A DNA stretch of 64,000 nucleotides from the NCBI GenBank assembly GCA_900088475.1, contig FLMG01004054.1, positions 1 to 64,000 on the forward strand. Direction: 5' to 3'. This DNA is from Hyphochytrium catenoides. Its lineage: Eukaryota > Protista > Hyphochytriomycota. Below are positions 1 to 64,000 of the stretch, piece by piece; positions within the stretch are counted from its first letter, which is position 1, and each line of letters opens with the position of its first letter. The position numbers and the translations under genes were made by a program. The notes under the pieces are model-generated. The model worked only from the letters and a program-made list of their open reading frames with translations, searched no databases and was not told the DNA's origin.

Positions 1-22
1 TCTCTCTCTCTCTCTCTCTCTT
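1..22. repeat. (CT)n microsatellite at the window edge, within a CT-rich region (1-230)
   Basis: Direct reading: tctctc... run, with further CT runs at 125-170. Confidence 0.9.
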
Positions 23-1198
23 TCCTTGTGAAGTGACGTTGAGGGCCACTGACCTGTAACCTTGCTTCACTCCCGCTCTCTTGGGTTCATTTGTATTGTA
101 ACGTCGTTCACTCTCTCAAGGGCATCTCTCTCTCTCTCTTGTCCGTCGTGTCTCTTCCTCTCTCTCTCTCCCTTGTCTTCACCTCTCATCATACGGCCCT
201 AAGACTACCAACCTCTCTCTTCCTCTTCTAGTCATAGAGGTAGTGAGTGCTGACAGAGAGAGAGACGGTCAGCAGTTGGATGATAGATAGGATAGAGCAT
301 GGTCTTGGGGGCTCATCTAGATCGCCTGCCCCTCGCCTGTACGTGTTGGCTCTGCATGATTAGTGCACTGAGAGAAAGAATCAGCTCTCTCGAAGAAGCA
401 AGAGGGAGGAAAGGAAGAAACAGGAAAAGAGAGAGAGACAGAGAGACTGTCTCCCAAGCTCCTACATTTCAACATTCTCCCTCTGCGAGCTTATCAAGGC
501 CAACTTCCCTGTTGTCCTTCACGACCAATTCCTGTGTGAGAAAGCTCAACGCGGTGTCCTTCCCTCTTATCATGGGGCTTCCCTTAGCCTTATATCCTCT
601 CCACTATCCGTTCCCTCTCTCTCTCTCCCTTTGTTGCCTCGTTTCCTCCTCGCTTTCTTCCTTAGCTATCTTGCGTTCCATGCCCTTGATTCTTCCTGTT
701 GTCACCTTTCTCAAGACGGATAGGGAAAGAGAGCCTGGCTTTTCCCGCTGTGGCTCTTCTTCTCTTCTGTTTGGGTGCGTGTTTCCTCATTGAATTTGGT
801 TTGTTATCACAAACAAGGAGGGAGAAAGAAGTCGACTAATGCACCTGCCAGCCAGCATCGTGACGAAGGTCCCTCAGTCTCAAATTCCATACTACGGGTG
901 ACCTCACAAGCTCCACAGCGCGCCTTGCAGTCCCGCCGCCGCTTTAATAAGAGGCAGTCGGTCTGTTTGGACCACATCCGTAGCGTTTATTACGGCAGCC
1001 TGTGAGTAACAGAGATACATCCACCTCGCTCAGAGACGCCCGAAAGCCCAAGCCCAACCCTTGAGGCGCTCGAACCCCAGCGCTGGAGCATAGGCTGCTC
1101 GTGAGAATCGCTCTCTTGCTTGTCTTCTCCTTCGTGGAGCTACTCACTCCCTGCTTTGCAGCACAACGACAGAGGATTGTCTGCAATCGGAATCTTCG

Positions 1199-2299
1199 AT
1201 GGTCAGCCTATCGTTAGCTCCGCCCACTTCGGTTCAGCTGCTGCAGAGCCCCTTTGAGCTGATGAGCAAAGATTCCCTGGAGCTCAATTCTTTCTTAGAT
1301 CCAATCAGCCAAGAGGAAGAAGGACAAATGGTGTCACCTTCGTCTGCCGATGTTACTGTGTCCAGCAGACCGCATCTGGAACAGCCCTCTTTGTCCCAAA
1401 TTGCCATGAGTCAACTCCTCCAAGCTCAACAGCAACAGGCCCTCCAAGCTTTGCAAAAAGGCTCCTCGAATCATCATCCTCAGCAGTCAGCCATAGAGCC
1501 ATTGCAATTCCCTTTTTCTCTCGACCAGAGTAGTTTATTGTCTCTGAATGCAAGCGCAGCAGCAATCTTCAGTGTTCCCAATCCTGAGCTGACAACCTTT
1601 CCAGGAGCAACGAGCCAAGCAGGGGACAATGATCTTCTAGCCTCATACCTCTTTGCGGGCTCCGCCAGTCCCAATACTCAAAGCCAGCAGCTCTTCTACT
1701 TGCCTCAGCCTGCGGGCTTGCCACATTCCATAGCTCCTTACGTTTCTGCTAATGGACTGCAAGGCCAAGGCAGTCCAAGTGGCCTGCATTGCCTGTATAA
1801 GAAAGGCAGATGTTGCCGGAATCCTCGGTCGCTAAAGCGAAATGGACAACTCCACTCTCTTTGTGTGTACCATAGAACTAAGCAAGTGGAGTACCAGCGC
1901 AACTTTGACAGGCGGAACCGGGTCAAGAAGATGGAAGCAGCCGGCAGCTCAGGCTCAATTGGCTCGCCAAGCTCTGACCACGGGCTTGCCTTCAGCACAA
2001 GCTCCAATGCTAGCCCAAGACTCAGTGCTGAGCCTCATGAGTTGCTCTCTTTGCGCTTAAGTCAGGATATGTCTTCGTCTACCACTGAGACCACCTCACT
2101 GAAGCGGTCAAGCGTGGATGTCAATGATCCTCTCACGGACAAGAAGGCCAAGGTAGACAATGTAGAGCCCATGTCCGGACAGGACCGCTTCTCTCTCCCA
2201 CAGCTTCACGAACCCTCTGGCTCGACGCCGTCATCCAATTATCCTGAGCAAATGTCCCAAGATACCCTAACCCTCTTGCTCCACGATGAACTACTCTAA
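1199..2299 (+). CDS. Putative CCCH zinc-binding regulator / transcription-factor-like protein (oomycete-type family), single exon, 366 aa
   Basis: ATG..TAA ORF. Motif CLYKKGRCCRNPRSLKRNGQLHSLCVYHRTKQVEYQRNFDRR is followed by a basic helix and flanked by Q/S/P-rich low-complexity sequence. AATAAA at ~2543. Paralog at 17361. Confidence 0.8.
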   Translation: MVSLSLAPPTSVQLLQSPFELMSKDSLELNSFLDPISQEEEGQMVSPSSADVTVSSRPHLEQPSLSQIAMSQLLQAQQQQALQALQKGSSNHHPQQSAIEPLQFPFSLDQSSLLSLNASAAAIFSVPNPELTTFPGATSQAGDNDLLASYLFAGSASPNTQSQQLFYLPQPAGLPHSIAPYVSANGLQGQGSPSGLHCLYKKGRCCRNPRSLKRNGQLHSLCVYHRTKQVEYQRNFDRRNRVKKMEAAGSSGSIGSPSSDHGLAFSTSSNASPRLSAEPHELLSLRLSQDMSSSTTETTSLKRSSVDVNDPLTDKKAKVDNVEPMSGQDRFSLPQLHEPSGSTPSSNYPEQMSQDTLTLLLHDELL

Positions 2300-2723
2300 A
2301 GCAGGAGGTAAGGAGTATAAGGCTAGGGCAAGTGCCCAGCGTCTCTCTGTAAAGTGTACCTATAGTTCATCGCCCTTGGCCCGCTCTGGCTCGCCGCTGT
2401 TAGACACTAGAGTTTATTGTCTAGTCACAAAGGCTGTTATATGCCGTCAGAGATAGGCAAAAAGGCTCTTATTCTCTTTAACATCCCTATTTATCTCTTA
2501 GCTGGTTACCGTGCTACTCTTCTATACAAAGCTATCTACCTCAATAAACTGTTTAATGCTAAATGCGCATGTAAAATCCAATGTCCTTTCCTTTTTGCTT
2601 CTTTAAGGAGCTTCAGCTAATCTATTGCAAGAAGTGACATAGTATTACGACGTGTGACAGTGATGAACGATGAACAATAGTGCCGGTGTGGCGATGGGCC
2701 GAGAAAATATGCACTCGAATTGG

Positions 2724-4378
2724 TTACGCAGTCTGGAAGCGAGACTGGAGTTTCCAGGCCAGAGCTGCTAGAATAGCTACCGGGATCGCGAGCTTCAGTA
2801 GCTTGCCAAATGCTCCTCCCATAGCAGAGTCACGCATTGGCAGATTTCTTGCAAAAAGCATTCTCAGGTAGGCAAGCTTGCTTGCGGAGTATGGAGGATA
2901 GCGCAGTGCGTTGATCTTCTCAACAACCAGCTTTTCTAACACTGGACCCTTGTACATCACTGACCTCTCATGTGTGAATGTATCAAAAGAGTACTTCCCA
3001 TGGTAGCGGCCTTGTCCACTTCCACCGACACCACCGAAAGGCAGAGAATGCGTGCAGATCTGCATGGCGACATCATTAACGCACACCGACCCTGAAGAAG
3101 TGTTCTTGATAATCTTCTGAACATCCGCATCGTTGGACGAGAAGATATAGAGAGCCAGAGGCTTGTCCCTAGCATTCACAAACTTGACTGCTTCGTCAAC
3201 ATTAGCCACTGGTATGATAGGCAACACTGGACCGAAGATCTCATCCTGCATGATCTTGTCGTTCTCCGTAACATTTTGAAGCACTGTAAACTCTATGAAG
3301 CGATCCTTCTCATCCATACCGGCCCCAAGGGCGATTTTGTCTTTAGAGGCCTCAATGAGGTTCTTCACTCGGTGGAAGTGGCGGTTGTTGACGATTCTGG
3401 GGTAGGAGTCTGACTTCTGCTGATCCTCGCCATACATGGACTTTACGGCCTTCTGAAGCTCAGGGAGGAGTTTCTCCTGCATTTGCTTAGTGCAGAGCAC
3501 GTAGTCGGGTGCCACACATATTTGTCCGGCATTCTATATGTAGCCGAGCAGATACAAAGAAAGAGAAAAGAAAAGGGATGGTTAGGTCCGTCTGAAGCGC
3601 AAATGATGTCTAGTGTATAAGTCCTTACCACGCACTTGCCCCACGCCAAGCGTTTAGCTACCAGGACAACGTCAGCGTCATCTGTGACGAAGACGGGGCT
3701 CTTGCCGCCAAGTTCCAGTGTAACAGGCGTCAAGTGCTCTGCTGCAGCTTTGAGGACAATCTTCCCAACCACGCCATTGCCCGTGTAGAAGATCTTATCA
3801 AACCGATGCATGAGGAGAGATGTCGTCTCCTCAGGTCCACCGTTGATAACAGAAACCTCTCCACCAGGGAAGTACTTGGGCAACACCTTGGCCATGATAT
3901 CGGCACAAGCAGGAGCAAGCTCTGAAGGCTTAACAACCACGGCATTGCCGCCAGCTAGTGCTCCAACCACGACCGAGAGGGTGAGGTTGATGGGAAAGTT
4001 CCACGCGCCGATGATTAGAACCGTCCCTAAAGGCTCATGGACGGTGTAAAGATTATCGGTAGCATGAGCCACATGCACATTCTCTGCCTTTTTGGGCTTC
4101 ATCCACCTCTCCAGATGCTCCAACGCGACGGAGATCTCTGCCTGCACAAAGTCGATCTCAAACACATTGCCCTCAAAATGTGGTTTGCGCAAGTCCTGAA
4201 GCAACGCATCTAGGATAGCCTTGCGGTTCTCCTCCAGAAACCTGTTTAGCGCTCTCAGATTGGCTTTGCGGTAGGCGAGAGTGTTGTCAGGTCCGCGGCG
4301 AAAAGTTTGCCTTGTTCGTTCTACGATACCATGAATATCTGCGATGGGGGTGGAGGGGAAGCTACTAGTGCCAGCCAT
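2724..4378 (-). CDS. ALDH3: Aldehyde dehydrogenase family 3 (fatty aldehyde dehydrogenase-like, C-terminal membrane anchor); exons 4378-3629 and 3533-2724
   Basis: Motifs GAWNFP, KPSE, FYTG, LELGGKSP, spliced GKCV|NAGQICVAPD (catalytic Cys), EIFGP, PFGGVGGSG. GT-AG intron 3628-3534. Hydrophobic tail LAIPVAILAALAW as in ALDH3A2. Confidence 0.95.
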
Positions 4379-4954
4379 TGTACTCTTGGCGCTGCTTACA
4401 CAGAGTGCCGGGCAACTTGAAAGCTCCAAAAGCAGTTCTGAGAGTGGTTGAAGGCTGAGCGGGTTGTTAGCTCTGAGCAGAATATCGAAGAGTGATCACC
4501 TCACAGCTTGGCTTTGCTGTGCGAGGGCCAGGCCTGAGGCTTCGGGACGATGTAGAGGCTATCGCTTCTGGCTGCTCTTTCACCGCACAAAGGGAACGGA
4601 AGGCGAAGAGGAGAGGCGACCGGTATAAGAGGGAATAAGTGCAATAAGAAGAAGACATAGAAGTAGCTTGCTCCAAGATGAACGACGAGGGGGAAAGTGT
4701 GAGAGGTGGAGGTGATAGTTCTAGCTGAGCAAAGGAAGGGAAGAGAGAGGAAGAGAAAGAGAGAGGTGCGTACGAAGAACCAAGAGAGGATGATGAAACC
4801 CCACCAGTCAAAGAGGCAGAAGGCGGCGTGGAGAAGGCAAAGGAAAGCCAAAGAGACAGCACAAGAGACAGAAAGAGAACGAGAGGACGAAGGATCAGAA
4901 AGGAAGGGCATGGAGAGAGAGAGAGAGCAGCTCGAGGCGGGAGAGAGAGAGAAA

Positions 4955-4961
<7 letters not shown>

Positions 4962-5011
<50 letters not shown>
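4962..5011. repeat. (GA)n microsatellite inside an AG-rich tract upstream of ALDH3
   Basis: About 25 perfect AG units; purine-rich context 4730-5020. Confidence 0.95.
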
Positions 5012-5014
<3 letters not shown>

Positions 5015-7473
5015 GAGACGGGCAAGTAGCAGGGGCAACAGGACAGCCCTGGACCGCTGGACACCACGTGAGACCGAAGAGGCTGAGGCTGCCTGACCTG
5101 ACACACAACACAGTCCAAGGAAACGACAACAGCAGCCCAAAGTCTTCAATTCCCACAACGCTTCCTATCTAAGCGGAGTATTTGTCAGTCAGGTGTCTCA
5201 TAGATAAGTGATAAAGGTAAAACATCCGGTGTTAGTTTGGGTAGGCGCAGGGAAGATAATGCTGCTTCTTCTGCCGCAGGACCCCTCTGAAGGTGAGTAC
5301 CTACTGCCACTCGGCCTCAAAGATGCTTCTCATCTTCGTTAGATACATAAAACGAATAGACATCTTGGGGGTCACACCCTACGCAGCCGTGTATGTGACG
5401 CTACCCCCTTGACCTGACCCTCCACTCTTTTTGCCTCTTCACCACGTCATAGCGATCTCCATACCAGCCTGTAACCTACCTCAAGATGGACGATAGTTCT
5501 CTCAGTCACTACTACCTGTAATAATTCTACGAAGTAGGAGGCATGGGAGCCAAAGTAGGGAGGGACCTGGCGAGAAGAGAGAAGAGGCAGCAACAAACTA
5601 TGAGGGCTGGTGAACAACAACAAACAACAAGAGTGACATATTTAAAAACAGAGGCCTTCGGCCAAGAGAACAAACAGTTCCACCTCGAGGCTAATTACAG
5701 GAGGAACTAGCGAGATTTTAAATAGCAAGACCTTCAGCACGGCATCAGACTTCAGGTCAGGAACCTATGAAACAATAATGGGGCAAAGAGAACAGAAGAC
5801 CAGGGGAAATAAGTATGGCTTTATTCATTGTTTGTAATAAGGACCGATCTAGGAGGAAAATCCTAGCAAACCTAGGTTGGCTCACTGTCTCGCCCCACGT
5901 CAGTTGCCCAACCACCACGTACGCCCTGCATGTTTGCTGTATCTCTCTAGCAGGTTCTCCCCTAAACCGTGCCTTTAAACCAGCGAAAGTCTCGGAACAA
6001 AGGGAGAGCAGTGAAGAAACGGAGTGAAGAGCAACTGGCAGATCAGGCGAATAAAGCTGGTTAGGTTCTGATGCTAATTCCCTCTCACGTTGAGCCGCCT
6101 AGTTCTAAAAGTATATTATCCAGTATTATATTATCCATAGGAATGACAAAAGCGACCTTATCCAGACGACCCTTTCGCTGTACGCTTCTCTGATGAAGGA
6201 TTTGACTGTTATGATACGTTCTGTAACGCCCCTGTAAGTTATTATTTAAGGCTGGGGTTAGTACAAGAGGTGGGAAGCTGGGAGCCAGCGGCCGTCGCCT
6301 GAGAACTAGCCAACCACCACCCTCCCAAGCTCATGAGATCACCACGTAAGTCTGACAGGGAAGACCCAAAGTCCCATGGCAGCACTAGGAAGCGATGATG
6401 AGAGAGCAAGGAGGAGAGAGACCGAGACACGGACGAAGGAGCGACAATGAAAGAAGCAACTTGAAGAGGACAGATGATCAGTCAGAACCTATCATTCTAT
6501 GAATCGCTTCTTCTCGAGTGATGTCACTGTGTCAGGCAGGTGTGGCCTGGTTCATGAGAGGGGTGAATAGGAAGATACAAAAGCCGTCAACAGGAGACGT
6601 GGAAGCTAATGAAGAAAAGAGGCAAGGTTCTCAGCTTCAAGGACTGTGCTTGACAACTATTACTGTTACACCGCATGTCCTATCTAGGCCGTTGTTATCC
6701 ATCCTTCTGCGTCTTGTTGACAGGAGATGTGGTTCCACTTTATCCGTCGCTTGCTAGCAGCAGCAGTCGTTTCCCGCTAACGATGAAGATATGACGAAAA
6801 AGGAGTGTGTTTCTTGCCGATGAAGCTATTATTAAGTAACGGGGTAGGAAAGACAAAGCGAAAGACGTGGAGTTTGGTTGGGGTTCTTTGCGTTCCCTGG
6901 CCTCGGTAACTAAGGACTCCTGGATGCCACCAACTTCGGTCACTGTCGTCTTCCTCCAATCGCCTACTATTCTATATGCATCGTCTCAATAGCCCGGTTG
7001 GTATCTGTCTCTCTACAGAGTTTAGGGCAGGGCAGTTCTCTCTTTGTAGGGAGCCGTGGCCTGTCCTTCTCTTTCTACCACACCACAGGAGAAGACTGTG
7101 GTCATCAAGCTGTGAGGGCAATAAATTCCTTCTACCTAGTCCAAGAAGCTCACCGACAGATGAAGTCAGGGGCATTGAGGTGCACACATTTTTCAGACCT
7201 CGGTCGGCTTCTTCGTACTACCATGACAGTTTTCCGGACGGAGCTGTCATAGGTATCTGTACTGCATCATCATTCAATGCGCTGGTGTCATATTGCACCG
7301 AGTCATCCGTTAGGTCAGTAACTAGAAGAGTAGCACACTACTCTACGACATAGTAACGTCAGAACTGTCAGCATCCGATCCTCAACGACATAAGCTTGTC
7401 TTTTCTTAACCTGCCGTTGTTCTCTGTTCCTCACTTTGGTTGGCCTCTAGAGCAGTAGCAGTTTGTCTGGGTG

Positions 7474-8376
7474 TCAACATGTAAACTCCTTGAACAGAAT
7501 GCCTCTTCTCCTCCACATGACGAAGAGCATCATAATCAGTCCCAGGAGAACTACTGCCATCAGAGTCATCAGAACTAAAGTAGCAACAGCGACAATAGGG
7601 AAACCACCATTAGGAGCTGTGTCATTTTCTCGAGAACTTCTGCTGCTACTGCTGATGGTGTTGTTGGCCGTGTCCCCTTGATCAGAGACACGGTCCTCGT
7701 AGTTCTCAGCCGCAATATCTGCATCAGAAGCGTCTAATACAGCAGCCAACACGAGGGGAATCCAACTACTGCCTTCATGAATCCTTACAGTTTGAGGCAG
7801 TTCATAAATAGGGCTTCCAGAAGGTCTCTGTCCGGCCTCAAAATAGACTAGACCTTCGGTGTAGTGCTGAGTACGGATAGAACATTGGACAACCTTGCTC
7901 CCAATGGCCTTCTCTTGTCTCAGTGGACGTGGTTGCCCGTGAGAATAGTAGTGTTGGATGTAATGAGGAACCACTGTACGGCGTTGGAGGAGGTTCTCAT
8001 GCCAGAAGTAACTTCTATCGTCACGTAGTCGTCCGTTGGCTCTTCTCCTACTGCGGCAGGCGATACGAAAGACTATTGACGAGGAGAGTACGGAATAGGT
8101 TACCGTGGCTCCTGCTGCGTTTGATGTCGAAGTCTTGATCGATCCAATGCCTCGAGATGCGCTATTATCGACCACTGATCTCCATCGGCTGAGTGAAAAG
8201 TGGGGTCGCTCCAAGTGGTTGTGGAGGCGGTGTGAATTAAGTCCGTCCTGCCCACAAGCTTGATCATCATCACTGTTGTTATCTCCTCCTAGAAGACGAC
8301 TTCCTCGCATCGTCTTGCTGTCGACTCTGAAGCGATACTGCCGACGCCGTAATTGCTGACAAAGTCCCGGCTCCAT
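7474..8376 (-). CDS. Hypothetical single-pass membrane protein, possibly degenerate
   Basis: 300-aa ORF with a strong C-terminal TM (IVAVATLVLMTLMAVVLLGLIMMLFVMW) followed by RRR. No recognisable family; 5' end uncertain. Confidence 0.4.
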   Translation of the reverse strand: MEPGLCQQLRRRQYRFRVDSKTMRGSRLLGGDNNSDDDQACGQDGLNSHRLHNHLERPHFSLSRWRSVVDNSASRGIGSIKTSTSNAAGATVTYSVLSSSIVFRIACRSRRRANGRLRDDRSYFWHENLLQRRTVVPHYIQHYYSHGQPRPLRQEKAIGSKVVQCSIRTQHYTEGLVYFEAGQRPSGSPIYELPQTVRIHEGSSWIPLVLAAVLDASDADIAAENYEDRVSDQGDTANNTISSSSRSSRENDTAPNGGFPIVAVATLVLMTLMAVVLLGLIMMLFVMWRRRGILFKEFTC

Positions 8377-11300
8377 ATGACCGTCTGGTGTCGCCAGAGG
8401 GTACGTAAGCTTTCTCTCCAGAGTCCTCCTATTGGGAGCAGATACTCCCTACATACCAAAAGCCCAAGCAGCTTCTGAATAGGACAGCCGCAGCGCTTAC
8501 TTATCCTTACCGAAGTCACATCGTATCATGGTTGATAGATAGAAAGAAGATAGGTGTCGCCAAGATAATAAGCGGACTGGAACCAACAGAACATCACGAT
8601 GATTCTCAAACACCGCATCTACTAGCTTGTTGAGGCGGCAACGTCAACACTTCGATCTCTTTTTCTTTATACAAAAGCAGAGAACGGTTAACCAGTACCA
8701 CCAAGCTTGTCTCCTGTGCTGGCGTGTAGTGCTTAACAGAGGAGAGAGAGATACTAGCAGTAAGGAGAAGAGGCGAAGCTACAAAGGAAGAAACAAGAGA
8801 GAGTCAAGCCCGGGCCAAGAACTTAGTTGGGGGCGTCCGTCGTGGCACAATAACACCAGCAGGATCCGTCCTTCTTTCTACGTGCTGGGTGGTCTAGCTT
8901 GGCAGCTGCTTGAACTATTGCTATCGAGAATTGTCAATACTAAAAGAGAAGGAGCTAACCGACGGCATCTTCTCTTTCAACTCCAGTTCCCTGACTCTGC
9001 TTCGCACTCCTCTGTCCATGCTGCTTCTTGGTGAATGCCAGTCAGCGTCTCGCTTTCTTTAGCAGAAGGTAGTAAGGATACCGCCATCCACCTTCTCCCC
9101 ACCTCCTTTCTGTCATCCTTGTACGAAGGCCTTATCATCAATGTTCATCACTGCCACCTATCGACGTCTTTGCCTCCTTCAACGCTTTAGCTCTGCTCTC
9201 AGCCTTACACCTCCATCTTAGCAAGTGCTACTGGGAGTTCTTCGTCTCTCCATGCGCAAGGAGCATTTAGAAGGCTGCTGTGACGGTGTTCTCCTTGTAA
9301 AGAGAAGGCTAGGTGGAGGAAGGAGGGATGATGACCTCTTCTTAGAGCTTCCTATCAATACTAATATAGTGCTGATGATGGTCTCTTCTCAAGCAAGCCA
9401 CTGCTGCCCCGCCCTCTCTTCTGATATCATCCTCCGTTACTTTACAGCGCTAGAATGGGCGGCCCCTGCTGCCCATCTCACTTTCCTTTCTGTTTGTTGT
9501 TCAGTACCTGTAGTGGTCAATCGTAGGACAAGTAAGAGAAAGAAGAAGCAGCTGCTCGGCGGCATCATCATCATCATCGTCGCTGCTGCTGCTTTATTTG
9601 CCAGCAAAAGAGGTGCTGCTGCCCTCTCTTCTTCTTTCAAGAACAAGGCAGCAGCAGGCAGGGGTGTTTCCCATGATGTTTCTCTTGTTGTTGTGTGGGA
9701 GGCTCGTTCGTTGTTGCTGTGTGTCGGTCTGTGAGGGCATGCCTTTATAAAGAACTAGCTGTACGGACAGCCACTTGTTGGAGCATCATCCTTCCCTCTC
9801 AAGGCTGGCAGCAGCGGCACTGCGAGGACACAGAGCCCAGAGTTTTCTGTGCAGGAGGCGAAGGAACTTCCCACAGATCAGAAGGAAAGAATAATAGAAT
9901 AAGGAAGGGGCTGCTGTTAGTGGTGGTGGTGGTGGTCTTCGTTTTACGCTACCTCACAAACGAAGAAGTAGCGATCTTCTCATGCCAGCCCGACCTTGAG
10001 AAGTGTCCTCCTCCTTCCCATTGATGGTAGATTCTGCTGCCTTGTGTCCCGAAGAACGAGGGCCAGCAACAGCTGATAAATGAGAAGAAGGAAGGGAAGA
10101 GGAAGAGTCCACCATCCACCACCACCACGCGCTCAATCTGCCACCACCAACACCTCTTCCTGCTGCTGCTTCCCTTGTTGTTCTTTGCCCTTTTTTCCTT
10201 CTTGTGATTCGAAGAACTGTTTCCTGACCACTTCCATTAGCTCGCAACTGTGTAGCAGCACCAACTCTACCGCTAAGTAGCCCAAGCCTTCGTGGGTGTT
10301 CCTTGTTCAGGGCGGAAGAGAAGAAGCTTCGTCGTCACTCTGTCCACTGCCATGTAGTGGCGATCCTACTCAGGGCTACTCCTCAGGCTTTGCTGGGGTC
10401 TTACTCTGGCCATCGGGAGCTTCCCTCCTCCGGTCCTTCTTCTACCTTTGTTCTTCCTTCCTCTATCCTCCTCTTTTGCCTTGTCTTGCTAATATTGAGC
10501 GAGACGCACTTCATTGTCCTTGTTGCTGTTGGGAAGGAGTGATGACGATAGAGTAAGATCGAGAGAGAGAGCTCCTCTCTTCTGCAGGTTAAGCAAAGGC
10601 TCAGAGGTGGCAGGCGGCTGCCAAGTTGGAGAAGCATTCGCTTAGCTCCGTCGTCATCTTCCATTCTTGCTCGCTAGCTAGCATTGGCTCAACTCCATCA
10701 TCCGTTAGAGGGTGACAGAGACGAGAGTAAGAAGAAGGAGGACAAAGCCCTGCAATGGAATTGGCCATGTGCGGAATGAAGAGACTTTGGGCCCAAGCAC
10801 TGAAGCCTGACCTTGCATTCCTTGGGCAAATTGCCCTTCCTTCTTAGTGGGGTCAATGTTCTTGTGGCATTCTTCCTCCTCTATCCTTATTGCTTCCTGC
10901 AGACGGTAAGGTACACAGCACGACGCTAATCGAGGAGAGAAGAGAGACCTACGAGCAGCCAACGTCTTGGCCAGCGTCTAAATAATGGAAGCATTGGATA
11001 AGACATACGCGTGATAAATGAGGCGGCGGCAATAACCGCAGCAGCACCAGTTGCTGCTGCTATTCACATGTGAGAGGCTGTCCAACTGTAGCTGCAGCTG
11101 TGGGACAGTTGCTACAAAAAACCTACATGCCACCCCTGGAACCCGTTCTCTCAGCTAGTGGGAACCACTCTACGGGAAGGTGGTCTATGGGGCGATTGGT
11201 TGTTGAACTAGGCTTTCCCTTTGTGGTTGCTTGGCTTGCCCGGAAGCTCCTCTCTCCCCGCACTGGCGACTTTCCCCTTCCCATGGTGAATAATAGAAAG

Positions 11301-11591
11301 GGAGAATACGGGACCGGACGCTCTAAAGATCTTTATCCTTGTGCATCAGAGCATCTTCCTTCCTCCTCCATGAGCATGTTGTAACTCCATTGGCAGCCCG
11401 TCGGCACGTCCCAGTGACGCTGCATCTCTACCGGCCCATAACTACTTTTTCATAGTCGTAGAAGCAACTCTTCGTCACCCCCATAGCCGGACTTTTCCCG
11501 TCCTAGCACTAGTAGGCATCAGAGCAACTCCAAACTGGCAGGCGCCACGGAAGCACCAGGATGGACGTGACTGCTTTTCCCTGCCCTGCCG

Positions 11592-13164
11592 ATGGCGGGA
11601 TTGAGTCCATCGTCGTGGGTAGCACATGTCATGAGGTATTATTGCGACGCAAGCGGCGGGGTTGAACCTTTCGTCCAGGAAGGTGGCCATTTGTCTCACG
11701 TTGTCTGATCTCTATCATGAACACTGCCGCAAACAAATGTAGGCCATTCACCACTCGTATCGTGATAGCCTCTGGCAAAGCCATATTGTGCCTCTGGGCT
11801 CACCAAAGCACTTAACTGTTTTCGGGACATTCATCCTGCATGTCATCCACTTCTGGTCTCTTGGGCTGCTGTACATCTTTATGGACCTCACCGGTAGGCC
11901 CAAGTCCTTCCGTAGATATAAGATACAGCCTGGTCAGAATGAGCCGTTGTCTCTTTCGGTAAGTGATGATGAATTGACACGACGCAGAGCAGTGTCTGAG
12001 TCAATCGTCTTCATCATTCCCTGCTTGCCAGGACTTTGTCAGGGCTGCAAAACGAGCATTATTTAATCAGTTTTGCATCCATCTTCCGGCTGCATATCTC
12101 ACATACGGCCTTTTGGAGTGGCGTGGCTGTTCAGTGATGGGCCCTTTGCCTTCTATGACTGTGGTGCTCCGAGATATAGTAAGTGAACTGCTGTTACCAA
12201 TAGTGCAACGCTTGTATGCAAGTCTCATAAGAAGGCTAAGGCGAGCTTCGCTTTCTATGAACGTTTTGGTGGCTGCCCGGTTGCCTGGCTCCCTCTCCTC
12301 GCAAAAAGATGGTCTTCTCCTTGATTGAAGAGATGGCTTTCTATTATACCCATCGGCTGGCGCACATGAAGATCTTCTATAAGCACATCCACAAGGTTCA
12401 TCATGAGTGGACAGCTCCAGTTGCTATCACATGCATCTATGCACATCCATGTAGGTAGCTGCCTAATGTCAATCCGTTGTGTGCGATTATTTAGTTGGTG
12501 CTAATAGTTGAACTCCCTTGTTTTCTATGTGATGATGTGATGATCATCATCCCGCGATTTCGCCTATCTCCAGTGGAGCACTTGGTCTCTAACTTGCTTC
12601 CAGTGCTTCTGGGGCCATTTATAATGGGCTCTCACCTGTCGGTGGCCTGGCTCTGGTTTCTAATAGCGGTCACTGTGACGCTAAACGAACATTCAGGTAC
12701 GACGACAAGTATCATACGGGTGTTGCCTAGGCCTAGGGGAGAAGGAAGTAAGCAAATCCTCGCTTCTGACGGACGCAAGATTTCATGGTCGTCAATTGCA
12801 TCCTTGTTGAGATCACACAGCAGCAGCACGATAGCTCTTTCTTGTCTCAAGCTTATCATCGCAATCTTGTATGATGTCAGGATACCAGTTCAAGTTCCTA
12901 CCTTCTAACGCCGCACACGACTTTCATCACCTGAAGTTCACGCAATGTTACGGATCCTTTGGAATCTTGGACTTTGTCCACGGGTACGTACTACATCTAG
13001 AGCAACGACGTCGCCCCATTGACGATGTCTGCGCTGCTTCCACTGCTCTACGCCACCTGTCCAGAACCGATCAGCTTTTTCGAAAGTCCCGGAGAATGCT
13101 CAATCACCAGATTCTATGGTCCATGGCGCCGGATCTGTCCAAGGAGCCCGTTCACTCTCAGTAG
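11592..13164 (+). CDS. FAXDC2: Fatty acid hydroxylase / sterol desaturase superfamily protein, FAXDC2-like, about 7 exons
   Basis: Spliced product contains [55 protein letters not shown] and [13 protein letters not shown] (three His boxes), closely paralleling animal FAXDC2. First exon 11592-11635 inferred from splice phase. Confidence 0.9.
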
Positions 13165-13584
13165 TAGAAACTTCATCACCGAGATCAGCAAAATACATCT
13201 GAGGAGAGTCAATCCGTGATTCAAAAGAATGTCAAGGCAACTTCAGATAGCTGAAGAACAACGTTGTTGCTCTCATGGCTGGGGCTGCACCTAAACCTCC
13301 TCACATACTACGATGGCGTTCCCTCTATCTTGTAAGAGCAGCTAAGCTCTGTAGCAGTCCAAACCAAAGAAGGGCGAAGCAGGTTGATATTTCCCATTAG
13401 CAACAACAAGTAGTTCTACCATTTCCTGCATACGAGTGAATTGAACAGAGTGTTGGACACTCACTCGTTCCCGCTCCCATACTTGATACGGAGGACACAG
13501 CAGCACAGAAGGCTGAAGCTGAGCTACCTCTCCTCGCCAGCTGTCGGCTTCTGTTAGAATGTAAGTATTATCTCCATCATTAGC

Positions 13585-13640
13585 GCCTGTCTGGGCAAAC
13601 TAGCACTAGTGTGCCTGTCTTGGCAAACTAGCACTACTAG
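13585..13640. repeat. Two-copy 28-bp tandem direct repeat
   Basis: gcctgtctgggcaaactagcactagtgt / gcctgtcttggcaaactagcactactag. Confidence 0.8.
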
Positions 13641-16600
13641 CAGCGTAGTAGTGCCCATTAGTAATGGAAGAAACTCGAAGAATATGGTAAACCATCCTCA
13701 GTTCTTGGCGCGCGATGCCAACTCAACGGTTTTCTGCTGGCAGAAAAGAGATGGGAGATAATGTGTGAACCTGTGATGACCTCCTCTAGCAAGGTTTATG
13801 TTTGCAAGGCTTGTTGTTTGATGACCCAAGCGGCGAGGCTACAAGGATTGACTTAGAAATGAATGAGTGTATCGGTCGAGGTTTTGCAGCAGCACTACTA
13901 TGACCAAAGGAGGGTCCTCCGTTCTATCTACTAAACTGGCGCAGGACGACCACAATCTTCTTCTTAGCGTTTGAGATTTATCCTTAGCAGTGTAGTCAGT
14001 AGCTGTCAATATAATAGTATAATAGAGGGACAGAGAATACCGCCGGCGGAGGCACTACTATTTAGCTGACAGTTTCATTGCGACAGTCGTACATCTGAGC
14101 AGGTGCTGCAGGCAAACTTTTACCTCACCCTTCCGTTTGAGAAGTGTTTCTTCCCAAATAAAAGGTGATGAAGGCTTGCAGAGGATTGATGTTGTTTTAT
14201 TTTTAGCACTTCGACGATGACAATGGCAGATTCACCTCAAGTTATGATGTTATCATCGATGTCCGAAGCCTATTCTTGCAGAGTGGTTTTGATCGTCAGT
14301 GAGGCTCCTATCACCATCTTCTCTATTAATAACATTGATAGTTGTGGACTAGCGTCAGTGTTGTCTAATGTTTTTTGGCGAGAGGGCAAGACTGGAAGTA
14401 TGTTGAGATTTGTGCGCTTCGGCATGAGTTCTGGAGCCATCATCTCCAACGCTGTTCCCGTCCAAGTTTCAGCGACTGCAGACTAAGGTTGACCTTCCTT
14501 CGCTCTCGCGATCCTCACTTTGTTGTGGTGACAGAGTGGGTCCCATTAGTACTGATGCGCAAGGACTGCATGGAAAAGCACCATCAAGGTTGCGAGGGTG
14601 CGTCGTCCAGTGGTCTGGCTTCTTCATCATCCTCTTCATCTTCCTTCATGCTACCTGCTCTGATGGGGTCACGCGACTTCTTCAGCTTCAAGCTTGACGT
14701 GTTTTCTCTTTCCCATATGAAATTGAGCTGGTAGAAGAGCTCTCCAGAAGAAGAAGTGGAGCTAGCTCCCTCATTTATCTGTCCAGTCCGTCCGCCGTCT
14801 CGCTCGAAGTCAAAAGAACCTCCTCAGTGAGTGTCATACGGTCGCTACTTTTGTGGCTCCTTCATAAGTCCACACGATGTGTGTCTCTTTTCTTACGGCT
14901 GCTCTGATGATGATGGTCGCCATTGTTATCTTCCCCACTCACATACAAAGCCAAAAGCAAGAGAATGATGATGATGTAGCAGGAGAGGCTGATAGACAAC
15001 ATCATCATACTCTTCGACGACGACGAAAAAATAGTAGTCAGGCTTTCTGCTGCCTGTTACTTCCTTTTCCTTTATGCAAAAAAGCGGATGATAATCGACA
15101 ATCTTCCGTCCTCGTGTCTGCGTGGTTCTTCTGTTACTCCACCCTTCCATCATCATCTATTGATCCTGACCCAGAGACAACCATTGCCTTTTACCTAGCT
15201 ACCATTAATTGTCTCACGCCTTTGAGGCTCTGCTCTCCTTCAAGCGACCTGGCAGCCATGCTACCGCTAGCAAGACAAGCGCCTGTCTTTGCTTTTTGCG
15301 ATCGCTCTCCAGCAGCCCCACCCAGTCAGGGTAACCACAACCGCTATTTTCACTCCTTCGTTTGGCTTCTTATTACCACTCGTCTCTCAGTCTTTAGTAG
15401 CACCAAAACCTATCCAATTCTTCTGAGCTCATTCTGCCTGCTTTTAGCCCAATCGCATCACGCCATCACAGACGATAGAACTATGTGGCCATCACAAAGT
15501 AATGCTGCTGCTGCCAAAGTGGACAGTCGAGCATCTCCTTGAGCCACTGATCGGCGGACAATCTGCTGCCCAAAGTCAAGCAAGAAATCCAGCAGCTCCT
15601 CCCAACACTCGTCCATTATCGGCGTCGCAATGGCGTTAGCAGCTGTTCAGGAGGATGCTGGCGCGCAAAATCTGAAGGGCCAAAGGGATCACTGACCTAA
15701 AGGTCTTTAAGCCATAGATTTTGTTCCTAGTCGTACCATCAAGAGGCTCGCCCGTTGTGGCACAGGCCACAATGCTAAGAATCTTGGATCCTTCCCGAAG
15801 CATGTCGTGATTCTGTAAGATCCCAGTATTGGTAGTAATTCTCTCCACGTTTGGGTCAAGTACAACTCTGTTTACACTAGGTTTAATCTTCTCTTAGCGT
15901 TCCTTTAGGTTGAGCCTCCTAGTATCGTCGTATTTGGGTAGACCAAGGTTAGAGGTGTGTAGTAACCTGTATGTAACCCCCAAAAAGAATGGCCCTTGTG
16001 ATTGATAGGCAGGAAATTGGGACCCATTTGGGGAGGTCCGACCCCCCTCGCGAGCCCAAGTCCCCTTGTACTTATACTTAAGTACGGGTTTATTTTCTGG
16101 AGGCTTCTCATCCACAACTTGGATATTTGGACTTGGGGAGGGTGCACCGGTACTGATACAAGGCCATGGCCCTTTTCCTAGGCAAGAGAGAGACATATTG
16201 TAAGTCGGAGAGGAGACAAGCCATAATGATTACTGGTGCTAATGCAAGACAGAGAGAGTGAGAGGGAGACAGAGCGACAGAGCGAGAGAAAGGAGGAGGG
16301 AGGGAGGACAGCTAACTGTTGCCCTCTTGACCTGCCCGCCCCTCATCCTCGTCGTCCTTCCCCTTCCCACTGTCTTCTTTCTTCCTTTCTCTCGGTACTT
16401 CCCTGGCTTCTTCCTGCTCCGTGTCCCTCCTCTCCCGCTCTTGGTCTTTCCATTCCTAGCTGAGAAGAGGAAGAAGAAAGTGGCTAACAACTGAGAGAGA
16501 GATCTCGTTCTCCGTCATCATCTCGTCCTCTACAAAGATGGCTTCTTCCGCGTTGTCTTGTGATCTCATGTCTTCCTTGTTCTGATTGTCCTACGCCGTA

Positions 16601-17360
16601 GAGAGATAGGACTTGGCTCACCACAGTGCTATAGATGGGAAGTGTTTAGCAGCTAGCTTGATGATAAGGATCGCCTGCTGATGATCAGAGGAGGGCAGCA
16701 GAGAGACAGAGAGAAAAAAAGTTGGTGTATCTTCTTCATTGTTGTTGCCGCTTGTTCAATAATCTCGTCGTACCGTCTGACCCGTTGGGCTGTTCAGCAC
16801 TTCCACCTCCCCCTCCTCTCTCTCCCCTCTTGCTGCTTCTTCGACACACAATCTGTACGAAGGAGTGTATTCGTCGAGCATGAGCCATCATGGGCCAGTA
16901 ACAAGAAAGAGATGCAATGTCCTAGTGGAGCGACTAAAGACAAAGGCAAAGGGATTGGGCCAATGTCAAAGGAGCACTTTCGTCTTCCGTACCCACAAAT
17001 AAAAGGAAGACTGGTCGTGGAGACGCACCACCTTAGCTTTGTCATGATAAGTCGTCTCTTCAGAACTTGTATTGCCCTCACAGGGTTACTTACCGAAAAT
17101 CTGACTCGTTGGCTAAGGTGTATTACGGTGACCCTGGGTGAGCACTGCTGAGGCCGTTAACTCCCCTGATTGGAGCGGACAGTGTGCAGCTTCTCAAGAG
17201 GCACAATAAAAACTTTAGACTGGAGTCAACGATTCATACCGATGGTTGCAGCATCAACTTGACGCTGCACTATTCATCAAAGAGCTCGCTAATGCCAATG
17301 ACCATAAGGGAAGTCTAGCGTTAACTGGAGAGACCTCTAAACCGAAGAGAAGCGCAAGAG

Positions 17361-18107
17361 ATGTCCAGACGGCGGCATACCGCAGGTGGAGCCAATTCCC
17401 CTTACAGCCGTGAGGTGCCAGAATCGGCGCCGCAGCCGCCCTCCTCGTCCCTAACCTGCTTGTACAAGCGCGGTCGTTGCAAGAACCCCAGAGCTATAAA
17501 GAAAAATGGAAAGCCCCACACACTGTGCGAGTACCATCGCCAAAAGCAGATAACATACCAAAGAAATTTTGAGCAGAAAGTTAGGCTAGCCCAAGAGAGA
17601 CAGCTCGGCAGTGGTTCTGACTCCGAGCAGATCGCCCTAGACTTGTCGCCACCGGCCAGTAGTGTGCCTGCCACATCTTCGGATGAGGGTGATCCCAACC
17701 TTAACATTTTCCAGCTGTCAGAGGGACCTCCAATAGGCTCTCCACATTTCCAAGCCCAGTCAATGCACCAAACCCTATTGCCGCATCATCTATTCAGGAA
17801 TCTACGATCGGCAGAAAGTCCAACCTTTCAGTTCTTGGAGCAGCTCTTTCAGACCAACAATAGCGCTTTGCATGCACCTTCAAGGGGTCCAAACCCAAGA
17901 TCGGTATCCGGGTTGGACCCATCAGTCTTCAATCCGAACCAGGCTTTAATCAGCTGGGAAGAGAGATCATTAGAGGGGGAGGGATCAAGCACCGAGATGA
18001 CCATTAGTGACGATGTGCTGTGTGACGCCATTGGCATCCTGTGTGACGATGATGATGACCACGGAGAAGATGAACACAAGTTTGACCTTCATTTTCCGTC
18101 TCGATAG
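17361..18107 (+). CDS. Second putative CCCH zinc-binding regulator, paralog of 1199-2299, single exon, 248 aa
   Basis: Motif CLYKRGRCKNPRAIKKNGKPHTLCEYHRQKQITYQRNFEQK. Acidic C-terminus with a hydrophobic helix (DVLCDAIGILCDD). Confidence 0.8.
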   Translation: MSRRRHTAGGANSPYSREVPESAPQPPSSSLTCLYKRGRCKNPRAIKKNGKPHTLCEYHRQKQITYQRNFEQKVRLAQERQLGSGSDSEQIALDLSPPASSVPATSSDEGDPNLNIFQLSEGPPIGSPHFQAQSMHQTLLPHHLFRNLRSAESPTFQFLEQLFQTNNSALHAPSRGPNPRSVSGLDPSVFNPNQALISWEERSLEGEGSSTEMTISDDVLCDAIGILCDDDDDHGEDEHKFDLHFPSR

Positions 18108-18266
18108 CCTTCGGCAAGCGCAGTATGGCGAGCTAAGTGGCCATATAAGTTACCTGCTATTTATCCGGGACAGTAGAGTCCCATGTGAATAATAAGAATA
18201 AATAATTGACTTCTTTTATGAGCTCCATAGACCCACATTCTGGTGCTCCTCCGCCTATGATGAGCG

Positions 18267-19512
18267 TCAATTTGTTTCCGGGTAAGAATCCATCATGGAC
18301 TTCTGTCTTGCCCTCATATGCTGCTGCAGTTGATTCTCAGCTCTCTCAATACGGTGCTCTAGACGACGACGACGGCGATCTTGACTTGCCAGTTCCCTCT
18401 CCTGGCGCCGCTGTTGCTGATATGGAGTATTTCCCAAAAGTGCGGCGTCGACCGCGTCGATCCTTTTCTGAATCTCATCAAGATACGGTCTTTCAGCCTC
18501 AATTCGGTTCTGCACGAGTGCATTCAATTTCCGGCAGCTATCGATGCTCTGTCTTTGGCCCACTGCCTCCACGTCAGAGGTAAACCTGTCATAGATCTCA
18601 TTAGCCCTGGTACCTTCATAAGCCATCTCTCCATCTCCGTCATAATCTTCACGGCTCGAGGCATTCCAGCTGTCCACTTTCCCTTTCATATCATCCACGT
18701 CCACGAGCTCGTCCCGTTTGGACCCACTCCGTGCCGTGTGCAGGGAAACGTCTGCAGAGCTAGTATTATGGCGAACACAGTCTTCAGGCCTACCGCCCCG
18801 TACTAAGAGGGTAGTCCTGTTCTTTACCTGTTATAACAGGTGGAGAAGAAGAAAAACTCAACCTGCTATGATTTGGTACCATTCGTAGCATGGCTCTTAC
18901 CTCCTGTTGTGATGTGGGACTGCCGAAGGTCTGTGAAAGACCACCTGTGCGAGCCTCTGTAGGCGTTTTGACAAATCAGGAGAGTGGCTTTAACAGCGCA
19001 GACTAACTTTTGGTCTTCTAGGACTCACCTAACAAAGCCCTGGCAGGTGGTACTTGGTTGAGGTCAGGATAGGCGATGCTGCGAAGATTTTCCAATTCTC
19101 TTTTACAGCTGTTGCCTCGGACATGCTGCGCGTTCGCATCAGGCAATACCGGATAGTACCTAGGCTGACTGTCGCTGCACCTTGGATTTGTCAGGTTCAG
19201 CGGCTGATAATTTTCAATTTTGGAACCGATTTCTGTCGGGAGAGGATAATGGGGGTCCGCGGCAGAATAGGGATTATGGCTTGCTTGGCGGGCTGCTGCG
19301 GTGACTACTGGAGCATGACTCGTATTACTACTATCGTCGTCAAACTCAGCAGAGAGCAACGCGTCCGCCGCCTCCTCGTTCTCTAGATATCGTCCAAGGC
19401 GAGCTGTTGCTGATGCTACTGGAAGTCTTCTTGGATTGGCGCCAGTGGTCTCATCCCCCTGGTCAAATGCTGCAGCTAACAGCTCGTCCTCATCTTCTTG
19501 TTCATCATCCAT
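18267..19512 (-). CDS. Hypothetical protein with acidic N-terminus and C-terminal coiled coil, about 3 exons
   Basis: ORFs 19018-19512 and 18267-18704 are joined in frame through GT-AG introns and a short middle exon (~18899-18957). Confidence 0.6.
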
Positions 19513-20532
19513 TGCGGTGTGACGCGTGTTTCTGCTACCGCAATGGGTGGTTCCTTGATGTCAAGAAATATTGTAAGGTGTTCTATTACTACCAATAGCT
19601 GCGGCCTGACATACAGAAGGGACCGCGAATGGGCAGCTCTTCTGTCGCGCCAAAAGCTTCGAAATCATCAACATATCTGGACATGTAGGTCTAAAGGCCT
19701 TTACTTGAAGATTGACCGTGCCTCCATACAAAGAGTACTCTTCGCTCGTCAAAGCATCAAAATCAGAATGTAATTTTTATAAGTCCTGAAATCGTCAAGC
19801 GCTGACGAGTTATCAAACCCAATGGCACTCAGTTACTGTCTCAAATAGTTTTTTATCACTCCGTTTCACATACTCCGGAGTAGATTTCACCTATCGAAAC
19901 GTTTTCTTCCAGAGACAAGTTCAGAGAACGCATTCTACAGATTCTCGAGTAACCCAGTGTGCAAGGCCTTTGGTATGAGAAATGCTATTATACTACAAGA
20001 TTCTTCTCAATCTTCTACCAACTTCACGATGCCCTGAGGCGCGTGAAAGCGCATGGTGGGACCGTGAGCACTAGCCTGGCACAGCGGACGTGGATGAGCT
20101 ACAGCAGCAGCATGGAAGATGCAGGAAATTTTAAAAGGCATTGCAGCTCTTTGCAAAACCGAATAGCAACAATGACGTTAGCAGTGCATGGAGGCTAAGT
20201 CCTCCACATCAGCGCATTCTAGGCACTCACAGCGCCTAAGGTTCTATCAAGAGTGACAGCGCAATACTTTCAGTCTAGCAACCTTTTCTACCTCATTGTT
20301 GCGTAAACGAATAGCTCTTCTACGCCGAATAGCTCGTCTACGCTGCGTAGTAAGCCTATCCCCCAAGCTTTAGTGGTTGCGATAGGTAGGTAGGCTTTTG
20401 TCCTGAGGATTCATAGTGAGCGCCAGCTAAGCCTCAAACCACCTGCGACCGCCCTTTGTGTCCTGATTATCAACCTTAGTAGTACAGAGGCTTTTGTCGG
20501 TATTGACCATAATGCCCTTCTTTATAGTAAGG

Positions 20533-23500
20533 ATGACGACTACAAGGAAGTCATCAATAAGCGGACTCCGGACAAGTGCCAATATGACTCCTGCTCCTTC
20601 TACTAGAGGAGACGCCAAGCTGACCCTGGAGCGCGTCTTAGGAATTACCTCCTCTCATAACTCTTCGATAGCTATTAACCCCCACACAGGGGAGGTAGCT
20701 TATCCTGCAGGATGCGTTGTGGTTATTTACTGTCCTCGAAGAAACAGACAGGTAATTCAGGGCCATCAGCTTCTGAGTTCGAAAGTTGTGAAACATAGAT
20801 GGTGCTCTCTAGGTGCGCTTCTTTCGTTCTAGCAAAAGTGTTTCCTGTTTAAGCTTCTCCCGGGATGGAAGATACCTGGCGGTCGGTGAGAGGGGTCACC
20901 AGCCGTCCGTCCTCGTTTGGGACATGGACAATGGTGATCTTAAGGCAGACCTCAAAGCGCATAAGTTCGGTGAGTAGCGCACATTGGCGAAACCTGAACT
21001 AGCTTTGTCTGATCCCACGCCTGCAGGAGTCTCTTGCTTGGCCTTCTCAGATGATGCCAGACACCTCGTATCTGTGGGCTTCAGACATGACCGCTACCTC
21101 TATCTATGGGACTGGCAGAGTACTAACCAAAAAGTGTTAGCCTCCAGTAAGATTTCTCAAAAGGTATATGCCTGTTTCCCCTCACCGTTTATTGAAGACG
21201 TCAGTTACTAACAACTCGCCGTTAGGTATACTCAATTGATTTTTCGGAGGACGGCTCTTTCTTCGTCACCTGTGGGGAAAAGCATGTAAAGTTTTGGCAT
21301 GTCGCTTCCAAGGAAGAGCTCCTTGCGTCTGCGAAAGGGGACGGGGTTGCCCAGTTGGATGGCCGTGCCGCTGTCATGGCAGCACATAAAGACGCAACTT
21401 TTATCGACGTGGCTTGCAGCCGAGGTGAGCGAAGGGTGTACCCTACCTCTAGAATGGGCGTAAACTAAATTTCAAGCAACTGCAGGAGTTGATTCGGCCC
21501 AAGGAAACACAGTTTTCTGTATAACTTCGCATGGCGTCCTATGTTCTTTTGGTCCTTCGCGCTTGATGGAGCGATGGGTCTCGCTCGAGACCACTGCGGG
21601 CTATTCCCTTTCAGTTACTTCCCAGTATGTGATGTGCGGCTGTGCCAACGGCGTCGTGCGGCTCTTTGATCCCTGGACTCTCCAGTACATCACGACCCTG
21701 CCTCGTCCACCGCATTTCGGAGGTCCGCCCTTGCTGTGTCCCGTCAACTCCATTGTTCTATTTTCTTAAATATTCGTCATCCTATCCTCCACATATATTT
21801 GCCTTCTTCAATTCTCTCTGGTGTCTCACCCTGATAATCCCTGACCTCAAGTGCTCCACTAGGCCTCAATGAGCCTCCAAACAACCGACTGGGCGAGAGT
21901 GACGCACCTCTCAGTCCCGACGGTAGTCGCTCTGGGGTGCAGTATGGAGCTTCGATATGCCTTCGAGCGACAGGTATCCTCCTTCCTTGACAAATGTAGA
22001 GTATCTTGTGGGGCACTGTGGTACTGTCTTCTAACTCCCTCTGCTGGTTCCATTAGTCCTGTGCACCAATGGCAGTTACTGAAGGCTTGGCTGTAAACGT
22101 GGAGTTTCTCCCTCGCTGGCCCACGTGGCTGTTGATTTATTTACCTCCCCTATGCTCATTGAGCTTCCCCGACTGGCTCAGTCTATCTTCTAGCATCCCT
22201 ACTCTCGATGATTTTTGCGTGGCATCTAATGGTTTGTTCTCACCAGGTGCAAAGGTAGTGGTTTTGTATAGTGATAGGAGCCTGTTCTTCTGGGACGTCA
22301 AGGACATAACGAACATTGGACGACATAGATCTTTCGCTTTTCATAGCGCTTGCATCTGGGACCTCCAGGTGTCGTCACAGGGGACTGCTTCTCGTACCGC
22401 GTCTGTCCACACCGGCACAGCGAAAGCGGGAGGAGTTGATGTCGGCCGAGAACTGCCTCCTGGTAGCTTTGTAACCTGCTCTACTGACAATACGATTCGA
22501 TTCTGGAACCTGGATGTCAACAAAAGGCGGACAGAAGCAAGTGGCGACAGGGACAACACAGAAGACACAAAGAAGTGGCAGATTCCATACAGTAAGGAGC
22601 TTCTTCATGTGATCTATATCGATGACCCCAAGGACTTCAGGGCGGCAGCTATGAATCCCGCCTTTAAGGACCCACAAGAGAACAGAGTTCTTGGAGGGAG
22701 TTGCACAAGCCACGGCATGTTGGACACGGAGATACCCGAGAAGCCGGATACCGGGGCAGGTATTGAGATCACGATGTCGACCTAGGCCCTCTTAGCTTGA
22801 TCTATTCACCTTCATCCCTACTCAGAGTAGATCTTCTCACGTTACTAGTCTTTGCTTTGCTCGTTAGATTTAATGTATCTTGTAGCATGTACTTGTTGTC
22901 TTTCTAGTTCACTCTATTCTCAAGTTTTGCCTTTATAGGCCTACGCAGTCTCGCCTTGCATCCTGAAAGCAGACATATCGCGTCAGGAGACAAGCAAGGG
23001 AACCTGCGGGTTCATGACCTGTCAACTATGAAGCTGATAAGTCTACAAGCAGCCCATGACACCGAGATTCTCTCTTTAGACTACTCTCCAATCATTGAAG
23101 TAGAACATAACAAAGACTCGGTGAGAGAAAGGCGAGATATTCTCCTGGCCACCGGGAGCCGAGACCGATTGGTCCACATATTTGACGTCAACCGGAAGTA
23201 CGCCCTTCGACAAACATTAGAGAACCACTCTGCCTCAGTCACAGCCATTAAGTTCTCTAAAGATGGAAGGCATATCTTCAGCTGTGGAGGCGACAAGACG
23301 ATCGTTTTGTCGTCCCTTGACGACAAGACAGTGCGTCGCACGAAGTCCATTGCTGTCCCTTATGGCACTGTCTTTGATCTAGACGTCGATGCAACAAGCA
23401 AATACTTGGTCACCTCTGGACAAGACAAGAGGCTTAATATCTGGAGCATAAACACAGGAAAGCACGTGAGGTAGGCAAAGTACCGTTAAAGTCTTTCCCC

Positions 23501-26500
23501 CTTGTCTTTACAATGGTCCAAGGACCATACATTGTTTGGTGCGTTTCGCTGTAGAAAGTGCCTACAGTCATGTATCCCTCCATCATTGTCTTGTTTCATC
23601 TATGGCCACCTTGGATAAGCCTTTTATTTGATGGGCAGTCTTGCTCTATCCTTTGATCCAAGTCCAAAAAGTCCTTGACAGTTCACACTCTTACCTAACA
23701 CGTTACGTCCTAGGAGCTACAAACCTCAAGGAGAGGGAGGAGAGCTCTTCAAAGTTCAGTTGGATCCAGCAGGAGTGTACGCTGCAGCTTGTAGCTTCGA
23801 CAAATGGATCAGGCTATTCGATTTTTACTCTGGTGCTTGCGTGGCCAAGGTCTCAGGGCATAGTGAACTAATAACTGGAGTGAAGTTCACGCCAGACTGC
23901 AGGAGGTAACAGACGGGACGCACAGAGAGAGCTCTCTGCCATAGAATGATCTTTTTAGCTCTGAGTAATCACACGGAGGACCACCGCGGCCGCTGGGGGA
24001 GAAGCCGCCAGGAAGTGGTCCACCCCACTTATATCCTTCTGTTCTCCAATTGTCTCATCGCTTAGGGGACTTAGCCCTGTCTCTGGTGTTCCATATATAT
24101 CTGATGGTGATACTATCTTCTCTCCCTTATATTCAAGCAAATAATTGCCCTAATTTTAGGTTGATATCGGTCGGGGGAGATGGATGCATATTTGTGTGGA
24201 GGCTGGCGCCGGAGCTAACTGCGGCTATAAAAGGAAGACATGCTGAACTCTTTGGCCACCAACCACTTCAGTCCAGCGAGGACGAGATAATGGCAGATAA
24301 CAAGGACCCAGGGGTGGAGGCAGAGGACCAGGTGGGGCTAGGAAATGGCACAGGCACAAGACAAATGACTTTCTATCAACAGTAATTCTCCGGTCATACT
24401 TATGCAATGTGCCACTTTCTTTTGACAAACCAGGCTAAGCCGCAGCATCAAATAGGGGGGCGGCTGATAGGACTTACCGACCATGTTGAGGATAGTATAC
24501 ATCTTCTTTCTGAGTCTCCACCTGAGCCACCCTCCACTAGAAAAGCACGCGAAGGGAAAGTGGCTGGAAGGGGAACTCCAGAGGTAAGACTCTCGCAAGA
24601 TCATGCCTTGCAACAAGACCTAGCCGATACGTTCTCAATTGTTTTGATTCATGCTAGCTCTTGAGGGTCTCAGAGTTCTATCAAATATTATCAAACTATC
24701 ACTGTCAGATTGGCTTGAAGATTACTTATAGCATTTTGGCAACTATTTCAGTTTGCATTCACGGCTTTCGTCTTGAAGCCATCCTTCAGTTCGTGCTCAC
24801 ACCACGGTTGGTTGTGCTTGAACCTGTGCAGCTGAAAGACAATAAGAAACGTAGAGATCACTTGCATCAGCTTCTGGAGAAGAGTGCGCCTTCATTAAGC
24901 CAGAAAAGGCCTATCTCGACAGCAGTGGAGGAAACGGAACGAGCACAAGCGGGTCAGAGTAGAGACACGAAACTGCTCCTCGCTAGCTGTCAACGTTTTG
25001 TCTCTCACTTGGAGAGTACCTTACAGCCGCTATGCCACTTGACCAAGGGGTTCTTCTCCTTGGTGTCTAAAACACTGTCAATTCCCCCAGACGACCGAAA
25101 AGGCCTAACTCTTACCTGTTGTTTCCGCTCTCCTTCTGCATCGCCTGGGCATTCTACGCCAAACCGAGCTAGATGCCCCTATTTGTCTTCATTGGTACTA
25201 GAATCCCTCCGTTCTTGCTTACATCTTATTGCGGTTGACAGCACTTCTTCTAAGCCTGGTTCCCACTATGTTTGCCTTTGACTGTATAGTGCGGCCTCTA
25301 ACTGCATTGGACAAGGACAAACTGCCTGCTTGGGCCAGAACAACAAAACTGCCATCAGAGGGTCCTGGAGAAACCACCAATAAGAACGCCCAGGCAGAAG
25401 AAAAGGACAGAAAAAGCACCAAGGTAGAGAGCAGGTGGGCTCAGCGAAGCCAAGAGGACTATGAGCTGTTCAGCGAACAAACTGCAGGAACAGATAAGTT
25501 GGGCGACGCTGTCACTTCTCCAGACAAGCTTTCCGCAATTCTAGGTGCGACCAGCAAGGAATACTCTGTTTTAGATAGGGACAAAGCGAAAGAAACTTGG
25601 AATGAGACAATGATGTCCAAGAACCTAGAGCAGGATGATGTGCTTATGGATGAGCCTCAAGCATTACAAGAGAGAAGCGGACTTTCTCCTCCACCCTTGA
25701 CGAGCAGAACAGAGGCAGGAAAGGATGAAGAGGAGGAGGAGACAAGCAGTGTTGTTTATTATATGAAGTCTGATATGGAGGACAGAGGGCTCACCTTCAA
25801 CGTGGCTCTAAAAACAGAAGGTGTGCTGCTTAGTCTGAATTTGGATATCCCACTCTTGGATGTGTGAAAATCGATCCTCCAGTTGCTTTCCTTGAGTGTA
25901 GTCGGTGAGAGATCCTCTTTGTGTCCGACTGGCCGCTATGCCGGTGTGCTTACCGCTCTCTTGTGGATCTCTATTGGTAGTTAAAGAGCCTCAGCCATTG
26001 ATGGACACGACAAGCGAGGCGGAGGAGCCTCAAAGTTCCGTGTTGGAGGAACAGTTCAAGCAGAGAGAAGAACAGAGCGGAAAGCAGCTGCAGAGGGAAG
26101 TTCTTCTTCTTGAAGCAAGTGATAAAATGGAGGTCCGTCCCTCTAGTTTCTTCCCATCTCTACGCAAGCTGGCTAGTTTCGTTTTCCGTTGGCGGCCTGG
26201 CGTCTTGAGATCCACTAGGTGGATCACACGTCACCCTTCTGCCCATCCAGAGTCATTCTAAAGTGAACCTATGAATCGCATTCCATTTCTCAACCACCGC
26301 TTCGTTCTTTCCGGTAGGTCGAAAAAGGAGAAAACGACTTCGATAGGCTCAACCTGAGGAACAGCTTATCCAGGAACTACTTTAAGGGTGCAACAGAGGG
26401 CCGAGCAGACAAAGATGACGGAGATAAAGGCCAGGAGGGAGACGAAGAGCACTCCTCGGCGCCAAAGGTGCTTGCCTCCCCATCTTCCCCTATCGCTGCT

Positions 26501-28378
26501 AAAGAACAAGGAGAAGGGATAAAATCCCTAGCAGAGGAGCGGAAATCGTTGAGGCTCCGACAGAAGCATCAGGCAACAGCTGACGCCGTATCGAATATGA
26601 CCGAGAGGCTAAGGGATCTAGGCATCCTTCCGTAAGTGATATATGTCTTCCTCACGAAATGCGACGGGGCAGCAACTTAACAGAGCAATGGAGGGTAGAA
26701 GAGGGTAATGGGCCCGAGACCTGATGCCTGTCTAAACAGTAGTATCCTCGCGTGTGCAAAAATGGACTAATATTGACAATGGTAACACGGTCACTTCAGG
26801 TCAGAGCCGTCCTCATTAGATCAAGAGGAGTCTGGTGCTGGCTCACTGAAGCAGGAGGGCGAACGTCAAGATGACTTGAGTCGTGGTGGTGACGGTGCAA
26901 GCAGTCCTCATATCTTTGAGAGGGAGGTCGAAAAAGTCGCAGACAGAGAACACGGGGGAGACGAAGAGGCTCCTCCGGTCTTCCAGAGCGAATCCCCAAC
27001 CTCCATTAGTGCTCGCTCTATCAGACTCAAGAATAGTGCCCCTGAGGTGAAGACTGAAAAAGATAAACATGCGCTTAGCGGCCAGGGTTTGTCGAGGAGT
27101 GTGGAGAGCCTCAGGCGGTCCAGCACGGAGGGGCAGGGGGTATCGCGATCTCTCTCCGCCTTCATCTCGGGTCACTCTTCGCTTCAGCCAGCGAGGGAGC
27201 TCAACGTGTCTTATTCTACAATCCCGAAAGGTTACAGAAGGTCCTCCCAAACTGTTCACCCCTCGACCTCTCCCGCTAGCTCGTTAGATGGAGAAGTGAA
27301 CGTTTCGTACTCGGCATTCATCTCTGGTTATGGCACGGGTACTACTTCTGCAGAAGAGGAAACTGTAGAAAAGAAAAGCAGCGCAGGTGGAGCTGAACAA
27401 CTTACGGCTGTAGACGTTTCATACTCTACTTTTATTCCTGGATACACCTCCATAGCGAGGACATCCACTGGGCTGATGGAGGGAGATGTGAAATTGAAGA
27501 ATGAAAGTAAGGGAGAGGATAACGATCTGGAGGTAATGGACATATCTTCACCGGAAGGGACCCTTATAGCTTCGAAGGCCAGCTCAGAGCTTCTCAGCAA
27601 GGTGGAAAGGGGGCTAAGGAGAAGGAGCAGTACTGGCTCTTTGCGAGATGGGGACCAGTCTCGCGATGCGGGATTTGATACTCTAGCTCTCTCACGATCT
27701 ATGGATATAGCTGCGATTCAGGGGACGGATGTGAACGCATCCTTCAGTAACTTTATCACGGGGTATAAGATAAGGAACCTCTCTCAAGTCGAGGCTGGTT
27801 TCTCCGACTCCTTCGTGAAAGCTCATAAAGCCAATGAGGGAGTTACTAATGAGGCCAAACGTGAGGAAGCAGAACTCGAGAAGGGTAGTGAGGGAGTAGC
27901 CCCTCTAGCTCCAGGGCTGCTGGAGATATTACGAAAGGGTTCTACACCCCGGCCTGATACTGAAAAGCAGGAAAAAGATAAGCCAGGCAGTGTTGGTGCA
28001 GGGGATGTGGCCGTTGTAACCTCGCCGGGTACGGATTTGGCACAGATAGAGAAGGCTCTTGAGACCGTAGAGATCGCTGGAAAAACGGCTGTATCTCAAC
28101 TTCAAGCCTTCTCTGCACTGCGTGGGACGAACGAGACCGAGGAACAAAGGGCGACACTAACAACAATGGCCATGCGACTTCGTTCTGTTTACGAGGATAT
28201 CGGGAGAACTTTAGAAGAACTCGAGACCCAAGTAGGTAAAGTGGAAGCGACAGACCGGGAACCGATTATAGGGGAAGAAAGTAATATTCCTTCGGAGCGG
28301 ATGGAAGCGCTAGTGGACAAATATTCTGATAGGCTCGTGGAAGCAGTCATCGCCAAACTAAAACATATACAGGAATAG
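20533..28378 (+). CDS. MAPKBP1: MAPKBP1/WDR62-family WD40 repeat protein, multi-exon
   Basis: N-terminal LTLERVLGIT...VAYPAGCVVVIY and GERGHQP; FVTCSTDNTIRFWNL; HDTEILSLDYS; TGSRDRLVHIFD; GHSELITGVKF; ISVGGDGCIFVWRL. C-terminal ALVDKYSDRLVEAV helix typical of the family. Start could be 20512, 20533 or 20583. Confidence 0.92.
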
Positions 28379-28410
28379 TGGTCACTGAAGACGTTAGCCT
28401 AATGACTGTC

Positions 28411-28433
28411 ANNNNNNNNNNNNNNNNNNNNNN
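28411..28433. other. Assembly gap (23 N)
   Basis: Run of n between two convergent 3' ends. Confidence 0.99.
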
Positions 28434-28565
28434 ACGATTTATAGCTGCTTTTGCATGCCATTTAGCTCACAGCGGAAGTGGCAAATAATAGCTTGATGAG
28501 TAGAAATAAATAACTAGACGCCTATCATCAGACTATTTTTCATCCATGGCCAGGACGAAAGTGGC

Positions 28566-29312
28566 CTAGTCTTCAGCTGCAAGTCCGTCATATGGCGAAA
28601 GGCCGTCCTTGTTCTCTATAGTGTCATCCGCACCCTTCTCAATGAGGAACTCGCCAATTGTTCCTTCTCGGTCGTATGCCATAGCGTAGTGCAGAGGGGT
28701 GTTACCTAACAGAAATCAAAAGGGAGAGACCCATCGGAGGAGAGAAATAAGGAAGATTAGTCTCACGCCATCGTACGATGCGGTATCGGACGCCTAAACA
28801 AGGTAAGTCTTTAGCTCTCTTTTGTGCTAGTTCTCCCTCCCTCTAAAGCATTATCCTGCTGTGGTACATTCTGCACTATTATGTACCTCTCTGATTCCTA
28901 TGGTTGACGTTTGCGCCTCGTGCCAACAGCATCTCTGCCATCTTGAGGTTCGTCTGCTGGCAGGCAACGACAAGAAGTGTATTCCCGTTCTCGTCCTCCG
29001 CATTGACGTTGAACCCTTGGTTAAGACTCTCCTCGACCAGCTTCAGACGTCTATTTCGGCATTGGGAGAAGACGGTCTCAATAGTGGGGACCTTGGCTTT
29101 CTCCCTTAATTCTGCGCTTTGTTGCTCTTGCTCTAACTCCGCTTTCTGGGCCTTCTCTTTGACTGAGAGTGGCCGCATTTTATCCAGAGCGACGAGGATC
29201 TTGCGAACATGAAGCTTGTGCTCGACACCTTGAACAATATCAAAGGAGAAAATGAGAAGAAAAAGCGTTTTTGCTCACTGTAAAGGAAGACTGAAGCGAT
29301 AGGTGGGCCGCT

Positions 29313-29347
<35 letters not shown>

Positions 29348-32300
29348 AGGAAAGAAAGAAAGAAAGAAAAGAGATAGCGAGAGAGAAAAAGAGAGGCAAA
29401 AAGAGAGAAAGAGACACCGGATAGAGACGCACTAAGGGGAAAAAAGGAAAGGCACATAGATAACGTAGCTTGGGAGAATGGGAAGACTAAAATAGAAAGT
29501 GCAGTTTGGGTACCGAGGACGTCTCTCATGTCTTCCGCCCTTAGCTCAAGCAAGAACTCTCCATCCACGGAAGCCTCGGTGAATGCTTGCTTATATTGCG
29601 ACAGAGAGAGTGTGTCCAGCCATCGACCCACATCCTCGACCGTCCAGTCCTTCACTTGCGCAGGGAAGTCTTGTTCTAGGGCTTTTCTTGCCTCTTCAGC
29701 TTCTTTCTTTTTCTTCTCCAACTCCTTTTCCCTCTTCTTTTGGCTCATCTCTTTTGCCTCCATTAGCGCCTCTACATTCTTGTTCTTTGCTCGAGGAATG
29801 TTGGCGGCTGCAGCGGCTGCAGCTGCGGCTGCAGCGGTCTCTGCAGAGGACGAGACTGCCGAGTTGGTTGTGTCGGAGTTGATTTGCCTTAAGTTCTTGA
29901 GCATATTCATGGAGCTCATGTAGGACAAAGACATTGACTGCAGGGAAGTAGTAGTTAGTTTGGAAAAGAACATTACATGGTATTGTTAGACGGGCAATGA
30001 GTATCGCAGGAAAGTGAAGAGGGAAATCGAAGACAGAGAGAGGTAGTACGAGAGATTCGGGGACAGAAGCATTTCAGAAGAGGTTCCAGTCAGTTTAGCT
30101 TCACAAGGAAATCGTAAGAGAGCTGTTTCTTCAGGTCACGATATGAAGCAGCAGGAAGAGGGCATGTGGAATAGCGGAGAGAGAGGCTGTCCACGGGTAC
30201 TAGTCAATAACCATGGAGACAAGAGTAAAAAGGAATCTCTTGGGCGAGTCATTGGAACTTTGGAAGAGGTTTAGGAGTCGAGAGGTAATAAAATATAAAG
30301 GATCCCAGGATCTAGTAGATACCTACCATGAACTGAAACTTCATTAGCTCCTCCGTGCTCTGGAAGATTGCCTGACTCTTTTTCTCGTTCTCTTGCGCCC
30401 GAACTGCGGTAGCAGCAGCAGCGGCAGCGGAGGTTGCAGTAGCTGTTTCCAACTCAATGCCTAAGCAAATGGGTTAGATAGGTTTGAGCTATGTAGATCA
30501 AGACGAGCAACTAAGGCGAACCCTTCGCGCAGGAACAGTGCTTTTCTTCCTAAGCAACTTGCGGACCTTACGCTCACGAGGTCCTAGATTATGCTCCGAC
30601 TCCTTCTCGCCTACCTTTTTCTCTTAGGCTATCCAGCTCTCTCTTCTGCTCCTCGAGTAGTTCCATTAAGTTCTTCTGCAGTCGCCCAAACTCTCGCTCC
30701 TTCCTTATTCTTGTGGCTTCCATATCTGCTATTCTCTCTTCTAATGCTTGGAGTGCATTCTTTTTACTCTCAACCTCTCCATAGACCGACGTAAACTGGG
30801 CCTCCAGCTCCCTCTTCTTCCGCTCTCTTTCTGCCCTTTTCAACTGTATGGCCAGCTCTAAGGCATAACTTTCTTGCTCCGCTCTTCCACCTCTCTGACC
30901 AGGTGTCTGCGGCTTCTGAGGGCTCTTGTTGCCGTCACTGGATGTACAACACACCTGAGCTTGTAAACTACGTGCAAGCAACGAGGAAGTACCGCGGAAG
31001 AAGGAAGGAAAGAGAGGGAAATGACAAGACAACGGAAACGAATGGAAAGAAAGAATCAGGGTTGCTGGATGGAGATGAAAACGTTATCTTATTGGTCAAG
31101 GTTCTCACGCACCTGTTCTGACTCAGGCTCCTGCCTCCTCCTTGCGCCATCTTTTGCTCCTGTTCCTGTGTCATGGCCTGAAGGTCCCGCTCGATCTGAT
31201 CAATCTCCCGTAGCTCCTGCTCAAGAACGGAAAGCTCCTTCTCCGAATCCTACCAAGACAAAGGTGAGCTCACCGTCTTATCGGAAAGAGAGTGAATAAT
31301 GGAGCTGTAGCAGGGCAGAGGCTGCATGAAAATCGCAGAAAGGTCAGCATGTGCAAAAGGTCGTCCCGAACGCGCATATGCAAGTTAGAAAAGCATCCTC
31401 GGCTTGAGGATAATGAAGTGAATGGGTTATGAGTACTGCCCAGAGGAGGTAGATTAACAGCAACATGGAACCACCACTTTCGGTAGTGCGCTCCGTAGGG
31501 CCGGCGTAAGCCAAAGCTGGCGCATACCTTAAGGCTGAGGTGAATCTGGCTGACTCTATCCTCTGCCTGTTCCTGAGAGCGGTGAAGAGCGTCTATCTCT
31601 TCCTGCTGCCTCTGAAAGGCGAGCTTAGACTCTTCTATCATACGTAGACCCAATGACAATCGTTCGGGTCCTGAAGGGCAAGGAAGTCAGAAAAGTCGTA
31701 GACTATACGTAGCCGCAAGTGTAAATTGCTTTTGGAAGCAACAGGCCAGGGTCAGAGACAAAAGTGAGGGGTGTACCGGGAGGGGTGTGCTGCCACTCTC
31801 TTTGCCTGGTGGCTCGCTTTCTTCCCAAGTGCCCTCGATATATTCTCTGCACTTCAGTAGCAGCCATCTCAAGAATCCGTCTAGAGGAGGCGTCAAAGCG
31901 TGTAAAGGTTCAGTGCAAATAGACAGCCTTGAAAGTAAAACAACCAAATAGGCTGCACATCACCAACGAAGTATAGAGATAAGATAGAGAGCTGCACAAA
32001 GCTCACCTTTCTCTGTATCTGTCCCTTTCTCTCTTCATCCGGTAGGTCGCCTGTATTTTGGTAGCGCTTTCGTCTTGAACAATAGCCAACTTTTGCCTAT
32101 TCCACTCTCTCTTGGCATCTTTCCTGCCCAGATGTCCACGGAATATTCTTTGTATGACTCTCGAGGCCTTATCTTTCCTCTTTAACCTTGCCCTCTCTCT
32201 GCCTCTATGCCCCCTGTATACTTTTTCAATGTTGACAGCAGCATCATTCTCTCTTTGCTCTTTCCTCTGCTTCTCCCTGAGTCTCTTGGCCCTCTTTCTT

Positions 32301-35300
32301 CCAAGATATCCTCTTCCAATTCTGCAGAGCGTATGAGCTGCCTCCTGCTCTTGCTCTTCCCTCTCCTTTTGTCTTCTTAGCTCCAGACATCGCTTTCTCC
32401 CCATATATCCTCGGTATGCTGCCTGAATGCGTGTGCAGCAGTAGGACTGATGCCTCTCTTTCTCTTGTGCTGCAAGCAGGGCCATATGTCGCTTTCTTTC
32501 TTGATTCGCCTGCATCATCTGGGCGAAGAGACATCTCTGAGCGTGAGCATCTGAACTTTGCGTCTAACAGCTTCAAGCTTGAGACCGTCTAGAAGCTCTT
32601 CCAGTCTCTCATATGTCCCTACCACTACCTCACCATCCGTATGTCTGCGCGTGGGAGATGGTGTACTCCGTCCTATACCAAATCCCCATTCCTTTATAGT
32701 TCTAGTGTTAGCCGGTTCTTCTCCTTACCTCTTGTTTGACCTTCTCGTATTCTTCTATCTTTAGGATGCCCAGGCGGCTCATCTCTGCCTCTTCTTTCTC
32801 CATCTGATCAAAGATGTTGGAAAGCTCAAGCCTAGACACGACGAACGATTTTTCAAAATCGACAGTTGCGAACGGCAGAGTGGCATCTGGAATGCCGAGT
32901 CTCCAAGAACTATCGATAACCTTGCAACTCACCTCTTAGGAAATAGTGTTGGTGGTTCCAGAGGTTGTGGCCTCTCCATGATAGGCGTAGAAGAGTACAG
33001 AGCTTGGGTGGGAGCAACAACTTTCGTTTCTCCTCCTTGTGGTCTTGAAGCTGAGAGAAAGGTGGCGGCCATTGGCAAAGCCAGAGTAGGAGGGGACGAA
33101 GGACGAGGTTCAGGGGAGAAGGAGTTACTGCTCATTTCCTTCTTCTTGACCTCCTCCCCGCGAAGGAAATCGTCTGCGTCTCGAGGCTGGGCCCCCATCG
33201 ACACAAGAGTCTTAATGTTTGTGCCATGAATGTCCTGATCAACTCTGGAAGGCAGCAGCAAGAGAAGTCAGTCAAAATATCGTTTGACGAGTTGCAAAAA
33301 AACGGTATAAGTAAGGAGAGAAGGCTAAAGCTTAGAATTCAAGGCGATGATGTAACATTGGAGGCAACGTGCAAGAAGGAAAGATTAACGCCGCAAGAAC
33401 CATAAAGCAACGTGGCGGCATTTGCGTCGAAGAGAGTGCTGCGCAAAAGACGGAAGTTAGTAGACAAGAGCGGGGCACTGAGAAACACGATAGGAAAAAG
33501 TGACTTCACTGCTCAAGCTAGTAATGCATCGCTCAAGTACCTTTGCACAGTTCTCTCTATGACTTCAAAGACCTCTCGTCTTGTCTGCTTCCTGTTTGAC
33601 ATCTCCAGTTCGAGAGCACGGATCTTTGCAGCATCCTCCTCCGCCCACTGTTTCCGTCTACGTTCTTGCTCCTCTTTTAGTCTTCTGATGTACTGATCTT
33701 CCTCTTCAATGAGTAAGTCCTTCCCTTTCACCTCTTGCTCTCTCTCAATCTCAGCTTGAAGCTGCTCGCGCTCTTTTATAATAGATTCTATAAAGTTCTT
33801 CCTGTTCTCGATTTCTTCGTCTGCATGAATTGATCGCGCAGGCGATGGAGCTGCTAAAGGAATAGACGGCAAAGGCGGGACTGCATGTGAGTCTCTCAAC
33901 CCGCTATCATTGACCTCCACTTTTGATCCTGCATCCGCCTCCTGTTTTGCAGAGTCCTGCAGCGAACTTTCTTGTCCAGATGATAAGACGTCTGAAAGAG
34001 CAGAAGGAAGACCCGGAGACGTGACGGGTGATGGAGGGGATAGAGATTCCGATGGAATCTCGCTATCCTCCTTGGGCAGCTCCTCTGTACGGCCCAAGCG
34101 GTCAAGTTTACTATTCAAGGAAGAGGAGGACGATGCCTCTAGAACAGCCCCGAGAAAGTCAAGCACCTCCTTCTTTCTCTCCTGTCTAATCTCATGTCCT
34201 CCTTTCATCCATAGAACAAATGTTCCGTGAGGCCTTTTCAGCACCTCAGTGACCTTCTCCTTTGCTTTGACCGTCAAGCGCCCAGCTTCATCTAAGCCAC
34301 CTTGGTTCTTTCCGGCACCCCCTGCGGCTTCTTTTTCTTGTTCCCCATAAGACCATTCGTGGAGTGCTGCCCTCCCTTCAACGAAAGGGTCGACGTTAGA
34401 AGCACTTATGAGCAGGTTGTCTGTGGCTTGTAGTGCGAGGATGGGACACGAGATCTTTGGCAGTTGCTTCCGCATATCTACGCCATGTAGTGCGGACTTG
34501 CAAACACGAATTCGACCCTGCAGCAGATTTGAGGTGGAACCATAATCAGTAAGCGACGAGAGAGAAGAATAAGGGCTTTAGATAGAGCGCAGAAGGCGAT
34601 AGAATTGACTAGCCATGGGAGAGGGATTCTCCGAGAACATAGACAGCTGTTCCATGGCAAAAGGAGAGGTTTCTTAAACTAACTAAGCGCAGGGCTCAGT
34701 ACGTCGTCTACAATCTTCGACAGGCGAGAAGAAATCTGACAAAATTGTCAGAACATAGGGAGGCCAAGTGAGGAGACATTGCGAAAGACTAGGAAAATTG
34801 AGGCCTTGTTAACAGAGAGGCACAACAAAGAGCAGTTGGGATACCGAGAACTTCTGCGGGCCCTTACCTCCAGCGTGATCGGGTTGGTTATGGCCGTGTA
34901 AATGTTTAGAGCAAGGTTCTTGTCCACCCTCTGGAGGTAGTCATCCGAGAAGATAAACTTTGAGAAAAAAGAGATCGGCAAATCTGGGCGTTTGTTAGAG
35001 AGGCAGCCGAAGACATTGATGGAGCTGTGCAAGATAGCAGCGAGCTGAGCGTCCACCCGGGCAAAGCCGTTGAGAAGGATGAGAGACTTCATGGAACTTC
35101 TCAAGCAAATACGCAGATTATGCAAGGACTGCAGGTTGGGCTTAACATCATTGGTTGTAGGGTCCGAGGACTTCAGACCGTCCGCGCACACATTCTGTGC
35201 AGCGAAGCACGAGGCAATGTTGGCACCATTACCGATACCAACTAGATGGAAAGGTAGCTGCAGAATAGGCATTTCTCCCTTTGTATGAATATGGCTAATA

Positions 35301-38300
35301 AGTTCGAGAAGGCGGTCTGCCTGCCATTGGTTGTTCATTTTTTCTCCTGAGAGAGACGCATCAAACTTCGTGTCCGCCTGTGCTGGGTAGTTGTATGCCA
35401 GGATCTGGGAAGAATAACAGAAAAAGATCAAAGGGATCCGCTACTTCCCAGACTGTATACAAGGGAGTAACGATCAGGGCTAAGCGCTACGGATAATTAG
35501 CTTCTCGCCTCTCTTTCTCTTTCTCTTATTTTTCCCTTCCCTAGCTCGTCTGTCGGCACTGAAGCCAAAGATGAGAAAGACAACACGATGATGGGTTTGT
35601 GATGCTTGCCTAATATTCCCTTACCTGACAGCCGGCAAACGCAGTAGAAAGTGGCTTCAAAAACACCAATGTGCTCTCTAGGGTGTCGAAGAAGTCATGA
35701 ACCACAACCAAGCTGCAAGCCTGCCCTGAGAAGTCCGGGGATCCCAGTATGATATAAGGTAGCTCAGTAGCACCGTCTGCACAGGTAAAGAGCTTCGGCA
35801 CCCAGACGGAGGAACCAGTCTCACCTCCAGGCACAGCTGCTAACTTCTCCATGAAGTTCTGAAAGGTGCAGAAAAGAGAGACCGTGAACTCTTTGAAGGT
35901 AGGATATAGCACGTACACGCTTTCTGTCCCATCGCTGACCCTCGTACTCATAACGCTGTCGTCTTGTTTGCCTACCCCGTGGTTTACCATAAAATAGGTA
36001 CTGCTCGCTATATCTCTCTGTCTCTCTCTCGCACATATGTACATCTATGGGATTCCACCAGTATGTACCTTCTGTGCGTTTCTCTTCGCGGCGTCCACAG
36101 CCTTTTTCTGCTTCACCTCTTCATTGTTTGGTGCGACAGGACGGCCAGTCTCCCCTTCTGGCTTAATCGTCATTCTAGATATCGGAGGGAAGAGGTTATC
36201 TGGGGGCCCCGATGGTCCTTTCTCAAGTTCTTCTCTGGAATCCTGCAAAAAAGCTGCAAGGTGTTTGAGGCGCTCGTGGCCTTTGCCATGGCTCCAAGCG
36301 TAAGCCTCAAGCACGTTCGTGATCCTAGTACCATAAGTAACTCAGTCTGTCTGTGTCGCGCATGGGGGGGAAGAAAGAAGGTTTGGAGAGCTAGAGACGC
36401 AAGGGAAGCAGTCAAAAGGTAGACGGACGGTAATGAGAGAGCAAATGATACTGGCTCTCAGGCGCTAGAAAATGCCAATACACGAACGATTCAGTCGACC
36501 CGGTGGAGGAGACTAAGGCATACTGCAAGTGCAGAGAAGGTTGAGAAGACGTTGCACGAGACAAAAGCAAGAGACAAACAATAGCAGTAGATAGGAAGAG
36601 GCCCGCAATCTTTCGTAGCTCCGTCAAAGAGCGACCAGACTGCTCCCGGCACAAATGTGCTGGTTCACCCTCGATGAGTTGATATCGTACCAGGCACAAA
36701 GCTTCGCTGCGCAGTGACTGATGGGCTCGATGGCAGCAGGATTGAAGCGTGGGTTCCTTACGTAAGGCTCTATCAGCCGCAGCTTCTTTTCTGTGAGTCC
36801 TTGCACCTCGAAGGAAGAGAGAAGAGCCAGAAACTTCTCTCCGTTAGCCAGCTTCTTCCTTGCTTCTGGCCACCCGACGACATCTTCTCTCTCCCCTAGC
36901 ATAAGGAGGAGGACCGTGGCTACCATGGACACCGCCGGCGGGGGATTCTTAAAACTTCGGAGCTCTGCTATCTCTCCCTTATTCAACTTAGCAAGACTCA
37001 ATGCAGCTCTGTCAAGTGCTGCCTGCGTTTCTTGCTCAGAGGATTTGCTAGAGGAAAGGGAAAAAGAGTTCAGAAGAGATATTGAGAAAGGACCATGAGC
37101 TAAGAAAGATGGGATCCCCTTGTTTGGGAAACAGCTTCCAAAGTACAGTCACTTCAGAACAACCCTGTACAAGGGCGAGAAAGCATTGCGCGCCGAGAAG
37201 GATCAGGTTATGATAAGGAGTAGTAGAATTAGGACGAACAAGCGTAAGGAAGGTTAAGACGAGTCAGACCGGACAGGCAGACAAACTAGACTAAAAAGAG
37301 GGTAACAGCCCGCCTTCAGAGGACCGACGTGCAGCATGCACCTCAAACCTAGAGATCAGGATCCCCATTCTTACTTACCCGACTCCAAACCTCTCGCTAT
37401 CTTTGTCCTTCTTCCCCTTCTTACTGGCCTGGATTTTAGCTCGGGCCTGCTCCCTGGCCTCTTCTATCATGTCATACACTGCGAAACAATTGCGGCAGAT
37501 GGCTACCTGCTGGTAGTAAACGCCCGGAAACTCCTCGGCCAGAGTAGCTAAAGTTGGCACAGTCCGCCGAAAAGGGTGCATTTAGAGGAAACCATGTGCA
37601 GTCATCCAGCGGATGATGTCAAAGGCTCCGATAAGACGTAAGGAAACTGAAGTCTACTTCGAGTTATGCTAGAGCTAAACGGGTAGCCATAATCGCAACG
37701 AAGGTGTTCAGAGTAGAGAGGGCTGCGAGAGAAGCGGAAAGAGAAGGGACTTACAGTCTTCTGCATCTTCGGAAAGGTAGTCACCTTTTTCCTTTCTCTC
37801 ATAACGTCGCAACAGAAGATCAACTAAGTTTTTCTCCTGTCTCGCCTGAACGATGTCTTTGAAGGGTATCTTAAACGTCTCAGAGCCAGACAAGGCCCGT
37901 TCGTCCCTGATGTCTGCTCCCACGGCACCCCTTACGTGCCGCTCCTGAACAGGAGCCAAATAGTATATGAGATTAGAGAGGAAGGCAGCCAGACGGTGCA
38001 TAGGAGGGGGTGTACGTCCTCTCAACATGTGGCAAAAAAAGAGGAGCACAGACTGTTGCGACTCCGGTATGCATTGTGGGGGACAAAAGATAGATGCATA
38101 CAGAAGGAGGCGCGCATACCATATTCGAGTCACCCATGATTCGCTTAAGCCTGGCCTCTGAGATCTTAGTCTTTATTCCCAAGTGAAGGTCTTTCTGCGC
38201 ACCGTCAGCATCCAGCTGGGGATAATGGGTGGAGTGGTGGGGCAGGAAAAGTTAGTCCACACAAGAGGAGCTTCATAAGAAGAGTCGACCCAACAGATTG

Positions 38301-40471
38301 GCTGAAGAAGGAGCAACTTGTGCGGGGTGTAGCTTCCTCTTCCTTGATCCTCATTTATCATCTTTGTAGGGTAACTGAGACGGTCTAGTCGCTCTCCTTA
38401 CCTTCAGATCATAATGACAAAAATCCCCTGCACAGCCGTTGATTTGAGTGGAACCAAGTAACTCCGCAGCTTGAAGCCGCTTCTGGCGCTGGACGTCAAT
38501 GTAGCGAGAACTCTGGTCGCCTCTATGGCGGGACGGAGACGAGAGAGACTTGGCTGGAGCAGTAGGAGAGAGGCTTTCTCCTCCTTCAGAAGGCTTCCGA
38601 GAAGCACTTAGCCTGCTATTCTCCTGCATAATTTTCGCCACAAGTCCTTCGTCTGGAACAAGAGTGGAGTTTTTCTCTCCTCTCCTCCTTATCCTCTCTT
38701 CAATGTTGGAGGGAATATGGTCTGAGCTTAGAGGGAACCCTTCCGCCATGTGCGTGAAAGGGGTACCCTTACTTCTGGGGTCGCTGGTGGGAGAAGCAGC
38801 ATAAGCCATCCTCTCCCGTTTCTCCACCTCAGAGGACTGGAAGATGCTGATCCTCCCCGGGGCCTCCTTCCCAGGTGATTGTTGCTTCATTGGTGGGGAA
38901 GAAGACTGAGAGCTATTAGAGAGAGTTGCAACTTCAAAGGTCCTTGTGCGGCACAGATGCACTATTCCCTCTCCGTCCAGTAGAAACTCTGCGTCAACAT
39001 ACGTCACTCTGACTTTGTGACAGTTCTCGACCGCACTTCGAGGCAGCGGAGACATGATTTGCAAGAGAGGGATGGAAAAAGAGGATTGATTATAAGGTGA
39101 ACGAGATGATGTGCTTGGCGTCAACTGGATGATGAAGGCAATCCGGACGCTAAGGGGTGGGGTCCATATGGGCAGTAGAAAGAAGAGAGAATGACGATTC
39201 TATAGGGAGTACCCAGGGATGGACGGTAGGGTTGAGACAAGAATAGAACGGAAGGAGCTTAACTGCATACCTGACGACCGACTTCACAATCTCAGTCATC
39301 CTACTGTTAACCCTCGCGGCCATGTTGGGCACCCTCTCAAGCTCTCCCTGCTGTACCGCCGTTACCTTGTGACCCTTGGTGCGGGGTTTGCCATCCCCGT
39401 CCATTCTGGCAACAGGAAAGAAGAGAGATTGTGGGGTGAGGTCAAGCAGAGAAAGAGCCGTAAAACTAGGTTTCCGTGTGAGACCCAAGCTGCATAGGTT
39501 GATCCGTTTTACGATTGTCAAACCACAATTTTATCTTTTCTGCCTCTGGCTTTATCTCCCCCACAAGACTGCACCTCTCCCAACTGTGTGATCCCTTGCA
39601 ACCTCTTTACCTGTACTCTAGCTCGTAGTTCGCATAACCTCCTAGAGGCGGGACCCCTCCTTTCGGGTCTGCATAAGCCTGAAAGCAAGTCACCTCTATA
39701 GGGATGCGAGACAAGAATTCGCCCACTTCGTTAAGGTTGACGATCTGCGGTGAGAGATGAGGAGGTGAGGCAACGGTGGAGATTTGTGGCATGTTGGAGA
39801 CAAACATGAAGTCTAGGAGCTGTCACATGGAGTCATGGCTAATGGAAGGAAGCAGGTGGCAGCAAGGAGAGAGTGACGAGCGGCAAAGGGATGATTGCAA
39901 CAGAGGAGTATGTTGGCGAACATGATGAAGAGCCAGCACCTTGACTGCTCCAGTATCGTAATAAGCTACGAGAATGCTCTTCTTCTTGTTATTCGGAAAG
40001 CCCATGGCGATGTGTTCTAAGGCTTCCTTTACAGCTTGAGGCGTCAAGTGCTTCTCGCTCCTTCGCTGCACCACGCCCTTGGCGCTTGTAAAGAGCCAAC
40101 TCTGCATCTGGCCCTCACTGACATGGATTGTATCGAGGATCTTTGCCTCACATGGCTGCCATATTTAGAGAAGCAGTCATAGATGGGGCAGTGAGGTGCC
40201 GATTGAAGGTGCGGGTGAAAGGAAGGAGGTGACGTAATGGAGGTAGGATAGGAGCTAAAAGAAAAAAAAAACATCCGCAAGATGGCAGGTAAGGAAAAGG
40301 GGGGCGGGCGGAGAAGGTGAACGTGGACATCCTGCGACTCACCATATCGTTACCCCTGGAGGCCATGGCCTGGCAGACCCAGGCCCAGTCCTTGCACACT
40401 GGGACCTGATTTGGTTCTAAGAAGCTGTTAGGCTTCAGGTCCCGAGTGATTTGCTGCACTTGAGACATCAT
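28566..40471 (-). CDS. Giant multidomain protein (~2,200 aa, ~24 exons): ATP-grasp-like region, Cys4 site, dynein MTBD, NDRG-like alpha/beta hydrolase fold, six IQ motifs, coiled coil, SAM, ankyrin repeats
   Basis: Exons chain in phase through GT-AG introns from ATG 40471 (in-frame TAA upstream) to TAG 28566. Motifs: CAGDFC and CRNC; LNKGEIAELRSFKNPPPAV...CAAKLCAWI; VVHDFF and HLVGIGNGA; IQxxYRGxxGRK; WTVEDVGRWLDTLSLSQY...VDGEFLLEL; GNTLLVVAC and GNTPLHYA. Confidence 0.85.
29315..29342. repeat. (GA)n microsatellite in an intron
   Basis: Direct reading. Confidence 0.9.
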
Positions 40472-40918
40472 GTGTTCAAAAGCGTGACCGTCTCTTCTGT
40501 TTTACAGCTGCGCTCTCTTCAGGATCCCTTTCTGATCTTCAACATTCTTCAGGATAGAGCCAAGCATCTGCCCCTCCCTGTCAGGCCACAGCCTCTGAAG
40601 CTCGACTACAGCTCGGCATCTTTGGGCAGAAGCCTGGCAGACAATGAGCTTCACGCGTGTCTTCCCGTCAGCGATACCCCGAAGCCAAGAAGTCCCGCTT
40701 TCGGAAAGGAAAGGCGTAGTGTAGAGTTTGGACGAAGCTAGTTAAGTAGTGCTTCGGCAGCCATCATTGAGAGAGAACGACAGAGCCACAAATGGGCAGT
40801 GGCAGCCTAGTAGAGCAGGCACGATACTATGATAGCAAAGGGTGAAGACTAAGAGAGACAGATAACTGAGCGACACGGAGAGTACGAGAAAGGGAAGAAA
40901 GAGACACGCATGATACAT

Positions 40919-41099
40919 GGATAGATAGATAGATAGATAGAAAAAGTTAGTAGGCGACAGCAAACAAGGTCGAGACAAGCTTAGGCACCCACTCTGTGAG
41001 AGAGAGCGAGAGAGCGAGAGCGAGAGCGAGAGCGAGAGCGAGAGCGAGAGAGAGAGCGAGAGAGAGAGCGAGAGAGAGAGCGAGAGAGAGAGAGAGAGT
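40919..41099. repeat. Compound microsatellite: (GATA)n at ~40920-40941 and (GAGAGC)n/(GA)n at ~40998-41099
   Basis: Direct reading. Confidence 0.9.
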
Positions 41100-41835
41100 C
41101 AGAGTAGACAGAGAGAACTAGTGAGAGAGAGAGAGAAAGAGGAGAGAAGCTTGAACACTGAGGCCTGTGGTTCCGAAGCCAAAAAATGGCATCACCGCTC
41201 TCCAAATAGCCTATTTTCTCCAAACCAGTTTGGGGGTTAACACACATCAGCGCTAACATCTTGCCACTTATGGCTTTAGAATAACGGTCTAGGTTAAGTT
41301 GTCAGCAAGGGAGACAGTGAGGACGAAGGTCGTTACATTGATGATGATGGCCACCCTGATTAACAATATATAAAGTGATATCCCTAATACTGCGCACATG
41401 GATGGGATTTATTGGGGATGAGGACGATTGCTTCTAACGCTTCTGAGAGGGCTTGGACACGGCGAACCGGCAGGGAGACAGAACCCTGACAACCTACCAG
41501 CGGGAAGACAGAGAGAGAGAGAGACAAAGAGGGAGAGAGAAAGAGAAAAAGAGACTGAGAGAGGAAGAAACTGTCAGAGGAGACCCAAAGAAGAGGAAAA
41601 TCCCCACAGGGAGACGCGAAGAGACAAAGGTTCAAATGAGGAACTCCTGAGATGACCTAGAGGCAATGGTCTTGTGATCACTGTTCTGAAGCGTTGCTTG
41701 ACTTCAACTTCAGTTAGCTTAGGAAGCATTTCACTAATCTGCTGCATTGCCGCCTTCCATGCTGCTGCTCTCACCCCCGAGTCTGCTTCTAAAACCCCAG
41801 AGTTACTACCAGGCCCGATCGAGAGCTGAAGACCA

Positions 41836-43112
41836 ATGAGCAGCAAAGGCAAGTAATCGCGACGTCCACGGCCTTTTCACACCTTCATTAAGCCGCAGCC
41901 TCGGCAAAGCTATTCTTCTCATCTAGTATCCTTTGTTTGTCTCGTCACGCTTCTCTCAGTCTCATTCTCAAAATGAACTTTTTGTTAAGCAGGACCTCAT
42001 CGACTCTTACCTGAATAGGCCCCATCTATCTACTGCTTCTCTCCCTACAGACAGGGCTAACACCACTGTTATGGAAAACATGCGGTCAAGGCCTGCCCAA
42101 AGTGGTAGATCGCGTGCTTTATACAGAACTAGGAAAGGTAGCTGTTTGCTTTCTCACCCTAATGGCAATGGGGAAGCTAAGGTCCGTTGTAAGAGTTTGG
42201 ACCTTCGAGCAGAGTTTGCAATGTGCAGCTCTTCCTGCGGCCATATATTGCCTACAGAACCTACTGAACCAGCTGGCAATGCAGACCTTGGATTCCACCA
42301 CCTTCATCATTCTCAACCAGACGAAGATTATTTTCACTGCTCTTTTTGTCTATTTGATGCTGGGGAAGAGGCAGTCACGGCAGCAAATCTTAGCGCTACT
42401 TCTTCTCGTGCTAGGAACCTCTATTATTGTCATTGGTAAGCAGTCCGAAGCTACACAAACAAAGAAAGATAGGGTTCTTGAGAGCGACGCTCCACTTGCC
42501 ATTGGCGCTGCGGTGCTTGCCGGTGCTCTGTCAGGCTTAGCAGCCGCGATCGTTCAGTCTGCTTTGCAGGAAGCTAAGCGCGAGCCTTCCTTCTACACTC
42601 TGGAGCTTGCTTTCTACTCCATGCCTATTCTACTGCTGGGTGCCTTCCGGATGGATGGAGGAGGGTCCGTAAGAGCAAGGAAGCTTTCTTCATCACCCGA
42701 CTTTCCGCCATCACCCCAGCTCCATTGGCTCCTTCCTGTCGTCTTGCAAGCGGTCGGCGGCCTGCTTGTCGGCCTGGTAGCCAAACACTGTGGAAGTGTG
42801 CGAAAGGGGTTCTCCGTTGTCCTGGGCATCGTCATTTCAACCTTCGTCGACTGTATGCTTTACAATCGACGTCTAAACCTCTCTGCAGTGGGAGGAATCG
42901 CCCTGGTTGCTTTTAGCCTCTATCTACATTTGACGTACCCGTACAAGTTGGTGCCGCCTGCTGTTCCCAAGGGAGTGAAAGAGAGTACACCGAGAATGTC
43001 ATATGAGAGGTCTTCAGTATATGAAAGGTGTAGGCAGCCTCTAGAGAAGCTCCGTCTGTTTGGGATCTACTCCAGAAAGCGCGTTAAGGAGCATCCTCTC
43101 CAGCTATGTTGA
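41836..43112 (+). CDS. SLC35A-type nucleotide-sugar transporter (CMP-Sia/UDP-Gal family); probable exons 41836-41848 and 42019-43112
   Basis: TM1 IYLLLLSLQTGLTPLL, TELGK, LPAAIYCLQN, NQTKIIFTA, GGLLVGLVAKHCGSVRKGF. The 5' exon is joined by an inferred GC-AG intron. Confidence 0.88.
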
Positions 43113-43281
43113 GTGCCAGAGAAATTGGACAGCTGAAAGAGAAAGGGAAAGGTTGACGACAGAAGAGATTAACTCTCCTAGTTGTCCCGAGTACTCTGGT
43201 GGACTGTTGTAGATCGAAGGTTCTCAAGCAGGCAGGGCCTATAAAGACTTCCCACCATGCCCTTGCTTTCAGCACTCAGTG

Positions 43282-45612
43282 CTACCAGAGGCGAGATGTA
43301 GGCTCGGACTCTTTTAGCTGAGCTAGAGCCGCGATTCCTCCTGTTTTTGCAAAACAGAGCCCGATAGCCGTTTCTTCTTCACATACTTCCTCAGGGCGAT
43401 TCCTCGACTCCATCTGTTCTGGATTTGTTGTCGCCCTATGACGCCGCTCACGATGTCGCAGCTCCGTGTCATACTCAACTTCTTCTCCGACTCGTTCCTC
43501 TCCCTTTACACTTGGCCTTTCCTCCGTTTTGTAACGTTCAATATCACCAATACTTACATCGTCGCCCTTCTCTTCTTCTACCTCTTCCTCGGTGCTTACA
43601 TCCAAATCTTCATCCCCTTCATAACCTCCAGACGACTCTTCCTTACCCCTTATTCGCGCTTTTCTCCTGACTGAATTCCTCTTGTTCCACTTTGATGGCG
43701 TCCTCCTGGTTGGTGCCTCCGGTTGTTTTCCCTCTAGTCCTTCCACAGCTTCGATGCTAGGCATAGGCGTTTCTTTTCTCTGTCCATGGGTATAACTTTC
43801 AATGTCATTATTGAGCCCTGGGGCCGACGAAGGGTGAGAAGGAGTGGAAGGATTCTCCTCGTTTGGTGAATCATCAATGTATCCAGTTCCCATCGGTAGG
43901 GTCCCGAACTCCTTTTGCCACTCGAACCGAAGGCCAAGGTGCAGCTTTGCCATAGAGACAAAGTGCTCCCTCTCACTTTGCAGAGGATTGCGGGGATATT
44001 GCTGCAAAATCATAGCTACTAGCAAGTCCAGAAGGTTCCCCTTGTTTCCCTTATCTAAAGCTTCGTTGATCAGTCTTTGTTGTACCGAGAGCATATTCTC
44101 ATCATCTCCACTTTCCATGTCTTCCCAACCCTGAGAAAAGAGGTCTTCGAGTTCTCCGATTCTCTGCTGAGCTTTCTCCAGTAAGTCCTCTTCCACAATC
44201 ACCAATCTCTCTCTCATCTTGTCTATCTTGGTTTGATCGCCAGGCCGCTCTCTTTCTATTCTCTCCAAAAGAGAATCCCTAAGACGGATAAGCTGAAGAC
44301 TCAAGTGAGAGTTAGAGCCACAGAGCGCGGCAGCTTGAAAACGCTGGCAGAAAAGCGAAGATTCTATGAAAGTGTTTCGTTTAGGAGGCTTCAGAGATGA
44401 GGAGATATATCTCAGCCAGTAATAGAGCCCAAGAGTGCCAAAAGAGTGAGATAAAAAGCCAGAAAGAAAGGTACTTCTTAGAGCAAAGAATGGGGCTATT
44501 GAAATAGATCTGGGTGGAGAGATCTAGACTTTAGACAAAGACTAATACCTGGTCAATGGCTAGCTGTGCATCTCTTTGCCTGGCGTTTTGCGCCATTTCC
44601 TCCTTCATAGCCATCTTCTCTACTTCCGCTGCTACTTCTGCTTTCCAAATTAGGTCTTTTGAGGTGTGCCGCAGCATAGTCTTCAGACTGTTCACACTCT
44701 TCCATGGCGTAGGGGACGTCACTCGACGCCACAGCTCTGCTACTTGCTCTTCGCCTATCCTCTCAGGGTAGCTCACAACGTGATACTTGTCGTCTGGTGT
44801 GGCAATGCTGGCACCAAGGAGAAACTCTTCTAGGCCATCCTGCTCAGTGTGCAAAGCAATTCCTACGGGAAGCAGAGCAGCACAGAGAAAAATATGTGAG
44901 AAGTGCACCCGAAGAGGGAAAAGAAGGACGCATAGCTAGTTCAGGAAAGTTGAAGAGGAGAACGAAGGAATGGAGGACCTAGAATTGTAGCAATAACGGA
45001 CGACATCCTCAGATAAGTGCAACTGCTATCCAATAGTGAAAGGCTACCTAGGTCGAACATCTCCCCTATGGCGGTCTTGAAGTTTTCTGCCAGGACCTGC
45101 TCGACTCTCTCTTTGACAAGTTCTATGGATTCGTCATCTACGGCCTCATCGCTCAACAGCTTGGTCAAGTTGATAGCGATTAGTGGCATGGACACACAGG
45201 GGCGATGCTCTGCCAGGTCGTGAGACGGCTCCTCCCATTGGGGTGCATCGAGAGCTTTAAATGTGTCCTCTTCTACCTCGGTGTTTTCAAGGACTGCAGT
45301 CCTGGTTAAAGGAATTTCCTCAACCTCTATCAAGTCCTCCCATGTATCAACAGCCAATGGTCTGCCTGAATTCGGACGGCTGGCGGCTTGACCAACACTT
45401 TGCTCAACGATCACTGTCTCACTCGCTCGGCTTATCGCTTGATAGCTTTGTTCAGGTCCGCGTGGTCCATGGGTTAGGTCGCCGCTTCCAGAGGATGATA
45501 ACGATCGATGGGCGCGGCCCACAAGCCCTGGATCTATCCTCAGCGTTAACGCATCCTTCTTTACGACTCGAACGGTCCTGCTGGTTCCCGGCTTAGCCTT
45601 CAGAACCTCCAT
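43282..45612 (-). CDS. Hypothetical protein with a helical core and acidic/basic tail, 3 exons
   Basis: Three long ORFs join in phase via GT-AG introns (~45047-44864 and ~44549-44293). No family recognised. Confidence 0.7.
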
Positions 45613-46884
45613 GATGATGCTTAGAGAACTCGGTATACTGCTCGCTGGCACTTCACCCCTCGCGGAGCTCAGCGCATCTGGGCATCTGGCGCGCAGCTCA
45701 GCACATGCAGTAGCTTGGCGTTATCCTACCGTTGCTCTATCTTGAGTTGTGGGTGAGCCTTGCAGTGTACGTGACCAGAGTTCACCTGGAAGACGCACAG
45801 GAAGGTCGACGCTTGCCAACAGAGCAGCAGCAGCATCAGATCACCTCATCGTCGCCACCACCAAACCTTGAAACACCCTCCATTGCCGACAAGATCAGGG
45901 ATATTATAAGGTAGGTTTTGAATCCATCGCAAATAACCTCTGCTAATTCCCGACCGAGCTGATTACCATGAGAATGATCAGAGCCTGACAAGTTCTTGGA
46001 GTGCTGTTGGACGTTCGGCTGATAAGGGTGGAAGTGGAAGGAAGAGAAGATGATCAACAGCCATGCTGCCTCTGTCTTCAGTTTTCTCCCTCGCGCGTCG
46101 AGCTAAAGTAATCGTCAGGCCCCTGGGCAGCCTGAGATAGCCTAGTGAGTAGATGAGCAGCGCCATTTCCAACACAAAGTTCCGCTCGACTTTCTAGTGT
46201 AAGTGAGCTTCATAGTTGGTGAAAGAGACTTAAGGTATGTGGACGGAGTCTCATGACCTCAGACTATTCAGCTTCTCATTGTTCTTATTGAGGGTGTGCT
46301 GGTTTCACACCCCTCAGCTAGACCCTCACTTTGGATGGTAGAAGCCATCGCCTACCTAAAATTCACTCTTCTTGGTAGTTGGATGGGAGGTGCTTATCAA
46401 TGAAGCTAAGGCAGCCTGTGGAGGAAGATTCCTTTTCGATTGCAAAGATTAGCAGGAGTCTACGCCAAGGATCCTCCACATCACCGCAGTCGTGGATTGC
46501 AAGACTAATGAACACAATTGACTTGATGCTCGTAACCCTTTCTTCTATATCACCTCACGCGAACCCTATGGATGCTCCAAAGTGTTGCCCTGACAATGCC
46601 ATTGCCCACCATCCCGCGCCGTAGCTGAGCCTTCCAACAAGCAACGCAGACTTACAAATGCAGGAAAACGCTATGTATTTTGTTTAGGATCTGTGCTTTT
46701 TGCTCGAATAAGTTCGAGGAAAGCCACGGCACTCGCTCTTCTGGAGAGCCTGAAAGATTTTTGGGAGGCAATAGTAAAACGATGAAGCCACGACGTAGAC
46801 CTTCCACCGCCACTAAGCAAGGAGAAAACAAACATCTAAAAAGTCCAGGCACAACACGCTTTCTTCATTAAGGTAACCGCCCGC

Positions 46885-48092
46885 CTATGAGAGCTGAATG
46901 TGGCTTGGATAGAGCTTCCCGCAGATTTTCTCGAGCTCTCCGAATGCCCTGTCCAGGTCATCATTGACGATTGCGTGGTCGAAAGAGCCAGGCAGGGCCG
47001 CATAATCCATCTCCGCCTTAGCGTTCGCCACACGAAGCCTTATCGTCTCCTCATTCTCCGTTTTTCTACGTTAATGAAGGGAAGGAGGCGAGATCATGAG
47101 AGCAAAAAGGAAGAAAGATCGCGAACCATAGCATTGGAGAAAACAATATCCAATTAGTGCCTGTGAGAAGTATAGGGTGGCGAGATCTAGTGCTGACCTT
47201 CCGCGAAGTCTTTCTTCCAAATCTTCTATGGAAGGAGGAGCTATCCAAAGATAGTGTGGCTTCAAAGTTGATGCCTTGATCTTTTTAACTCCTTGGATGT
47301 CCACTTCAATGATGCAAATCTTGCCCTCTTCCATTACCTAAACAAAGGATAAAGAGTCAACTATTGCAATCGAATCGCTCGAGCTCGTTTGGTACCAAGT
47401 CTACCTTCCGGACACTGGAGAAGCTGGTGCCGTACAGGTTACCATGCACCTCTGCGAACTCTATAAATCGGCCCTCTGCAACGCTCTTTTGCATTTCTTC
47501 TTTAGGAACAAAGTGGTAATGGATACCATTCTCCTCACCTTCAGATCGAGCTAGGTAAGATACTTGGGTCTCAGCCTCAGTATGAAGATTGACACGGTCT
47601 TACCAGGTCGTGGGTTGCGTGTGGTGTGGCTGACGGAGAAGCCAAAAGCGCTGGGATACTTCTTCCTGAGCATGCCTACTAGTGTCCCTTTGCCTACCCC
47701 GGATGGGCCCGCGATGACAACAGGCTGAGTGATTTTCTGGGTTGCAAATAAGTCAGAAACCCTTCATATGTAGTAATGCATCAGGGATCTTACTTTTTCT
47801 GTTCTTGGAACGTAGGAGGTGAAAAAGGTCTTGGCATAGTTGACGACATTATCCGGCTTGTCGGTCATCACCGAGGTCACAAACGCCGTCAGCATGTGCC
47901 GCAGCTCTGGGTGCTTCGCCATGTATGAGCTGTGCTCCTCGCGGATTTTCAGCTAAACGTAATAGAGAACGTCAGATTCGCGCTTAATTTCAGCTTAGGA
48001 CGCTCTATCTGTCATCTTCTCCGTCCTACCTTCTTCTCATTTATAACTGCAATTTCCTCGATAGAGAGCGATGCAAAGTCGGAGCTGCTCAT
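46885..48092 (-). CDS. Guanylate kinase with an N-terminal RIIa/Dpy-30-type dimerization-docking domain, 6 exons
   Basis: N-terminus [35 protein letters not shown]. Then P-loop [39 protein letters not shown] and IVNDDLDRA. Confidence 0.92.
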
Positions 48093-48754
48093 TCTCGTTG
48101 ACCTGGCAAGGGAGACAGCAGACCTCACGAGAGCCAGACCGAGGGTCACGCTGTTTGTTGGTCGTCAGGAAGAACGGAAGTCAACTCACAGCACGCGAGC
48201 CATGCTGGAAGTCATCACCAATCACCAGTAAGCAAGACTGAAAGTGATCATGGGGCGGTCAGTGGTGGTGTGTCCTGATCTCTCGATCACTCTGCCTGAA
48301 GTTTTGTCTGTGCTCTGATGGCAGCTAGGGGTCATCCACTACCAAAGTTTGCAGAATGCCGAATACAAACCGCTTCATTCCAGGTACATAACACTAATAC
48401 TCAATTTATTCTTGATTATAGGCGTACGTTTTTCCCAACAATCCGTTTTTTGACTTGATCTCCAATACTTCGTTCCTTGATAGGATCAGAGGAGGGACCA
48501 TCGACAGGAGTGATGGATGATGGACTATGAAGTGACAGGGAACCTGCTGCCGCCACTGTGAGTTCTGACTTCTGACGGATCGTTACTTGGAGTTAGAGGC
48601 TTGAGGCCGCCTCCACCATAGAGGACACAGCGCTTGGCTTTAATTAAATAACACAAGTGGACGTCTTATCCCGTAAACCCTTGTGGTCCAGCTCGAGTCC
48701 CGGTCTGTCTAACAAGGAGCGGAGGGATGATCTAGACGCTGTCGTCTCGGTGCC

Positions 48755-49879
48755 TTAAAGGTAGTGTCTGTGAGGCGTAGTAGCGTCATCGTGGAGTTCA
48801 TCCTTCTCAATAAGATCCGGCGAGTCAGTGAACTTCGCTAGAAGGTATCGAGCTTCTTCAGGGAATATGCCGCTCTTTTGCATTCTGAGAAAGTTGTCTT
48901 GTACCTTTAAGTAATAGTGACGGGTCAGGAGCTAACGCAAGGTTGCAAAAACAATAATGGCTGTTTACCCAGAACTGGATGCCGTTCATTAGGCACGGAC
49001 ACAGGAGCATAACCACGAGCAGCTTCGTACGGGGATAGTGGTCCCATGGGCTTAACATCCACGCACCTAACGCCGCCATAGGAGTGAACATTGCAAAGAT
49101 CATGACCGTAACGATAAGCTTTGAAACGAACACCAGGCAGACCCACGCGCCTGCTTGGTTGGCCCAGACGCTAATAGTTTTCGAAGCGGAATTAGTGATG
49201 CACAACGCTAAATCGGAAGTTATGGGTGGAGTCTCACATCATAGATGGCGGATTCCCGTAATCGCCGCTAACTTGTAGAGATCTCCAGCCAAACTCTCCC
49301 TACAAGCAGCACAACAATAGGATTAGCGCAGGCTAAACGTCAGTCAACTTAACGAGCAGATGACATAAAGGGATCTCCTACCGCGAGCCTTTGCTGGAAG
49401 TGAAGCCCCAAGAGCATAAGCAACATACCCAGCGTGACGTCCATCAAGTAGTTGATGAAGTAGAAGGCACACTGATCATAGTACAAGCAAAGCGTTAGAG
49501 CAGCTAAGCTAAGGTAGGTTGCAAGGTCGATGGGAAGATGAGATTAGGCTCCATCTGAAGAGCATACCTCGTCTGCATCTTCTGATTTCGATGAGCTGGA
49601 AAAGAACTCGGCAATTAGAATATTCATCATGTGGCCAAAGAATGCGGCGATACCCTGTTTTGAGGTATCGAGGACCCACACCTAGGCCAGCAGGTGGTAT
49701 ACTCAGAAACCACTGCCATAGATTATAAGCTCCAAGGAAAGACCTACCAGAAGGGGCCTCTTGTTAGTCTCTCTGTACCTCTTGATGACGAGGACACTTA
49801 TTGCAGCAATTCCTAGCAGCAACTGGACAAAGTTGGCGAATCCATCACCGAGGATGTTGCATCGGTGCTCAGGAGACAT
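48755..49879 (-). CDS. TMEM110: STIMATE/TMEM110-family membrane protein, about 6 exons
   Basis: LVIKRYRE..RPLLVWVLDTSKQ, DECAFYFINYLMDVTLG, SGDYGNPP, LLVVMLLCPCLMNGIQFWVQDNFL. Confidence 0.88.
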
Positions 49880-50614
49880 CTTTTGATAAGGCGTTGCCAA
49901 GGTCTTTCGCTAGCCTAGCTTATCAAAACGCTAACTCCTCGTTACCGTGGCTATGCAAGTACTAAGACGAAGACTTGTGGCACATGTCTGTCACTTTATG
50001 TTGGTTGCCAGAGCACTTACTGCGACAATAGAATCCCTTACTAGTAGGTAATCCTAGTGCCTTGCAAGAAGAGCTTCCCTACTTGGCTTGAGCCTTCGCC
50101 TACAAGAAGAGCTATGCAGCTGCAAATATTGGTCTGGAAGTGGTGGCACATCATTCGTATACTAGCGGCGAATGCCTCGTGCCCTTTCCATCCTCAGCCC
50201 TCCATCAGCGTGCGCTGATCTTGCTTGTCATCCTTGACTGGTCCATCGCGCTTCAACCTAAGAGTAGAAACGGACGCGTAATGTTTCATCAGCCTTGCAA
50301 ATATTCCTTCAAGGAGAGTTACCATATTTTATTAGGGGAAAAGCTCCTTTCTTTCATTGAAAGGTTCAAGTCCTCTTGCATCATGTTGAAACATTTCCTT
50401 GACTGATAACTCGGAGAATGTTCTGTTCATTGAAAGGCAAGTCTTCGTCTGTTGGCCGTCGCAGACGTAGCAGGATGATAGAGCTCAACAAGCACATGAT
50501 CTTGCTTCTTCCGGCACTAAGATCATCTCTTCTTGTCCTTTCTTTTTCTTTGTTCGGTGCCAAAGAGAAGGTCCCAGACGTGTCGATGTGACTGGGTTAC
50601 CCGGCGCGAAGAAG

Positions 50615-51678
50615 ATGAGGTTCAGGGAGCCCTTCATGTACCAGGACCGATGGATACCAGTGAGAACTGCCATTGCCCTCATGGCCCTGCAATACTTGGT
50701 GAGGCAACAAGGATTTTCTTGAAGGAAAATTCATGTCTAAACCGCAACATCGCTCACAGGGTTTGCTTTCTGTCGCGGGCGGACTCGCGCCCGAGCTCTT
50801 GAGTCTTACCACAACGTTGTTTTATCATGTGAACTACATATTGATGATTTGGAGCTTCTACACTGTAGTCCGGACAGACCCAGGGACACTCTATGGTATT
50901 GAATGCTCATTGTTGGAAGGAGAAGAGGCGAAAGAAAGGAATGTTAGGATCTCCCACGAAAGTGAAACAAAACTTGCCTGTTTGGCTAAGATTGCGGAAG
51001 CACACCTCGGCCGAAAACCAACGTATTGCGAAGCCTGCCATGATGCCAAGCCACCTGGCTTCCATCATTGCTCAAAATGCGATGCCTGTATTTTTGGAAT
51101 GGATCATCATGTAAGTCTGTTCCCTTTACCTTGGTGAATTTGGGCCTCACTAACGCAAGCCATCGTTTCTGCAGTGCCCATGGGTATGTATTGGTCTTAC
51201 CTCTTCCTTTCGTCTGGGCTACAAGTCACCCAAGCTCCTTTGTCTGTAGGTAAACAACTGCATCGGCTGGTTCAACAAGAAGAGCTTTCTTCTGTTTCTG
51301 GCCTATGCAGCAACCAGCTGCTTGACTACTTCTTGGGTGTGCGCCCCACTACTAACGTCACTTCACGACGTTCAGAAAGGGTCAGCACAGAATGCCGGCG
51401 ATATGCGTCTTCTAACTCTCTTTGCCTGCTACTGGGCCCTTTGTTTTGTTATTGGCCTCGTACTGGCTCTCTATTTAGCCTTCCAACTGCGCCTACTGAG
51501 CAAGGGCCAAACAACGCTTCAACTCCTAAGAAGTGGAAGAACAAAAAAGCATCGGGGTATAGGTTTCCCGTTGAGTCAAAAAGTGGCCGACGCCAATATT
51601 AGTGACGTCTTTGGAGACAATATTTTCATCGCCCTTCTTCCAATCAGCCAGCCCGTCTTGTTCGGCGCGAAACCTTAG
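50615..51678 (+). CDS. DHHC palmitoyl acyltransferase; exons ~50615-50698, ~50760-51110, 51175-51183, 51250-51678
   Basis: TDPG, CEAC...KPPGFHHCSKCDACIFGMDHH|CPW|VNNCIG..N.K.F, GQTT. 5' end uncertain. Confidence 0.9.
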
Positions 51679-51793
51679 GTGGAGTGTCTCTTAGGTTTAA
51701 TGTCAAGAGTAGCAGGCTGAGGGTGGCGGCATTGTCATTGTTATCGGTGACCGGATACTCTCACATCCATTTTACTCTTTATAACACTGAGTT

Positions 51794-53517
51794 TTATTTA
51801 TCTTTCTTCCTCTTCTCCTTTTTTCGGCGTTTTCTTTCTTGTTCCTTCTCGTCAAGGTAATGCTTTACCTGAAGGAGTCATGGTCACGAGGAAGTACCAT
51901 TTGTGGCGTAACAAGAACCAATCAAGGCAGACCACACAGAAAGTATTGAAGTAGAATAGAAATGCTTACCTCGTTGTATCTTTGTTCAAACCTAGCGGCT
52001 ATGTCTCCAGCCATGTTGTACACTGGCTCTCCGGGTCTATTAAAGGTGTGGGCATTCTTTACCATCAATCTTACATCAGCTGCGAAGCTCTCCAGGTCTT
52101 TATATTGACCAGCCGTCCATTTTTCCTACGCGTTGAAAGCAAGGCTCTTAAATGGGACAGAAGTAGCGAAGAGGACCACTCGGATAGAGTAAGCAAGGGG
52201 TGGCAGGGACTACAGCACAAGACCATGATGTTTGATGAAAGGAGACTAGGTGGCATGCGAACGAGAAGATTATTGATCAGGCAGCTCATCAGTGTGACTT
52301 TCTTCTACTTCTACCTTCATAGTCATGAGATCCATCGGAGTCTGGACGTATGTAAAGTAGTCCGGAACGCCGAGCTTCTTGCAATTCTGTCTCGTAATTT
52401 TCTGTGGGTTAATGCGTGAGCTATTGCTCAAGGCCCGGTGGGGAGCGTAATAAACTTCTTGCGTCACGCTGAACTTCCTGGGTCTCTCCCTCTCGGGTTC
52501 TAAAACGGTACCTGAGTAAAAGGATTCCCGTCATTTAACTGCCACTGCGGCCATTTCAGACCCAAGAGGTCAGACAAGAGCTGCAGAATTAGTTTCTGAA
52601 TCTCTTCAGCTCGTTCCTTGTCTCTTCTTTCCTTTTTCTGAAGGATGCCGCAGACGAGTCCGTTGGCTGTGGAGAAACTCCTAGGTCTCGTAAAACCAGG
52701 TTGATTGCTTACCCGCTTCTTTTTGTCTCTTTTTGCAGCGTCATCGTCCTCGGTGATCTTATTGCTGTGTAGAGTTACTGGGGCGGGGGTGGATACCCCA
52801 GATTGGTATGGTGGAGGTTCATTAGAAAGTGCGTCTCCTGACAGACAGCGTTAGAAGTGGTACAATGAGCTGTTGCCATCTCGGCCTTACCTGAGGCATC
52901 TGCCTTGAGCTTTATAACGGGAATGTGTGGCGTCACTTTAAGGGTGAAAGCAGCTTTGAGATCATTTTCGGAGAATGGTTCGATCGGTCGATCGAAGGGT
53001 TCAGACTTTAGCAGCTCCGCTAAGGCTATGCAGGAGCAGAAGAAGCAGTAAGGTCGGGTCAATCCACTCAAGAGCGACACAGAAGCATTTTTCTAAACTC
53101 ACAAGCCTTTCCTGGTTTCTCATCTTCTGGCATGCGAAGCTCTCGTACAAAATGGGCGTAAGTTCTTGGTAACGATGCCTACAAAGAAGAGAATGAGCTT
53201 TTGTTGGGAGACTCAAAATATGGCGCTCTTTACCTCTGATAACTGCTGGTAAGGTTCCTTCAACCCGTAATAGGAGAAAAGACCATCTTTTGAAACGAAG
53301 GCTGGGTCACTGGGGACTGCGAACGAGAACAACTGAGACCATTAGAGCTGATAGACTTCGTTGCATGGAGGGTTAACATACATTCGTTCGGATCTCGGCA
53401 TAAGTATAGTTCGCTTAGCGGCACTTCCTGCACGTCCTCCTCCATAAAATCGCCGTCTCTCCTAACTATCGTCTGTGGTCCATTGCTTTGCTCTGTTTTA
53501 CCGTCCGACTTTGACAT
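51794..53517 (-). CDS. MED19: Mediator subunit MED19-like protein fused to a bromodomain, about 9-10 exons
   Basis: LYLCRD...LFSYYGLKEPYQQL...LPRTYAHFVREL...SLAELLK...IEPFSENDLKAAFTL resembles MED19. A K/R-rich stretch follows, then LGVPDYFTYVQTPMDLMTMKEK...FAADVRLMVKNAHTFN.PG.PVY.MA...FE (bromodomain) and a Lys-rich tail. The bromodomain is secure; the MED19 call is from remembered alignments. Confidence 0.72.
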
Positions 53518-54337
53518 TTCGGACGCTCCCAAGCACGACCGAAGAAACGTTATGAGATGTGAGCAGGTATAGGTGAACCTCGGGAGACGATGGCCGAGGA
53601 TGGCCCAAGAGAGTTACGATGCGTCGCAAGATGGCATCCTTAAAGAGTCAATGATAGGACTTCATTCCTTGGTCTTTGCAAGAATAAGACAGGCAAGCAC
53701 GCCTGAGTACTGTTCAGTAGTTTGATGATCAGGAGCTCGTCCAGATTGTTGATCGGCGAGATAGTTTGAGCTTTTCAAGAGTGCTCTTCCAAGTCTAATT
53801 GTGGTGTGTGTCTTTCTTGATCGGCTGCATCTCCGTGCGAGCTGCAGCACCAAACTTCATTTTCTGCTATTTACTGTAAATGTGATTACCAATAACGCGA
53901 TATAAAATCATTTATCTGCAAACAACCATCACCTAACATTCGCGCAGTTCATAGTTCTTTCTTCGCTCCAGCTTCCAGCCCCATCATTCATCACTAGAGG
54001 ACCCTTTCAAATTCTCAGTGCCCCGTTGTTACTCATTGTCGTTTCTGTATTCTGACACTTTGCTGCATGCTGGAGTGGACGCTCTGCTTTGAACGGTGAT
54101 CATGTGGGAAGGTCACGGCGTCTTTGCCTCGCCATTGCCAGAGTTCCAGAATGGTCTGACTTGACAGTACGGGAGCCTAATACTAGTGTAAGTACCCGTG
54201 GGTTCGAGGACCGTAGCACTTCTTAGGAATAATGGAGTACAGTGGTTTTAGAGTTATTTATGAGCAAGCGATTACAAGCACTAGCTCTATGGTGCAGGAT
54301 TTACCAAAGAAAGGAAAGAGTCTCTAGTGCATTAGAT

Positions 54338-55708
<1,371 letters not shown>

Positions 55709-57971
55709 TCAGCAGAGACGTAATTCGGAGATTGGAATTGCAAAGCTGAGGGCGACTGGCGACGGGACGGCTGTCGGCAGAGCGGAAGAATGACAAATTA
55801 GCGCCAGCAGGACGGTTGCACTGAGCTTGAGGATGGGCTGGGTAGTAATAAAGCACAAATCAAATTTTGACTTGATTAATATATGTCGAGGGCGTAATAG
55901 TGGTGATTTTTGGGATGTTCCGCGCCGAAGGAAGGGAGGCCATAGTAGTAGCCGACCTCTCAAGGGGCACTCTCGTTCAGTAATAATATGCTACTATAGT
56001 TTAGTACAATGATTAATTATTAGTAATATGCGCGAGTGAGCAACTACATTCAGGCAGTAGTAGTGATATTGACGTAGTAATTTGGTTTGTATATAACAGC
56101 TTGAATGCATTTAACTCTATTAGAGCTTACAGTAATAGGCATGTGGTCGTTTGGGATACAACCTCCGCTACCATACCCATGCTAGCTAGGCCACCCCTCA
56201 AATGAACAGCTTGAATCATATACCGTGCCTGGGGAGTAACGTCACCACCCCTTCCTTGCCTTGCTAGCCAAACTGCTTCAGATTGATTTTGGGTAAGGCG
56301 GGAAGCTCATTTTAACAGTCCCCAAGACTCTTTGATAACCATCCACCCTATAGATAATAGGTGCGGTTACCTCCCACCCGCTCTCAGTTGTTCCTGAAGA
56401 TAAGGGCCACATGAGTGTGGGGCTGGGTAGGTGGTGGGTTTGATGTATATTTAGCACATACGAGAGAGAGAGGTTAGGAAAGTAACCGCTGTGTTGTAGG
56501 TGTTACAAGCCACTGGAGGGCTTCCACTGCTCATAAGAGACACCCTTGAAATGGATTAAAACGGGTTTACGCCGCTAACAATTGCATAGTTGCTATATCT
56601 CTTTCCTCGGTAGCAGATGGCATACCATTGAGGACTGCCATTAAACACCCAAAAAGTCATTTCGACTCCACCGGCTATTTCAAACATATGAAAAGAAAGA
56701 AAGTGACAGTTATTTTTCCCCCCGCCTTCGCGTGTTGGCGCGATAAGACGACAAGATCTTACATTAAGGGAATAGCTCAGGTAAGGCCCTCAAAGAAATT
56801 CAAACCTGGTCAAATCCCCCTCAATCGAGTCATTTCCCTTCTGAAGTACAAATTTAGCTCACATCTTCCCAAGCTTTCCGGCCTTTGGCGACTCCTGTCT
56901 TCTCAAGGATCCTCGTTTCTAATGAGAGTGTTGAGGGGAGTTATTTCTACTCTTCTACGTACTAACTTCCATGGTCACAAGAGCTCCTCACTCCTCACTC
57001 TCATCACACTCTGCCACTCTTCCCATCTTCTCACCTTCTCACCTTCGTCTCCAGTCACATCAAGTGCTCCCATTCCTCTCATTATCCTCTTCTCCGTTCC
57101 CTATGGCATCGACAGAGTTCTCTCAGGATTGTTGCGGATTGTTGCGGTCACATCAGCTGTCACATCTCTTATCACTACCGTCGAGGCTTGGGATCCAGCA
57201 GGATACCAAGACCTCTACAGTAGTAGGTCCGAGACGTACAGCAAGCAGTAGCACGAACTATTGATTATAGTGACTGTGTGCTCAGCTGTTCCTATTCTAT
57301 AGAGGACGAGTCATAGCTGTCATGGATCATTGATTAGGCAGAGGGTTGATGAGTACTGCACTGGTATGATGTTGTCTGTAGAAGAGATCATAAAACTTTC
57401 CTGTGAAGTTGTGGTCGCACTGTGTCTGCGCACACCAATACACATCCAACTAGACACGTGTACAGTATGTGACAAGAGACCGTGTGTACTGCTTCTTATT
57501 TGTTGTTGGCAAGAGGGAGGGAGCGGAAAGAGCGACCAGCGTGACATGCAATGGGGCTTGCGGGTACATAGTAGTAGGTTTGCTCCCATTATACGATAGT
57601 AATAACACGGTCTGTTCTCCTTTGGAACTGCTGTGTGGACCAGGAGTTGGGCCTAGGAGTTCACTTTACGTACTCATGCAGAAAACAGCAGCATTACACT
57701 TCTGTGCACCAGACAGATGTTAAAGGTGGGTCAACTTGAAGAGCAATACCCTCTGCTGCAAAGGCAGCAAGATGGTCGGCAATCCTATCTCTCTGCTGCT
57801 GCTGCTTCATTGCCCCCGCACCCCCAGGAGACGCTAACAGATTTAGTGGAGGAGGACTGCTTTAGAAGCAGAGAGGGAATCAGGCAACGGGCTGAAACGT
57901 GGACTAGGACCCGGAAAACTGATTATTACTATACTACAGTTCTAGGTTATACTAAGTAAGTTTGCGAAGGA

Positions 57972-58730
57972 AAGTGGGCTATCTTGTTCTGAGGAGAGCT
58001 CTTGAGGAAACTCGTCGTCTACTACGTACTGTAAGAAGAAGATGTAGACCCTAATGATGAAGGATGATAATAATTCGTGATCATCAAATAAAGCTGGCCC
58101 CAAGGATACCAGATGGGGAGGGTATATAATAGTGGCCTACTTGCTAAACAACCAGTTGCTGGGGAGAGAGAGAAGGGAACGGGTTTGGAGCAGTGTGGGG
58201 AGTAAGAGCAACCAAGAACGGTGTATACAACCACCTAGATTAGTTTTATTGTTGGATCGCACTTACTGGCAAAATAAAAGAGTAGTGCTGTTATTATTCG
58301 TAGTTGGGCCGGAAGAAGGAAACCAGTCGCCAAAAGTTGATGATGATGAAGTGGGCTATCTTGTTCTGAGGAGAGCTCTTGAGGGACTCGTCGTCTACTA
58401 CGTACTGTAAGAAGATGATGTAGACCCTCCTAATGATGAAGGATGATAATAATTTGTGATCATCAAATAATGCTGGCCCCAAGGATACCAGATGGGGAGG
58501 ATATAATAATAGTGGCCTACTTGCTAAACAACCTAGTTGCTGGGGAGAGAGAGAATGGAACGGATTTGGAGCAGAGTGGAGAGTAAGAGCAACCAAGAAC
58601 GGTGTATACAACCACCTAGATTTTATTATTGTATCGCACTTTACTGGTGGCAAAGTAAAAAGAGTAGTGCTGTTATTATTCGTAGGTGGGCCGGAAGGAA
58701 ACCAGTAGCCAAAAGTTGATGATGATGAAG
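57972..58730. repeat. Two-copy ~377-bp tandem duplication (57972-58348 and 58349-58730)
   Basis: Both units run aagtgggctatcttgttctgaggagagctc ... caaaagttgatgatgatg, with scattered substitutions and small indels. Confidence 0.93.
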
Positions 58731-59997
58731 AAGGCCAGGAGAGACTACTTTAAAGATGGCCACGAGGGCTATGTTATCGCTTCAAGATAATAAGCCTCCT
58801 CCTGGCGGGTGAGGTTCACCGGCGCAGAAGATAGTTCTTCTAGTGGTGGTCTGGAAAATCAGCGTAGATACTGCGCTCCAACCTTTAGAAGAAGTAAGAT
58901 TGACTAAAGTAAGCTACTCTAACAATAAAACTAGAAAATTACCACCCCCACCAAATCTTCTTCCTTCCACAAAATAGTAATAGATGTCGTACTACTCTTG
59001 GGGCATGAACTATCAACATTAATGGGCATCATCACCCCTATTCTACATCATCATCATCATAATCTCATAGTCTCTACTGAGGTAGAAGGAAGTAAACATA
59101 CTGAAGATGCTCCTCATCTGTAGGGCGTTGAAGTAGTATATAAAGGAAGCAGGGTAAACGAGAGGAGCAAAGGACCATCACACCTCCAACACTTGCCGCC
59201 GCACTCACCTCATACAGCAACTAGAGGAGAACAACTCATGTACTATATATACGTACACGTACGACAAACACTTACTTTCAGGTCCTTCATTGGAGTTCTA
59301 GCGGACTCGTACATCTCGTACAAGTACAAGGGTTATTATACAGGCTACAGGACGACAGTACATGTACAAGTTCCAAACAAAGGACACACTACGATACTAA
59401 CTTTGCGGGGTTGGGAAGGCTGCATTTCGCTCCCGAAAGTAATTCCTCTGACATGACTAAGATGCTAAGATGGGACCGCAGACTCTACTCTGTCCAACCT
59501 CCTATTTTCGGCACCCTCCCTAAGTTGGGTAACCTCGACTACAAACAACAGACATATTCAACAGTAGAATCCGTAGTTCGGTCGGTCGTATGTTGGGGAT
59601 GTGAAGAAGAAGCGGCCAAATCGCCCTTGTGTTCGTAGGTCGTGCCGCTTTCTGTGGACTTATAATGCCGCCTTTGTCGGCTGTTTCACCCATACAGAGA
59701 ATGCAGTTATTTTTTATTGCGTCTCCATTATTAGGTCTGTCTCGTATCAGAACATATTGGAGACGCAATGCCTGCTAGCGATGTGCTCGTATAAAGCTGC
59801 ACAAGTGAAGCTCTACCTGTAAGTTGTCCATCTGTGAGAAGTCTGCTTCCAGTCGCAGCAGTCCTCTCCACACCGTCTTTGAAGGAAGCCAAACATGTGG
59901 TCGGTGGGACTGATCAGGCCCCTACCTAGGTGGCTGTGCGGGGCTTCACCGAGTTCTTGGTGCTTTACACACTTCGTCAGGACCTATTGTTGAAAAA

Positions 59998-62900
59998 ATG
60001 GCTAGCCCTGTGGAGGGAGAGAGGGATGTGAGGTTTCAGGAACCCGAAGAAGGGAGGCCTTCGGGACAGGAGGACAACGGGCAGAGAGCCAAGAAGGGCC
60101 CCGGAATGCGGTCCATGCGCTATGACGACACTCCCTTAAAGTATGTTTTGGTATTGTTCACGTTTCCTGTGTGCATATGATGCGGAGTCTGACGTGCTAT
60201 TGCAGTGAAGGAACAACTCCTATAACAACGCATTGGGTTGGCTACTTGAAAAACTTCGGAGTGTACCGAACAAGGAAAGACCTGCGGCTGCTAATCATTG
60301 TGCAGTGGGGATTTACTTGTTTTGCGATATTCCCGGTCATTCTAGGGGTGTTTCTCTTTGCTGTCATCCCTATGATGCTAACGGTAAGAGAGCGACTGTT
60401 TGTTCCCTTGGCGCAGCTAACATCGACACATCTAGCTCTTTGCTTGCCTCTTCGGCTGGTATGGATCAAGCTATCTAATTGTCAAGCCCCTCATGTGGTA
60501 CTGCTTCTTGTCCTTCTTAAGGTAAGGCTCTAACGCACAGAGTCGGTGCTTTTGGGTTGTTAGTTTTGTCAACCTCAGTTGATACTTCTGACGCGACAAG
60601 CTAGTATGTCTCTCAACTGTCAACAATGACGCACGTGAATAGTGTTCTTATTTATTCTCGCCTTGGCCAACCGTGGTCGTGTCTGTCTTCTACCGTCTGT
60701 TTTTTGTGTGCCTCTTGTGCTGTTCACCCACTCATCTTCGAATGCGCTTCTTATCGCTGCAATATGCCCCCAGTAATGTGGTCAGCATCACGTTCTTCGG
60801 TGTGGGACTTTATCATTATACTGGTGATGACAGCACAGACTCGACCGCCTATATTATGCTAGGTGAGTTTTCCCCTTACTCCCGTTATCTTCAAGAAGAT
60901 TGACAATCTCTCTTATGCAAGTGTTTTCGACGGTCGTTGTCATCGTGACAGCCTTCGGGGGCATTGTCTTTGCCCTCCATTTGCGAGCGCATATTATAGA
61001 TCTTATGACCGAGTCGGGCTATGTGAGAGCCATGCGAGTAGAGACGGACCACATCCAATTAGAGGCAAGGAAGCGCAAGAGGAGAGGTAAGATGTATAAA
61101 AGCATATCACACCCTGCCCTTAGCCCTGCTTATCAAAGCACCACTTGCTCAATTACCTCAGGTGAGATATCGAGCGGTATGAGAAGTATTAGCATTGGTG
61201 CCGATGCAGAAATTATCCAAACCATGCATCAATCCCAAGATGAAGCTTTGGCTGCAGCGTTGACGGAAGAGCCACCGAAGACACAGAAGCGTCCCTGGCA
61301 GTTCTGGAGACCGCCTCCACCGGACCCGAGTAAACCACAACGATCCAACTTTATGACAAACTCGGTCATTACGTCAAAATACACTCCTTTGACGTTCATC
61401 TTTATTTTCTTGAGGGACCAGTTTAGTAGGGTTGCCAACCTGTACACCCTCATCATCGTCGTACTTTGTTTCTTTTCTTTTTCTCCGGTATCACCTTCGG
61501 CGGCATTAGCCCCGCTTCTTATCGTTATGGTGACGGCGGCAATCAAAGAAATTGCGGAGGACCTAAAGCGAAAGAAAGCTGATCGGCAGTTGAACGATCG
61601 GCCCGTCTCAGTTTCTGACCAGGACACAGAGGCTCTTTCCGAGAAAACATGGGACAAAGTCGCTGTAGGTGATGTCGTCATTCTCAGATCTGGGAATATT
61701 GTTCCTGCAGATTGTCTTGTCATCTCTACCTCGAGAGGGGATGGAAGGTGCCACATAGAGACGGCCAGTTTGGATGGAGAAACCAACCTCAAGCTTAAAA
61801 TGGCTCCAAAGTTCACCAGGAATATTAGGTCATCAAAGGAGATCCACCAGCAGTACACTTTGTCTTTACTTTGTGAGCCTCCGTCGGCCAACCTCTTTGA
61901 ATTCGATGGCACTCTTTTTGGCTACAGAGGGGAGTTGGCTCAGGACGACTCAAAAGGAACAGGCTGGCAGCTAGAGAAGGAGGAACAGGGAGGAAGCCAG
62001 GAAGAAGGAGATAGCGGTGCAGAGGACTCTGCGGAGGACGTCGTTCGCACGATCTCAATCAACCAAGATAATATGCTCTGGAGGGGGACAGTTATACGGA
62101 ACACTAAGTGGGTCATCGGATTGGTGGCATACACAGGCAAAGAGTCAAGAATAGAACAGAACTCTGTTACCAAGAAGAGCACCAAGAAAACGAAAACAGA
62201 ATTGCTGCTCAACGGTATGCTGGTTATTCTCCTTGTCGTTCTCTTCTCTCTGGCTGTGCTCTGCACCCTGCGCAGGAGCGACTTTGTCCTGGTGGAAACG
62301 GACTCCATAGCCAGTGGGCGGACACCGGAGGGCGTCTGGTACTTAGGAGGAGGAAAATCCTATCAAGAATTCACCTTTATTTCCTACGTCATCCTTTTCA
62401 ATAGCATGATTCCCCTCTCACTTTACGTGACGATGGAGGCGGTGCGCTTTGTCCATGCCAGCTACATAGACAATGACCTCCTGATGTTCGATGAGGCTTC
62501 TCAAACGCCTGCTCAAGCCAGAAATAGTAACATCAACGAGGACTTGGGGCAGGTTCAGTATATATTCTCTGATAAGACTGGGACCCTCACCTGCAACGAA
62601 ATGCTCTTTGCAAAGTGTACTATAGCCGGTAAGGGATATAGCTGCTACTGTCTTCTCTTCGCCTAAGAGCCCGGGTGGCACTGGTTGTCTGTAGCACGAG
62701 TCAATTCTAAACCGTTACTCTTGATCGCTCAATTTTCTAGCTGATACTCTTCGGGATTTGCCTTACATTACCTGCGCCCCCAAAGCCATCATCTTCCGCT
62801 CTTCTTTGTGCACCATCTTTGACAATGGCCCTCTTACCACCTGTGCTTCTCCATGGCCAGGTCTGCGATACGGAGATGCGGAGACCGATGTACCTCCAAG

Positions 62901-64000
62901 GCCGGGTACTCGCTTTTACGATACACGATTGCTATCTCGCTTGGAAGAGGGCCATAAAAGTGCAAGAGACATCCATCTGTTTCTCCTTCTCCTTACGCTT
63001 TGCAATACTGTAGTGCCCGAGCACAGTAAAGGCGCTGAGGAGGATCTACCTACTTCCTACCAGGCAGCCTCACCTGACGAGCTATGCCTTGTACAAGCTG
63101 CCAGGGTAAGACAGAGGAGCCAACAGCGTCTTATTTATCTCGCTTTTTTATCTTTTCCCCTTGTCAACAGTCCTCCTTACATGGGCAGTCTCACGCTACT
63201 TCGTCTTAAAGCGCCATTCTTATCCATCCCTTATTTGTTTTGCTCCTTCTCCTTTAGGACTTAGACTACATTTTGTTGAATCGGAGTGGAAAGCGCGTAA
63301 GGATACGTGTTTTGGGTAAGTCTGTCGCAAGATCCGCCACTTTATGCTGAGGTCCCCACATCGATCTATTTTTTATCCCTTCTAAGCGTCAATATAACGC
63401 CCTAAGACACCTTCCTGTTCCTTTAGACGGTGGTGCTAACAAAATCTCTCATAGGCACGGAGCAGACATGGGAGGTCCTGAATGTGCTCGAATTTAGCAG
63501 TGATAGAAAACGAATGAGCGTCATTGTACAGAGCCCTGAAGGAAGGCTGCTGCTTTTTTGCAAGGGCGCAGATAGCGTCATCTTCCAAAGGCTCCATAGA
63601 GACTCCAGTCAAGCTGTCAAACAAGTTACCAAGGGTCACCTTTCTGACTATGCATGTGACGGTTTGAGGACGCTCTCTATGGCCTGGAAGGAGCTACAGC
63701 CAGCACACTACCATCAATGGAACGCCGAGTATCACGCCGCGTCCACTGCTTTGGCTCATCGAGCAGAGAAAGTGGCCGAGGTGTCGGAGAGAATGGAGAG
63801 GGAGCTTTACCTCATTGGGGCCTCTGCCATAGAAGACCGCTTGCAGGATGGAGTCGCTGACACCATAAGTTCACTGAGGGAGGCAGGCATTAAGTTCTGG
63901 ATTCTGACAGGTAACGCTGAAGGGCTTCATTGGGGCGCATGTATCAGTCAGAAATGCAGCTCGTTATCAGGGTAGTTCTAACTCATGTTTGGATTTCAGG
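59998..64000 (+). CDS. P4-type ATPase (phospholipid flippase) with an extra N-terminal multi-TM module; 3' end lies outside the window
   Basis: N.V.TSKYT..TF, QFSRVANLY, DGETNLK, IPLSLYV, NEDLGQVQYIFSDKTGTLT, YQAASPDE, FSSDRKRMS, KGAD, GLRTL, EDRLQDGV, W.LTG. Confidence 0.95.

What the first reader, a model, noticed from the sequence alone, without database searches (positions are those of the whole stretch)
28566..40471. Giant motor-less dynein-MTBD scaffold: ATP-grasp-like + Cys4 + dynein MTBD + pseudo-hydrolase + IQ + SAM + ankyrin
Seen: ~24 exons splice in phase into one ~2,200-aa ORF carrying all these modules. Known: the dynein MTBD normally sits on the stalk of an AAA+ motor, IQ motifs bind calmodulin-type proteins, and SAM/ankyrin domains mediate oligomerisation and partner binding. 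Inference: this may be a Ca2+/calmodulin-regulated microtubule-anchored scaffold, probably flagellar. I know of no functional characterisation of this architecture, though uncharacterised homologs may exist in stramenopile databases.
Basis: partly seen in the sequence, partly recalled or inferred. Interest (0 to 1): 0.85.

Follow-up and report, generated by a model that had tools for sequence, protein, structure and literature searches.

The report
Motor-less dynein-tip scaffold protein gene
This is one real 24-exon gene for a 2,198-residue protein, shared by stramenopiles but never studied, that joins dynein's microtubule-gripping tip (without the motor) to a domain related to a flagellar dynein-docking protein, so it probably anchors a calcium-sensitive scaffold on flagellar microtubules.

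Summary
Observation confirmed. On the minus strand, ATG 40471 to TAG 28566, 24 GT-AG exons splice in phase into a 2,198-aa protein. Full-length proteins of oomycetes, brown algae, chrysophytes, bolidophytes and a thraustochytrid align collinearly along all of it. A ~97% identical soil strain shows 1.5% change and no indels in my exons, against 4.05% and 27 indels in introns.

- ATP-grasp fold at the N-terminus.
- Four invariant cysteines.
- Dynein MTBD (Pfam MT, E 1.7e-17), closest to axonemal dyneins, with short coiled-coil stubs and no AAA ring.
- Alpha/beta-hydrolase fold with the nucleophile Ser replaced by an invariant Gly.
- About six IQ motifs, a SAM domain and ankyrin repeats.

New here: the N-terminal domain is homologous to DC4 (TbDC65/dDC4), the ATP-grasp-like subunit of the trypanosomatid outer-dynein-arm docking complex (profile E 3.6e-11; Foldseek E 3e-10). 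This gives the flagellar reading its first indirect support. Location, calmodulin binding and zinc binding remain inferred.

No paper on the family was found; homologs are annotated "hypothetical" or "SAM domain-containing". The scan had already noted motor-less dynein MTBDs on other DNA of this genome (s1-331060, s1-331079, s1-357055); this is a different gene.

The parts
28566..40471 (-). Whole gene: 24 exons, 2,198 codons plus stop. Exons (high-low): 40471-40343, 40155-39940, 39744-39611, 39405-39271, 39035-38402, 38215-38120, 37944-37755, 37547-37379, 37047-36691, 36324-36069, 35858-35625, 35404-34868, 34517-33541, 33244-33129, 32886-32729, 32518-32007, 31880-31777, 31670-31528, 31249-31113, 30937-30615, 30460-30327, 29937-29514, 29228-28887, 28705-28566.
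   Evidence: model. (homologs cover aa 2-2197). (exon versus intron divergence against strain contig L001).
38909..40402 (-). DC4-like, probably non-catalytic ATP-grasp-fold domain (aa 24-247; exons 1-5).
   Evidence: The window protein matches family profile A3 at E 3e-56. Profile A3 against PDB sequences: TbDC65 (9e5c_7c) E 3.6e-11, ODA dDC4 (9e78_5K) E 1.3e-8. In the AF2 model of homolog P0219, residues 20-235 have pLDDT above 90. Foldseek gives 9e78_5K at E 2.7e-10, and PurK, Ddl and SucC ATP-grasp enzymes at E about 2e-4.
37402..38470 (-). Cys4 module (aa 394-560): GSTQxxGC406xGDFC411, a variable linker, then IPFKxIxQxRxEK...C529xxC532 followed by a helix. Putative single Zn site.
   Evidence: The four Cys, plus Q, G, R, E, R, Y, P, Y and R, are invariant in 28 homologs from oomycetes to ochrophytes. 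The window matches profile A4 at aa 394-560. No known family matches; the best is the FYVE domain of Vps27 at E 2.5, not significant.
36240..37028 (-). Dynein-type microtubule-binding domain with short CC1 and CC2 stubs (aa ~575-715; exon 9 and the start of exon 10).
   Evidence: Pfam PF12777 MT, E 1.7e-17, matching only profile positions 87-214 of 344. PDB best hits: DNAH9 3e-14, DNAH1, DNAH17 and DNAH2, with cytoplasmic dynein-1 at 1e-4 to 1e-6. The family profile shows the same order. The AF2 model shows a helical bundle with flanking helices of 15-30 residues.
34137..35795 (-). Alpha/beta-hydrolase-fold pseudoenzyme (aa 794-1156), with nucleophile elbow G-I-G908-N-G-A and His1136 kept. It carries a lineage-specific insertion of about 30 aa (aa ~921-950).
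   Evidence: The window matches profile A1 at E 2.7e-124. The AF2 model of homolog P0010:714-1058 has pLDDT 88.5 and pTM 0.90. Foldseek matches alpha/beta hydrolases at E 1.8e-17 (4q3l). In the profile alignment the catalytic Ser of 4q3l pairs with the family's invariant Gly. Pfam Abhydrolase_1 and Hydrolase_4 match only below threshold.
31796..32449 (-). IQ region (aa ~1470-1645): four canonical and two degenerate IQ motifs.
   Evidence: Pfam IQ at E 5.6e-13 and 2e-3. Motif positions 1477, 1543, 1568 and 1627, plus degenerate ones at ~1510 and ~1600. The motifs align with IQ repeats of homologs.
29794..31783 (-). The most conserved part: a coiled coil followed by an Ala/Ser/Met-rich block (aa ~1650-1945; '...GIELETATATSAAAA...EELMKFQFMSMSLSY...'). 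Function unknown.
   Evidence: tblastn identity to distant homologs is 60-78% here, against about 40% elsewhere. Alignment. No Pfam family above threshold.
29176..29661 (-). SAM domain (aa ~1990-2056), split by intron 22.
   Evidence: Pfam SAM_1 at E 3.8e-11 and SAM_2 at E 2e-10. The junction was fixed by homolog alignment.
28593..29091 (-). Ankyrin repeats (aa ~2085-2190), at the C-terminus.
   Evidence: Pfam Ank_4, Ank_2 and Ank at E 2e-7 to 1e-6. Identity to Triparma in the last exon is 72%.

Best explanation
One gene encodes a non-motor, non-enzymatic microtubule-associated scaffold inherited from the stramenopile ancestor.

Shown:
- The 24-exon gene and its module order.
- Homology of its head to the ATP-grasp-like docking-complex subunit DC4.
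- A dynein MTBD of axonemal type without AAA ring or long stalk.
- An alpha/beta-hydrolase fold lacking its nucleophile.
- IQ, SAM and ankyrin modules.

Inferred mechanism: the protein sits on flagellar doublet microtubules near the outer-dynein-arm docking site. The DC4-like head holds a coiled-coil partner such as DC1/DC2. The MTBD, freed from ATPase-driven registry changes, acts as a passive tubulin anchor. The IQ array carries calmodulin- or centrin-type light chains that make the assembly Ca2+-responsive. The conserved C-terminal coiled coil, SAM and ankyrin parts multimerise it or recruit partners.
For: - Gene and architecture.
- Conserved across Oomycota, Ochrophyta and Labyrinthulomycetes, in a tree that follows the organismal groups.
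- DC4 homology: profile E 3.6e-11 to TbDC65 and 1.3e-8 to ODA dDC4. Foldseek E 2.7e-10 to the modelled axonemal chain, about a million-fold better than to any ATP-grasp enzyme.
- What DC4 does: it binds the DC1/DC2 coiled coil, contacts the ODA alpha heavy chain, and its loss slows swimming (PMC7617938 and PMC11971395).
- MTBD: Pfam MT, ranked axonemal above cytoplasmic dyneins for both the single sequence and the family profile.
- No AAA or dynein-motor Pfam family in any exon piece or in six full-length homologs.
- Dead hydrolase.
- IQ, SAM and ANK.
Against: - There is no localisation, proteomic or expression evidence for any family member, and no RNA run for this organism.
- Stand-alone proteins with the same ATP-grasp fold, some also aligning across the Cys4 region, turn up as AlphaFold DB cluster matches whose accessions look ciliate, oomycete, apusomonad and cryptophyte; organism names were masked. 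This protein is therefore a paralog sharing the domain, not shown to be the DC4 ortholog.
- The Cys4 profile does not hit trypanosomatid DC4.
- No downy-mildew protein was listed, not even from zoospore-forming Plasmopara, so the flagellate versus non-flagellate profile does not discriminate.
- Short coiled-coil stubs leave the MTBD's affinity state unknown.
Confidence: 0.55

Rival explanations
1. Same gene and architecture, but the protein works on non-axonemal microtubules, such as flagellar roots, cortical arrays, the spindle or organelle positioning. The DC4-like domain would then be a generic protein-binding pseudo-ATP-grasp.
For: The ATP-grasp(+Cys4) unit occurs in many uncharacterised proteins of varied architecture. 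The same genome has another, unrelated ~3,900-aa scaffold with a motor-less MTBD (earlier notes s1-331079 and s1-331060). That suggests the MTBD is a general microtubule-anchoring module in stramenopiles. Tandem-MTBD proteins also exist.
Against: The best sequence and fold matches of the head are axonemal docking-complex chains. The MTBD ranks with axonemal rather than cytoplasmic dyneins. All named organisms with the family make flagellated cells, and no diatom, eustigmatophyte or Blastocystis protein appeared among named hits. That last point is only suggestive.
Confidence: 0.3
2. The protein is an active enzyme: the ATP-grasp domain would ligate something, as TTLL enzymes do on tubulin, or the hydrolase domain would be catalytic, with the MTBD targeting the activity to microtubules.
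For: The ATP-grasp fold is confidently predicted. The hydrolase keeps an invariant His and several invariant Asp residues.
Against: The ATP-grasp domain has no invariant column in 28 sequences. Only W, G, A, V and one D are nearly invariant, so no conserved Lys/Glu/Asn set is present. DC4 is described as a structural subunit. The hydrolase nucleophile position is an invariant Gly, aligned to the catalytic Ser of 4q3l.
Confidence: 0.07
3. The locus is really two or more adjacent genes whose exons happen to splice in phase, so the architecture is an artefact of the model.
For: No RNA evidence exists for this organism. Several database homologs are shorter models, such as P0010 at 1,388 aa and P. 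infestans PITG_03739 at 1,743 aa.
Against: Dozens of independent full-length proteins cover residues 2-2197 collinearly, among them transcriptome-derived ones (MMETSP 'type:complete'; EukProt; Spumella). There is no in-frame stop across 23 junctions. The short homologs lie on short contigs.
Confidence: 0.03

Closest known systems
DC4 (pDC4/dDC4; T. brucei TbDC65, L. tarentolae LtaP31.0090), a subunit of the trypanosomatid outer-dynein-arm docking complex
   Same: Homologous ATP-grasp-like domain. The family profile hits TbDC65 residues 58-281 at E 3.6e-11 and dDC4 at E 1.3e-8. Foldseek gives E 2.7e-10 with TM 0.61 by target.
   Different: DC4 is 490-570 aa and has no MTBD, hydrolase, IQ, SAM or ankyrin part. 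The Cys4 profile does not detect DC4. Orthology is not shown, because stand-alone look-alikes of the same fold also exist, some with oomycete-style accessions.
Dynein heavy chains, especially axonemal ones (DNAH9/DNAH17 outer arm, DNAH1/DNAH2 inner arm)
   Same: The MTBD sequence and fold, including the conserved 'AELRSF.(N/K)PPxAV' H1 region and the C-terminal 'CAAKxCxW' helix.
   Different: No tail, linker or AAA1-6 ring. Only Pfam MT positions 87-214 of 344 are matched, so the long antiparallel stalk that transmits ATPase state is missing. There is no flap insertion of the DNAH1 type (alignment).
Pseudo alpha/beta-hydrolases such as the NDRG family (from general knowledge)
   Same: Alpha/beta-hydrolase fold with the nucleophile Ser replaced by Gly in a G-x-G-x-G-A elbow.
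   Different: No Pfam Ndr match. The nearest structures are bacterial esterases at 12-17% identity. The His is retained.
Ca2+-sensing accessories of the outer-arm docking complex: Chlamydomonas DC3 and metazoan calaxin (from general knowledge)
   Same: Possible functional analogy. A Ca2+-responsive element sits at the docking site; here it would be light chains bound to the IQ motifs.
   Different: No sequence relation. The analogy is inference only.
The other motor-less MTBD scaffold of this genome (earlier scan notes s1-331079 and s1-331060) and the tandem-MTBD proteins (P0001, P0003, P0006)
   Same: A dynein MTBD used outside a motor.
   Different: Different genes and architectures. Those lack the module set seen here: DC4-like head, Cys4, hydrolase, IQ, SAM and ANK.

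Membership tests
Dynein heavy chain | Six-module AAA+ ring, linker and tail (Pfam DHC_N1/N2, AAA_5-9, Dynein_C and related) | tested here: not met
   Pfam scans of 20 exon pieces and six full-length homologs show none of these families. The protein is 2,198 aa with the MTBD at aa ~575-715.
Dynein heavy chain | Microtubule-binding domain at the tip of the stalk (Pfam MT PF12777) | tested here: met
   E 1.7e-17 and 63.9 bits against a cutoff of 24. DNAH9 at E 3e-14.
Dynein heavy chain | Long antiparallel CC1/CC2 stalk linking the MTBD to AAA4/AAA5 | tested here: not met
   Only MT profile positions 87-214 of 344 align. The AF2 model of the homolog has flanking helices of about 15 and 20-30 residues.
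ODA docking-complex subunit DC4 | ATP-grasp-like domain homologous to TbDC65/dDC4 | tested here: met
   Profile E 3.6e-11 and 1.3e-8. Foldseek E 2.7e-10. The window protein matches the same profile at E 3e-56.
ODA docking-complex subunit DC4 | Orthology: the one-to-one counterpart, of similar size and architecture | tested here: inconclusive
   The architecture differs (2,198 aa against ~500). Stand-alone proteins with the same fold exist, some with oomycete- and ciliate-style accessions. A search for them in the large protein database returned nothing.
ODA docking-complex subunit DC4 | Binds the DC1/DC2 coiled coil on protofilaments A07-A08 and contacts the outer arm | not testable with these tools
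   This needs localisation work or cryo-EM of stramenopile axonemes. The property is taken from PMC7617938.
ATP-grasp enzymes | ATP-grasp fold | tested here: met
   Foldseek matches PurK, Ddl, SucC-beta, RIMKLA and synapsin at E 2e-4 to 1e-3 over residues ~25-226.
ATP-grasp enzymes | Conserved ATP- and Mg2+-binding residues | tested here: inconclusive
   There is no invariant column in 28 sequences. Only W, G, A, V and one D are at least 90% conserved. No residue-by-residue superposition on an enzyme was possible.
Serine alpha/beta-hydrolases | Alpha/beta-hydrolase fold | tested here: met
   AF2 pLDDT 88.5. Foldseek E 1.8e-17, TM by target 0.82.
Serine alpha/beta-hydrolases | Nucleophile Ser in the G-x-S-x-G elbow | tested here: not met
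   G-x-G-N-G-A with an invariant Gly at the Ser position, aligned to 'GISYG' of 4q3l. In the window this is GIGNGA at aa 906-911.
IQ calmodulin-binding motif proteins | IQ consensus repeats | tested here: met
   Pfam IQ at E 5.6e-13 with three scored stretches, plus a further exon at E 2e-3. Motifs are listed. Actual binding of calmodulin was not testable.
SAM and ankyrin-repeat proteins | SAM_1/SAM_2 domain and ANK repeats | tested here: met
   SAM_1 at E 3.8e-11; Ank_4 at 2.3e-7 and Ank_2 at 3.5e-7.
Known zinc-finger families (for example FYVE) | Significant profile match with the full Cys/His ligand pattern | tested here: not met
   The best match is the Vps27 FYVE domain at E 2.5, covering only two short motifs. 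No Pfam family matches. The four Cys are nonetheless invariant.

The most novel reading that the evidence does not exclude
[quoted passage not shown] Its DC4-like head would sit on the docking complex. Its dynein-derived, motor-less MTBD would form a static tether to tubulin, possibly to the neighbouring doublet. Calmodulin on the IQ array would take the Ca2+-sensor role that DC3 or calaxin plays in other lineages. More broadly, the dynein MTBD would be a mobile microtubule-anchoring module with a large unrecognised repertoire of non-motor carriers, including tandem arrays.
Probability: 0.2. Interest if true: 0.8.

Novelty: new variant of a known kind. Interest (0 to 1): 0.66.

Why it matters
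The dynein microtubule-binding domain is normally treated as unique to dynein heavy chains, with its affinity set by the motor through the stalk. Here it sits in a conserved non-motor protein, next to a domain homologous to a docking-complex subunit that was only named in 2025.

If the protein is axonemal, it would show how stramenopile flagella anchor and regulate outer arms. These flagella include the zoospores of Phytophthora, Aphanomyces and Saprolegnia, and brown-algal gametes. It would also offer a natural motor-free MTBD for studying tubulin binding.

The representative search suggests many more motor-less MTBD proteins exist. Of the best 150 hits, only two have dynein length, and dozens carry 2-6 tandem MTBDs.

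Tried and rejected
- RNA evidence. Neither sequencing-run search listed an RNA run that holds the locus. Laying four runs gave only unspliced DNA contigs of a related soil strain. I reused those contigs for the exon/intron divergence test.
- First gene model. The unguided model skipped or truncated real exons, and the homology-weighted model over-extended exons into introns. Both were replaced by manual curation (one search failed on mistyped motifs).
- NDRG membership of the hydrolase. There is no Ndr Pfam hit, and single-exon phmmer against the PDB was blank. I kept it only as a generic pseudo alpha/beta-hydrolase.
- FYVE or other zinc-finger identity for the Cys4 module. Not significant.
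- ESM Atlas look-alikes of a full-length homolog. Only generic ankyrin/SAM clusters, with scores of 0.70 or less.
- Search for stand-alone DC4-like proteins with profile A5. No hit, and probably uninformative because of the word prefilter.
- Literature. Searches for the domain combination, for 'MTBD-like' or PF12777, and for twelve homolog identifiers found no description of the family.
- Flagellate versus non-flagellate profile in Peronosporales. No downy mildew was listed at all, including zoosporic Plasmopara, so no conclusion follows.
- A 49-nt GT..AG stretch inside the hydrolase insertion. Rejected as an intron, because it is out of frame and too short.
Full report
**Observation**

The stretch lies on the minus strand. 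Stop-to-stop frames already showed IQ, SAM, ankyrin and dynein-MTBD-like peptides in order. Pfam on the open pieces confirmed them:
- MT PF12777, E 1.7e-17
- IQ, E 5.6e-13 and 2e-3
- SAM_1, E 3.8e-11
- Ank_4, Ank_2 and Ank, E about 1e-7

A splice-aware dynamic programme found an uninterrupted in-phase path of 24 exons from the ATG at 40471 to the TAG ending at 28566. I corrected its boundaries against homolog alignments. The curated model has 24 exons, all with GT-AG introns of 106-389 nt, a 6,597-nt CDS and 2,198 aa.

**One gene, not several**

A search of 1.84 billion representative proteins with the MTBD exon returned proteins of 1,400-2,400 aa with a single MTBD near residue 300-650. By tblastn they are collinear with the window from 40155 to 28578. 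By blastp they cover model residues 2-2197, for example Aphanomyces euteiches at 2,044 aa and Saprolegnia diclina SDRG_03101 at 2,052 aa.

The same Pfam set (MT, IQ, SAM, ANK) is precomputed for well over a hundred homologs, some of them transcriptome-derived (MMETSP 'type:complete', EukProt, Spumella elongata). Named organisms include:
- Bolidophytes: Triparma
- Chrysophytes: Spumella, Chlorochromonas, Mallomonas, Epipyxis
- Brown algae: Ectocarpus, Discosporangium
- A thraustochytrid: Hondaea
- Many oomycetes

An independent test came from a Logan contig of a soil metagenome (L001). It is a ~97% identical strain covering window 40699-31577.

| Region | Aligned bases | Mismatches | Rate | Indels |
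|---|---|---|---|---|
| My exons | 5,048 | 77 | 1.5% | 0 |
| Introns | 3,827 | 155 | 4.05% | 27 |

Of the 77 exon mismatches, 52 fall at third codon positions. Changed codons split 46 synonymous to 27 non-synonymous. No RNA run of the organism was listed, so direct transcript proof is lacking.

**Modules**

1. N-terminal domain, aa 24-247.
   - An AlphaFold2 model of the Aphanomyces homolog (alignment A2) predicts residues ~20-235 at pLDDT above 90.
   - Foldseek finds ATP-grasp enzymes (PurK, Ddl, SucC-beta, RIMKLA, synapsin) at E about 2e-4 to 1e-3.
   - The three best PDB hits, at E 3e-10 to 7e-10, are chains of trypanosomatid flagellar doublet structures (9e78_5K, 9e5c_7c, 9y6s_5K).
   - A sequence profile of the domain (A3, 28 sequences) hits those chains, named TbDC65 (E 3.6e-11) and 'distal DC4 | ODA dDC4' (E 1.3e-8). 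Nothing else is significant.
   - The window's own protein matches the A3 profile at E 3e-56.
[quoted passage not shown] It contacts the ODA alpha heavy chain and is needed for normal swimming, with orthologs reported in other flagellates including Chlamydomonas.
   - The domain has no invariant column in 28 sequences, which argues against catalysis.

2. Cys4 module, aa 394-560. The four cysteines (C406, C411, C529, C532) and nine other residues are invariant across 28 homologs. No known family matches. Zinc binding is inferred.

3. MTBD, aa ~575-715.
   - Only the distal part of the Pfam stalk model aligns (positions 87-214 of 344).
   - The exon continues after 'CAAKLCAW' into 'ITNVLEAYAWSHGKGHERLKHL', as in homologs and dyneins.
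   - Axonemal dyneins outrank cytoplasmic dynein-1, both for the exon (3e-14 against 1e-4 to 1e-6) and for the family profile (1e-29 to 1e-24 against about 1e-17 to 1e-19).
   - No AAA or dynein-motor family occurs anywhere in the protein.

4. Hydrolase, aa 794-1156.
   - The AF2 model has pLDDT 88.5.
   - Foldseek matches alpha/beta hydrolases at E 1.8e-17.
   - The elbow is G-x-G-N-G-A, with an invariant Gly where 4q3l has its Ser. It is therefore a pseudo-hydrolase that keeps the His.

5. The remainder, in order:
   - a coiled coil
   - about six IQ motifs
   - a very conserved coiled coil plus Ala-rich block of unknown function (60-78% identity to distant homologs)
   - a SAM domain
   - ankyrin repeats

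**Explanation**

The shown facts fit a passive scaffold. Its head is related to an axonemal docking subunit. Its tubulin anchor is taken from an axonemal dynein. It carries light-chain-binding IQ motifs and multimerising or partner-binding C-terminal modules. I put about 0.55 on an axonemal, docking-region role.

The main rival, at about 0.3, is a role on other microtubule arrays. It is supported by three things:
- stand-alone proteins with the same ATP-grasp fold, many also aligning across the Cys4 region, which appear as AlphaFold DB cluster matches with ciliate-, oomycete-, apusomonad- and cryptophyte-style accessions (organism names were masked)
- another motor-less MTBD scaffold in this genome
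- tandem-MTBD proteins

The Peronosporales profile test did not discriminate, because no downy mildew appeared at all.

**Placement**

In a tree of 44 family members the window protein groups (97% SH-aLRT) with unnamed metagenomic proteins. It stands apart from the oomycete, the Hondaea-containing and the ochrophyte clades. This is consistent with vertical descent in a poorly sampled stramenopile lineage.

**Novelty**

I found no paper describing the family or any motor-less dynein MTBD. The scan itself had noted motor-less MTBDs on other DNA of this genome (s1-331060, s1-331079, s1-357055).

Noticed in passing
window 28412-28433: A run of 22 N (a scaffold gap) lies 133 nt downstream of the gene's stop codon. 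The 3' UTR and the spacing to the convergent + strand ORF at 26876-28378 are therefore uncertain.
   Followed up: no
P0001/P0161 (L002:6001-8241), P0003, P0006 and many others: Proteins of 400-1,300 aa made of 2-6 tandem dynein MTBDs with no motor (Pfam MT, 4-5 stretches, E down to 6e-64). One is a single intron-less ORF on a 678-kb eukaryotic metagenome contig, beside Surp/CID and SLC12 genes. This looks like a separate, undescribed class of motor-less MTBD proteins.
   Followed up: partly
L001 (Logan contig SRR28521185_50972) = window 40699-31577: A soil 'size fractionation' metagenome holds a ~97% identical strain of this organism, so it or a close relative lives in soil. Three metatranscriptome runs of the same study held almost none of the sampled words for this locus.
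   Followed up: partly
P0268 (Ectocarpus siliculosus CBN77180.1 'Response receiver'), P0269-P0273, P0276: A paralogous stramenopile family keeps the IQ + SAM + ankyrin C-terminus, in some members with Abhydrolase_1 as well. It carries a Response_reg (CheY-like) domain and no MTBD, which suggests head-swapping on a common scaffold.
   Followed up: no
window 29794-31783 (aa ~1650-1945): The best-conserved part of the protein is not any named domain. It is a coiled coil followed by an Ala/Ser/Met-rich block ('IELETATATSAAAA...EELMKFQFMSMSLSY...AAAAAAAANIP'), 60-78% identical to bolidophyte and chrysophyte homologs. Its function is unexplained.
   Followed up: partly
AlphaFold DB cluster hits of model mae557e295515: Several uncharacterised proteins with Tetrahymena-, Stentor-, apusomonad- and oomycete-style accessions align from the ATP-grasp domain through to the Cys4 module (query residues up to ~507). 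The two may therefore form one conserved unit that is widespread in protists. One hit is annotated as calmodulin-fused.
   Followed up: no
window 40505-40741, minus strand: An open frame ends with a stop at ~40504, only about 30 nt upstream of this gene's ATG. It may be the last exon of an upstream gene on the same strand or part of the 5' leader.
   Followed up: no
window ~35100-35190 (aa ~921-950): This organism's hydrolase domain carries an insertion of about 30 residues that is absent from all aligned homologs. It is in frame and is not an intron.
   Followed up: partly

What the first reader, a model, noticed from the sequence alone, without database searches (positions are those of the whole stretch)
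36300..37027. Dynein heavy-chain microtubule-binding domain without any AAA ring
Seen: ALDRAALSLAKLNKGEIAELRSFKNPPPAVSMVATVLLLML...WPEARKKL...FLALLSSF...YVRNPRFNPAAIEPISHCAAKLCAWITNVL. This tracks the dynein stalk tip (CC1 end, MTBD helices, CC2 start), but no Walker A/AAA sequence flanks it and the stalk coiled coil is truncated. Inference: an MTBD with fixed affinity, or one regulated by something other than a motor, reused as a tether.
Basis: partly seen in the sequence, partly recalled or inferred. Interest (0 to 1): 0.75.

Follow-up and report, generated by a model that had tools for sequence, protein, structure and literature searches.

The report
Motor-less dynein microtubule-binding domain scaffold
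A stramenopile gene holds a real copy of the small domain that dynein motors use to grip microtubules, but it sits inside a large non-motor scaffold protein conserved across stramenopiles, so the grip seems to have been reused as a passive, perhaps calcium-regulated, anchor.

Summary
Minus-strand exon 37047-36691 encodes a dynein-type microtubule-binding domain (MTBD). Pfam MT scores E 1.7e-17. All PDB sequence and fold matches are dynein MTBDs (TM 0.81-0.85, model pLDDT 91). No dynein AAA module lies on this contig, while all 17 other MT-bearing contigs except C1946 carry AAA_8 and AAA_9.

It is not a stand-alone domain. It is an internal domain of one gene of about 11.6 kb (about 40150 to 28569, minus strand). 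The order is: unknown N-terminal region, MTBD, serine-less alpha/beta-hydrolase-like module, IQ motifs, coiled coil, SAM, ankyrin repeats. A 2724-aa Triparma protein aligns collinearly in 16 blocks. Named relatives are all stramenopiles, annotated only as hypothetical or SAM-domain proteins. I found no paper on them.

The stalk is a stub of about two heptads in all orthologues. Five of six known tubulin salt-bridge positions are kept (H1 K23/E28/R30, H3 R63/K64). The H6 arginine is replaced by proline, and a clade-specific lysine appears at position 115.

The scaffold MTBDs form one clade apart from dynein MTBDs. A fixed-affinity tether is the likeliest role, but microtubule binding is untested. 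The tubulin complex job gave no verdict, and no RNA run held the stretch.

The parts
36691..37047 (-). MTBD exon: short CC1 end, helices H1-H6, first residues of CC2 (118 whole codons = window:36693-37046:-)
   Evidence: Pfam MT E 1.7e-17. PDB hits are all dynein. AF2 pLDDT 91.3 and Foldseek top 50 all dynein MTBDs. Splice sites read.
36325..36690 (-). Intron (GT...AG, 366 nt) splitting codon W (tg|g) at the H6/CC2 boundary
   Evidence: Sequence read. The join reproduces the orthologue motif AAKFCAW-VLG..AY.W.
36069..36324 (-). Next exon: rest of the CC2 stub (ITNVLEAYAWSHGKGHERL), then a proline-rich, basic linker; probable donor GT at 36068-67
   Evidence: Matches orthologue 'WVLGVVNAYKCRKGLAHERV'. 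No Pfam family on the enclosing open segment 36048-36341.
37379..37547 (-). Preceding exon with the conserved FPGxYY...C-x2-C-F..Y.MIEEAR motif; donor GTAAGT at 37378-73 in matching phase
   Evidence: tblastn to seven orthologues. Sequence read. Motif conserved in orthologues.
37735..37941 (-). Conserved N-terminal block (LVDLLLRRYERKEKGDYL...)
   Evidence: tblastn, 41-60% identity to orthologues.
38390..39070 (-). Large N-terminal exon, conserved, fold unknown, serine-rich
   Evidence: tblastn E 1e-7 to 4e-9 to six orthologues. No Pfam family.
39958..40149 (-). Most upstream block aligned to orthologue N-termini; the start codon lies at or upstream of 40107
   Evidence: tblastn P0212 46-103 (E 1.8e-8) and P0165 13-84.
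34149..35868 (-). Alpha/beta-hydrolase-like module in three exons (about 35868-35622, 35410-34856, 34553-34149); nucleophile motif reads HLVGIGNGA, with no serine
   Evidence: tblastn E up to 1.6e-47. A2 profile hits in the own genome. Weak Pfam Abhydrolase_1/Hydrolase_4/Ndr in orthologues. Motif seen.
31706..32563 (-). IQ calmodulin-binding motifs (at least four)
   Evidence: Pfam IQ E 5.6e-13 with 3 stretches, plus one more at E 0.002. Collinear with the orthologues' IQ region.
30327..31671 (-). Highly conserved coiled-coil blocks (61-78% identical to Triparma and others)
   Evidence: tblastn. Heptad-like, charged sequence.
29497..29901 (-). SAM domain
   Evidence: Pfam SAM_1 E 3.8e-11, SAM_2 E 2e-10. 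tblastn.
28569..29226 (-). C-terminal ankyrin repeats in two exons; the frame ends ...DGLAAED, then a stop
   Evidence: Pfam Ank families E 2e-7 to 4e-5. tblastn 48-72% identity.

Best explanation
The exon encodes a genuine dynein-type microtubule-binding domain that evolution lifted out of a dynein heavy chain and built into a large non-motor scaffold protein conserved across stramenopiles. The order of modules is: N-terminal region of unknown fold, disordered linker, MTBD on a coiled-coil stub of about two heptads, linker, catalytically dead alpha/beta-hydrolase-like module, IQ motifs, conserved coiled coil, SAM, ankyrin repeats.

Shown here: the fold, the absence of any AAA module, the stub-length stalk, the single-gene architecture and its conservation, and the retention of the H1 and H3 tubulin-contact residues.

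Inferred: the MTBD docks the scaffold on the microtubule lattice at the alpha/beta-tubulin intradimer site. Its affinity is fixed by the stub's registry, because there is no ATPase to drive a registry change. Avidity would come from dimerisation or oligomerisation through the coiled coil and SAM. Regulation, if any, would come from Ca2+/calmodulin-like proteins on the IQ motifs. The ankyrin repeats and the pseudo-hydrolase would hold partners at the microtubule.
For: The MTBD is real: Pfam MT E 1.7e-17, PDB hits are only dyneins, and the AF2 model (pLDDT 91.3) has TM 0.81-0.85 to solved MTBDs.

There is no motor. AAA_8 and AAA_9 are absent from contig C1506 but present on all 17 other MT-bearing contigs except C1946.

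It is one gene. Triparma P0152 aligns collinearly in 16 blocks from 39037 to 28578, and six other relatives (five other clusters; P0019 is P0152's cluster representative) give the same order. The same Pfam order MT-IQ-SAM-Ank is seen in P0152 and P0030.

The family has 123 members. All named ones are stramenopiles: Triparma, Ectocarpus, Phytophthora, Pythium, Aphanomyces, Saprolegnia, Chrysophaeum and Hondaea.

The stub stalk is family-wide. In the orthologue model only a 14-residue CC1 helix and a 21-residue H6+CC2 helix fold, and the flanks are disordered.

Tubulin salt-bridge positions of yeast dynein (PMC7042235) are kept in the scaffold clade: K23 82% K/R, E28 100%, R30 87%, R63 90%, K64 79%.

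Against: Microtubule binding was not tested. The complex job with the organism's own tubulin dimer gave no verdict.

The H6 arginine that bridges alpha-tubulin E415/E420 is basic in 60% of the dynein rows (a further 30% have K at the next column) but is proline in 69% of scaffold proteins, with only 5% K/R. The interface is therefore altered.

No transcript evidence exists for the exon joins, because no listed RNA run holds the stretch. The gene model rests on orthology and splice-site reading.

The roles of the IQ, SAM and ankyrin modules are inferred from family knowledge only.
Confidence: 0.6

Rival explanations
1. The MTBD fold is kept but re-targeted. It no longer binds the microtubule lattice and instead binds another ligand (free tubulin, a tubulin-like or acidic protein, or another part of the same scaffold), or it serves only as a structural module.
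For: The H6 arginine is lost and replaced by proline. The clade has its own conserved residues that dyneins lack: K/R115 92% against 0%, K/R at position 102 56% against 0% (23% more have His), and C112 and C117. A long, well-supported branch (SH-aLRT 100, length 0.92) separates the scaffold MTBDs from dynein MTBDs. The complex test with tubulin did not reach the mark, which is not evidence either way.
Against: Five of the six tubulin salt-bridge positions, the invariant H1 glutamate and the W..A(K/R)(K/R) motif of H3 are conserved as strongly as in dyneins over a divergence spanning oomycetes to ochrophytes. That is hard to explain without the same ligand. K115 lies seven residues after the lost arginine, on the same helical face by helix geometry (an inference), so it may compensate.
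Confidence: 0.27
2. A specialised variant of the tether idea: the protein is a flagellar or zoospore component that docks on axonemal doublets or flagellar-root microtubules, in the way axonemal dynein MTBDs do.
For: Axonemal heavy chains are the nearest solved relatives (DNAH9 6.7e-13, DNAH1, DNAH17), ahead of cytoplasmic dynein at 1e-6 to 2e-4. Named family members all come from lineages with flagellate stages. MT, IQ and EF-hand domain genes are depleted in non-flagellate downy mildews (PMC6264045).
Against: The phyletic pattern comes from a capped word-based search, so absences are unreliable. The downy-mildew depletion is driven by true dyneins and does not address this gene. There are no localisation or proteome data, and no paper names any orthologue.
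Confidence: 0.3
3. Artefact: a dynein heavy-chain pseudogene fragment, an assembly chimera, or a chance match.
For: A single exon carries the match, and there is no RNA support.
Against: The open frame has canonical splice sites in matching phase. The same domain sits at the same place in more than 60 full-length proteins from independent genomes. The E-values and the fold match are far beyond chance. The clade-specific sequence signature excludes a recent dynein fragment.
Confidence: 0.02

Closest known systems
Dynein heavy-chain MTBD (e.g. human DNAH9 in 8j07, mouse/human DYNC1H1 in 3err, 6rzb, 8ptk)
   Same: The same six-helix fold (TM 0.81-0.85, rmsd 1.6-2.0 A). The same H1 motif K-x4-E-x-R followed by PP..V. 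The same H3 W..A(K/R)(K/R) motif. There is no 'flap' insertion, as in DNAH9 and dynein-1.
   Different: No AAA+ ring, linker or tail. The stalk is cut from about 100 residues per strand to about two heptads. The CC1 leucine and proline that are invariant in the 10 dynein rows aligned (exon positions 4 and 9) are not conserved. The H6 arginine is replaced by proline, and a new conserved K/R appears at position 115.
Engineered short-stalk MTBD constructs (seryl-tRNA-synthetase fusions; 3err, 3j1t, 6rzb)
   Same: An MTBD held on a short antiparallel coiled coil, with the registry fixed by the base rather than by an ATPase. Such constructs bind microtubules on their own (PMC6629372). This is the nearest functional analogue of what this gene encodes naturally.
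   Different: Those are laboratory chimeras of true dynein MTBDs. Here the stub ends in disordered linkers inside a natural multi-domain protein, and the registry it adopts is unknown.
Stramenopile 'SAM domain-containing protein' orthologues (Triparma columacea GMI31103.1, Ectocarpus siliculosus CBN77304.1 / D8LNE7, Saprolegnia diclina SDRG_03101, Phytophthora cactorum PC129_g6452)
   Same: The same gene family. They are collinear over the whole length, with the same order MT - hydrolase-like - IQ - coiled coil - SAM - Ank.
   Different: This genome's copy is unannotated. Its MTBD is at most 47% identical to any of them. Its linker before the MTBD is much shorter. No member has been studied.
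Receiver-domain sister scaffolds (e.g. Triparma strigata TrST_g11590, Hondaea, Aphanomyces; Pfam Response_reg + hydrolase-like + IQ + SAM + Ank)
   Same: The same chassis from the hydrolase-like module to the C-terminus. A copy is present in this genome on contig C3139.
   Different: They carry a CheY-like receiver and show no MTBD match. This suggests one chassis with alternative heads, though the relative position of the heads was not aligned.
NDRG-type inactive alpha/beta-hydrolases
   Same: An alpha/beta-hydrolase-like sequence with PGQ and G-x-G-x-G-A motifs and no nucleophile serine. The resemblance to NDRG is recalled from memory.
   Different: Membership is not supported. Pfam Ndr matched only 1 of 12 orthologues at E 0.03, and a profile search of the PDB found nothing.

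Membership tests
Dynein heavy chain (motor) | AAA+ modules AAA4 and AAA5 (Pfam AAA_8, AAA_9) flanking the stalk | tested here: not met
   There are 58 AAA_8 and 53 AAA_9 matches in the genome, none on contig C1506. All other MT-bearing contigs except C1946 have both. Flanking exons have no AAA hit.
Dynein heavy chain (motor) | Long antiparallel coiled-coil stalk (Pfam MT positions 1-344 covered) | tested here: not met
   Only profile positions 87-214 match. The orthologue model has a 14-residue CC1 helix and a 21-residue H6+CC2 helix with disordered flanks. Flanks are unconserved.
Dynein MTBD domain (fold level) | Six-helix bundle H1-H6 at the tip of CC1/CC2 | tested here: met
   AF2 pLDDT 91.3, pTM 0.83. 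The Foldseek top 50 are all dynein MTBDs, TM 0.81-0.85. The ESM Atlas top rows are MT-domain clusters, TM 0.82-0.89.
Pfam MT (PF12777) | Score above the gathering threshold (24 bits) | tested here: met
   63.9 bits, E 1.7e-17.
Dynein MTBD (functional interface) | H1 salt-bridge residues (yeast K3117, E3122, R3124) | tested here: met
   K23, E28 and R30 are present. They are conserved at 82%, 100% and 87% in the scaffold clade (residue list from PMC7042235).
Dynein MTBD (functional interface) | H3 basic pair contacting beta-tubulin | tested here: met
   R63 and K64 are 90% and 79% K/R in the scaffold clade, against 90% and 80% in dyneins.
Dynein MTBD (functional interface) | H6 arginine/lysine contacting alpha-tubulin E415/E420 (yeast R3201) | tested here: not met
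   The column (position 108) is Pro in this exon and in 69% of the scaffold clade, with 5% K/R. Dynein rows have 60% K/R there, plus 30% at the next column.
Dynein MTBD (functional interface) | Binds microtubules | not testable with these tools
   The complex job with the organism's own alpha/beta-tubulin gave no verdict. A binding assay is needed.
Stramenopile MTBD-hydrolase-IQ-SAM-ankyrin scaffold (unnamed family) | Collinear full-length similarity and the same domain order | tested here: met
   16 collinear tblastn blocks to P0152, with the same order in six other relatives. Pfam IQ, SAM and Ank on this window's exons. The window's MTBD falls inside the scaffold clade.
Catalytic alpha/beta-hydrolases | Nucleophile serine in G-x-S-x-G | tested here: not met
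   The motif reads G-I-G-N-G-A in the window. There is no serine at that position in any of 12 orthologues.
NDRG (Pfam Ndr) | Significant match to the Ndr profile | tested here: inconclusive
   1 of 12 orthologues matched at E 0.03. Abhydrolase_1 matched 5 of 12 with best E 1e-4. There was no PDB sequence hit.

The most novel reading that the evidence does not exclude
The dynein MTBD is not exclusive to motors. Early in stramenopile evolution it was captured once as a portable microtubule-targeting head on a Ca2+/calmodulin-responsive signalling chassis (pseudo-hydrolase, IQ, coiled coil, SAM, ankyrin). A sister version of that chassis carries a phospho-receiver head instead. The residue lost from H6 is the one tied in dyneins to coupling microtubule binding with ATPase activation. 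If so, this family is a natural experiment on which parts of the MTBD serve binding and which serve motor signalling. The second motor-less MTBD protein in this genome (C1946) and possible further occurrences elsewhere (an oomycete cluster in which a third carry Impact_N and 14% carry MT; mollusc hypothetical clusters, one with 16% EF-hand), which were not followed up, would make MTBD reuse recurrent.
Probability: 0.35. Interest if true: 0.78.

Novelty: new variant of a known kind. Interest (0 to 1): 0.62.

Why it matters
The MTBD is normally treated as part of the dynein motor, with its affinity set through the stalk by the AAA ring. A conserved protein family that keeps the MTBD and discards the stalk and motor would show that the domain works as an autonomous microtubule-binding module.

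It would give a natural fixed-registry MTBD. That allows a direct comparison of which interface residues are needed for binding (H1 and H3, kept) and which for signalling to the ATPase (the H6 arginine and the CC1 proline, lost).

It would also point to an unstudied microtubule-associated scaffold, possibly calcium-regulated. The family occurs in a group that includes brown algae and oomycete plant and animal pathogens, where zoospore and cytoskeletal biology matter.

The orthologues are already in public databases as 'hypothetical' or 'SAM domain-containing' proteins, so the idea can be tested now in Ectocarpus or Phytophthora.

Tried and rejected
1. Complex prediction of the MTBD exon with this genome's own alpha-tubulin (L009:1549-2913:-, residues 1-440) and beta-tubulin (window:54341-55678:-, residues 1-430). 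The result was no verdict, with scores 0.20 and 0.18 against a mark of 0.34, and the controls were not run. It counts neither for nor against binding.

2. RNA evidence. No listed run holds the stretch. The splice joins rest on consensus sites, matching phase and orthologue continuity.

3. The search for homologous proteins with the C1946 paralogue (988 aa) found nothing.

4. The ESM Atlas feature search on the closest orthologue gave only generic bacterial alpha/beta-hydrolase clusters below 0.9.

5. A profile of the hydrolase-like module found no match in the PDB.

6. No Pfam family matched the N-terminal regions of seven orthologues.

7. A genome-wide PF00072 scan did not list contig C3139. 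The receiver head of the local sister gene is supported only by tblastn collinearity.

8. Literature searches for motor-less or MTBD-like domains, for PF12777, and for orthologue accessions found no description of this family.

10. All searches used single exons by reference or contiguous orthologue proteins. No whole-protein search, fold or length estimate of this window's own product was made.

11. Rejected readings: dynein pseudogene fragment, assembly chimera, and chance match (see rival explanations).
Full report
WHAT IS THERE. The finding lies on the minus strand of an intron-containing eukaryotic genome (61 Mb, 4759 contigs; this window is contig C1506). The quoted peptide is encoded by exon 37047-36691. 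Its acceptor AG is at 37049-48 and its donor GT at 36690-89. It continues after a 366-nt intron at 36324. The join splits a tryptophan codon and reproduces the motif seen uninterrupted in orthologues (AAKFCAW-VLG..AY.W). Every search used a single exon by reference or a contiguous orthologue protein.

IS IT A DYNEIN MTBD? Yes, on three independent tests.
- The exon alone matches Pfam MT (PF12777) at E 1.7e-17 and 63.9 bits, against a cut-off of 24. The match covers only profile positions 87-214 of 344, which is the globular tip with short coiled-coil ends.
- Against all PDB chains it matches 50 distinct sequences, all dynein heavy chains. Axonemal chains come first (DNAH9 6.7e-13, DNAH1, DNAH17) and cytoplasmic dynein-1 scores 1e-6 to 2e-4.
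- An AlphaFold2 model built on an 89-sequence alignment is confident (pLDDT 91.3, pTM 0.83). Its 50 best structural matches are all dynein MTBDs, with TM 0.81-0.85 and rmsd 1.6-2.0 A to dynein-1.

IS THERE REALLY NO MOTOR? Yes. The neighbouring exons give no AAA match. Genome-wide scans for the two AAA modules that bracket the stalk in every heavy chain find 58 (AAA_8) and 53 (AAA_9) matches. None is on C1506. Of the 19 contigs with an MT match, 17 carry both modules. The two exceptions are this contig and C1946. Contig C3191 (L002) served as a positive control and is an ordinary heavy chain with AAA exons on both sides of its MTBD.

WHAT GENE IS IT? An exhaustive HMMER search with the exon returned, as its best hits, proteins of 400-2400 aa rather than heavy chains. 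Full-length dyneins appear only from about E 1e-11. One hit cluster includes a named protein, Triparma columacea GMI31103.1. It is 2724 aa and annotated 'SAM domain-containing protein'. Its Pfam order is MT (717-836), IQ, SAM (2519-2581), Ank (2620-2704).

Mapped onto the window by tblastn, it aligns collinearly on the minus strand in 16 blocks from 39037 to 28578. Six other relatives (five other clusters) give the same order, and orthologue N-termini extend the gene to about 40150. This window's exons carry, in the same order:
- the MTBD;
- an alpha/beta-hydrolase-like module (35868-34149);
- at least four IQ motifs (Pfam 5.6e-13);
- coiled-coil blocks 61-78% identical to the orthologues;
- a SAM domain (3.8e-11);
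- ankyrin repeats ending at 28569.

The MTBD is therefore an internal domain of one gene of about 11.6 kb. Two earlier first-reader notes on this genome proposed the same gene span. I tested this here and it holds.

THE FAMILY. A search with the Triparma protein found 123 relatives. Every named one is a stramenopile: Triparma spp., Ectocarpus and Discosporangium, many Phytophthora, Pythium, Lagenidium, Aphanomyces, Achlya, Saprolegnia, Chrysophaeum and Hondaea. They are annotated only as hypothetical, SAM-domain, or by automatic names. Phytophthora copies lack a precomputed MT hit but do carry the domain (E 2e-15 to this exon).

A sister branch has the same chassis with a CheY-like receiver and no MTBD match. 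This genome appears to hold a copy on contig C3139, although a Pfam receiver scan did not list that contig.

The genome itself is a stramenopile without a close sequenced relative. One of its outer-arm-type heavy chains is at most 68% identical to any named protein, and all of its best named hits are stramenopiles.

A maximum-likelihood tree of 93 MTBD segments separates a 60-row clade from all true dynein MTBDs by a branch with SH-aLRT 100 and length 0.92. That clade holds the scaffold proteins (one row labelled scaffold, P0129, fell with the dyneins and is probably a dynein fragment), fragments of them, this exon and the C1946 paralogue. The tree is consistent with a single capture of the domain. 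With 116 columns, it cannot say which dynein class was the donor.

THE STALK. Dynein stalks have roughly 100 residues per strand. Here conservation starts about 20 residues before the ELRSF..PP.AV motif and ends about 15 residues after AAKFCAW. Unconserved, low-complexity linkers lie beyond on both sides. In a model of the closest orthologue with 40-residue flanks, only a 14-residue CC1 helix and a 21-residue H6+CC2 helix fold. Both flanks have pLDDT below 60. A leucine and a proline in CC1 that are invariant in the 10 dynein rows aligned (exon positions 4 and 9) are not conserved in the scaffold clade.

THE INTERFACE. Nishida et al. (PMC7042235) list six salt-bridge residues of the yeast MTBD: H1 K3117, E3122 and R3124; H3 R3152 and R3159; H6 R3201. 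The matching columns compare as follows.

| Position (this exon) | Helix | Scaffold clade | Dyneins |
|---|---|---|---|
| K23 | H1 | 82% K/R | 100% K/R |
| E28 | H1 | 100% E | 100% E |
| R30 | H1 | 87% K/R | 100% K/R |
| R63 | H3 | 90% K/R | 90% K/R |
| K64 | H3 | 79% K/R | 80% K/R |
| P108 | H6 | 69% Pro, 5% K/R | 60% K/R, plus 30% at the next column |
| K115 | H6 | 92% K/R | 0% K/R |

Position 115 lies seven residues further along H6 than position 108, which by helix geometry puts it on the same face (an inference). Uchimura et al. (PMC4298687) tie the H6 basic residues and the H1 glutamate to the coupling between microtubule binding and ATPase activation. Loss of one of these in a protein without an ATPase is suggestive, but it is an inference only.

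HOW IT MOST LIKELY WORKS. Published structures show that an MTBD on a short, fixed-registry coiled coil binds microtubules on its own. They also show that only CC1 and H1 move on binding, so the domain is 'permanently primed' (PMC6629372). The likeliest mechanism is therefore a passive anchor. The stub sets one registry and hence one affinity. The coiled coil and SAM multiply the heads. The IQ motifs offer a Ca2+/calmodulin input. The ankyrin repeats and the serine-less hydrolase-like module (motif G-I-G-N-G-A) hold partners.

Shown: the fold, the missing motor, the stub, the architecture, the conservation and the retained contacts. Inferred: the binding itself, its site, and any regulation. 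I put this reading at 0.6, a re-targeted fold at about 0.27, and an artefact at 0.02. Whether the target is axonemal or flagellar-root microtubules is open. Axonemal chains are the nearest relatives, and named members all come from flagellate lineages. The absences, however, come from a capped search, and the downy-mildew data concern true dyneins.

LIMITS. There is no transcript evidence and no binding test. The tubulin complex job returned no verdict and is not used as evidence. Exon boundaries outside 37547-36069 are approximate and taken from tblastn blocks.

NOVELTY. The domain and all the other modules are known, and the orthologues sit in public databases with automatic domain marks. 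Eight full-text searches found no paper describing a dynein MTBD in a non-motor protein or naming any orthologue. I class it as a new variant of a known kind.

Noticed in passing
L001:4319-7285 (+) = G000 contig C1946:30318-33284: A second motor-less MTBD protein in this genome. It is a 988-aa single-exon ORF with Pfam MT (E 4e-16, residues 304-417) as its only domain, in otherwise low-complexity sequence. It carries the scaffold-type signature (AASKLCAW) and falls in the scaffold clade on a long branch. No AAA_8 or AAA_9 match lies on its contig.
   Followed up: partly
L012/L013 = G000 contig C3139:1844-10485 (+): A sister scaffold gene collinear with receiver-domain (CheY-like) family members (hydrolase-like, IQ, coiled coil). 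The contig ends before the C-terminus. The receiver domain itself was not confirmed by a Pfam scan.
   Followed up: partly
window 54338-55678 (-): An intronless beta-tubulin gene (446 aa) lies about 14 kb upstream of the scaffold gene's start, on the same strand. An intronless alpha-tubulin is on contig C752 (L009:1549-2913, minus strand). The proximity is probably a coincidence.
   Followed up: partly
proteins P0001, P0003-P0006, P0008-P0011, P0027: Proteins of 400-1900 aa made of 2-6 tandem MTBD-like domains with no AAA modules. Sources include Picozoa, Cyanophora paradoxa, an MMETSP transcript, a sandfly entry and metagenomes. In the tree their domains sit with true dynein MTBDs, not with the scaffold clade. 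Some may be assembly artefacts.
   Followed up: partly
ESM Atlas clusters (rows 8-10): The MTBD fold also appears in a 398-aa oomycete cluster named after Impact_N (33% carry Impact_N, 14% carry PF12777). It also appears in mollusc 'hypothetical protein' clusters, one of 751 aa in which 16% carry an EF-hand. These suggest further non-motor uses of the domain.
   Followed up: no
window about 41100-40750 and 29480-29240 (-): Long CT/GA-type microsatellites that translate as runs of SLSLSL or RSRSRS, in introns or flanks of the scaffold gene.
   Followed up: no
window 38354-39199 and 37379-37547 (-): The N-terminal region is conserved across orthologues but matches no Pfam family. It contains a conserved FPGxYY...C-x2-C-F motif just before the linker to the MTBD. 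The ATP-grasp idea found no support here.
   Followed up: partly
whole genome (G000): The lineage is a stramenopile with no close annotated relative. An outer-arm-type dynein heavy chain (C3798) is at most 68% identical to any named protein (Triparma), and similarly distant from oomycetes (67%) and brown algae (64%). The only sequencing runs linked to the window come from a soil metatranscriptome study.
   Followed up: partly
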